Assembly (NCBI GenBank): GCA_052327205.1 | Contig: JBMRGM010000035.1 | Coordinates: forward strand, 56,916,001-56,980,000 | Direction of reading: 5' to 3' | From: Somniosus microcephalus | Taxonomy: Eukaryota | DNA: 64,000 nt | In this document: one piece after another, positions 1 through 64,000 of the stretch | Layout: each line of letters starts with the position of its first letter | Position numbering within the stretch: position 1 is the first letter of the stretch | Translations under genes and position numbers: made by a program | Notes under the pieces: generated by a model | Told to the model about the DNA's origin: nothing | The model's database searches: none | What the model saw: the letters and a program-made list of their open reading frames with translations, nothing else

Positions 1-197
1 CCCGAGCAGCAGAGGAAATTATATGAAGTTCAATGTTCAGCATCGCGATGCTGGAGAGATAAGTGTCCCGAATCAGGGAGAGATTTTCTGATACCGCTGC
101 TGAATTTCGTTGATGTCAAACAGTCCCTGAACTCACTGCAGGAATTCAGATCTGGTGACCGCCTGTGAAATCAGCCTAAGAACTAAAATAACACAAC

Positions 198-270
198 TGT
201 CCAACGTGGGGCTCGAGCCCACGAGCCTGAGATTAAGAGTTTCATGCTCGACCGAAGGAGCAAGTCGGGC
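198..270 (-). tRNA. tRNA-Lys(CTT), degenerate, probable pseudogene
   Basis: Reverse complement GCCCGACTTGCTCCTTCGGTCGAGCATGAAACTCTTAATCTCAGGCTCGTGGGCTCGAGCCCCACGTTGGACA aligns to the vertebrate Lys-CTT consensus, with substitutions in the A and B boxes. Confidence 0.85.
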
Positions 271-595
271 CCACACCCACATTCACCCTCTCTGTCTGTT
301 AATGCTGAGCGACAGCTGTTGGCTCCGCCCCAGGAGCCCATCTTGTTCTGCAAGCCATGAACCAGCTTCCTCTCAATTCCCAGGTTTATCAGTAAACTGA
401 CCCACACAAGCCCGAGAGGGCGATGGATTCCTCTCACTGATCGATAATTAAACTCAGATTTTCTGCTTTTTTCACCTTCCAAACATTCACATCCATTTTC
501 TCAGTATTTATTTCGCTTTCCTTTTTATTCTGTTCGTGCTTCTCTTTATAAACATTTCATTGCAATTATTTATGAGAGGGAAGAAATGAACAGAA

Positions 596-1022
596 AATAT
601 TTACTGGAATGGTTCCAGGGATGAGGGACTTCAGTTATGTGGAGAGCCTGGAGAAGCTGGGGTTGTTTACAGCAGAGACGGCTAAGAGGAGATTTGACAG
701 AGGTGTTCAAAATCATGAACGGTTTTGACATCGTAAATAAGGAGAAACTGTTTCCAGTGGCAGAAGGGTCGGTAATGAGAAACCAGAAATTGAACCTCAT
801 TGGTAAATGAACCAGAGGCGACATAAGGGACCATTGTTTCATACGGCGAGTTGTTGTGATCTGGAATGCACTGCCCGAAAGGATGGTGGAAGCAGATTCA
901 AGAATAACTTTCAAAAGGAAATTGGATTAATACTGGATGGGAAATCTTTACATGGCTGTATAAAAATATCAGGGTATTGGAACTAATGGAGAGTTCTAAC
1001 AAAGAGGCAGCACAGGCGCGAT
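596..1022 (+). mobile_element. CR1 LINE 3' fragment
   Basis: CR1 ORF2 C-terminal/3'UTR sequence (ATGGTTCCAGGGATGAGGGACTTCAGTTATGTGGAGAG...TGGAATGCACTGCCCGAAAGGATGGTGGAAGCAG). Confidence 0.85.
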
Positions 1023-1024
1023 GG

Positions 1025-1480
1025 AAAGTCCCAGGTTTAATTTCTGCCTGCACTGAGATCAATGATCTCACCCAGTGTGCTGCCGGGCTCTACAGAAAGT
1101 AGGAAGTGCCGAGGTTCCTACACTGGCCTGTGCTTCATCAGCTGATCTCACCCGGCATGATATTGAGCCGCACAAAGCAGGATGGGCCCAGGCTTCATCA
1201 CCGGCCTGTGGTGTGTTAGATCACCTCATGATGTGTGCTACTGAGCCATCCAATTCAGTAAACTCTCTGTATACATCCCCGGTTTGTGCTGAGTTAGCAG
1301 ATATCACCCGGTGTGGTACTGAGCATCATACAGAGCAGGATGGGCCCAGGATCGTTGCATGGCTTGTGGTGTGTTTGCTGATCTTATTTGGTGAGTTACT
1401 GAGCCTAAAGAACAGTGGAGGTCCAGGCTTCATCTCTGGTCTAAGCTGAATTATCTAAGCTGAATTCTCTGATCCCACCT
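1025..1480 (+). repeat. Degenerate ~79-bp tandem repeat (5-6 units) resembling a tRNA-derived SINE head
   Basis: GATCTCACCC-like motif recurs at about 1064, 1144, 1222, 1300 and 1380; each unit has GGTACTGAGC...CCCAGG(T/C)T..ATC..GGTCTGTGCTGAG. Confidence 0.6.
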
Positions 1481-1499
1481 GCTGGCTGGACCTCTGTTG

Positions 1500-3260
1500 G
1501 GCATATCTGCGTCCTTGTAGCAACAGTCCGAGTTAAAGGTCATGGTGTGTGCAAGAGTTGTTCAGGTCTTTGTAGAAACTTCCTGGGCCTGTGTAAGATC
1601 TTACTGGGTCTGTGGTTGAGCTACCTGTGTCTGTGTAAGAGCTGTATATGTCAGGGTAGGAGCTGTCTGGGCCTGTATGTTATATCTGGGACTGTGTAAG
1701 AGCTGTCTGTTTCAGGGTAGGAGCTGTCAGGCTCTGTCTGTTATATCTGAGTGTGTGTAAGAGCTGTCTGTGTCAGGGTAGGAGCTATCTGGGTCTGCAT
1801 GTTTTATCTGAGTCTGTGTACGAGCTGTCTTTGTCAGGGTAGGAGCTGTCTGGGTCTGTATGTTAAATCTGGGTCTGTGTAAGAGCTGTATGTGTCAGGG
1901 TAGGAGCTGTCTGGATCTGTATATTATATCTGGGTTTGTGTAAGGGCTGCCTGTGTCAGGGTAGCAATTGTATGGCTCTGTATGTTATATCTGAGTCAGT
2001 GTAGGTTATTTCTAGGTTTGTGTAGGAGCAGCCAGGGTATACGAAGAAGCAGATGAAAGGCAATCAACCAGCAACATTAACTGTTTCTCTCTCCACAGAT
2101 TCTGCCAGACCTGCTCAGTATATCCAGCATTTACTGCTTTTATTTCAGATTTCCAGCATCAGCAGCATTTTGCTTTGATTTCTATGAAGAACATGTCTGG
2201 GCCCGTGTAGGAATGTCTGGGTCTGTGCAGGAGCTGCCTGAATTTGTGTATGAATGTCTGGGTCTGTTTAAGAGCTGTCTGGGTCGGTGTAGGAATGTCT
2301 AGGTCTATGCATGAGCTGTCTGGATTTGTGTATGAATGTCTGGATCTGTGTAGGATCTGTCTGGATCTGTGTAAGAATTTCCTGGGTCTGCGTAGGAGCT
2401 GTCTGGGTCTGTGTAGGAATGTCTGGGTCTGTGTAGGAGCTGGCTCGGTCTGCGTAGGAATGTCTGGGTCTCTGTAGGAGCAGTCTGGGTCTGCATAGGA
2501 ATGTCTGGGTACGTGTTGGAACATTCTGTGCCATTCTTGGAACATTCCGTGCCCGTGTATGAAGTGTCCATTTCAGTATACGGGCTCATGTGTAGGCGCT
2601 GGCTGTGTCATTGTAGGAATTATCTAGGTCTATGTAGGAGCGAAAGGATCGGTGCAGGAGTACTTGGATCTCTCCAGGTGCTCCCTGGATCAGGGCAGGA
2701 GCTATCTGGATCTGTGTAGGGAAGTCTGTGCCTGTGACGGTGCTCCCTGTGTCAGGGAAGTAGCTCCCTGGGTCTGTGTAGTTAAGTCTGTGCCTGCGAT
2801 GGTGCTCCCTGAATCAGGGTAGGTGCTGACTGGGTCTGTGTAGGAAGGTCTGTGCTTGTGATGGTGCTCCTGTGTCAGGTTAGGAGCTGTCTGGGTCTGT
2901 GTAGGGAAGTCCATGCCAGTGATGTTGCGCCCTGTGTCAAGATAGTTGCTGACTGGGTCTGTCTAGGAAAATATGTGCTTGTGATGGTGCTACCTGTATC
3001 AGGGTAGGAGCTGCCTGGGTCCGCTAGGAAAGTCTATGCCTTTGGTGATGCTCCCTGTTTCACTGTAGGAGCTGTCTGGGTCTGTGTAGGAAAGTCTGTG
3101 CCTTTGGTGGTTCTCGCTCTGTCAGGGTAGGAGCTGCCTGGGTCCATCTATGAAAGTCTGTGCCCGTGACGGTGCTCCCCATGTCAGTGTAGGTATAGTC
3201 TAGGTCTGAGTAAGCTTATTGTTCTGAATCGAAGCTGCCTGGGAGTACATAGGAACTGCT
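1500..3260. repeat. Compound minisatellite, 20/21-bp base unit (GGGTCTGTGTAGGAGCTGTCT) with 41- and 61-bp higher-order periods
   Basis: TCAGGGTAG recurs every 61 bp from 1651 to about 1956; 20/21-mers alternate at 2190-2500; a ~61-bp GATGGTGCTCCC variant occupies 2700-3200. Confidence 0.9.
2068..2180 (+). mobile_element. Penelope-like terminal (pLTR) fragment inserted in the minisatellite
   Basis: CTGTTTCTCTCTCCACAGATTCTGCCAGACCTGCTCAGTATATCCAGCATT matches the termini of the Penelope copies at 32.7 and 47.0 kb. Confidence 0.7.
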
Positions 3261-3874
3261 TTGATCTTTATAGACAGAAGAATCATCTGATGGGGCTGAG
3301 ATTTGGTCAGAAGGTCACAGCGTCTCCGTCCGCATCTGTGCTTTGTAAAGCACTTTTTTTAGGTTTGAATTTACAGATGGGTAAATTGATAACCAGGGGT
3401 GGTAGGAGCCTCAGCGCCCCCGGGTGAGACATGGATGAATCTGCCCAGGCCCGGTCCTGAATGTGCAAATGTGGCAGAAATCACGATGGCCGGGGGAGGA
3501 GATGGGCGGTGCTATGAACTGAAACCCCTGCCCAAAACAAAACTTGCCACAGTCACAGAACCGAATGGTCACTTCCGGGCAGTTGTTACATCACTTTCTG
3601 CCTCCATGTCTTCTCAATGCCTTTGCTGATACATTGTACAAATCTGAGGCACCGCGCCAAACTAGTGCAGAAACTCTGCTGCTGCTCTCGGGATGGGCAA
3701 CTGCTGCCTCGATACATTACCGTCCGAACAGCTCATTAATTGTCTGAGTGGAGCAGTGCGGCGGTTCAGAAGATGGTAGAGAAGGCAATGTCAGAGCTGT
3801 CTCAGTCTCAAGTGCTCTGCTTATCAAGAACGGCCTGATTACGGAAACGTTTTAAGTGTACTTGCTTCACTAGC

Positions 3875-3950
3875 GGCTCGTTGGTCTAGGGGCTTGATTC
3901 TCGCGTCGGATTGATGAGCATAGAATATGCGTGAGATCCCGGACGAGCCC
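3875..3950 (+). tRNA. tRNA-Pro(CGG) pseudogene with 17-nt intron and T-arm deletion
   Basis: GGCTCGTTGGTCTAGGGGCTTGATTCTCGC GT CGG A [TTGATGAGCATAGAATA] T GCGTGAG ATCCCGGACGAGCCC. Confidence 0.85.
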
Positions 3951-3989
3951 TCATTTTGCTCGCGACTTTTGACCTTGAATTCAAAACAA

Positions 3990-5570
3990 AGAAACATAGA
4001 AGATAGGAGCAGGTAGGCCATTCGGCCCCTCGAGCCTGCTCCGCCATTCAATGAGATCATGGCTGATCATCCAAAATCAGTACACTGTCCCTGCCTTCTC
4101 CCCATATCCCTTGATCCTTTTAGCCTTAAGAAATATATCTAAATCCTTCTTGAATATATTTAATGAATTGGCCTCAACTGCCTTCTGTGGTAGAGAATTC
4201 CACAGGTTCACCACTCTCTGGGTGAAGAAATTCCTCCTCATCTCTGTCCTAAATTGTTTACCCCTTATCCTTAGACTGTGACCCCTGGTTCTGGACTCGC
4301 CCGCCATCGGGAACATCCTTCCTGCCTCTAGTCTGTTAGAATTTTATAAGTTTCAATGAGATCCCCTCTCATTCTTCTAAACTCTAGCGAGTATAAACCC
4401 AATCGAACCAATCTCTCCTCATACGTCATTCCTGTCATCCCAGGTATCAGTCTGGTGAATCTTCGCTGCACTCCCTCAATGGCAAGAACATCCTTCCTCA
4501 GATAAGTCGACCAAAACTGCAGAAAATACTCAAGGTGTGGTCTCACCAAGGCCCTGTACAACTGCAGCAAGACATCGTTTTTCCTGTACTCGAATCCTCT
4601 CGCTACGAAGGCCAACATACCATTTTCCTTCTTAACCGCCTGCTGCACCTGCATGCTTACCTTCAGCGACTGGTGCACAAGGACATCCAGGTCTCGTTGC
4701 ACATCCCCTTCTCCCAATCTATTGCCGTTCAGATAATAATCTGCCTTCCTGTTTTTGCCACCATAGTGGATAACCTCGCAATTATCCACATTATACTGCA
4801 TCTGCCATACATCTGCCCAATCACCCAACCTGTCCAAATCGTACTGGAGTTTCTCAGCATCCTCCTCACAGCAGACACGCCCACCCAGCTTTGTGTCATC
4901 TGCAAACTTGGAGATATTACATCTAGTTCCCTCGACCAGATCATTAATATATATTGTGAATAGCTGGGGTCCTAGCACTGATCCCTGCGGTACCCCACTA
5001 GTCACTGCCTGGCACTCGGAAGAAGAGACGTTTATTCCAACTCTTTGCCTCCTGTCTGCCAACCAGTTCTCTATCCAAGTCAGTACCTTGCCCCCAATTC
5101 CATGTGCTTTAACTTTACACGCTAATCTCTTATGACAGACCTTATCGAAAGCTTTCTGAAAGTCCAAATACACCACATCCATTGGTTCTCCCTTATCTAC
5201 TCTACCAGTTTCATCATGGAAAAATTCCAGATTAGTCAATCACGATGAACCTTTTGTAAATTCATGTTGACTTTGTCCGATCCCATCACTGTTTTCCAAG
5301 TGCTCTGCTATTACGTCTTTTATAATGGACTCTAGCAGTTTCCCCACTACCGATGTCAGGCTGACCGGTCTATAATTCCCCGTTTTCTATCTACCACCTT
5401 TTTTGAATAGTGGGGTAAAATTAGCTACCCTCCAATGCATGGGAACTGTTCCAGAATCTATAGAATTTTGGAAGATGACCAGCAAAGCATCTACTATTTC
5501 TAGCACCACTTCCTTAAGTACCCTAGGATGTAGATTATCAGGCCCTGGGGATTTATCGGATTTCAATCCC
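3990..5570 (-). mobile_element. CR1 LINE, 5'-truncated (RT domain and 3' tail)
   Basis: ORFs 4328-5239 (DFQKAFDKV, PQGSVLGP, FADD) and 4077-4316; CTATGTTTC-type tail at about 3990. Confidence 0.95.
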
Positions 5571-5775
5571 TTTGAAATATTTGGAAAGATAAAAGAGAAG
5601 TTTCCAAATCTATCCAAGTGAATTTCAAGTGCTTTGGGAAGAGGGTCAGTGCAAATATTTTGGATCAGAGGCAATCTCTGCGGGCTACACTTTGTATCAA
5701 CGAGTTTTTTCGGGAAGTTGAATGCGATATTCACCCAGTTCTGGATTTTCATCTAACTGAAGTAGATAAATGAAC

Positions 5776-5985
5776 GAAAGACTTGCATTTATTGAGCGCC
5801 TTTTACCACCACCGTACGTCCCAAAGCACTTTGCAGCCAATGAAGTACTGTTGCCTATCCCTGTTGTAATGTAGGAAACGCGGCAGCCATTTTGCGCGCA
5901 GCAAGCTCCCACAAACAGCAATGTGATAATGACCAGTTCATCTGGTATTTGTTGTTATGTTGATTGAGGTATAAAAATTGGCCAG
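5776..5985 (-). mobile_element. SacSINE1-like DeuSINE, 3' part
   Basis: Matches the 3' half of the full copy at 51826-52293 (GCGCGCAGCAAGCTCCCACAAACAGCAATGTGATAATGACCAG). Confidence 0.85.
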
Positions 5986-6510
5986 AATGATTGATGTCCC
6001 AATTTTATTCAGTATACAGACAGTCATTAATATATATAATGATGGAGACTGGGAAGGACACCGTTTTCACACCTACCCGCAATGATCACATGATCCTTGA
6101 GGAAGGCCAATCAGCCCATTCTAATACAGCCCTCCAGAGCATCCCTAGTCTTCACCTCATTGTTTAATCCAGTTGTGTCCTAAATCATTCCGGGGCTTTC
6201 ACCACCACTGCTCTGCCTGGAGTCCATTCTAAGTGTTGATCATTCTCCTGATGTCAGTCCTAAAGTGTTCACTTTTACTTTTGAGGCTGTTTCTTCTTGC
6301 TATTTCTCCCACAATGTAATCTTGCATTCTTGTAGATCTCTGAAATACCATGTCGCAGATGCCTCCGTTCTAGTCTGAAGATTTCGATTTTAACTCCCAG
6401 CGGTCAGGGGTAAATTCCCTCCAGTCTATGTTTGTTCTATAGGATCGAGGCGTGTCTGGTACTGCTGCTCGCTCCTCTGGCCGCTGTGCAGTATTGCACC
6501 ACCTGCTCCC

Positions 6511-8077
6511 AATTCAATTCAATCGCTTTATTGGCATGACAAGTTACATCTTATGTTGACAAAGCATCGGAAAACATTCATGTTTGTTCACAAAAATACA
6601 GATCTATCCATACAGTGTATAAACAGATATATCCCTGAGTGTATAAATATACTTTCATATAATTTATATATACTCTTATCTTATCTTTAGTGGTTGTCCC
6701 TCTGTTTATGGCAAGCTGTAACATAGTGTGCCGCTAGTGTTATGCAACTTCTCTCTTCCCCTAGTAGGTATGGGAGTTTTTGGTCGTCATTCAATTTTCT
6801 GAATTCCGGGCATATTTTTGTAAATTTTGGGTAGAAATTCTCCCTTATGCCCTGATATTTTCTACAAGTTGTGAGGAAGTGCATCCCTGTCTCCACCATT
6901 CCCTGACTGCAGTGTGACCATATCCTGTCCTCTCTTGGTAGCCGGGTCTGTCTGTGTCTACCTTTTTCGATCGCCAGGCTATGTTCACTAAGTCTGTACA
7001 TTGTCAGGATTTTTCTCAGTTTGCTGTCCTTTACCATGGTCAGGTAATCAGCTATGTTGTATTGTCTGTTTAGGGCCAAGTAGCAATTGAGTTTGCTTTG
7101 GGTTTTTGTTGTTTCTGCCCAATATGTCAGATATTTTTCCTTTTGCTTAGCGACGATTGTGTTGGGTCGAATTCTTTGTGTTACGCTGTCACTGTCCTGG
7201 GGGGCTGGTTATTGTTAGTAGTGTTAGTAGTTACTTCACTGAGTCCCAGGACTAGTTCACTGAGGGTATTCTTCTTTATGGTCAGCTCTTGGCATTTCAG
7301 GGCGTCGTAGTGATAGCATTGGGGGTTGCTCATTTGTAGGTGATTCCAAAATTTGGTGGCTCTTTTTTGGATAGTGATTATTAATGGATATTGGCCTAGT
7401 TCCGCCGTGCATGCATTGTTTACTGTTTTCCTTTGAGTCCGGAGGATACTTTTACAGAATTCTGCATGTAGGATCTCAATTGGGTGTTTGTCCCATTTTG
7501 CAAATTCTTGTTGTGTTAGCGGTCCCCATACCTCACTGCCATAGAGTGCAATTGGTTCAATTACTGATTTGAAAATTTTTAGCCAAATGCTAATTGGGAT
7601 TTCTATTTAGATTGATTTTTTAATGGCATAGAAAGCCCTTCTTGCTTTCTCTTTCAGTTCATTCACAGCCAGTTGAAGTTTCCCGTAGAACTGATTTTTA
7701 AGCCCAAGTATGTGTAGTTAGTGGTTTGTTCAATTTTGGTTGTTCCTAGTGTGAAATTTATTTTGGGTCCCTGATGTCTGGATCTTTGCTGGAACACAAT
7801 GACTTTGGTTTTTTGGGGATTTATTGTCAGGGCCCAAGTCTGGCAGTATGACTCCAGCAGATCCAGGTTCTGCTGTAGACCCTCCTTAGTTGGTGACAGC
7901 AGAACCAGGTCGTCTGCATAGAGGAGGAATTTAACCTTGGATTCATATAGGGTGAGGCCGGGTGCTGTAGATTGTTCAAGTAGTTTTGCCAATTCATTTA
8001 TGTAAATATTAAAGAGTGTCAGTGAGATTGGCGAGCCCTGCGTCACTCCCCACCCCTGTGGGAAGTATTTTGTTTGT
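6511..8077 (-). mobile_element. RTEX-like non-LTR retrotransposon, 5'-truncated
   Basis: RT motifs GVTQG..S.TLFNIYINEL, LLYADD and YTYLG (7663-8060); C-terminal RLSEHSLAIEKGRH...HC...HFL..C domain (6687-7079); AATAAA followed by an (ATTGA)n tail at 6511-6532 on the minus strand. The clade call is from memory. Confidence 0.8.
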
Positions 8078-8279
8078 CTGCTGGCTGCTGCGCAGTACTG
8101 CTGTGTACGGCTGAAACTGGTACAACTTCGACTTCCTCTGCTTCTAGCTGTGCCAGAACTGGAAGAGGAGAATGAAGGGTGGGGAAGCGACCTTACAGAA
8201 TCGAAGGAGTGAAAATACGATGTTTTGATCCAGTCTGCTGACACCTAATGTAGGGTAAAGTTATCTGAGAAGGAAGAGA

Positions 8280-8812
8280 ACAGAATTCACGAACTTCGAG
8301 CGGGAGTAGTCCTTTCAACCTTCTACCTGATCCAACATTACATTAGATCATAGCTGATCTGCATCTCACCTACATTTTTCTGCCGATGCTCAATCTAACT
8401 CGATCCCCTTACCTAACAACAACGTGTCGATCTCAGTCTTGGAAGCAACAATTGACCCCCACGGACTTATCAGGGAGAGTGTTCCAGATTCCTACAAACC
8501 TTTATGTGAAAAGATGCTTTCGGATTTGAGTTTGAATGGAGCGGCTGTAGTTTTATTTTTTCCCCCTTGTACTTGATTCCCCAGTCAGAGGAACTAGTTT
8601 AACTCTATCTACCCAACAAACCTTTTAACACTTTAAACACCCATCAGCTCACCCATCAATCAACTAGATTCAAGAGAACAGAAGCCAAGTTTATACAATT
8701 AATCCTCATAATTTAACCCTGTAAGCCTCGGTATTAATCTGGAACTCTGCGCTGCACCACTCCAAGGGCAATATATCCTCCCTGCGTGCGGTGCCCAGAA
8801 CAGAACACAGCA
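8280..8812 (-). mobile_element. Old CR1 3' fragment
   Basis: Degenerate CR1 3' end (AGATCATAGCTGATCTG...CTGCACCACTCCAAGGGCAATATATCC...GGTGCCCAGAAC). Confidence 0.7.
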
Positions 8813-8814
8813 GA

Positions 8815-8952
8815 CCTGACTATTCCAATGCACGTCTGGCCGGCTTCCTATGTTCTATCCTTTGGGAAACTAAGGTAATCCTGATGGCCCGTGTCCTTAC
8901 TCGCACCAAGTCCTGTCCAACATTACCCTGTGCTTACTGACCTGGATTGGCA
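8815..8952 (+). mobile_element. L2-type LINE fragment
   Basis: GACTATTCCAATGCA...CGTGTCCTTACTCGCACCAAGTCC...CCTGTGCTTACTGACCTGGATTGG resembles the L2 ORF2 C-terminus (DYSNA...TPVL.DL.W). Confidence 0.5.
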
Positions 8953-9260
8953 GGGCAACAATTTCTGTGTGAATAACCTGGAGAATCGGATATTATAGGC
9001 ACGTGTGATGTTATTGAAACCCGTTGCGAACGAGGACTTTTTCATTTTGAGTCTAACTTTAGACAAACCAGAATCACTGAATGGCAGCTTATGATCAATT
9101 TTGATTATGGAGCCTGATATTGCTGGGAACTCGAATCATAATAATAATGCAATAAAGGCGTGCGTCATTATTATTACACAAATGTTGCAGCAAGCACGAG
9201 GCGAGATGGGTTGCACTGCACCATAAACTGATGGTTTTTCGCTACAAATGGGAACATATT

Positions 9261-9348
9261 GTGCTTGTCCGGGATTTATACATGACACCTCTCACATATC
9301 AATCAGTGAAACCCTTTAACGAGAATCAGACCACTAAAAGAACGAGCC
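9261..9348 (-). tRNA. tRNA-Pro pseudogene with 16-nt intron
   Basis: Reverse complement GGCTCGTTCTTTTAGTGGTCTGATTCTCGT TA AAG G [GTTTCACTGATTGATA] T GTGAGAGGTGTCATGTATAAATCCCGGACAAGCAC; length 88 = 72+16. Confidence 0.8.
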
Positions 9349-9489
9349 ACTGGGAACGTAGCCGTTCAGCCAGTGTAGAATGTATCGGCCACCAACACCC
9401 CATCAGCCGGCGTTTCAGACAGCTTGTGTCCATTCCATCTCGGTCTCTATTCGGTGAAAATTCCTCTCTGACCCAACTAGGTGAGCAGA

Positions 9490-9905
9490 TTTAATCCAGG
9501 AAATCACCCTGGCACTGTATTCCTCGCAGGACCGAGCTGTTGTACGAGGTGAATCTGCCCCAGCCAGAAACAAGTCCAGCTCTCGCTTGAAGAAATTCAG
9601 CGAATCGGCGTCCACTGCCCGAGCCGGCAGATTGTTCCAGAGTTCCACTATTCTCTGCGAAAAGAAACACCTCCAGACATCTGATCAAGATCTGGCCTTA
9701 TACAACTTAAAATTGTCACACTGGTCCTCCCTCAAATATTTAATTGGATGATACTCTTTATCATCTTGTAAACATCGATCAGATCAACCCTCAGTCTAGG
9801 CTTCTGTAAAGTGTCGACACGCAACTCGTTCAGCCGATCTTGACAACTAAGATGCTTTATACTGGGAATTTGTCTCGTGGTTCCCCTCGGCACCCTTTCC
9901 AAAGC
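9490..9905 (-). mobile_element. CR1-clade 3' fragment
   Basis: ORF 9415-9648 contains ELWNNLPARAVDADSLNFFKRELDLFL, a typical CR1 ORF2 end. Confidence 0.75.
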
Positions 9906-10450
9906 AGGTTGGCCTTTATCTCAAGAGGACTGAAATACTAAAGAGGAGGAAGGTATTCTCCAGTTTACAATGTTCTAGTTGGACCTCAGCTGGAATATTG
10001 TGTTCTGTTCTGGGCACGACATGCAGGAAGGATATATTGGCCTTGGCGTTTTGCAGTGCAGATTTACCAGATTTACACCGTGACTTACAATGGTAAATTA
10101 TGAGGATTGATTGTATAAATTTGCCTTCTGTTCTCGTGAGTTTAAACGATTGAGGAGTGATCGGATGGTGGTGTTTAACATATTAAATGGATTATTAGAG
10201 TAGATAGAGATAAACTATTTCCTCTGGTTGGGGAATTATAGACAAGGGTCATAGCCTCAAAATTAGAGCTGGGCAATTTAGAAATCAAATCCGAAAGCAA
10301 CTTTGCTCGCAAAGGTTTGTAGAAATCCAGAACTCTCTATCTGGAAAGGCTTTGAATGCTGGAGGTCAATTGTTGCTTCCAGGACTGAGATCTACGCGTT
10401 GTTGTTAGGTAAGGGAACCAAGATATATGGAGTGAAAGAAGAAAAATGGA
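9906..10450 (+). mobile_element. Old CR1 3' fragment
   Basis: Degenerate CR1 ORF2 end (CCTCAGCTGGAATATTGTGTTCTGTTCTGG...AAACTATTTCCTCTGGTTGGG). Confidence 0.7.
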
Positions 10451-10995
10451 AGAGAACTGCAGATCTTTTCTGTCCTAAAGCAAATTTCTTATCCAAGCTG
10501 CCTCTGACCCACCTATTCCATTCGCCTCAATTTTGTCACCTAGCCTTCTATGTGCTATTAATCAATAGCCTTCTGTAATTCCATGTTGACAACATCCATT
10601 GCATTCCCTTCATCAATCCTCCCTGTTACTTCATCAAAAAATGCAATTAGATTAAGCAATCATGGTCTGCCCTTTACAAATCCGTGCTGGCTCTCCTTAA
10701 TGAGCTTAAACCTCTCCAATTGCCCATTAATTTCAGACTTGATTATTGTTTCTAAAACTTTACCCACCACTGATGTTAAACTGACCGACCTGTAGTTGTT
10801 AGGCTTGTCCTTAGATGTTGTCTTGAAAAATGTTCTCACATTTGCCAGTATCCAATCCTGTTGCACAACCCTGCATCTGGGGAAGATTGGAAAATTATGG
10901 CAAGCACTTCCGCTATCTCGCCCCCAATTCCCTTAGCAACCTGACATGCAAGCCATCTGGACCAGGCGACGTATCCACTCTAAGAATACCCAGCC

Positions 10996-11218
10996 TGATG
11001 TAAAAAGACGAATGAGCTCTTGCTTTGAGTATAAAACAAGACTTTAATCAACTGTTTCGAAACCATGAGATTTCTAGATGCATCACCAGTTCCTGGTTAC
11101 AGAAACATCCTGAGCAAGCTGGGCCCACGGCCGAGTATTTATACTCCTTGGATGGCGCCACCAGCTGGCCGCCCAGTGTTACTTCATGCGTCGTTTCTTC
11201 ATGATGTGATTTATAACA
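10996..11218 (-). repeat. Gypsy 3' LTR
   Basis: Direct repeat of 15324-15549, roughly 90% identical by eye. Confidence 0.95.
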
Positions 11219-11746
11219 TTCTTCCTGCCTAAAAGATTTGGAAGTTCGATGACTTCCTTCTAATGGATTAGGCAGACCACGAATAGCCACAGTCTTTTAG
11301 ATCTTTGTTTATGGCTGGAAGGCACGTCTCCCCGGGCCATGTCTTGGTCCCTGGGTTGCTTGATCCGTACTGGTAGCTCGACAGGGTCCGTGCCGCTTTG
11401 ATCAACCTGAGGGAGACTGGGGAGATCGTGACTCCGGGTGAGGGTCCCCACAGGCACAGAACTGGCTTCAGCTTGGTTGATAGCTGGGAAATGACCAGCG
11501 TCCTGGCTTCGGGTGGCCATCCCATGGGGCGCGCTCGGCTCCCTTAGTTGATCCAGTGGAGTAGCTGGCAGATCTCTTGATATCACAGGTAGGGCTTCAT
11601 CTTCAAAGGAGCGCAGGGTGTCGGCATCATTACCGTGGTCCCTCTATCAGTTGGGTCCGTGGGACCAGCTGGACTGGGAGCCAGATCTCGGAGTGAAACG
11701 GTGGACTCCCGGCCATCAGGGTACCCGCACGCGAGCGTAAGTGGGA

Positions 11747-14700
11747 TTAACGTCTGTTAGTTCCACCTCGTCGATGTGGGGATCTTTTTAGAACATCGGA
11801 CGAATCTTCGGAGCAGCACGGGGTGGGAGCACCCAACCATGATGGTAGGGACGTCCCATGAGTGGAGCGACGCTGGAACCTGAAGAATCGCTCGTGAGGA
11901 GTGACATTAGTGGACAAAGAAAGAAGAGACCTGATGGAATGCAATGCTTCAGGGAGCATAGCTTCCCACTGCTGGTCTGGTAGGTTACGTGACCTCAGTG
12001 CAAGACGAACAGTGTTCCAAATTATTGCATTGTATCTCTCAACCTGTCCATTACCAATGGGATGATACGGTGTCGTTTTACTTGTGGTGATTCCCCATTG
12101 GGAAAGATAACTTTTGAGTTTGCTTGACATGAAGGAGGGACCCCGATCAAAATGGATTAAACTGGCCGTACCACAAAGGGAAAAGACTTGATCGAGACAT
12201 TTGATCACTGTGGAAGTCAGCATATTGGGACAGGGGAAAGCAAAGCGAAAGCGTGAATATTCGTCCACCATTGTAAGCAAGTAGGTTTTTCGCGTTGAGG
12301 AAGGCCATGGCCCTTTAAATCAATGCTAGGTCACTGCATAGGCTGCATAGCATGTATGAGCGAGCCAGCCGATGGACGGAAGAATTGTGGTTTTAATTCC
12401 GCAAAAATTCTACAGGTGGAGCAGGCTCTTTTCACATCTTCTGTAGCAAATAGGAGATTTTTAGATCGCACAAAGTGTAACATATGGGTAATAGCAGGAT
12501 GATATATGTCAGAATGAAGGTCCGCAAGAGTCGAAGTTGACATAGAAGAGCAGAATGCATGCATGAGGGTATCCTGGGCTACATTCTCTTTGCTGGGTCG
12601 ATACTGTATGTTGTAGCCAAAGGCAGAAAATTCCATCCTCCAGAGTTGTATTTTGTTATTTTTGACCTTAGTGCATTTCCGGTTATCCAGCATAATGAGC
12701 ACGGGGTGCTGATTGGTTATATGCATGAAATGACAACGAGCGAGAAAATGACTCCTATTATGTACTGCTTCGATGATAGCCGTAGCCTTCTTCTCGACAG
12801 GAGGATAATAGAGCTCGCTACACTGCAAAGTTCTGGACAGAAATGCAACGGGTCGACCACCTTGATTCAACATAGCCGAGATTGCCACTTCTGATGCATC
12901 GCACTTGACCACGAAAGGGAGATTTTCATCGATGGAACGAAGCGTGGCTTTTTCCAGTTGTCGCTTGAGGAGGTTGAAAGCTGAAATAGCCATTGCCTCC
13001 AACGGAAATGACTTCGCGTGAAGCAGGGGCTGGACCTTGTCAGAGAAGTGGGGTATCCACTTCGCATAATAGGCGAGCATGCTGAGTTCCTGACGAAGAG
13101 AGCCGAGATTCATAGGGGGAGGGAGCTCCTGAAGTGGATGAAGTTGCTCCGGATCCGGTTCAATGACGCCATTGCCCACCCAGTAGCCAAGGATGTTGAC
13201 TGATGGTACTAATTTCACAGATTTGGACTCGTTTAAAGTTAAGTAGCGACGACAGAAAACGTCAAAAAAGTTTTTGAGGTTGGCATCATGCTCCTTCTGG
13301 TCATGACCAGCAATGGTGATAATATCCAGACATAGAAAAATGTCCGTCAAGTTCTCCTATTTGACTAGGCTATCCATTGCCCGTTGAAAGATGGCCACCC
13401 CATTGGTGACCCCAAATGGAAGGCAACAACACTGATAAAGACGACCATTGGCCTCAAAGGCCGTATACTTTTTGTCAGAGTCCTTTAACGGTACTTGATG
13501 GTATGTGCTCCTTAAATCAAATGTTGAAAATACCTTGTAGTTGGCAAGGTTATTGACCATGTCATCGATGCATGGTAGTGGGTAGGCATCCAGGTCGGTA
13601 TACTGGGTAATAGTTTGCGAGTAATCAATGCAAAGACGTTTCTTGTGCTGCTTCAGATGATTTTTAACAACAACGTCTTGAGCCCGCCAGGAAGATGAAC
13701 ATGGTACAATGATACCGTCAGCTAGAAGGCGAGAGATTTCTGCCTCGATAAAGGCTTGATCAGCTTGGCTGAAACGTCGTGATTTAGTGACTATGGGCTT
13801 AAATCAGGGGAAAAATTGGCAAACAAGAATTGCTCGTCTAGCGAAGCTGCCGAAAGCGCACAAAACAGTACTTTGGAAATAGTAAGCTCCGGCTTTGACC
13901 CCCCAAACTCGAAAGTGAGTTTTTTGTCTTGTTTCTGGAAATCCTGTCCCAGAAGCACATCACTGCCGGGTGGCGAAATAAGTGCAGCCATTGAGAATAA
14001 GGTTGACAAGACAAAAGCTGGAAAAATTGGTGGTCAGTGTCGTCAGAGCCAATGCAATTTCCCTGTCCAAGGGGTAAATATGCAGTTTTAACTTACAGAC
14101 AGCCCGCTCACTAATGAAGCTGTCAGAGCTGCATGAATGGATTAGTGCACTCAAAATGCGTCCATTTACCGAAACCTTCGTGGCTGCATGGGACAGAAAT
14201 TGGGAGAAAAACAGCTGTGATCGGAGGAGGGGCAGTTTTACCCATGATAGCTGCAACCGCAGTAGTGGTTCTTGAGGAGGAGCAGTTTTATAGATTGCAG
14301 CTGTAACCTTAGTCGTTGCTCTTGGGTAGTAGCAGTTTTATAGATTGCAGCTGCAAAACGAACAGGGTCTCTCAACCTATACCTTAGAAAAGTGGCCTTT
14401 GTTAGTAACAGAGGCTCTTGACTGTCATACCTTAGAAAAGTGACCTTTCTTACTGCAATGATTGCAGGTTGTGTTACGAGCAGGACTATATTTCCTATAA
14501 TGGAATGCACCTCCTCAGAAGAAACACTTCCTTCCAGATTGCCAAGATGCTGCTAGGGCAGCGTCGTCATCAGTGAACGCTTCTAGGGTAGGGTTGTCAT
14601 CAGCTAGGTTAGAGTCATCATCGGTGAGGGCTTCTGCCCGAGACCTATCGAATGAGTCATTAAAAGTGATAGCAGCAGCCCGTGCACACGGTAAATGACA

Positions 14701-15222
14701 TGTATCTGCATTCCTCTTTGCTAAGTCCGGGGAACATGCCTGGTTATAAGCAGCCTGTAACTCGAGGGTTTAATTCTCCAACAGACACTGGCGTACGAAG
14801 GGAGACACAATCCCATTAATAAAGGAATCACGAATTAGCTCCTCCTAGTACTGCTCAGCTGTGACAGCTTTAAGATGGCAATCCTTGCTGAGCCTGCAAA
14901 GCTTTTGAAGGAATTCGTCAAGTGATTCCCCGGGTTGTTGTCGAGTTGTGGCCAGTAGATGCTGAACAAAAATTTCGTTTGAGGCATTAACATATAGTCG
15001 CTGTAATATTAGGATAGCGGAGTCAAAGTCTACACAGTGTTCGATACAGTCAAACACATGAGGAGATACATAATTGGCAACTATCTCTAATTCATCAGGA
15101 ACATTTTCACCACACACCCTGTGGTAGTTGTTGAAGTTATGATACCAGTGTTTCCATACCTTAGCATTTTTCGGTGAATTCGGGTCCAGGTCAAGACGGG
15201 CGGGTCTGAGTAGTTTGTCCAT
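11747..15222 (-). pseudogene. Gypsy gag-pol remnants with stops and frameshifts
   Basis: gag MDKLLRPARLDLDP and a broken CNHC..KGH knuckle; protease-like ALIHSCS; RT FSTFDLRSTYHQ and LPFG; RNaseH CDAS; integrase VDEYSRF, DRG and GNGQVER. Confidence 0.9.
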
Positions 15223-15323
15223 GATGGATTGATTACTACGCCAGTGTTCTCTTCTACAGTTGAAGTCGTAGCTGGCTGTTCCCGAAATCACTCAGAGCAT
15301 GGACCAGGTTCAGTTGATTAAAT

Positions 15324-15549
15324 TGATGTAAAAAGACTATTGAGTACTTGGTTTGGGTATAAATCAAGGCTTTAATCAACTGTTTCGAAACCATGAGATT
15401 TCTAGTTATATCACTAGTTCCTGGTTACAGAAACATCCTGAGCAAGCTGGGCCCAGGCACGAGTATTTATACTCCTTGGACGGCGCCACCAGCTTGCCAC
15501 ACAGTGTTACTTCATGAGTCGTCTCTTCATGATGATGAGATTTATAACA
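15324..15549 (-). repeat. Gypsy 5' LTR
   Basis: Minus-strand TATAAAT at 15465-15471 and ATTAAA at 15371-15376; repeat of 10996-11218. Confidence 0.95.
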
Positions 15550-17325
15550 CAGCCTATCTAGTGCGTCCTGTTTATCAATTTTCACCCCTTCCATTGCTTC
15601 TACCTTTTCCACTTCTATTGATATTTAGTCAGCATCCACCTCCTTAGTAAACACAGATACAAAGTACTCATTGAGTGTTCTAGCCTTGCCCTGCGCCTCT
15701 AAACATATATCACCTTCTTTGTCCCTAATAGGCCCCTCCCTGCCTCTTACTACCCACTTACTGTTTACATGCCGGTAGAAGATTTTTGGGTTTCCCTTTT
15801 ATGTTAACCGCCATTTTACTCTCATATTCTCCCTTTGCCAATCTTATTTTCATCTTCACTTCCCCTCTGAATGTATTGTATTTGGTATGGTTCACCGTTG
15901 AAGAATCCACCTGACATTCATCATGCACGCTCTTTTTTTGCTTCATCGTCTTCTCTATCTCCTTCGTCATCCAAGGAGCCCTTGCTTTGGTTCCCTTACC
16001 CTTCCCTTTTGTTGGAATGTACCTAGCCTGTACTTGGAACATCTCCTCCTTAAAGATCAGCCATTGTTCCATTACAGTTATTCCTGTCATCATTTTGTTC
16101 AATTTTAATCTGGCTGTCTCCTTTCGCTTCCCATTGAAGTAAGCCCTAATCTAGTTTAGAAGTTCCACTCTAGATTGTTCCTTGCTCCTCTCCACTGCTA
16201 ATCTAAATCTTATGATATGATGATCATTCCTATGCAAGTGTTCTCCCACAGACACTTGGTCGACCTGGCACACCTCATTCTCCAGCACTAGTTCCACAAT
16301 GCCTCTTTCCTACATGAGCCAAGAATATATTGGTCAAGGAAATTCGTTTGAAATTCTTCCTCCTCCTTTCCCTTTTCTCTAGCATTATCCCAATTGATAT
16401 TAGTGTAATCAAAGTCCTCCAATATCACCACTCTATAGCTCATGCATATCTCTGCGATTTCCCTGAAGATTTGCTCCTCTGCCTCCCTCTCACTATTTGG
16501 GGGCCTATAGAATACCTCCAATACCGTGATGACACCCTTTTTACACGTCAACTCTAATCAAATGGATTCTGTCCTTGTCCCCTCAAGAACATCTTCCGTT
16601 TCCAACACTACAATGTCTTCCTTAATCAGCACTGTCACCCCATCTCCCATTTCCCTTCCATATGCTTTCTGAACATTGTTGAATATTAAATGCCAAGTCT
16701 TTACCGTTTTTAAGACGCGTTTCCGTTGTTGCCACAACATCATATTGCCACACGACTAATTGTGCTTCTACTCACCAACCTTATTCACCACACTTTGTGA
16801 TTTTATGTACATGCATTGTAAACCAATTTTTATTTTTTTCATAATCTTGCTTAGTCTGCTCCGATCTAATATTGTACTACTTCCTCCTCTAGTACTGCTT
16901 TCTTCTCTAGTACTATCCAAAACACTCACTCTTTTATGCACCTTATTCCTCTTTTGTATTCCTATACTCTGGTGCCCATCCCCCTGCCAAACTAGATTTA
17001 AACACTCCCCAACAGTACTAGCAAACTTCCCCACGACAATATTGGTTCTGGCTCTCTTGAGGTGTAACCCGTTCAGCTTGCACAGATCCCACCTTCCCCA
17101 GAAATGGCGCCAATGCCTCTGGAATCTAAAGCCCTCCCTCCTGCACCATCTCTACAGCCACGCATATAGGACAAAAAATGGTGAAACTTCGTGGCCAATG
17201 TCTTCACTCAAATGCTTCTTCGCTGTCACAGTGAAATAACGCAACATTTTCAGTACAGTTGATTATTCTAGAGTGTATTATATGAGGATGCTGAGACAGA
17301 CGACAATGTTGAGCTATTAATTCTG

Positions 17326-17700
17326 CAATAAGAATTAGGAGCAGGAGTCGGCCATACGGCCCCTCAAGCCTGCTCCGCAATTCAATAAGATCATGGCTGA
17401 TCATCGACCTCAACTCCACTTTCCCGCCCAATCCCCATATCCCGTGATTCCCTCAGAGTCCAAAAATCTATCGATTTCAGTCTTGAATATATTCAACGAC
17501 TGAGCCTCCACAGCCCTCTGGAATTTCTCCTCATCTCCGGCCTAAATGGCCAACCCCTTATTCTGAGATTATGCCCCTGGTTCTAGACTCTCCAGCCAGG
17601 GGAAACAACCTCTCAGCATCCACCCTGTCAAATCCCCTCAGAATCTTCTGTTTCAATGCGATCACCTCTCATTTTTCGAAACTCCAGAGGTTATAGGTTC
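17326..17700 (-). mobile_element. CR1 3' fragment
   Basis: TAAGAATTAGGAGCAGGAGTCGGCCAT...GATCATGGCTGATC tail, as in the other CR1 copies. Confidence 0.85.
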
Positions 17701-18059
17701 CTCAATACATTACGGGTAATACTCGTCAGTGAAGCTTGACAGTGAGTTGGTGGGCTATTAGAGCTGGTGCGGGGCGGGGGGGGGGTGTCAGCCAACTCCA
17801 GCCTTGCCCCCACCCAATGGATCCACGCACAGATCCGCCTGGATAGTGATGAGTAGTAGAACCTCTCCAGAGGCCTTTCGAGGAGGTCAGTCAGCTAAGC
17901 AAAGGTCGGGAATGGGAGATGGGACGTTCTCCTGAAACGGCGTTGAACTTTACCAACAGCTACCTCTTATCTGACCTTATTCCATCGCCTCTGCCAACTT
18001 TGAAAACTTGGCTCTTCTCACGGGTGCAGTGGCCATGGCAAGAAACCGCAGACCATATC

Positions 18060-18302
18060 CTGCTCCTCCGCCAACCAGTTCCAGCCGCGGCTCCAGTTGC
18101 CGCTGAGGTCACACTCAGCGCTCAGGGTGCGGAAGATGTCCTGGGTACTGAGCGGGGCCACCAGCGCCAGTGTGGCAAGAGACAGCACTGGCTCCACTGT
18201 CAGGCGGCAGTGGCATCGCCTGACCGGCAGCACAGCCATTGGCGTCAGGGGCTCGGACTCGGAACAAGCCCCAGCCCCAAACTCGAGCCCGGCTCCGGCC
18301 AT
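18060..18302 (-). pseudogene. SLC46A1: Orphan degenerate first coding exon resembling proton-coupled folate transporter (SLC46 family)
   Basis: GCCATGG Kozak start at 18302; CRLTVEPVLSLATLALVAPLSTQDIFRTLSAECDLSGNWSRG resembles the remembered human PCFT TM1 region [44 protein letters not shown]; GC-rich; no later exons recognised. Confidence 0.7.
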
Positions 18303-19348
18303 GGCGACTCGGCCTGGGGAGAGGGCAGAGCAGTAACTTATTTGATAATATAAATCCAAAACTAATTTTGTAATGAGATTCTAATATTGTTGACTCGAAC
18401 TAGTCAGCAATGCTCGCACGACAATTGGATGCCTGTGTCCAGTTGGAAAGCTGTCTGAAAGAACATGCAGTCTGGCAGAGCTGGAAGTCCAGCAGATTGA
18501 CTGTTCTGCTGAGCAGACGATGAGACTCCTTCTAGAAAATTTCGTCAGTCCAGCTCAGCGGGGATTAAGCATCTTGAAATTGGGATGGGACTGGGGCCAC
18601 TTGTGTGGCAAGAAGTGCAAGGGGTAGTTTCCCTTCCTTGAAGAACATTAATGATTCAGTTGCAGGCTGTGTTTGCACCACTCGCCACTCGGCCCAAGGA
18701 TGAGCCGAGCCGATCAAGTGGAGTTAAAGCTTTTCCACCAGTCAGTTAATTCCGTGGAATTTCAAGAACAATTAGAAATCAGATAATAATAACCGCATCA
18801 CATAATGGACAATGTGTTTAACTTTGATGTGTATTATTATGTTATCAGAAAATTGTAGTTTCCAGTCTTCTGCCGTCGGTTTGCACACTGGGTTCCATCC
18901 TGGATCGGACCTGTTTTACACCTGACCATTTCTAACAATCACTGACCTCATGTAACGGAAATATCTAAATTCCTTTTGTTCACAGAAGCTGACTGTACAT
19001 TTTCAACGCTGTGGATCCGGGTGTAACGTGCAGGACTTGCGGTGAAGAGAACTTTTGTGCACATTGTTTCTGTTTGGGTGTCATCATTTTTTATCTCCGT
19101 CATTTCACTCCAGCCGAATGAACCGAAGGAAGAAGGAAGGAAGTTCTCTCTCCGATTCACGGTCTCTGTTTCACCTTCATTTGAGAAGGTGAAGAATTCC
19201 AATGGCCCGTGATATATAAACAAGATATGAACAATGAAGAGGCCAAGACCAGTGGTTTAGACGAGATTAGAATTTAAAGCTAATTTTATGTAAGATTCAG
19301 TCAAATGCTGGGAAGGTTTATCAGCATCAAACATTCAACACAATAAAT

Positions 19349-19396
19349 AAGCACAATGGATTAGCATTCCATCGTCTTAACCTCTCGTCTCCCGTC
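19349..19396 (-). tRNA. tRNA-Ser(GCT) remnant
   Basis: AGCACAATGGATTAGCATTCCATCGTCTTAACC matches 46486-46567, and the flanks are paralogous. Confidence 0.75.
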
Positions 19397-19845
19397 TACG
19401 ACAACTCAGCCATTCCATTTCCTGCTTTTTGCATCCAAACAGAAATACTCCGCAAGAAAGTCCCCTTTACCGCTTGTCCTGCCCGTGCACCCAGATCAAC
19501 AATGCTGAAAATGTAGAATCAGCTTCTGCAAGCAAAAGGCATTCCATTAATTCAGGAAGGCAGTAATGCGCCTGATCGAAAGAAGAGGTGCGCACCCCTT
19601 TTAATCAGACCAGGCAGGCTGGTCACGCCAGTTTGATTGCAGGCCAGTACAGAACCCTGTACGGTTTGAATTCAGCACCCAAAGGACCAGTTCACAAGCC
19701 AGCTTCTCGCATCCTTTCAGCGCTAGAAAAAGCAAGACTGACTAATATTCAGGGAAGAGGCTGTATCAAGAAGATTGACGCCGAATGTAAGTTTATCCCA
19801 ATTCAGGCCAGCTCATGGGTGCAGAAAGCAAAATGTAAAGGTCCT

Positions 19846-19872
19846 GCATTGGCCGGAATCCAACATGGGTCC
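19846..19872 (-). tRNA. tRNA-Gly 3' remnant
   Basis: TGCATTGGCCGGAATCCAACATGGG resembles the reverse complement of the Gly-GCC/CCC T arm and acceptor end; paralog at 45915. Confidence 0.5.
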
Positions 19873-20080
19873 AAGACGTCCAATGATACACCGAGCAGAA
19901 TACACCTGGGAGCCTTGAACTTTTCTCAGTTGGTTTGTTTTCAGTTGCTTAAGTGAAGCTCTATGATTTCGAAATATATGGGCAAAATGACACGAAATCT
20001 CATCTTTTTAATGGAAAGTATTTATGTTTTCTGAAATGTCGATCAGCTGTAAGAAGCTGAGTTTTGACTAAAATCTAGCG

Positions 20081-20141
20081 GGGTTGTATCCGGGATTTGA
20101 ACACGGGGCGTCCCGCAGCTATGAAACACCAAAGCAAGAAT
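20081..20141 (-). tRNA. tRNA-Pro(TGG) remnant, 5'-truncated, with shortened intron
   Basis: Reverse complement ATTCTTGC TT TGG T [GTTTCATAGC] T GCGGGACGCCCCGTGTTCAAATCCCGGATACAACCC; paralog of 46140-46227. Confidence 0.7.
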
Positions 20142-20192
20142 GTGAGCAAACCTGTTTCAAAGAGACATCGAATGATCCGCTACGGACGGCAA

Positions 20193-20241
20193 TCCCAATT
20201 ACGATTAGCAGTGACGTCAGATGCTTTATCCATTAGGCCAA
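20193..20241 (-). tRNA. tRNA-Arg(NCG) 5' half plus intron remnant
   Basis: Reverse complement TGGCCTAATGGATAAAGCATCTGACGTCAC TGCTAATCGTAATTGGG; paralog of 48134-48184. Confidence 0.65.
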
Positions 20242-20718
20242 GAAAATTTCTTGTGCAATCCGGTTGTTTTGCTTCCAAAAGCCAGCCCTGCTTTCTAAAT
20301 GCTTGTCTGGCGAGCGGTCCCGCAGTTCTAAATGTATCGACTGGTTTCAAAGCATCAATTCAGATTGCTGCGAATGGGACATGTGCCGCCAGGAACAGCG
20401 GTGGTAGCAGAGCAAACTTAACGGTGTAAGTAGGTGAAAGTGAATGTTAGGTTAAGGTAATGCCGCATGAAAGTGACAAAGAAACGGAAGGAGGAAAGTG
20501 AAGGAGGGCTATAGATTGTGGACGGAAGAAAAAGCTGGGACAAGAGGCGGGTTTGAATTATGGAGCATCAAGCTCAGGCATGTGAGAGCGCACGGTTTGA
20601 AGGAGTAAATAAGTTTTCACCATCAATAAAAAAAGTGCTGTTTGATGTAGAGAAGATTGATTTCTTGCTGTGTTCTATCAGCAGGTGCTGCAGAGAACAG
20701 AAGATATAAAGCGAAATA

Positions 20719-20790
20719 TACCGTGATTTAGATTCAAACTAAAGTTGCTGTGGCCGCAACGCAGAGTACTGGACCACTAAACGATCCTGC
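20719..20790 (-). tRNA. tRNA-His(GTG) pseudogene
   Basis: Aligns over its full length to the His-GTG consensus with many substitutions. Confidence 0.8.
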
Positions 20791-20903
20791 ATCACACATC
20801 AGCTGCGCCAGCTCTATCCTAGCCACAGCCAAGTCACGCACGGCACTGCTTAGAAAAGATCGATTTTTGGTGAAGATGCCAAAATCAGCACCGCCAGAAA
20901 TTT

Positions 20904-20955
20904 TGACACTGGTGGAATTCGACCCACGACGCGCAGCGAATGGAGCCTTAATCCA
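20904..20955 (-). tRNA. tRNA-Leu(AAG) 3' remnant
   Basis: Reverse complement TGGATTAAGGCTCCA...CGTGGGTCGAATTCCACCAGTGTCA; paralogs at 31846 and 48850. Confidence 0.65.
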
Positions 20956-21053
20956 TAATGGGAACTAGTGCAGCCGCAGTTACATTAAACAGGATTGTAT
21001 CCCTTTCGCACGAGAAGAAACTCACCCCTGGAGATTCATTCGGACAAAGAAAA

Positions 21054-21127
21054 AGGCTTTGCTGGGAGCCGAACTCAGAATCTCCTGCTTACCAAAGCGG
21101 CGCTTTAACCAGCTAAGCCACGGAGCC
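21054..21127 (-). tRNA. tRNA-Thr(AGT)-derived pseudogene
   Basis: Reverse complement GGCTCCGTGGCTTAGCTGGTTAAAGCGCC...GCAGGAGATTCTGAGTTCGGCTCCCAGC. Confidence 0.8.
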
Positions 21128-22053
21128 AAATCACATCTCCAGTCTTCCGCCTCCTCTCACTGATATCTATCAGCTACCTGTCACTGTCTGTTGGAGGCTG
21201 AGGCCGTTTTTTATTGATTTATCTCTCCTGTCTATTCCGCCATGTATCCCGATGTTGTCTGTATCTCACTGTGTTTATCTCAGTTTCAATCTGTGGGTTG
21301 ATTCTGAATGAATACCTGTGTTAGTGTCTTACATGAAATAAATGAGGGGATCAGACACATCTTCCTCTGACACTGGGGAACTAATGAGCCAACATTTTTA
21401 ACAAGATTTTGATTATTGTGATGCAACAAATACAATATTCGAACTTGAATGATTTAGGTTCAACTCTGTGCAAAAACGCCTGTGATCTCAACGGAGGAAG
21501 GGGGAGAGAGAGGCAAGAGAAACACAGAAAAGATCACCTTGGAAATTACTGGCCCCGAATCTACTTTAAATCCCCCACTGTATTTAAACACATTTAATGT
21601 CATAATTACACATTGATGCATTTGAGCAATATAGGACATCTATCGCTGTCTCTGGTCTAAAATAACTGATTTATATATTTGATCTCTACCGCTGTGTTCA
21701 GTCTCTATCCTGAGTATTGATCTCCAAACGTAGAATCAGTTAATAATCTGGAGACAAGGTTTCTGCAGCCGGCGGGCAGGGAGCAGAGGCTGAGGCTGTT
21801 CTGTGTCTTGTGGCAGCAGAACACAATGTTCTTGCTGTTTATTGTCATTATCCTGCAGAATATTCCATGCTGTTCTCAACATCTTCCATTACCGCTAAAT
21901 ATCGGAAGTTTTGTTTTATTGTAATGATGATCACTGCGATTCTTCTGGACTTGCTGAACTTGCAGCAAATTAAATATCACGAAACCGTCATCACCAACAA
22001 TAAACAGGGTCAGCGATTTGAGAATTTAACTTGTTGGAGATGGCGTTTTTGCA

Positions 22054-22136
22054 GCTGCGATGGCCGAGTGGTTATGTCTGGTAGACTTGAAATCCAATAG
22101 GATTTCCCCACGTAGGTTCGAACCCTGCGCACAGCG
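22054..22136 (+). tRNA. tRNA-Ser(TGA), degenerate
   Basis: GCTGCGATGGCCGAGTGGTTA...GACTTGAAATCCAATAGGATTTCCCCACGTAGGTTCGAACCCTGCGCACAGCG; B box intact, D and anticodon stems damaged. Confidence 0.85.
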
Positions 22137-22220
22137 GATTCTCTCATTATTGTAATTAATTACTTCAAATAATTTATTTTCTTCAATCTTCTCCCTCTGG
22201 AAGGATTTTGGAATTTTCAT

Positions 22221-22786
22221 TGCAGGTTTTAAGGAAACTAAAGGATTGCCGAGAGACCTGGATCACTTATTTCAAGTAGTTTTGCTGACCGAATTCCAAA
22301 AGTGTTCTGCAGATTGTCTGGAAGCTCCAGATAAGGAGGCCTCGATAGTCTCTGAGGAACCTTCGCATACACTCGGTGCTGCCCGGTAGCATCAGTCTGT
22401 GTAACCATGGGAGAGAGAGAATGGAAAGTCACTGGAAGGCTTGTTTCTGTCAGCAGCAATGGTACAAGAGCAGCAATTCTAAAGTGAAAAGCAGAACACA
22501 TTCCAGAAGACAGTCCAGGAGACAGACAAACGGAGTGGAGATCTGGAAGACTGACCAGAAAAACACCAAGAAGGACACCAACACATAATTCATCTCTCCC
22601 TCTCCCGAAGCAGAAGAATTGAACTTTCTGAGTTTTGAGTTGCACCACTGAGGTTGTACAAATCTCTCTCTGTAAAACTTGTATCATTATGTTAATAAAA
22701 CGATTTGTTTGAAAAGTTTAATGCTTTGGTTGATCTGAGCTCTGATCACCCTAAAGAGTGAAGAGAGCTAAAACTAAAACCCTACA
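22221..22786 (+). mobile_element. Candidate solo LTR
   Basis: Imperfect inverted termini TGCAGGTTTT...AAAACCCTACA; AATAAA at about 22694; no TSD seen. Confidence 0.45.
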
Positions 22787-23002
22787 GATCCGTCTGTCCA
22801 AAGTCACATTTTCCTCCCAACCTTGCTACACCTAGCTCATGGCACGGCTTAAATTACTAATATATAGGTGGAATGGAAAATCTTGTCGGACTATGGGGGA
22901 GAGCAGCAGAGCGATGCGCGGTCTGTTAACTCACTGGGCGGAACTTGTTCTTCTCTGCTCGGAATCCAGCTTAAAACCGACCATTCAATCCGATGGTCAT
23001 TC

Positions 23003-23053
23003 GGACTAATCCATTGTGCTCTGGACTCGTGGGGTTGAATCCCATCCTCATCA
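23003..23053 (+). tRNA. tRNA-Ser(GCT) 3' remnant
   Basis: CTAATCCATTGTGCTCTGGACTCGTGGGGTTGAATCCCATCCTCATC. Confidence 0.75.
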
Positions 23054-23299
23054 TTGCTGGCCACACTGGGATTTTCAGTCTGTGCCTCTGCGCTGTTCAT
23101 GCGAATACTAAAATAAACACGGACTCATTGCATAAACGTAGAACAGAGATCGCGAATCACAGATACACCATTTCCTTTCTATTCTTTCCTCTGAGATTGA
23201 AACCCAATGAAAGACTAGCGGGAAAACAAATGATTAGAAAGCAGAAGCATAATTTTAAATTTTAGGAAAAAATGTAATTTTAAAAGATTTTATCAACAT

Positions 23300-23554
23300 T
23301 AATGACCAGATTATCTGGGGTTTTTTTGTCTTTCGTTGAGAGATAAATAATGGGCAATACACTGGTGAGAAATCCTCGTTCTTTTCAAAATAGTGCCATG
23401 GTATCTGAGGCCTCGGTGTTACGTCTTTTCAGAAAGACGGTACCGTCGTCAGTGCAGCACCCCCTCAGTACTGCACTTGAGTATCAGCCTGGATTATGTG
23501 CTCAAGTCTCTGGAGTGGGGCTTGAGTTTGCTGCCGCTGAGCCACGGCTGACAC
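23300..23554 (-). mobile_element. SacSINE1-like remnant (duplicated at 27283-27533)
   Basis: CAGTGCAGCACCCCCTCAGTACTGCAC...CTCAAGTCTCTGGAGTGGG...CTGAGCCACGGCTGACAC. Confidence 0.8.
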
Positions 23555-23659
23555 CTAAACTCAGTTCATTCGGCTCGAGTGAAATGGCGAAGACAAATAA
23601 ATGACAGTGGACTAAATCTTCAACTTGGGGCACAAGAATAAACCACATCATTGTGTAAC

Positions 23660-24406
23660 TGTTTAAAAGGGATGAGCTGTCATTCCCTGGTCATTCTGTG
23701 TCTTTTTAAAAGTGATGTTCGGCCAGTTCCGGATCATTCTCTGTCTGTTTAAAAGGGATGTACTGTCAGACCCGGATCGTTCTGTATCTGTTTAAAAGGG
23801 ATGTGCTGTCAGTCCCGGATCATTCTGTGTCTGTTTAAAAGGGATGTTCTGTCAGACCCGGATCATTCTCTGTCTGTTTAAAAGGGATGTACTGTCAGAC
23901 CCGGATCGTTCTGTATCTGTTTAAAAGGGATGTGCTGTCAGTCCCGGATCATTCTGTGTCTGTTTAAAAGGGATGTTCTGTCAGACCCGGATCATTCTGT
24001 ATCTGTTTAAAAGGGATGTGCTGTCAGTCCCGGATCATTCTGTGTCTGTTTAAAAGGGATGTTCTGCCAGTCCCGGATCATTCTGTGCCTGTTTAAAAGG
24101 GATGTACTGTCAGACCCGGATCATTCTGTATCTGTTTAAAAGGAATGTACTATCAGTCCCGGATCATTCTGTGTCTGTTTAAAAGGGATGTTCTGCCAGT
24201 CCCGGATCATTCTGTATCTGTTTAAAAGGGATGTGATGTCATTCCTTGATCGTCCTGTTTCTGTTTAAAAGGGATGTGCTGTCACTCTCATATCATTCTA
24301 TTTCTGTATAAAAGGGATGTGCTGTCAGTCCCGGATCATTCTGTGTCTGTTTAAAAGGGATGTGCTGTCATTCCTAGATCATTTTTTAACTGTTTAAAGG
24401 GGATGT
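23660..24406. repeat. 43-bp minisatellite, about 17 units
   Basis: Unit CTGTTTAAAAGGGATGTGCTGTCAGTCCCGGATCATTCTGTGT; period 43 (TTTAAAA at 23791 and 23834). Confidence 0.95.
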
Positions 24407-26105
24407 TTAAACAAGGAAGGAGGTTGTATGATGCATATCAGGCGAATTCTTCAAGGCAGAATCAGACCAAATATAATAAGTTGAGAGGGGATGTGAAGAT
24501 ACAAATAAGATTGGCAAAGAGAGTATGAGAGTAGAATGGCGCGAAACATAAAATGGAACCCAAAAATCTACTACTGGCATGTAAACAGTAAGCGGGTAGT
24601 AAGAGGCGGGGTGCGGCCTATTAGAGACAAAAAAGGCTTGCCATAATTTTCCAGTCTTCCCTAGATGCGGGGGAGGTGCTTGAGGACGTGAAAGTGGCAA
24701 ATGTGACACCATGTTTCAAGAAAGGCTGTAAGGATGATCCAATCACTAGAGGCCGGTTAGTTTAACATCAGTGGTGGCTAAAGTTTTAGAAACAATAATG
24801 AAGGAAAAATTAACGGGCACTTGGAGAAGTTTAAGCTAATTAAGTAGCGCCAGCACGGATGTGTAAAATGCAGAACGTGCTTGGCTAATCTAATTGAATT
24901 TTTTGATGAAGTAACAGAGAAAATTGATGAAGTGAGTGCAATGGATGTTGGCTACATGGATTTTCGGAAGGCGTTTGACAAAGTACCACAGAAAAGGCTG
25001 GTTAACAAAATTGAGGTTCATGGAATAGGTGAGTCAGTGGCAGCTTGGATAATGAATTGGCTTAAGGACAGAAAACAGCGAATTGTGGTAAATGGCTGTA
25101 CTTCAGATTGGAGGATGGTAGACAGTGGTTTTCCACAAGGGTCAGTGCTGGGGCCACTGCCTTTTTTAAATGTATATAAATGACCTGTATATTGGAATAC
25201 AGAGTAGAGTTTCTAAATTCGCCGATGACTCCAAACCTGGGGGTGTGGCACACAGTGATGATGATGCCAATCGACTACAACAGGACATAAAAAGGCTAGC
25301 AGAACGGGCAGACAAGTTGCAGATGGGATTTAATACAGAGAATTGTGAGGTGATGCATTTTGGCAGGACGAACAGGGAGAGGTAATATACACTTAAAGGC
25401 ACAGTTTTAAATAGTGTGCAGGGACAGAGAGACCTGGGAGTTAATGTACATAGGTCCCTAGATATGGCAGGACATATTGAGAGAATGGTTAACAAAGCAT
25501 TTGTGATCTTGGGCTTTATATATAGAGGTATTGAGTACAAAAGTAGAGAAGTTATGCTGAGTCTTTATAGAGCGCTGGCTAGGCCACAACTGGAGTATTG
25601 CATCTCATCTGGTCACCACACTTTAGGAAGGATGTGAAGGCCCTTGAGAGGGTGCAGAGGAGTTTTACCAGAATGGTTCCGGGGAAGGGGGGTCTTAGCT
25701 ACAAGGACAGGTGGGAGAAGCTGGATGTGTTTTCATTAGAGTAAAGGAGGTTGAGGAGTGATTTGATAGAAGTGTACAAGATAATGACGGGTTTCGATAG
25801 GCGAGACCGGGAACGGCTTTTCCCACTAGTTGATGGTACAAGGACTAGGGGATTTAAGATTATAGGCAAAAGATACAGGGGGGTGTGAAGAAACAAAGTT
25901 ACACACTGGTGATGACCTGCAATTCACTGTCGTTGGAAGTGGTGGAATCAGAGACACTCAATGTTTTCAAGGGGAGACTGGATCGGCATTTGAGAGAAAT
26001 AAACTTGCAGAAATACGGCGATAGTGCCAGGGAATGGCACTGACTTGATTGCACTACAGAGAACTGGCACCGGCTCGAATTACCTCCGTCTGTGCGATTA
26101 TGACC
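24407..26105 (+). mobile_element. CR1 LINE, 5'-truncated, degenerate
   Basis: ORFs 24881-25183 (DFRKAFDKV, PQGSVLGP), 25170-25385 (FADD) and 25416-25637 (RPQLEYC). Confidence 0.9.
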
Positions 26106-26207
26106 CTATGATTAAATCGGGTGAGTGCACAGTCACGGATCATCAATTGTATAAGTCTTTTTAACAGGAGTGCGAAATTAGCTGTGATGACCCCGTTGTT
26201 AAGGTTG

Positions 26208-26299
26208 GGGTTCAGGCCGGGATTTGAATACGGGATCTCTCGCATTTTTTAAGCAGCGAAATTTCCTGAACGAGAATCAGACCTCTAGACCAACCAACC
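26208..26299 (-). tRNA. tRNA-Pro(AGG) pseudogene with 19-nt intron
   Basis: Reverse complement GGTTGGTTGGTCTAGAGGTCTGATTCTCGT TC AGG A [AATTTCGCTGCTTAAAAAA] T GCGAGAGATCCCGTATTCAAATCCCGGCCTGAACCC. Confidence 0.85.
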
Positions 26300-26466
26300 G
26301 CCGATTTTGGGCACGAAGTTGTATTAGGTTTCCCTGCGCTGTTGCGAACCCAGTTCGCAGAGGACCTGTTCATTAATATGAAATATGTTTGTATTTTCCT
26401 AAATCCACTGCTTTATATGAGCCGTTTCCCTGAATCTGCTCACAATTCTCTCCACCGCAAGAAGAT

Positions 26467-26555
26467 GGTCACGTGGCCAAATGGATAAGGGGTTTGACTG
26501 CGGTGCGGATCGTTCAGTTAGCAGATAATTGCAGATTCGAGTCCTACCGCGGTCG
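26467..26555 (+). tRNA. tRNA-Arg (TCG/CCG-type body, anticodon now GCG) with 16-nt intron
   Basis: GGTCACGTGGCCAAATGGATAAGGGGTTTGA CT GCG G [TGCGGATCGTTCAGTT] A GCAGATAATTGCAGATTCGAGTCCTACCGCGGTCG; length 89 = 73+16. Confidence 0.85.
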
Positions 26556-26749
26556 TTTAAATAACTAGGCGAAACTTTTTCTTCACTGTTCTGAATCTGA
26601 CAGCCCCTCACCTGAAGATAACGGAAGGCCTTTTGCTTATATGAGCTGATTGTACGTTTTCAACATTGTAGGTCTGTGTGCACGGGAAGGACAAGCGGTT
26701 AAGGGGACTTTCTTTCAGAGTGCTTCTGCTTAGATGCAAATTGCAGGAA

Positions 26750-26873
26750 ATAGAAACATAGAAGATAGGAGCAGGAGTAGGCCATTCGGCCGCTCGAGCC
26801 TGTTCCGCCATTTAATCAGATCATGGCTGATCATCCAAATTCAGTACCATGTCCTCGCTTTCTCCCCATACCC
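26750..26873 (-). mobile_element. CR1 3' tail fragment
   Basis: TAGAAACATAGAAGATAGGAGCAGGAGTAGGCCATTCGG, same subfamily as the copies at 3990 and 34363. Confidence 0.85.
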
Positions 26874-26893
26874 CTGGGAAGGGTTGAGCGCAG

Positions 26894-26942
26894 TGTAATC
26901 CATTGTGCTTTGCACGTGAGGGTTCGAATCTCGTCCTCGTCG
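26894..26942 (+). tRNA. tRNA-Ser(GCT) 3' remnant
   Basis: TAATCCATTGTGCTTTGCACGTGAGGGTTCGAATCTCGTCCTCGTCG. Confidence 0.8.
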
Positions 26943-27282
26943 TTATTCCGTTACACGTTTGATGCGGATAAACCTTCCGAGCATTTCACAGAATTTTGCG
27001 TAAAATAGGCTTTGTAATCGCAATCCCGTCAAAATCACACTGGTGACTCAGGTCTGTGCACCTGCACGCTTCATATTTTGTTAAAATTAAAACAGACCAC
27101 TGGAGTTCTTGAATGAAGGTAGAGCGGGAATCGGAGATTGAGAACCATCCCTACCTGTCTTCCTTCCTCTGCGATTGGCACCAAATGAAAAACTAGTGGG
27201 AACAAAGACAAAGAATTAGGGAGCAGAAACATATCTTTATCGTTTAGGAGGAAATGTAATTTCAAAAATATTTATCAAACTT

Positions 27283-27533
27283 AATAAGGAGATTTTCTGT
27301 TTTAGTGTCTTTAGTTGAGAGATAAATAATGGGCAGTACAATGGGGAGAAATCCTCGTTCTTTTCGGCATACTCTCATGTGATCTGAAGACTCAGTTGAA
27401 CGTCATACTAGAAAGATGGGACCGCCGACAGTGCAGCACTCCCTCAGTACTGCAATGGAGTGTTAGCCTGGATTATGTGCTCAAGTCTCTGGAGTGGGGC
27501 TTGCGTTTGCTACCGCTGAGCCACGGCTGACAC
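27283..27533 (-). mobile_element. SacSINE1-like remnant
   Basis: Paralog of 23300-23554 with the same internal deletions. Confidence 0.8.
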
Positions 27534-27865
27534 CAAAACTCAATTCATTCGGCTGGAGTGAAATGACGGAGCTAAAGGGAAAAATCATAGTGGAGTAAAA
27601 CTTTAACTTGGCGCCCTAGAAAAATCGCGCATTGTAATCGGCCGCCCGTTATACAAACCGCCCAATTTATCTTTCCATCGATTTCATAAGCAATAAAATC
27701 AGGCCTGTCTATAATGGGCGGGGTCGTGGTCAGTCAAGGATCACTCTGGGTCTGTTTCAACCGGGTGCGCTCACAATCCCGAATCATTTAGTGTGTTAGT
27801 CCATTTTAAAGAAAAGCAATTCCAGTTGTGATGACCGAGTTGGTGAGTTTTAACTAAATGCGGCG

Positions 27866-27929
27866 GGGCTCTCGCATTTTAATTTGCAAAATTCCCTCAG
27901 CGAGAATCATGCCCCAAGCCCAAAGAGCC
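27866..27929 (-). tRNA. tRNA-Pro(AGG) remnant with 17-nt intron, 3'-truncated
   Basis: Reverse complement GGCTCTTTGGGCTTGGGGCATGATTCTCGC TG AGG G [AATTTTGCAAATTAAAA] T GCGAGAG. Confidence 0.8.
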
Positions 27930-28524
27930 GCCGATTTTTGTATCGAAGTTGCATTAGGTTTCTCTGCTCTAGTGCGAACCCAGTTCGCAGAGGACGTGTT
28001 CATGAATTTGAATTATGTTTATCTTTTCCTAAATCAACTTCTTTATATGAGCAGTTTCCCTGAATCTGCTCACAATTCTCCCCATAACAAGACTGTCGGC
28101 GACAACCTAATTGTGGTATGGTGTTTGGGCGATTTTCTACACGTAACTTCCGTCCTTTTAATTCTCAACATCATGTTCCGGTGAATCGTTGTTTGTGTTC
28201 AACATGATGTCGAAATAACTCGTGAGTTTACACATCTTCTCACTTATGCCAAAGATTTAGTCACTGCGTTCAAATCGAATCTATTTCCATTCACATTATT
28301 CTTTGCCTGATAATTGCTGGTTTAACAGTTAAAACTGGCCCCACCTGCCCTCCTGTCAATAATTAACACTGAAGGGCTCCTTTAAACCTCCCATCCGTTA
28401 TTGGAACACGGTGGGCCTGAGGAACCTAAGAGCCCACGTGGAACAGCTAATAAATAGACAGTTTGTGGAAACACCACTCGTACCTTCGGCTCCGGTAGAA
28501 ATATCACACCGCAAAAGCATTGAT

Positions 28525-28621
28525 TACTCTAGGTGAAGCTCGAACTCACAGCCTCGACATATCTCGTAACCTGGCACTGTTACATAAATACCGCGTAGCT
28601 AACCGGTTGCGCCACTAGAGC
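28525..28621 (-). tRNA. tRNA-Ile(TAT) with intron, degenerate
   Basis: Reverse complement GCTCTAGTGGCGCAACCGGTTAGCTACGCGGTATTTATG[TAACAGTGCCAGGTTACGAGAT]ATGTCGAGGCTGTGAGTTCGAGCTTCACCTAGAGTA; an intron is normal for vertebrate Ile-TAT. Confidence 0.9.
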
Positions 28622-29124
28622 TGCGCTTGATTGGTATTAGTTATCCGTGCTCATTTACTTGCACATCTCAGGTTGTCCAATCGTGCAGGGGCGCAATGTT
28701 GTTTAATTGAGGCGCATTGGCTGGGTTTATATGAATGATTGAAGCAGGAGTTACTCTCATGTGTTAGCGAGCTGGTGAATTTACCAAAAGCTGCACCAGA
28801 TCCTGGTGTCATAAGTACTGAACATTTTTCCCCAACTCCTACAATACAGTCTGCAAAATGTGAACCGATGAAAATTCATCACATGCAAAACAAAAAAACG
28901 TTTTAAAGTTTTGCCCATGATTCGTTAACCATGTGAGTTACCGGTTGATTAATGACGATTACAACAAACTTCTCACACAGTCTAATGAGATGTATGTAAT
29001 AGAATAAACAATTTTCGTAAAGTTTACTCCTCGACGTGGAATGGAATCCGTATTGCAGGGTAAGAGTATTTGTAGATGACAATTGCTGTTCTGAGCTGTT
29101 TCTCTAATTATTTAATGAGCAGCA

Positions 29125-29185
29125 GTTTCCGAAGTGTAGCGGTTATCACTTCCGTCTAAAGTACAACACGTCCCTGGTTCAATCA
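29125..29185 (+). tRNA. tRNA-Val-derived pseudogene
   Basis: GTTTCCGAAGTGTAGCGGTTATCAC...GTCCCTGGTTCAATC; inverted paralog at 41822. Confidence 0.7.
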
Positions 29186-30014
29186 TGTTTTGCAGGTAGA
29201 GATTAATAAAATACATTAACAGCCACACGGTATTCTCCTTTTCTCTATACAGTTCTGTACACACTCAAAATCTACAGAGATACCGACTGTGTGAGAGATC
29301 ATTACAGAATCCTGCAGCGCTGCCTCTGTTAATAGCAACAGTTCGGAGCCGCATTTCAGACGCGGCAACAAACCCATGAGTTGGTTTGCTGTTCCCCAGC
29401 TCCCGGAGTGAGTGAGGCCGGGACAGCAGCGAAGTTCAAGCTGTCTGTCCGGCCCTGCTTTCTCCAAGCGCCCGCTGCCGGTGGAAAGCAGCGATTGCAG
29501 CCTCAGAGAGCGTAAACTGCCCATCGCTGTGAAATAAGATATCACTAAAGCAGAGGAGCGCAGAGATTTGCATCTATAGCGTGTAGGTGAGGATGTCGAG
29601 TTTGATATCGATCGACTCATTGTTTTAGAACCGTTGAAATTGAATCTCTCTCCGGCAGATGTTGCAGGCTTACGTATGAAAAGTGCCCTCGAGGTGCCGT
29701 GTCGTGGGACAATTTAAAGGATCAGCACAGTTAATGCCGAGAACAAATTAAACAGTAGCTCAAGCTGATGAACCTTGCGCTGGTGGAAATCCTGGAGGGA
29801 GATTTAGAGGAAGCGACAGTGGGAAGGGCTGTATTGCGATTCTAACACTTCTCCAAGCACATTCCGGGCAAGTCATCGACAGTAATAAGAGGGCTTGGAA
29901 CCGGAATGGAACCGCGGGCACACGTCTCAGTCAAAATGCAATGGACAATAAATGACAAATCTATTTGATTTGCGTTTGATAACCAGTTGATTGGGCCTGT
30001 ATTTTAGACAGAGT

Positions 30015-30082
30015 GACTCTTTAGTCTAGGGTTATGAATCTCGCTTTGTGGATTGTAGATTGAAATTTACGAAAGGTGAGCC
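30015..30082 (+). tRNA. tRNA-Pro remnant with ~17-nt intron and T-arm deletion
   Basis: GACTCTTTAGTCTAGGGTTATGAATCTCGC TT TGT G [GATTGTAGATTGAAATT] T ACGAAAGG TGAGCC. Confidence 0.65.
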
Positions 30083-30614
30083 TCTTTTTAACGTCGACTT
30101 CTAACTTTGGACTTGCGCTCAAAAGTTGTTCTAATCCGCCTAAGAAATGATTGGTCAGGACCAAAATCATTCTCCATCAATCTCCAGCGGCTTAGGAGGA
30201 AGGTCAATGCAAACTGTCATGCAAATATCATGGCTTTAAAGACAAACAATTAAAGTATTTTTTATCAAACAATCCCCGGTGATGGTTATAAGTATATTTG
30301 TGTGTGTCCATAATAGGTACGAACGTATTTGTGAGTTGATGTTGTGTTAGATGTAAATGCATTTGCACTTCTGTTGGTTACAAATATGTTTAGATGTATC
30401 TGCAATATTTATTATTGTATTGAGTGGGGGAATCTGTGTCAGTTATAGATGTATTTCTGAGCGCTTCAAATATCCAGTCCGGCCCCATTCTACCTTCTCA
30501 TTGCCCCCACGTGGGACACGGCAGACCATCTGTTACATTCGGATTCAACTTTTGCTTTTATTGACACTTAAAAAATGTGAGGTTCAGAAAGTAATAAATC
30601 TGCATCCATCAGCC

Positions 30615-31200
30615 TCTCTGATACCTCTTGAGCGTCCCTTACTCTGTCTGATTGGCCCTGAGCGTCCCTTACCCGCTCCAGAACCTCTTGAGCATCCCTT
30701 ACACTGTCTGGTACATTCGGAGGGTCCCTTACCCTGTCTGGTAAATCGGGAGCTTCCCTCGCCCTTTCTGAAACATCCGGAGCATCCCTTACACTGTCTG
30801 GTACATCGGGAGCTTACATTACCCAGTTTGGTACATCCGGAGCGTGTCTTACCCTATCCGATGCACCCGGAGCATCCCTTACCCTGTCTGATACATCCGG
30901 AGCGGCTCTTACCCTGTGAGATATATCCGGAGTGACCCTTACACTGTCTGGCAAAACAGGAACGTTCCTTACCATGTATGGCAAATTCGGAGCGTACCTG
31001 AAACAGTCTGGTACATCCGGAGCGTCCCTTACACTGTCTGCTACATCCGGAGTGTCCCTTGCCCTGTCTAGTACAACAGAAGCGTCCCTTACACTGTGGG
31101 GTAAATCCAGAGCGTCCCTTAGACAGTTTGGTATATCCGGAGCGTCCCTTCCCCTGTTTATTACATCCGGAGCGTCCCCTACTCTCCTTGATAAATCCTG
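30615..31200. repeat. 30-bp minisatellite, about 19 units
   Basis: Unit CCGGAGCGTCCCTTACACTGTCTGGTACAT. Confidence 0.92.
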
Positions 31201-31657
31201 AGCCACCATTTTAATTTTTGATACCAAGTTTGCCAAAATTGCACATTTCACCCTTCATCCGCAGCTATGTAGCGCATCCCGTCGCTCACGCTCATCAACT
31301 GTTAAGGAAAAGCGGCAACTACCAGGTGAACAATCCCAGTTGTTCAGTTAGCCTCCCCAGTGCACTTCATTTCCCAAGGAATGTTCTTGTGCAATCGGGC
31401 TGCTTTGGTTCCAAAGGCCGGCCCTGCTGTCGCAGAGCTTGTCTGTCGAGAGGTCCCGCTGGTCTAAATCAATCGACTGCTTTCAATGCACCAACTCAGA
31501 TTGGGGAGAATGGCACATGTGCCCCAGGAACAGCGCTGGGAGCAGAGCATATTTACCGGTTTAAGTAGGTGAAAGTGAATGTTAGCAGGAAAGTTACAAT
31601 GACATTGAAGGAGGAAAGTAAAGGAGGGCTATTGATTGTGGAAGGAAGAAGAATCTG

Positions 31658-31729
31658 TGCCGTGACTCGGATTCGGACCGAGGTTGCTGCGGCCACAGCG
31701 CAGAATACTAACCGCTATATGATAACGGC
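31658..31729 (-). tRNA. tRNA-His(GTG), degenerate
   Basis: 72 nt, about 6 differences from the His-GTG consensus, including the B box. Confidence 0.9.
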
Positions 31730-31845
31730 GCGACACATCAAGTACTGGAGCTCTGCTCTGACCACCACAAAGTAACACATGGCACTGCTTAGAAAAGATG
31801 GATTATCGGTGAAGAGTTATAAATCAGCACCGCCAGAAATTAGGA

Positions 31846-31893
31846 AGTGGTGAAATTCGACCCAGGCTCCGCAGCGTTTGGAGCCTTCATCCA
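31846..31893 (-). tRNA. tRNA-Leu remnant
   Basis: Paralog of 20904-20955 in the same His-Leu-Thr cassette. Confidence 0.55.
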
Positions 31894-31985
31894 GAATGGG
31901 AACTAGTGCAGCCGCAGTTACATTTAAAAGAATTTTAGCCTTTTCACACGGGAAGAAGCTCACCCCTAGAGATTCATTAAAAAAA

Positions 31986-32061
31986 TGGCCCCGCTGGGAG
32001 TCGAACCCAAGGTCTACACTCTTTACTAGACAGACGCTTTGACCAGCTAAGCCACGGGGCC
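31986..32061 (-). tRNA. tRNA-Thr(AGT) pseudogene
   Basis: Reverse complement GGCCCCGTGGCTTAGCTGGTCAAAGCGTCTGTCTAGTAAAGAG...TTGGGTTCGACTCCCAGCGGGGCCA. Confidence 0.88.
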
Positions 32062-32656
32062 GAATCCCAATACAATTTCTCGCCTCCACTCATTGATATC
32101 TATCAGCTACCAGTCACTGTCTTCTGGACTCTCAGACCGTTGTTTATTTCTCCAGCTCTCTTGTCTATTCCGGCATGTGTTCCATTGCTCTCTGTATCTC
32201 CCGTTTATCTCAGTGTCAAACTGTGAGGTGATTCTGAATGATTACCCTATGTTTGTGTCTTATATGAAATAAATGAGGGGATCAGACAACTCTTCCTCTG
32301 ACACTGGGGAACTAATGAGCCAACATTTATAACAAGATATTGTTTATTGTGATGCAGCAAATACAATATTCCATCTTGAAAGATTCAGGTTCAATTCTGT
32401 GCAAAAGTAACTTTGACCCCAACGTGTTTGCATTTGGCCGCCTTTTAATTTGACGTCACAAAAGCCACCATTGCACCTCAAGGTGATTAATATCTAAGAA
32501 TCAGAGAAGTCAGGCAGTGAAAGTGTATTTCTAGAAAGGGTTGTGAGACTGTGGAATGCACTGGTCCAGCAGAGCAGCAGATTTAAACCAAGGTTTAAAA
32601 ACCGGCTGCGTGTGGGAGGAAGGGGAGAGGGAGGCAAGACAACCACAGAAGGTCTC

Positions 32657-34240
32657 AACAGAAAATGCTGCAAAAACTCAGCAGGCCAGACAACATCCGT
32701 GGAGAGAGAAATAGAGTCAACGTTTCAGGTCGAAACACTTTGAAAAGACTGAAAAAGCACAGGAAATTAAACAGATTAAAATGCCAGGCTGGGAGAGAAC
32801 AAAGGAGAAGTGAAGAGACATTAGGAGATATTCAAAACGAGACGAGATGATGATTGGAGTAGTGGAGACAAAAGATGGCTCTCGATTAGGTGTGAAATGC
32901 GCTGGCAGAATGGGAGACAGCTGGCATGTGGGAGAGAAAAAAGGGGGGAGGGCAAAAATAAAGGTGTGGATAAAAAATATAAGTGAAAATATAATGGGGG
33001 CCGAGGTTATGATTTGAAATTTTTGAACTCTATGTTGAGTCTGAAAGGCTGTAATGTGCCTAATCAGAAGATGAGGTGCTGTTCCTCGATCTTATGCTGA
33101 GCTTCCGTGGAACAATGCAAGAGGCCGAGGACGGTGAGGTCTGAGTGGGAATGGAGCGGTGAATTACAATGACAGGCGACTGGAAGGTCGGCGTCATCCT
33201 TACGGACTGAACGGAGGTGTTCCGCACAGCAGTCACCCAATCTGCATTTGGTCTCCCCAATGTAGAGGAGGCCACATCGTGAGCAGCGAATACAGTATAC
33301 TTGATTGCAAGAAGTACAAGTAAATCGCTGTTTCACCTGGAACGGGTGTTTCGGGCCATGGACAGTGGGAACGAGGGAGGTATAAGGGCAGGTATTGCAT
33401 CTCCTGCACTTGCACGGGAAGGTGCCAGGTGAATGGCAAGGGGTGTTGGAGGTGATGGAGGAGTGGACTAGGGTATCACGGAGGGAGTGGTCCCTAGGGA
33501 ATGCTGAAAGGGGAGGTGAGGGGAAGATGTGTTTGGTGGTGGGATCACGTTGGAGGTGGCGGAAGTGGTGGAGGATGATCCGTTGAATGTGGCGTCTAGT
33601 GGGGTGAAAGGTGAAGACAAGGGGAACCCTATCATGGTTCCGGGAGGGAGGGGCAGGGGTGAGGGCAGCAGTGCGGGAGATAGAATGGACATGGTCGAGG
33701 GCCATGTCAACCATGGTAGACGGGATTCCTCGGTTGCGGAAAAAGGAAGACATCTCGGAAGTACTGGTGTGGAAGGCGGCATCATCGGATCGTATGCAGC
33801 GGAGATGGAGAAACTGGGAGAATGGAATAGAGTCCTTACAGGAGGCGGGGTGAGGAGGAAGTGTAGTCCATATAGCTGTGGGAGTCAGTGGGCTCATGGT
33901 GAATTTTGGTCAATAACCTATCCCCAGAGATGGAGACCGAGAAGTCGAGGAAGAGGAGGGAAGATTCGGAGATGGACCATGTGAAGGTGAGGGAAGGGTG
34001 GAAATTGGAGGCAAAGTGAATGAAAATGTCTAGCTCAGGGCGAGATCAAGCAACGGCACCAATACAGTCATCAATGTACTGGAAAAAGAGACGAGGGAGG
34101 GGACCCGAGTAGGACTGGAACAAAGACTGTTCTACATATCCCACGATAAGGCAACCATAGCTAGGACCCATGCGGGTACCCATAGCAACACTTTTGATTT
34201 GGAGGAAATGAGTGGAGTCAAAGGAGAAGTTGTTATCGTA
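32657..34240 (-). mobile_element. Penelope-like element (RT C-terminus, GIY-YIG endonuclease, pLTR)
   Basis: VAMGTRMGPSY and YIDD (34046-34243); VYCIRCSRCGLLYIGET (33064-33897); interrupts a segment that is contiguous in the paralogs at about 21530 and 49660. Confidence 0.92.
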
Positions 34241-34362
34241 CATTGCAGATCACCTTGGAATCCACTGGCACCGAATCTGATTTAAATCCCCCCACTGTAT
34301 TTAAACACATTTAATGTCATATACACATTTTGAAGCACTTGAGCATATTTTTGAGATTTAAC

Positions 34363-36815
34363 ATAGAAACTTAGAAGATAGGAGCAGGAGTAGGCCATTC
34401 TGCCCCTCGAGCCTGCTCCACCATTCAGTACGATCATGGCTGATCATCCAAAATCAGTACCCGGTCCCTGCTTTCTCCCCATACCCCTTGATCCTTTTTG
34501 CCTCAAGAAATATATCCAACTCCTTCTTGAATATATTTATTGAATTGGCCTCTACTGCCTTCTGTGGCAGAGAATTCCACAGGTTCACCAATTTCTGGGT
34601 GAAGAAATTCCTCCTCATTTCTGTCCTAAATGGCTTACCCTTTATCCTTAGACTGTGACCCCTGGTTCTGGACTCCCCGACCATCGGGAACATCCTTCCT
34701 GTATCTAGTCTGTCCAGTCCTGTCAGAATTTTATAAGTTTCAATGCGATCCCCTCTCATTCTTCTAAACTCCAGCGAGTATAAGCCCAATCGACCCAATC
34801 TCTCCTCATACGTCATTCCTGCCATCCCAGGTATCAGCCTGGTGAAACTTCGCTGAACTCCTTCCATGGCAAGAACATCCTTCCTCAGACAAGGCGACTA
34901 AAACTGCACACATTACTCAAGATGTGGTCTCATCAAGGCCCTGTACAACTGCAGCAAGATATCTTTGTTCCTGTACTCACACCCTCTCGCTACGAAGGCC
35001 AACATACCATTTGCCTTCTTAACTGCCTGCTGCACCTGCATGCTTAACTTCAGCGATTGGTGCACAAGGACACCCAGGTCTCGTTGCACTTCCCTTCTCC
35101 CAATCTATTGCCATTTAGATAATAATCTGCCTTCCTGTTTTTGCCACCAAAGTGGATAACCTCGAATTTATCCACGATATATTGCATCTACCATGCTTCT
35201 GCCCAATCACCCAACCTGTCCAAATGACCTGTAGTTTCTCGGCATCCTCCTCACAGCACACACGCACACCCAGCTTTGTGCCATCTGCAAATTTGGAGAT
35301 ATTACATCCAATTCCCTTGCCTAGATCAGTAATATATATTGTGGATAGCTGGGGTCCAAGGGCTGATCCCTTCAGTACCCCACTAGTCACTGCCTGCCAC
35401 TCGGAAAAAGACCCGTTTATTCCAACTCTTTGCATTCTGTCTGTCAACCAGTTCTCTATCCAAGTCAATACCTTGCCCCAAATCCCATGAGCCTTAAGTT
35501 TACATGCTAATCTCTTATACGGGGCCTTATCGAAAGCCTTCTGAAAGTCCAAATACACCACATCCTCTGGTTCTCCCTGATCTATTTTACCAGTTACATC
35601 CTCAAAAAATTCCAGTGGATTAGTCAAGCACGATTTAGCTTTTGTAAATCCATGTTGACTTTGTCCGATCGTGCCACTGTTTGCCAAGTGCTCTGCTATT
35701 ACATCTTTTATAATGGACTCTACCATTTTCCCCACTACCGATGTCAGGCTTACCAGTCTGTAATACTCCGTTTGCTCTCTACCACCTTTTTAAAATAGTG
35801 GGGTAACATTAGTTACCCTCCAATTCATGGGTACTGTTCCAGATTCCATCGAATGTTGGAAGATGATCAGCAATGCATCTACTATTTCTAGGGCCACTTC
35901 CTTAAGTACCCTAGGATGTAGATTATCAGGCCCTGGGGATTTAGCGGACTTCAATCCCATCAATTTCCCTAACACCATTTCCCTACAAATACTGATTTCT
36001 TTCAGTTCCTCCCTTTCATCAGACCCTATGTTACCCAGCATCTCTGGGGGGTTATTTGTGTCCTCCTTTGTGAAGACAGAACCAAAATATGTATTTAATT
36101 GGTCAGCCATTTCTTTGTTCCCCATTATAAATTCCCCTGACTCTGACTGCAAGTGTCCTACGCTTGACTTCACCAAGCTTTTTCTCTTCACATATCTATA
36201 AAATCTTTTACAGTCAGTTTTTATGTTCCCTGAAAGCTTACTCTCATATTCTATTTTCCCCTTCTTAATTAATCCCTTTGTCGTCCTTTGTTGAATCCTA
36301 AACTGCACCCAATCCTCAGGTTTACTGCTTTTTCTGGCCAATTTATATGTCCTCTCCTTGGATCTTATGCTATCCCTAATTTCCATTGTTAGCCACGGTA
36401 GAATCAACTTTTTTGTTTTTTTTTTATGCCAAACTGGGACGAACAAATTCTGTAGTTCATCCATGCCGTCTTTGAATGTTTGCCATTGCATATCCACCGT
36501 CAACCCTTTGAGTGACATTCCCCAATCAATCCTACCCAACTCGTGCCTCAGACTATCATATTATGATCGCTCTGACCCAAGGGGCCTCGTAAAACAAGAT
36601 TGCTAATTAATCCTTTCTCATTACATAATACCCAGCCTAAGATGGCCTGATCTCTTGTTGATTCCTCGACTTACAGGTCCAGTAAACCATCCCGTAAACA
36701 CTCCAGGAATTCCTCCTCCACAGTATTGTTACTAATTTGGTTAGCCAAATCTATATGTAGATTGAAGTCACCCATCCTGACTGCTGTGCCCTTATTGCAC
36801 GCTTCTCTAATTTCC
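34363..36815 (-). mobile_element. CR1 LINE, 5'-truncated, same subfamily as 3990-5570
   Basis: ORFs 35790-36539, 35115-35735 and 34454-34867 with CR1 linker, RT and C-terminal motifs. Confidence 0.95.
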
Positions 36816-36900
36816 CTTAACGCTGTCTCTGATCTACAATATCTGCTTTAGGTATGTGAAATTATCATTGCCGAGATTAAACAGGTTGTGCACGGTTAGC

Positions 36901-36990
36901 CGTTCTTAGCTCTAAGGGTGTGTTTTACGTTTTGGGACTTCACGTCAATTAAAATGCAAGTTGTATCGGATTCAAATCCCGGACGCGCCC
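36901..36990 (+). tRNA. tRNA-Pro(TGG) pseudogene with 18-nt intron
   Basis: ...TTACGT TT TGG G [ACTTCACGTCAATTAAAA] T GCAAG...GGATTCAAATCCCGGACGCGCCC; length 90 = 72+18. Confidence 0.75.
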
Positions 36991-37903
36991 CAATATTTTA
37001 ATAGAAGCACGTTCCTCGGCCAGGAGACATTCAACAAGTCTTCAAATAATAACTGCCAGAAAAATCAGCGTGTGTTCAGTACATCGCAAGAAAACGGCAA
37101 TTTTATTATTTAAAGCAGTAATTCAGTCCCAGAAGTGCCAAAACTGTGAGGTAAATATGTAAATTCATTTGTTTCCAGAAGCCTGCTCCACATTTTCCAC
37201 ATTGTCAATCTGGGAGCACGGGCAGGACATGCGTGTGGTAAAGGGCCTTTATTAAAGGTTGTTTCTACCGTTTGGAAACAGAAATAATGAAATAAAAGGG
37301 ATTTTTGGATGAGTCCTTTTGGATAATAATGTTAGCTCGAGGTTGGTGAGAGGTTAAAGTCTCAGGACTGTTAATCCAGTTGGAAGATATGTAGACTGAA
37401 AATGTTACAGTCCCCAAGTTAGACGATATTTTCTCTCCCTGATTGGTAAACTTCTCCCAATTTCTCAACCTAATATTTCACCCAGCTCTAATGGAAAGAA
37501 GCTGGAATCGAGAGCGCCTTCCTCCTTCCGTCCCTGCTTGCTTCATTCCCTTCCTCCTTGTTCGTGGTTTCCTGCCTCATTGGACAATGAGCCTGACTTT
37601 GATTTTAACTCTGTGATCGACATCTTATCAGTTCCAGTCCTAACCTCGTCTTTTTGCAGATTTATTCAAATCTATTTGATGGAAACTCTCCAACATTTAA
37701 TAAAACCGTCCATTAATGCCTGTGAGTTAAAACAGGCGTTTTAATGGTGAGGGAATATTAGAGGACCAGAACAACTCCTGCAGCAATCGAAATAGAGTTA
37801 GTGCCCAGCTCTGCTGTTCGGGGCAATCCTCGACTCCTCGTGTTTCATTTTCACTTCGATGCGAATAGCTGAGAGCGAACTCCAATCTATACGGGCTTTA
37901 CAC

Positions 37904-38984
37904 AGGTTAACTGACATAAATCAAAGAGCAGGGATAAACGGGTCCTTTTTGAGGATTGCAGGCATTGACTGGTGGGTTACCGCAAGGATCGGTGCTTGGG
38001 CCCCACCTATTCACAATCTATATCAATGATTTGGATGAGGGGACTAAATGTAACATTTCCAAATTTGCTGATGATACAAAGTTAACTGGCAGGGTCGGTT
38101 GTGAAAAGGACGTGAGGAGGCTTCAAGGGGATCTCGACAGGCTCAGTGAGTGGGCTAGAACATGGCAGATGGAAGATAATGTGGATACATGTGAGGGTAT
38201 CCACTTTGTTAGAAAAAACAGAAAGGCACCACTTCCTAAATGGTGAGCAATTGGGGAATGCAGATGATTAAAGGGACCTGGGTGTCCTTATATATCAGTC
38301 ACTAAAAGTGAATCTGCAGGTGCAGCAAGTCATTAGGAAGGCAATTGGTTTGCGGGCCTTCATGACAAGAAGATTTGAGTACAGGAGTGAAGAAGTCTTA
38401 CTCCAAATATATAGGGCATTGGTGAGGCCACACCTGGAGTACTGTGTACAATTTTGATCTCCTTTCCTATGGAAGCATATACTTGCCATAGAGGGGCTGC
38501 ATTGAAGATTCACGAGATTGATTCCTCAGATGGCGGGACCATCCTATGAGAATAGATTGAGTAAACTAGGCCTATATTCTCTTGAATTCAGAACAATGAG
38601 AGGGGATCTCATTGAAGCAAGCAATATTATTATAGGGTGGATGCTGGGAGAATGTTTCCCAAGGCTGGGCAGTCTAGAACCAGGGGCCACAGGCTCAGTA
38701 TAAAGGGTAGGCCATTTAGGAATGAGATGAGAAGACATTTCTTCACACAGAGGGTGGTGAATTTTTGGAATTCTCTATCCCAGAGGCCTGTGGAGGCTCT
38801 GTCATTGGTTATATTCAAAACAGAAGTCGATAGTTTTCTGACTAGTAAGGGCATCAAGGGATATACCGATAGGGCCGGTGAATGGAGTTGAGGCAGAAAT
38901 CAGCCATGAACTCATTGAATGGCAGGCTGGGCTCGAAGGGCCGAATGGCCTACTCCTGTTCCTATTTCTTATCTTCTTATGTTC
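37904..38984 (+). mobile_element. CR1 LINE, 5'-truncated, with TSD
   Basis: PQGSVLGP and FADD motifs; TSD TTACAC at 37898-37903 and 38985-38990; empty site at about 51131. Confidence 0.95.
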
Positions 38985-39964
38985 TTACACCGCTTGAAAG
39001 ATTAACAGAAAAAGCAAATGATGAGGGAGCTGGAAGAAAGGGTTAAATTTATCCTTTGGAAATGAATTTAATTTCAAACGTTTATCGATCATAGACCAGT
39101 GCAGTTTTCTGATTCGCAACAAGTCAGTACATTTTATTTCTGTTAATCTTTTTCCCTGCTCCCGCTCTTCATAGAGAGCACAGCATCCCGTGCCACGAGC
39201 ATTCAAAAACATTTCAATTATGGCCATCCTCCTGTAATCGCTGCTTTCACCCACTAGCGCTCTTTCCAGTTATCCTCTATTTATTTCAATCACACACTTC
39301 AAAAGACTTGTTAAGATTAAAACGGAACACTTCCAATCTAACTGCACCATAACAGCGGGCCAATGGCTCACATGTAAACCCTCGTTGGCAGCTAGGTAGC
39401 GCTGCCCGTCGCTCACGCACTGCAAAAGTTTTGGGAAAAGCGCCAGCCAGCATCAAAACAAAACCCAGTTCTGCAGTTAACAAGATATCGCAAGATTCTC
39501 AAAGGAAATTTCGTGAACAATCCGGCCGCTGTCGTTCTAAAGTCCTGTCCTGCTTTCGCAGCGCTTATCTGTCAAGCGGTCACACAGAGCTAAATGTATC
39601 GACTGGTTGTACATTGGTGCGAATGGGACATGTGCCTCCATGAACCACGGTGGTAGCAGAGAGAACTTAACCACGCAAGCACATGAAAGTGAATGTTAGA
39701 TTAAGGTAATACCGCAGGCAAGTGACAAAGAAATGGAAGGAGGCAAGTAAAGAATGGCTACTGATTGTGGAAGAAGAAAAAGCTGGGAGAAGAGGCGGGT
39801 TTGAATTATGGAGCATCAAGCTCAGGCATGTGAGAGCGCGGGTTTAAAAGGAGTAAATAGGTTTTCACCGCCAACAAAACATCATTTTTCACGTCGTAAA
39901 GCTTGATTTTACAGTCTGTTCCATTAGCAGGTGCTGCAGAGGACAGAAGATGCAAAGCGAGCTG

Positions 39965-40036
39965 TGACGTGATTTAAGTTTGAACCGAGGTTACTGCGGC
40001 CACAATGCAGGGCACTAACCATGATGTGATCACAGC
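39965..40036 (-). tRNA. tRNA-His(GTG) pseudogene
   Basis: GAACCGAGGTTACTGCGGCCACAATGCAGGGCACTAACC core; flanks paralogous to the other His copies. Confidence 0.8.
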
Positions 40037-40167
40037 GCCACACGTCGGCTTCGCGTATTTTTTCTGACCACAGCATAGTTGTGCACGGCACGGATATTTT
40101 TGCTGTTAAATATGAATAAAAGGCGACGTATGTTTGCAGCTGTTGATGTTTCTGTCCTGTTACTGTC

Positions 40168-40500
40168 ATAGGAACATAGAAACAGGAGGAGGCCATTCAG
40201 GCCCTCGAGCCTGCTCCGCTATTCAATTAGATCATGGCAGATCTGTATCTGAACTCCATCTACCTGCGATGATTCAATAAACCTTCACATCCTCACTGAA
40301 CACAAACCTATCGATTTCATTTTGAAATTGTCAATTGATCCCCAGCCTGAGCAGCTGTTTCGGGAAGAGAGTTCAAGATTCCCACTACCCTCTGTGTGAA
40401 GAAGCGCTTCCTTACATCATCCCTGAACGGGATAGCTCTAATTTTACGATTATGCCCCATTGTGTTGGACCCTCCCAACTGAGGAAATAGATTATCTCTC
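40168..40500 (-). mobile_element. CR1 3' fragment
   Basis: CATAGGAACATAGAAACAGGAGGAGGCCATTCAGG...GATCATGGCAGATC tail. Confidence 0.85.
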
Positions 40501-40719
40501 TCTTACACCTATTTGTTTGCAGCTCTGACCGAAGTTCTCACCCCAGAACATTAACTGTCCCTCTGATCGTGTCCCGCTAATTTGGATTTTGAGTTCATGC
40601 CTCTTTCCCTGATGATTCTTTTCGCCCTCTCTCTGCAAATGGATTTGTTGCAGATTACTGGCAGCAGGCGGCAGAAGCAATCGGGATATGGGCGCTGATA
40701 GGGAATGCTGCTACTCAAG

Positions 40720-41036
40720 GCTGTCTCACAGCGCTAGGGACCCGGGTTCGAATCTGTCCTCGGGCGACAGTCTGTATGGAGTTTGCACATTTTCCCCGTG
40801 TTTCCGTGGGTTTTTTCCGGGTGCTCCGGTTTCCTCCCACAGTCCAAAGATGTGCGGGTTAGGTTGATTGGCAATGATAAATTGACCCTTAGTGTTAGGG
40901 GGATTAAATACGTGGGGGTACGGGGATAGGGTGGGATATGTGTTGGTGTAGGGGTTACGGGGATCGGGTGGGATATGTGTCGGTGCAGGCTCGATGGGCC
41001 GAAATGTGATCTATCTGCACTGTGGTGTTTCTGTGA
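40720..41036 (+). mobile_element. HE1-like V-SINE
   Basis: B box GGGTTCGAATC, V domain GGAGTTTGCACATTTTCCCCGTG...GGGTGCTCCGGTTTCCTCCCACAGTCCAAAGATGTGC, and CR1-like tail. Confidence 0.9.
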
Positions 41037-41821
41037 TTCCCAATACCAATGCTCTGGCACGTGTGCCCACAGTTCCATACCCGTTCCAAGCCCTCTTTTT
41101 ACTGTCGATGACTTGCTCGGAATGTGCTTGGAGAAGTGTTAGAATTGCAGCACAGCCCTTCCCACTTTCGCTTACTCTAAATCTCCATCCAGCATTTTCA
41201 CCAATGCAATGTTCATCAGCTTGAGCTACTGTTTAATTTGTTCTCGACATTAACTGTGCTGATCCTTTAACTTGTCCCACTACACCGCATCTCCAAATTT
41301 TTCGATTTCACCTCGAAGGAACTTTTCATACGTAAACCTGAAACAAGTGCCAGAGAAAGATTCAATTTCAGCGGTTTCAACAACAATGAGTCGATCAATA
41401 TTAAGCTCGACCATCCTCACATAAACGCTGCAGATGCAAATCTCTCCCCTCCTCTGCTTCAGTGATATTCTGTTTCGCGGTGATGGGCAGTTTATGCTCT
41501 CTGAGGCTGCAATCGCTTCTTTCCGCAGGCAGCGGGCGCTTTGAGAGAACGGGGCCGGACAGGTGGCCTGAAATTCGCTGCTGTCCCGGCCTCACTCACT
41601 CCAGGAGCTGGGGAACAGCAAACAAACTCATGGGTTTGTTGCCGCGTCTGAAATGCGGCTCCGAACTGTTGCTATTAACCGAGGCAGAGCTGCAGGATTC
41701 TGTAATGATCTCTCACACTGTCGGTGTCTCTGTAGATTTTGATTACATACAGAACTGTACAGAGAAAAGGAGAATACCGCACAGCTGTTAATGTATTTTA
41801 TTGATCTCTACCAACAACAGC

Positions 41822-41881
41822 TGATTGAACCGGGGACCTGTTGTACTTTAGAGGGAAGTGATAACCGGCGCACTTCGGAAT
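41822..41881 (-). tRNA. tRNA-Val-derived pseudogene
   Basis: Inverted paralog of 29125-29185. Confidence 0.7.
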
Positions 41882-42129
41882 AAGGTGCTCTGTAAAGAAT
41901 GATAGGAACAACTCAGAAGAGAACTGTCATCTATAAATGCTCTTAATGGGTTCCATTAACATTTAGAAAACTGCTTATTCTATTAATTATGCAAAACTAA
42001 CTAATCTGTGCAAAAAGTTTGTGGTAATCGCCATTAATCAACCGCTAACTTTCTGATTCGTACGGACCGAAAAACTCACATGGTTACCGAGTCATAGGCG
42101 AATGGGACATGTAACAGGTGTTTTAAGCA

Positions 42130-42345
42130 CCATCATCCATTTTGTCTCTTATCCCTCCTGCCTTCCATCCTATCACAGACCTTTCCTTTTGCTCTTTCCT
42201 CTCCTCCCCCTTTCCCTGCCCCGACACTTGGTTAAAAACCTGTTACAACTCCAGCTTTTTCCAGCTCTGACGGGGGGTAATAGGCCTGAAACGTTAACTT
42301 TGTTTCTCTCTCCACAGATGCCCCCTGAGCTGCAATGTATTTCGC
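42130..42345 (+). mobile_element. Penelope pLTR fragment
   Basis: CCTGAAACGTTAACTTTGTTTCTCTCTCCACAGATGC motif preceded by a pyrimidine-rich tract. Confidence 0.7.
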
Positions 42346-42666
42346 GTTGCACTTCTAGTTAATGGTTGAAAAGGTCATTCAAAGTTTTTGGGTTCCATTA
42401 CCACCAGAGTTGCTGTTCAGTACGATTTCGGTGATGAAGGTTTGCAGCAAAACCACAACTCGTTCATTTACGTCCTGCAAGGATTGGGAATCGCCAGCGA
42501 GGTCGCTTGAATTGTGAATAATTAAAATGTCAGCTTTAATCTGCTCACCACCTTAAAATATTTGCTTTATTACACGTGTGTTGTGTCGACAAACCCTGTG
42601 CATTCTGCCCTCTGGAGCTCAAACATTCTCTGGAGAAACGTCAATCGTGCCTTCTGTAAAGAAATA

Positions 42667-43057
42667 ATTTGAACCAGGGAACCTCTCCCATATCAATCAA
42701 TGAAATCCTTTAACTGCAGAGCCTGTGTCCAGGAGAACAAGGGGTTGACCATTTAGGACTGAGATGAGGAGAAATGTCTTCACTCAGAGGGTGGTGAATC
42801 TTTGGAATTCTCTATCCCAGAGGGCTGTGGAGGCTCAGTCTTTGAGTCTGTTCAAGACAGAGATCGATAGATTTTTTAATATTAAGGGAATCAAGTGATC
42901 TGGGGATAGTGCAGGAAAGTGGAGATGAGGTAGAAGATCAGCCATGATCTTATTGAATTGCGGAGCAAGCTCGAGGGTCCAAATGGCCTACCCCTGCTCC
43001 TATTTCTGATGTTCTTGTGTACTTAAGTGAGAATCAAAACCCCGAGACCAACGAGCC
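42667..43057 (-). tRNA. tRNA-Pro pseudogene with intron, split at the anticodon loop by an insertion
   Basis: 5' half (reverse complement GGCTCGTTGGTCTCGGGGTTTTGATTCTCACTTAAG) at 43022-43057; intron and 3' half (reverse complement GG[ATTTCATTGATTGATA]TGGGAGAGGTTCCCTGGTTCAAAT) at 42667-42708. Confidence 0.7.
42738..43020 (+). mobile_element. CR1 3' fragment
   Basis: CCATTTAGGACTGAGATGAGGAGAAAT...GGCCTACCCCTGCTCCTATTTCTGATGTTCTTG. Confidence 0.9.
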
Positions 43058-43384
43058 GCTGGAAACGAAGCGGTAAGATTTCGCTGCCACGCACAGCTTT
43101 CAGACCGCTTCTGTCCATCTAATACCGCTTTCTAATACAATGTTCAACGATATCAAGTGATACACGAAATATTTCAATTCAACAATATTAGCCCCACTTC
43201 ACCAGATTCGTCTTGAAAATCCATTGTTAACTTTTCAGAATTACTTCCCCTGCCGTCTCAGTCATTATTTCTTTCTTTACACTTTTCTGCTGGTGTTGCA
43301 GGTTAGATCAGCCTCGGCCGTTCAAGGAAATCTGAGAAGTCCATCAGGGTAAAACACAGCGAAACTAAGAAACAATGACAGGGA

Positions 43385-43473
43385 GAGAGATGGTATCTAC
43401 GGGTACGATTCTCACGCAGAAAATTTCGCTGTATTAAATGCGAGAGGCGAAGTTTCAAATCCCGGATGAGCCC
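43385..43473 (+). tRNA. tRNA-Pro pseudogene with 17-nt intron
   Basis: ...TCTACGGGTACGATTCTCAC GC AGA A [AATTTCGCTGTATTAAA] T GCGAGAGG...TTCAAATCCCGGATGAGCCC. Confidence 0.8.
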
Positions 43474-43880
43474 CTCGCTTTTTAGTCAAAATCCAAAATT
43501 CCCTCGGCTTGGCGATATTGCAGAAAACTTAAAATACAAACTGCCACAAATACTGTGCAGAGCCTGTGTCCAGTGTATATCCAGAAAGCCACGATTTTAT
43601 TATTGAAAACGGGAATTCAGTCCCAGGTGTGCCGAAACTGTGAGGTAAAAATGTAAATCCATTTATTTGCAGAAGCCTGCTCCACATTTTCCACATTGTC
43701 AATCTGGGAGCGCGGGTAGGACATATCTTCAAGCCTGCCGCTCACCCACAAAGCAGCACAAACTCACGGATTCAGAAATCACATTATTTTAGCCACTTTA
43801 CCGAAAATCCACCGTTTCTAAGCAGTGCCGTGTGTGACTTTACTGTGGTCAGAACAGAATTGCAACAACTAATGTGTGTC

Positions 43881-43953
43881 GCCGTGATCGTATATTGGTT
43901 AGTACTCTCCATTGTGGCCGCAGCAACCTCGGTTCTGAATCCGAATCATGGCA
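43881..43953 (+). tRNA. tRNA-His(GTG), degenerate (1-nt insertion in the B box)
   Basis: GCCGTGATCGTATATTGGTTAGTACTCTCCATTGTGGCCGCAGCAACCTCGGTTCTGAATCCGAATCATGGCA. Confidence 0.9.
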
Positions 43954-44149
43954 CAGCTTGATTTATATCTCCTGTTCTCTGCGGCACCTGCTGATGGAAC
44001 GCAATCCCTTAATCAACACGTTAACTTTTACTAAATTAAGAAAATATTTACTGATGGTGTTACGCACAAAACGTGGGATGTGGGACAAAATAACCAGCAC
44101 AAGCACGGCCGACCACATGGTTTCCTTATGCACTGTAAGTTTCTACGTA

Positions 44150-44475
44150 GTTTTTGATGAGGTAACAGAGAGTGTTGATGAGGGCAATGAGGTTGACGTG
44201 CTGTACATGGACTTCCAAATAGCCGTTTGACAAAGTGCCACATAATAGGCTTGCCAGCAAAGTTAAAGACCATGGAATAAAAGGGTCAGTGGCTGCATGG
44301 ATACGGAATTGTCTAAGTGACAGTGAAACAGGGAGTAGTGGTGACTGGCTGTTTTTCAGGCTGGAGGAAGGTACACAGTTGTGTTCCCCAGAGGTCGGGA
44401 CTAGGACCACTGATTTTCTCGATATATAGTAATGACTTGGGCTTGGGTGTACAGGGCACAATTTCAAAATTTGCA
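44150..44475 (+). mobile_element. CR1 RT fragment
   Basis: FDEVTESVDEGNEVDVLYMDF, PHNRLASKV and ISKFA. Confidence 0.85.
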
Positions 44476-44481
44476 ACTTAC

Positions 44482-44533
44482 TTTCCCTTAGGGAATTCCA
44501 CTGACTGAAGTGCGAGAGATCCCAGACGAGCTT
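44482..44533 (+). tRNA. tRNA-Pro(AGG) remnant with 17-nt intron and T-arm deletion
   Basis: TT AGG G [AATTCCACTGACTGAAG] T GCGAGAG ATCCCAGACGAGC. Confidence 0.7.
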
Positions 44534-44915
44534 CTGGCTTTTTGGTCAAGCATCACCAATTGCTTCAGCTTGGCGACACTGCAGAAGTCTTGAAATAATA
44601 ACTGCCCAACTATACTGTGCAGAGCCTGTGTCTAGTATATAACAAGAAACACGCGATTTTATTATTAAAAGCGGGAATTCAGTCCCAGATGCGCCGAAAC
44701 TGTGAGGTAAATATGTAAATCCGTTTGCATCCAAAAGCCTGCTCCACATTTTCCACATTGTCAATCTGGCAACACGAGCAGGACATCTCTTAAGTCTGCC
44801 GCTCACCCACAAAGCAGCACAAACTCACGGATTCAGAAACAACTTATAGATGGAGAATCAATGATAAGCGATACCAAAGGGACCGGCAATTCCTGTAACC
44901 CAGGGAAAATGCTTT

Positions 44916-44988
44916 GGCTCCGTGGGTTAGTTGGTTAAAGTGCCTGTTTATAAACAGGCGTTTCTGGCATGGACTCCCAGCTTTGTTG
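44916..44988 (+). tRNA. tRNA-Thr(AGT)-derived pseudogene
   Basis: GGCTCCGTGGGTTAGTTGGTTAAAGTGCCTGTTTATAAACAGG...GACTCCCAGC. Confidence 0.8.
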
Positions 44989-45111
44989 TGTAATTTGTGA
45001 TATTAAGCAACAAAATAACACTGCATCTGGAAATCACGCTGACCAGAGCATGGAAATAACAATTTTAATAAAATTACCAGCATTTTTTTGAAATGATTGG
45101 TGTAAACCTTG

Positions 45112-45245
45112 GATCTGAGGAGAGCTCTTCGACCTGAAACATTAACCCTGTGTTTCCGTCTCCACAGATGATCCCGGACCTGCGGAGTGTTTACAGCATT
45201 TTCTGAATAATTTCATTTCTAGACTCTGTAGTATTTAGCATTGTC
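45112..45245 (+). mobile_element. Penelope pLTR fragment
   Basis: GACCTGAAACATTAAC...CTCCACAGATG...ACCTGCGGAGTGTTTACAGCATTTTCTG. Confidence 0.65.
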
Positions 45246-45308
45246 TTTTAACCTTGCATTATCAGAAAGAAGACTGTGACTGGACAATTGAAACTCTAGA
45301 TCCGGTAC

Positions 45309-45379
45309 GCGTTGGCGGTTCAGGGGCAAAATTCGCGCCTGCATTGTGGGAAACAAGGTTTCGACTCCCGGCCAATGCA
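45309..45379 (+). tRNA. tRNA-Gly(GCC)-derived pseudogene
   Basis: GCGTTGGCGGTTCAGGGGCAAAATTCGCGCCTGC...TTCGACTCCCGGCCAATGCA, 71 nt. Confidence 0.8.
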
Positions 45380-45914
45380 AGTGTGAGCTTCTTACCAAAA
45401 TACAGCAGCAAACTACTGCGTGATACTGGAATTCGTACTAATAGTACTTCGGTTAACATTTTAAATTAAAGAAGTTTCATGAAACGCAGTACAAAAAAGA
45501 CATTTGTATCAAACTTTCCGTCATTCTGTTTTCAAGGAAAAGAGTAATAATTTGAGTTAAGTGAAGGTAAATCCATTCCAAACCTCAGGGAAACAGCTCC
45601 GAGCTTCCACAAGGAGGGAGACGCTGAGACGCGAGCGAGAAAGGAGAAGGATCGGGAGGAAGGATTTTGTTAAAGGCGGTTAGAGCCCGAAGCTGCGGTA
45701 ATATTTTAGTGTTTGTGGTGGGTTTGCATGGTGTTTTGAATTCGGCACCCGTGGGACCATTTCAAAAGCCAGCTTCTCACATCTTTTCAGCGCTAGACAA
45801 AGCAGCACTGTCTAATATTCCGGGCAGAAGGTGTTTCAAGAAGATTAACGCTGAATGTAAGTTTATCCCAATTCAGGCGAGCTCATGGGTGCAGAAAGCA
45901 AAATGTAATGGTCC

Positions 45915-45940
45915 TGCATTGCCCAGAATCGAACACGGGT
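45915..45940 (-). tRNA. tRNA-Gly 3' remnant
   Basis: TGCATTGCCCAGAATCGAACACGGG; paralog of 19846. Confidence 0.5.
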
Positions 45941-46139
45941 GTAAGACGTCCAATGAAACACAGAGACCGACCCTTTAACTTTACTCAGTTGGTTTGTTTT
46001 CAGTTGCTCCTGTGAAGCTCTGGGATTTAGAAAGATAGGGTAAAAACGACGCAAAATCACATGTTTTTAAAGTAAAGTATTTATGTTTTCTACAATGTCG
46101 ATTGGCTCTACGAAGCTGAGTTTTGACTAAAATCTAGTG

Positions 46140-46227
46140 GGGTTCGACCAGAAATTGAAGCTGGGATTTATCACAATTCAGCTGTGATACGCCTAAAGTG
46201 ATAATTATACCCCTAGACCAACGAGCC
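46140..46227 (-). tRNA. tRNA-Pro-body pseudogene (anticodon TAG) with 16-nt intron
   Basis: Reverse complement GGCTCGTTGGTCTAGGGGTATAATTATCAC TT TAG G [CGTATCACAGCTGAAT] T GTGATAAATCCCAGCTTCAATTTCTGGTCGAACCC; length 88 = 72+16. Confidence 0.85.
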
Positions 46228-46485
46228 GCCGACATATAAGTGTGAAACTCATTAAGTACTGGAATCTCAGATTCTGACGGTACTGAAGTAAACTGTCTCT
46301 GAGAGTGCTATCTAATTAGTCCCACTCTCCATAGACCGACAAGTGTTTTCCCTTTAAAGTATATATTGGTAACTTGAGACATGACATAAGCTAAATTAAT
46401 CAGGCTTGGGAGCAAAAGGTGAATTTGGACATGACGTTAAAGGTGAATGTCAAAAGAACCGAAGGTGTCAAACATTTAACATAAA

Positions 46486-56740: not shown

Positions 56741-59700
56741 ATGAAGATAACCATAGCCAGCCTCAACGTCAACGGCAGCAGGGAAGCTAGCCGCAGATTT
56801 AATAACTTTTCGGTCCTTCGGGACGGGAAGTATGCGGTGTGCTTCCTGCAAGAAACCCACACCGTTCCGGGAGATGAGGCCACGTGGCTCCTGGAGTGGC
56901 AAGGAGGGGTCAACATGAGTCACCTCTCCAATGTTTCCAGTGGTGTGGCTATCTTGTTGGCCCCGCATTTTCAGCCGGAGATCTTGGTGGTCAAGGAGCT
57001 CGTGCCGGGCCGCTTGCTCCAGGTCACTGTTCGCCTGGGGGGCGTGCCGTTCCATCTAGTGAACGTGTACGCCCCTCGGGCTGGTGCGCAGCAAGCGCGC
57101 TTCTTTGAAGAAGTGTCCACTCTTTTGGGCTCCATCGACGCGGGCGAGTGCGTCATCCTCGGGGGGGATTTTAATTGTACCCTCGAGGCGAGGGACCGCA
57201 CGGGTGCCCAGCCGTGCCCGGCGTCGGTGGGGAAGTTGAGGGACCTGGTCGGGTCCCTCGACTTGGCGGACGTCTGGCGTAATCTCCATCCCGACTCCAG
57301 CGCCTTCACCTTTGTGAGGTCTGGGGGAGGAGCGTCCAGGATCGACCGCCTCTACATTTCCCGGGCATACGTCTCCTGCGTTCCGGCGGCTTCCGTGCGG
57401 CCGGTGCCATGCACGGACCACCACCTGGTGTGGGCGGAGCTCGTGCCGCCGCGCGCCGGGGTGGGGTCCGCGTACTGGCACTTTAACAACCTGCTGCTGG
57501 AGGACGCGCGGTTCCGGGATTCGTTCGGTCGGTTCTGGGCCGGCTGGAGAAGGAAGCAGGGGGGCTTCCCCTCCTTGAGGCTATGGTGGGATGTGGGCAA
57601 GGCTCACATCCGTCTCTTCTGTCAGGAGTACGCAAAGGGGTCGACCAAGAGGCGGGAGGCCCGGGTCGGGCAGTTGGAGAAGGAGGTGCTCGACCTGGAG
57701 TCCCGTCTCGGTCAAGTCGCCGAGGACCCGGCCCTGCGGCTGGCGTACGAAGAGAAGAAGGGCGCGCTGGAGGACCTGCAGCTCGTCGGGTCCCGAGGTG
57801 CGTACGTGAGGTCGCGGATCCAGTTCCTGCGGGACCTGGACCGCGGCTCCCCCTTCTTCTACTCGCTGGAAAAAAGATGGGGGGTCCGTAAGCAGCTTTT
57901 GGAGCTGCTGGCCGACGACGGATCTCCGGTCTCGGATCCGGAGGGAATCCGCGCGGAGACCCGCGCCTATTACGGGGCTCTGTTCTCTCCGGATCCGTCC
58001 AGCGAGGACGCGCGCAGAGTTTTGTGGGAGGACCTGCCGAAGGTCGGCCTGGAGGGAGCCGAAAAATTGGACGCTCCTCTGAGTTTGGAGGAGCTGTCCG
58101 GTGCCCTCCGCCAGCTCTCTAGGGGGAAGTCCCCGGGGCTGGACGGGCTGACCGTGGAGTTCCACAGGGCGTTCTGGGGCGTCCTGGGGGGCGACTACGT
58201 GCAGGTCCTGGGGGAATGTTTGGCGACCGGGGAGATGCCCCTCTCGTGGCGCAGGGCGGTGATCGTCCTGCTGCTGAAGAGGGGTGATCTCCGCCACCTT
58301 AAGAACTGGCGCCCGGTCTCCCTCCTCAGCACGGATTACAAAATCTTTGCCAGGGCCATGTCCGTTCGCCTTGGCACCGTGCTGGCCCACATGATCCATC
58401 CCGACCAGTCCTACACGGTCCCGGGCCGGACCATTCACGATAACATCCATCTGGTCCGGGACCTGGTCCACCATTCCCAGAGGGCTGGTCTGTCGGTCGC
58501 CTTCCTTTCCCTGGATCAGGAGAAGGCATTCGACAGGGTGGATCACGAGTATCTTTTCGGGACTCTGCGCGCTTTCGGTTTCGGGACGCATTTCGTCGCC
58601 TGGATCTGACTTCTGTATGCTGCCGCGGAGTGTCTGATTAAAGTTAACGGGTCCTTGGCGGCGCCCCTTCGCTTCGGGAGGGGGGTGCATCAGGGATGCC
58701 CCATGTCCGGCCAGTTATATGCCATTTGTGTGGAGCCTTTCCTGCGCCTCATGCGGAAGAGGTTGGCGGGATTGGCTCTGCAAGGGCCGGGCGTGGAGGT
58801 GGTCCTCTTGGCTTACGCCGATGACGTGCTCCTCATGGTCACGGATCCCTTTGACTTGCGGAGGATGCGGGAATGCCAGCAGATTTACTCGGACGCATCC
58901 TCCGCCAGGATCAACTGGGGGAAATGTTCTGGACTCCTGGTGGGTCAGTGGCAGGTGGACTCTCTGCCGGAGGAGTTCAGGCCCTTCGCCTGGAGTACAA
59001 CGCACCTCCTCTACTTGGGAGTCTACCTCAGCCCGGCCGAGGATGCCTGGCCGGCGAACTGGCACGAGCTGGAGGCCAAAGTCACCGCTCGCTTAGGACG
59101 CTGGACAGGATTGCTCCGAGTGTTGTCCTACAGGGGTTGGGCGTTGGTCATAAACCAACTGGTGGCCGCCATGGTGTGGTACCGGTTGGTTACTCTGATC
59201 CCCCCCCCTGCGTTTGTCGCCAAGATACAGAAGAAGCTCATCGACTTCTTCTGGAACAACAGGATACACTGGGTCGCTGCCGCGGTTCTGAGTCTCCCGC
59301 TTAGGGAGGGCGGTCAGGCGTTGGTGTGCCTCCGCACCCAGGCTGCGACTTTCCGTCTTCAGACGCTGCAGAGATACCTGTACGTCGAGAATCCTCCAAG
59401 ATGGTGTGCGCTGGCGACATATTTTTTCCGCCAGCTGCACGGCCTCAATTACGACATGCAGCTCCTGTTTTTGGAGGCGAGCGGCAGGCGTGAGAGCCTA
59501 CGGGAGCTGCCTGTCTTTTACCAGGAACTACTATGGGTTTGGAATTACGTCGCCTCCAGGCAGAGCTCCCCCCCGTCAGGAGCGGCGGCTGTCCTCCGGG
59601 AGCCGCTGTTCAGGAATCCGCACCTCCACGTCCGCGAGTTCAGGTGGCTGGCGGAGCGCAGGGCTGTGCCTGGCAGGGTGACTAGAGTCGGGGACCTACT

Positions 59701-60640
59701 CGATGGCGGAGGAGCGGGCTGGATGGCGCCAGAGGAGCTGGCGCGACGCATGTCATGGGACGATGTCCGGCTCGCGGTCAATGCCATCGGGGCGGTGAAA
59801 GCGATGTTGCCCCCCGACGCCACAAGGTGTGTCGAGGCGGCTCGGGCACGTGGGGAGATCCCGTCCGAGCTTACTCCCGTTCGGGCGGAATTCCTTATCG
59901 GTGCCTTGCCCCGAAACTCCCCTCGGGGATCGGTGCTTCACAACTTGAGCCGTCTCGAGGAAATACCCTCCGTGCTTTTTCATTCTGCGCGGAGGGGTTT
60001 CTTGTACGGGCTGCTCTTGCACACCTTCCACTTTGCCATCTTCGCCTGCCATCCGGACACGCCGTGGCATGCCGTTTTACCTCAGGACGGAGACGGAGGT
60101 CCCCAATGGGGGGCTCTCTATGTGGGAGTCCTCCCTTGTTCTATCGGGGACTTGGCCTGGAGGTTGTTGCACAGAGCAGTTCCGTGCAATAGATTTTTAA
60201 ATAGGTTTACGGACTCCCAGACCGCCTGTTTGTTTTGCGGTCTGGAGGAGTCCGTAATTCATGTTTATGTTGAATGCGAGAGGTTGCAGCCCCTCTTCCA
60301 TTATTTAAGGGGGCTGCTCCTCAAGTTTTGGTTGCACTTCAGTCCCACGCTCCTGATCTATGGTCACCCTGTGCGGAGGGGAGCGGGCAGGTCAGAGGAC
60401 CTCCTCGTGGGTCTGCTCCTGGGCCTGGCAAAGATAACCATCAATTGGTCCAGGCAGCGGGCGGTTGAGGGGGTCGTCCGGCCAGATTGCCTCCCGCGCT
60501 TCCGCGGCCATGTTCGCGCCCGGGTGGCCCTGGAGATGGAGCACGCGGTCTCCACCGGCACGCTCGAGCAATTTCGTGACCGGTGGGCGCCGCGGGGACT
60601 GGAGTGCATAATCGGTCCAAATGACCAAATTTTAATTTGA
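56741..60640 (+). pseudogene. Tx1 ORF2 (APE endonuclease, RT, C-terminal Cys/His finger) with one premature stop
   Basis: SLNVNG, LQETH, GGDFN, SRIDR, TDH, LDQEKAFDRV, QGCPMS, YADD and CLFC...H...C; ORFs 56741-58609 and 58655-60640 share one frame, separated by TGA at 58607-58609 (likely CGA>TGA). Confidence 0.93.
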
Positions 60641-60778
60641 TTTCTGAATTGGTTTATTTAAAAAGTTACTAGATTTTTAGTTGCACTTGTTTGTTTTTGA
60701 TTTAACACAAGAGAAACCAGTGAAGGTGCCATCTAGGGGTTACTGAAGGAAATAACCGACACCCTCACAATTTCCTCA

Positions 60779-61033
60779 ATGGCAAAAGAACCAGAGGGGA
60801 GATGGGGAAATTTTGTTTTACATTGCGAGTTGTTATGATCTGTAATGCTCTGCCTGAAAGGGTGGTGGAAGCAGATTCAATAGTTATTTTGAAAAGGGGA
60901 TTGGATAAATGCTTGAAGAGGAAATGTTTGCAGGGTATGTTGGGAAAGAGCTGGGACTAATTGGATAGCGCTTTCAAGAGCACGATGGGCCAAATCGCCT
61001 CCTTCTGTGCTGTATGATTCAATGTTTCTGTGA
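60779..61033 (+). mobile_element. CR1 3' fragment
   Basis: GGCAAAAGAACCAGAGGGG...CTGCCTGAAAGGGTGGTGGAAGCAGATTC...CTCCTTCTGTGCTGTATGATTC. Confidence 0.85.
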
Positions 61034-61188
61034 AAGGTTTTATGAAAGTATTCATGTGAATGAGGCGGAACAGTTGCCCGCTCCACTGTCCCGCTTTATT
61101 TTTGTGCATTTGTAGCTGTGCTTTTTCAACCTAATTGAAATGATTCAGAATTCGCTACCCAGGAAGCTCGAAGCTAAACACTACTGAT

Positions 61189-61263
61189 GGCGCGGTGGCC
61201 AAGTGGTAAGGCGTCGGTCTTATATGCCGAAGTATTCATGGGTTTGACCCCCATCGCGTTCCT
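61189..61263 (+). tRNA. tRNA-Thr(CGT)-derived pseudogene
   Basis: GGCGCGGTGGCCAAGTGGTAAGGCGTCGGTCT matches the Thr-CGT 5' half; anticodon decayed to TAT and B box to GGTTTGA. Confidence 0.85.
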
Positions 61264-61299
61264 GGAGAAGTTTCATCACCTCTAATGTGACATTTTTTT

Positions 61300-62112
61300 T
61301 ACTTTTCTCCTGATGAACTCTATCAAAATCGTTCATAATTTTCAATATTACTATCAAATCTCTTCTTGGCAGTCTCTGCTCTAAAGAGAAAACTCCCAGC
61401 TTCTCCAGTCTCTTCACATAAATGAAGTCCCTCACCCCTGGTGCCATTCTAGTAAATCTATTCTGCACTCTCTCCAAGGCCTTGACTTTCTTCCTAAAGC
61501 GTGGTGCCCAGAATTGAAGACAATACTCCTTATGAGGCCTGACCAGTGTTTTTAAAGTTTTAGCATAACTTCCTTGCTTTTGAACTCTATTAATAAAGCC
61601 AAGGATACCACGTGCTTTTTAACAGCCTTCTCAACGTGTCCTGACCGCTTCACAGATCTGTGTACGCACACCCCATGTCTCCCTGTTCTTGTGTCCACTT
61701 TAAAATTGTACCATTTAGAGGCTGTTAATAAAATGCAGGGGAGAGCTTTCTGACCAGTTTCGTGGCCAGTGATCTCCAGAGGGAGCCGATTAAAGTCAAT
61801 AATTGTTCACGTTAAATTTGTACCATTTAATTCATTTTGCCTCTCCTCATTCTTCCTACCAAAATATATCACTTCACACTTCTCTGCGTTAAATTTCATC
61901 TGTCACGTGTCTGCCCATTTAACCAGTCTGTATATGTCCTCCTGTAGTCTGTTACTATTGTCTTCACTATTTACTACATTACCGTCTTTCGTATTATTTG
62001 CAAAATTTGAAATTATGCCCTTTATACCCAAGTTCATTAATCTTCATCAAAAAGAGCAGCGGTCCTACTTTCGACCCCTGAAGAGCACCACTCTAAACTT
62101 TCTTCCAGTCTG
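61300..62112 (-). mobile_element. CR1 RT/C-terminal fragment
   Basis: ERVQNRFTRMAPGVRDF..RLEKLG (61220-61477) plus upstream CR1 RT sequence. Confidence 0.85.
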
Positions 62113-62876
62113 AGCATTTAAAACCTCTCCCTGCAAAAACTTCCTGACCTGCGGAGCAATTCAAATAGATAGAATGAGAAGCGAAAGCAGAGAAATTTCA
62201 AAACTAAGATTGATAGATTGTTGTTAGGCAAGATTATTAAAGGTTACGGCAACAATGGAGTTAAGATACAGATCAGCCATGACCGAATTGAATGGCAGAA
62301 CATGTTCGAGGGGCTGAATGGTCTACTCCTGTTCATGTGTACAGAGATCCACACACACAAATCCAAACAGAGCTGCACACGCACGCAGCGCTGGATAGAT
62401 AGAGAAACAGAGATGGAGAGACAGGCACACAGACAGGGAATGAATCTGAGTCTGATAGAAAGATAGTGACAGAGAGAGAGCAAGACAGCAGGGAGAGAAA
62501 CAGAATACGAGGCAGAAATAGGGACAGAGAGAGAGACAGAGAAGGAGGAACAGACAGAGAGCTACACAGAGAGGGAGAAACGAAGAAACAGGTGCAGAGC
62601 TAGCGAGTCATTGGAGTGCACAGCACCTCAAATAGAACATCATAAGATGTTAGAAATAACTACGAATGAAGGTGCCATTATTCACCGCTTCAACATTGCG
62701 CGCGTCTGCCTCTCTCTCCAGGCTTCCCATCTAAGGAGGAGACCTTACAGGGAGCCTGTGGTCCCAGTGATTCCCCATAGTAACTCACCCCGGGACAGGC
62801 TGCGATTGCATGTCGCTGTTCAGTTATAAAGAAGGAGGGACACCGTCTGATAGAGATTCAGACAGAGAAAGAGAGA

Positions 62877-63022
62877 NNNNNNNNNNNNNNNNNNNNNNNN
62901 NNNNNNNNNNNNNNNNNNNNNNNNNNNNNNNNNNNNNNNNNNNNNNNNNNNNNNNNNNNNNNNNNNNNNNNNNNNNNNNNNNNNNNNNNNNNNNNNNNNN
63001 NNNNNNNNNNNNNNNNNNNNNN
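62877..63022. other. Assembly gap flanked by GA/TC-rich low-complexity tracts (62390-62610, 63205-63335)
   Basis: Run of N. Confidence 0.99.
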
Positions 63023-63589
63023 GAAGCGGTTGCTAATTGGCTGTAGTTTCCCAAGTCCAGGGCGGGAACACCAAGTTCTAACACAATTGGCGGTAAAGCG
63101 CTTTGGGTCATTCTGAAGTTGGGAAAAGCGATAAAATACACATCCTTCCGTTGATCATCTTTACAAACTGCTGGGGATAACAATTAAATAGATTGACAAG
63201 GATGTCTATATCTCTCCCGGTCTGTCCCTCTCGCTCTCCCTCTCTCTCTCTGTCTCTCCCTTTTCCTCCTTCCCTCTCTCTGTCTCTCTGTTTGTCCCTC
63301 TCGCTCCATCTCTCGCTCCCTCCCTCTCTCTCTGTTATACCCGCAGAATAGCGAATCACAGGGTCAAAGAAGGAAACAGATTTGTGTCTCTGTCCTGTTT
63401 CAAAACCGCAAAATGAAAGAATCCCACGATGACGGCTCGGGCAGAATGTTTCTGCGGGGAGTTTGACCTTCCGCCAGAGGTGGCGAGAGACAAGGATGCG
63501 AGGCTATTAAGAGGCTTCGTGAAAATAATTGCATTAAAATCTGGAGCCTAAAGCAGGTGTGGATCTATGAATCTTTCAGACACTTTATA

Positions 63590-63870
63590 TCGAATGTACA
63601 GCACAGGAAAAGGCCATTCGGCACAAGTGGTCTCTGCCGGCGTTTATGCTTCACACGAGCCTACTCCCAGCCCATATCATCTAACTTTCAGCATATCCTT
63701 CTATTGCTGTCTCCCTCATGTACTTACCTAACTCCCCCTGAAATGCGTCAATGCTATTTACCTCAACTATTCCTTATGGTAGCGCGTACTTTGAATAAAT
63801 AACTATCTCCTGAACTCCCTCCTGGGTTTATTAGTGACTATCTTATATTGATAACTTCTAGCTTTACTTA
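63590..63870 (-). mobile_element. Old CR1-type 3' fragment
   Basis: ACAGCACAGGAAAAGGCCATTCGGC...CTCCTGAACTCCCTCCTGGGTTTATTAGTGACTATCTTATA. Confidence 0.6.
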
Positions 63871-64000
63871 GTGTGACACACGAACTTTCCAATCCCCGCC
63901 AGCGCCTGGAGACTGGGAAATCCGTCAGGAGCAGCATTCACCGCCAGGGCTGAAATCTTGCTCGGTTTAAACGCCTGTTGTCAGCGGACTGCAGCACATC

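What the first reader, a model, noticed from the sequence alone, without database searches (positions are those of the whole stretch)
26467..26555. Intron in an Arg(TCG/CCG)-type tRNA, supported by two further half-copies
Seen: the body matches the Arg-TCG/CCG family (GGCCGCGTGGCCTAATGGATAAGG...GATTGCAGGTTCGAGTCCTGCCGCGGTCG), not Arg-TCT, yet it has a 16-nt insert TGCGGATCGTTCAGTT at 37/38. The half-genes at 48134-48184 (anticodon TCG) and 20193-20241 continue into a related sequence TGCTAATCGTAATT, so the insert is not a one-off. Inference: together with Pro, the intron repertoire extends to a second non-canonical isotype, which hints at intron spread within this cluster.
Basis: partly seen in the sequence, partly recalled or inferred. 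Interest (0 to 1): 0.7.

Follow-up and report, generated by a model that had tools for sequence, protein, structure and literature searches.

The report
Shark Arg-UCG and proline tRNA introns
The flagged gene is a broken copy, but it belongs to hundreds of arginine (UCG) and proline tRNA genes in this likely shark genome that carry a short insert at the classic tRNA-intron position, likely spliced out by the normal tRNA-splicing enzyme, in tRNA families not among those reviews list as having introns in humans.

Summary
The 16-nt insert at 37/38 is real (26504-26519). The copy itself is a pseudogene: anticodon GCG, 11 of 73 changes, 6 of 21 stem pairs broken. Its family is the finding. Exact patterns give 262 intron-bearing Arg-TCG genes (645 with a looser pattern) against 1 intron-less gene, and 941 intron-bearing Pro genes (AGG, TGG, CGG) against 8. 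Arg-TCG introns sit in two clusters (C35, C42) whose introns differ at about half their positions and whose upstream flanks do not align, while the exons stay nearly identical; one C42 copy is exon-perfect. The base pair TSEN needs (N32 with intron position -3) holds in 18 of 19 intron families: G for Arg, A/G for Pro. The genome is a cartilaginous fish, probably a shark (inferred). Splicing is inferred, not observed. Copying of one intron between isotypes is not supported, and the two half-copies are duplicates of one truncated paralog. [quoted passage not shown] Verdict: new variant of a known kind.

The parts
26467..26555 (+). Decayed intron-bearing tRNA-Arg(TCG) gene (pseudogene; anticodon mutated to GCG)
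   Evidence: 11 of 73 exon differences from intact L061, 6 of 21 stem pairs broken
26467..26503 (+). 5' exon (positions 1-37), anticodon at 26500-26502
26504..26519 (+). 16-nt intron at 37/38, related to the 17-18-nt introns of intact C35 copies; G kept at position -3
26520..26555 (+). 3' exon (positions 38-73), B-box damaged (G53A)
26207..26299 (-). Decayed intron-bearing tRNA-Pro gene, divergent partner in the same ~1.6-kb Pro/Arg/Ser unit (bounds approximate)
   Evidence: sequence and ~76% BLAST match to intact unit L035
26891..26942 (+). 3' remnant of the unit's tRNA-Ser(GCT) gene (bounds approximate)
48134..48184 (-). Truncated Arg-TCG paralog (5' exon from about position 9, intron-like segment, a few 3' bases)
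20193..20241 (-). Segmental duplicate of the truncated paralog at 48134-48184
   Evidence: 620 nt, 82% identity
46139..46227 (-). Decayed tRNA-Pro(TGG-type) gene with 16-nt insert at 37/38

Best explanation
The flagged gene is a decayed copy from a large family of tRNA-Arg(UCG) genes in this likely shark genome that, like its tRNA-Pro genes, carry a 15-21-nt insert between positions 37 and 38, which is likely an old intron removed by the ordinary TSEN endonuclease/RTCB ligase pathway. Shown: position, copy numbers, exon conservation across clusters with unrelated flanks, and the N32:intron(-3) pair. Inferred: RNA polymerase III transcribes the intact copies; the intron's 3' end pairs with loop bases 32-36; TSEN cuts by measuring from the mature body; RTCB joins the exons into a tRNA identical or nearly identical to that of the few intron-less genes. 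Copy number likely came from tandem and segmental amplification of whole Pro/Arg/Ser units on C35 and of larger units on C42. Most copies then drift, dead variants are amplified along with live ones, and selection on a working subset keeps the family sequence intact. The focal copy is likely one of the dead ones.
For: Arg-TCG: 262 with insert vs 1 without; a looser intron-less Arg-YCG pattern finds only 2 genes; a looser intron pattern finds 645. Pro: 941 vs 8, in all three isoacceptors and on at least 8 contigs. Second Arg-TCG intron family: 71 hits on C42 and 1 on C37. Of 17 examined, all have 0-4 exon differences from the intron-less gene, 14 keep all 21 stem pairs, and L219 is exon-perfect and followed by T-runs. 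One C42 copy (L210) against four C35 families: introns differ at 8-11 of 17-18 positions and upstream flanks at about 50% (shuffled baseline 46-47%). Pro-AGG vs Pro-TGG families: exons differ only at the wobble base, introns by 39%, flanks by 15-18%. Intron -3 base is G in 235 of 247 Arg copies (C32) and A in 232 of 234 Pro copies (U32). By family the pair holds in 18 of 19 vs 8.1 +/- 2.0 in shuffles, and loop-intron pairs number 70 vs 41.5 +/- 4.7. A 56-copy subfamily carries the compensatory change C4T+G69A. This pair is required for splicing in metazoan reporters (PMC6614914).
Against: No spliced or precursor RNA was observed. Within subfamilies, exon variation is about equal to flank variation (e.g. 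0.015 vs 0.013, 0.018 vs 0.016), so single copies show no constraint. None of 247 sampled C35 Arg copies is exon-perfect, and 69 of 247 have 10 or more changes. Whole dead subfamilies are amplified (43 copies with 10 changes). Among C35 families, exon-versus-flank tests are mixed (p 0.001-1), and those families were picked for intact exons, which is circular. Both compensatory changes are CpG transitions, so they are likely by mutation alone. The 19 intron families are related, so the shuffle p-values (0.0002) overstate the case. 5 of 37 divergent Pro introns have T at -3 (my count). Energy folding does not give a clean cloverleaf for L219. One intact intron-less Arg-TCG gene exists and could supply the tRNA.
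Confidence: 0.85

Rival explanations
1. The inserts are inert. All insert-bearing copies are unspliced pseudogenes or Pol III promoter/insulator repeats, and working tRNA-Arg(UCG) and tRNA-Pro come from the 1 and 8 intron-less genes.
For: Copies drift at flank rate within subfamilies and dead families amplify. Intact intron-less genes exist.
Against: Acceptor and anticodon stems, not only the A/B boxes, are conserved between clusters whose upstream flanks are saturated. The -3 base follows N32 across isotypes. 46 of 234 Pro copies are exon-perfect.
Confidence: 0.09
2. Origin by intron spread: one intron was copied from Arg-TCT or Pro into Arg-TCG by recombination inside the cluster. This is compatible with splicing and concerns only the origin.
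For: Arg-TCT and Arg-TCG introns are of similar length, are T-rich at the start and often end in AGTY. Both isotypes occur on C35 and C42.
Against: Only 1 of 21 cross-isotype intron pairs scores p<0.05 against shuffles. The shared ends are explained by pairing with the same CUUC loop. The test is weak: most same-isotype pairs are not significant either.
Confidence: 0.15
3. The insert is a local duplication of the anticodon arm confined to pseudogenes.
For: The focal insert contains CGGATC, which resembles the exon junction.
Against: CGGATC is in 2 of 30 close paralogs only. Intact genes carry unrelated intron starts, and an exon-perfect copy exists.
Confidence: 0.01
4. The copies are heads of a tRNA-derived SINE rather than genes.
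For: tRNA-derived repeats are abundant in cartilaginous fish (over 9500 tRNA-Ala-like loci in elephant shark, PMC8450103).
Against: Copies sit at fixed places in tandem units with shared flanks on both sides, end at position 73 and are followed by T-runs. They are confined to clusters: no exact-pattern hit on C1-C34.
Confidence: 0.02

Closest known systems
Vertebrate TSEN-spliced tRNA introns (human Tyr-GUA, Ile-UAU, Arg-UCU, Leu-CAA; PMC10275265 section 11)
   Same: Position 37/38, short length, N32:intron(-3) pair, intron sequences that vary among family members. This genome's Arg-TCT genes are of this kind (87 of 87 pattern hits with an intron).
   Different: Found in Arg-UCG and in all three Pro isoacceptors, which that review does not list for humans. 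Hundreds of copies in tandem units. Intron-less genes of the same mature sequence are a small minority.
[quoted passage not shown]
   Same: Same lineage (inferred), clustered and expanded tRNA loci, many tRNA-Sec copies. The Pro and Arg-TCG families probably account for much of that abundance (inference).
   Different: The main text names no isotypes and tests neither pairing nor selection. Its Figure 3A and supplements could not be seen and may list them.
Lineage-specific intron gain or loss in yeast isodecoders (e.g. Lachancea thermotolerans Ala-UGC; PMC4090602 section 18)
   Same: An isodecoder has introns in one lineage and not in its relatives, with nearly unchanged mature sequence.
   Different: A vertebrate case. 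Intron-bearing and intron-less genes share an identical mature sequence within one genome, whereas that review expects mixed families to have different origins.

Membership tests
Eukaryotic (TSEN-type) tRNA intron | Insert lies one base 3' of the anticodon, between 37 and 38 | tested here: met
   against the genome's own intron-less genes L061 and L062
Eukaryotic (TSEN-type) tRNA intron | Short length without conserved terminal motif | tested here: met
   16-20 nt (Arg), 15-21 nt (Pro)
Eukaryotic (TSEN-type) tRNA intron | A-I (proximal) pair between N32 and the third-last intron base | tested here: met
   235 of 247 Arg (G), 232 of 234 Pro (A), 18 of 19 families
Eukaryotic (TSEN-type) tRNA intron | Anticodon-intron helix extending that pair | tested here: inconclusive
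   70 pairs vs 41.5 in shuffles over 19 families, but only 2-3 of 5 in the C35 Arg families; energy folding gives alternative structures
Eukaryotic (TSEN-type) tRNA intron | Intact mature domain with Pol III boxes and T-run terminator in at least some copies | tested here: met
   L219 exon-perfect; 14 of 17 C42/C37 copies with all 21 stem pairs; 46 of 234 Pro copies exon-perfect
Eukaryotic (TSEN-type) tRNA intron | Removed from the transcript by TSEN and RTCB | not testable with these tools
   No small-RNA or tRNA-seq run was available; no biochemical test possible
Functional tRNA-Arg gene (the focal copy itself) | Intact cloverleaf, B-box and a used anticodon | tested here: not met
   6 of 21 pairs broken, G53A, anticodon GCG
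tRNA-derived SINE | Dispersed copies with unrelated flanks and a shared 3' tail | tested here: not met
   Shared flanks on both sides, tandem units, confined to clusters

The most novel reading that the evidence does not exclude
The Pro (AGG, TGG, CGG) and Arg-UCG introns are ancient jawed-vertebrate or older features that cartilaginous fishes kept and amplified. The textbook four-family vertebrate repertoire would then be a reduced state, reached when intron-less copies like the 1 Arg-TCG and 8 Pro genes seen here replaced them, and most shark proline and CGA decoding would depend on TSEN and on intron-dependent anticodon modification.
Probability: 0.35. Interest if true: 0.72.

Novelty: new variant of a known kind. 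Interest (0 to 1): 0.56.

Why it matters
Reviews and experiments treat four isodecoder families as the vertebrate substrates of tRNA splicing. A vertebrate lineage in which Arg-UCG and all Pro isoacceptors are mostly intron-encoded adds four families. It also offers a natural experiment on the open question of why tRNA introns are gained, kept or lost: intron-bearing and intron-less genes with the same mature sequence coexist in one genome, so intron-dependent modification, expression and intron-circle formation can be compared directly. It names the likely content of the unexplained excess of intron-containing tRNA loci reported for sharks. The mechanism itself is the standard one.

Tried and rejected
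Expression: no RNA holder listed for the intact unit. Two standard RNA-seq runs of a coded organism B laid on the window's copy had no depth over the gene; the tool drops human-like reads and such libraries lose tRNA, so this is no evidence either way. Splicing of intact copies therefore remains untested. Energy folding of precursors was uninformative (z -1.9 and -2.2). Intron-bearing Arg-CCG family: rejected, 1 decayed hit. ARAGORN's 83-nt 'Asn' and 'Lys' calls are Ser-GCT bodies with mutated anticodons, not further intron families. A survey for other unusual intron isotypes in 40 evenly spaced C35 blocks and about 35 blocks of C42/C43 found none: the Ser, His, Gly, Ile-AAT, Asn, Leu-AAG/TAG, Ala and Met genes seen were intron-less; this is a small sample of 6.4 Gb and most blocks held no tRNA. 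Cross-isotype intron homology: not detected. The atlas search gave only 'Chordata'. Earlier scan notes held nothing relevant. Nine literature searches found no paper naming Arg-UCG or Pro introns in a vertebrate; GtRNAdb, RefSeq annotations, subscription papers (e.g. Schmidt and Matera 2020) and bioRxiv supplements were not searchable and may list them.

Full report
Observation. Window 26467-26555 reads as a tRNA-Arg gene of the TCG body type with TGCGGATCGTTCAGTT inserted at 26504-26519, after position 37. Against the genome's own intact intron-less Arg-TCG gene (L061, contig C27) it differs at 11 of 73 positions, breaks 6 of 21 stem pairs, has G53A in the B-box and reads GCG at the anticodon. 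Rfam and default ARAGORN miss it. It lies in a ~76%-identical decayed copy of a 1.6-kb Pro/Arg/Ser unit. The two half-genes are real but are duplicates of one truncated paralog inside a 620-nt repeat.

Genome. The window is G000:C35:56916001-56980000 in a 6.45-Gb assembly. A CR1-type reverse transcriptase fragment in the window has its best named matches in cartilaginous fishes (Hypanus 74%, Leucoraja 77%, Mobula 78%, Callorhinchus 67-71%; listed turtle and bird proteins at most 56%; three bacteria-labelled records at 58-70% are probably contaminants). The tRNA-Sec model gives 36 matches over its cut-off among 53 scored, two of them at Ser arrays on C43; the Squalomix preprint describes many tRNA-Sec copies as typical of sharks (section 6). 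A shark is therefore likely; this is inference.

The family. The focal copy has at least 40 close paralogs (40 scored of 134 candidates). Among the 30 fetched, the anticodon is TCG in 26 and CGGATC occurs in 2, which disposes of the duplication idea. An exact exon-gap-exon pattern finds 262 Arg-TCG genes with an insert and the ungapped pattern 1. A looser intron-less Arg-YCG pattern finds 2 genes, one TCG and one CCG; a looser gapped TCG pattern finds 645, with no hit on C1-C34; gapped CCG finds 1 decayed copy. Pro gives 941 with insert and 8 without, covering AGG, TGG and CGG with many unrelated introns on C13, C17, C19, C22, C34, C35, C38 and C42; several of the dispersed ones are decayed. 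Arg-TCT, the known intron family, gives 87 of 87 with insert. Reversed control patterns gave 0 throughout. Pattern counts miss genes with changes inside the motifs.

Is the insert under selection to be spliced? In 94 blocks of C35 (54 chosen around known hits, 40 evenly spaced) all 247 Arg-TCG-like and all 234 Pro-like genes had an insert. 46 Pro copies but no Arg copy were exon-perfect, and 69 Arg copies had 10 or more changes. Within subfamilies exons vary as much as flanks, dead subfamilies are amplified, and exon-versus-flank tests among C35 Arg families are mixed and partly circular. C35 alone is therefore only suggestive, although a 56-copy subfamily carries C4T with G69A and a 48-copy group only A44C, both with all stems intact. 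The stronger evidence is a second cluster: 71 hits on C42 and 1 on C37 with a different 16-17-nt intron. Of 17 examined, all are within 4 changes of the intron-less gene, 14 keep all stems, and L219 is identical in all 73 exon positions and followed by T-runs. Comparing one C42 copy with four C35 families, introns differ at 8-11 of 17-18 positions, upstream flanks at about 50% (shuffled 46-47%) and downstream flanks at about 41% (no shuffle baseline). Pro-AGG and Pro-TGG families differ only at the wobble base in exons but by 39% in introns and 15-18% in flanks. Exons kept that long around a loop-disrupting insert imply a mature product, since unspliced precursors cannot work in translation (PMC10275265 section 11).

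Splicing signature. The pair between N32 and the third-last intron base is conserved in eukaryotic pre-tRNAs (PMC10485636 passages) and needed for splicing in fly reporters (PMC6614914 passages). Here the -3 base is G in 235 of 247 Arg copies (C32) and A in 232 of 234 Pro copies (U32). Grouping distinct introns at 70% identity gives 19 Arg-TCG and Pro families; 18 form the pair against 8.1 +/- 2.0 in shuffles, and positions 32-36 form 70 pairs against 41.5 +/- 4.7. The families share ancestry, so these p-values are too small. 5 of 37 divergent Pro introns have T at -3. Energy folding was not informative.

Other samples. Six runs under three coded organism labels hold 0.24-0.68 of the words of an intact unit. 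Contigs from labels A and C cover the focal gene, read T at 26500 (TCG), and one contig of C spans 26480-26751 across the insert; no deletion of the insert appears among the rows shown (12 rows hidden). Whether the labels are different species is not known. RNA gave no usable result, so splicing is not observed.

Origin. Representative introns of Arg-TCG, Arg-TCT and Pro are no more alike than shuffles (1 of 21 cross-isotype pairs at p<0.05), but most same-isotype pairs also fail, so descent can be neither shown nor excluded. Presence in two clusters with saturated upstream flanks makes the Arg-TCG intron old. Gain in cartilaginous fishes and loss in bony vertebrates are both open.

Comparison with what is known. 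For humans the review names Tyr-GUA, Ile-UAU, Arg-UCU and Leu-CAA. A zebrafish study assays Arg-TCT, Leu-CAA and Ile-TAT as its intron-containing tRNAs (PMC13262943 passages), which is not a full list. Lineage-specific gain and loss is described for yeasts (PMC4090602, passages and sections 5 and 18 part 1). [quoted passage not shown] Passages of PMC13578239, PMC8450103, 10.1101/2024.01.30.575011 and PMC11408192 added nothing on vertebrate isotypes. Nine searches found no paper naming these families in a vertebrate; automated annotations probably record them (my expectation, not checked).

Verdict. The focal gene is a pseudogene, and the family behind it is very probably a set of real TSEN introns in Arg-UCG and all Pro isoacceptors (0.85). 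The mechanism is standard and the repertoire is unusual for a vertebrate: new variant of a known kind, interest 0.56.

Noticed in passing
G000:C9:218.83-220.01 Mb (L225-L229): Tandem arrays of about 30 tRNA-Sec genes, plus a few on C28 and C18, matching the shark expansion reported in the Squalomix preprint.
   Followed up: no
L086:8336-8417: An otherwise intact-looking Ser-GCT body with anticodon GTT; similar 'Asn' and 'Lys' anticodon mutants of Ser bodies recur in the arrays. If expressed it could put serine at Asn codons (inference from recalled SerRS behaviour).
   Followed up: no
L056:2918-3009: Decayed intron-bearing Arg-TCG copy with anticodon TCA, which ARAGORN calls SeC; a possible UGA reader only if still transcribed and spliced.
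   Followed up: no
G000:C21:70391150 (L070) and C27:14397975 (L061): Only one Arg-CCG gene and one intron-less Arg-TCG gene match the patterns used, both outside the big clusters.
   Followed up: partly
G000:C35 59-62 Mb (L017-L025): The decayed Arg-TCG subfamily recurs at about 65-kb spacing: a higher-order segmental repeat that amplifies dead tRNA units.
   Followed up: no
window 54526-60640 (+): GC-rich, near full-length non-LTR retrotransposon with a first ORF and an endonuclease/reverse-transcriptase ORF broken by a stop; Tx1/L1-like by recall.
   Followed up: no
window 4328-5239 and 35115-36560 (-): CR1-type LINE fragments whose best named matches are from cartilaginous fishes.
   Followed up: partly
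window 28525-28621 (-): Decayed tRNA-Ile(TAT) gene with an insert at the usual intron position.
   Followed up: no
window 23518-24505 and 30576-31265: Minisatellites of 43 nt and 30 nt; the 43-nt one matches spacer DNA of the tRNA unit.
   Followed up: no
window 61188-61262 (+): ARAGORN calls it Ile-TAT without intron, but the body does not resemble the Ile-TAT gene at 28525; probably another isotype with a mutated anticodon.
   Followed up: no
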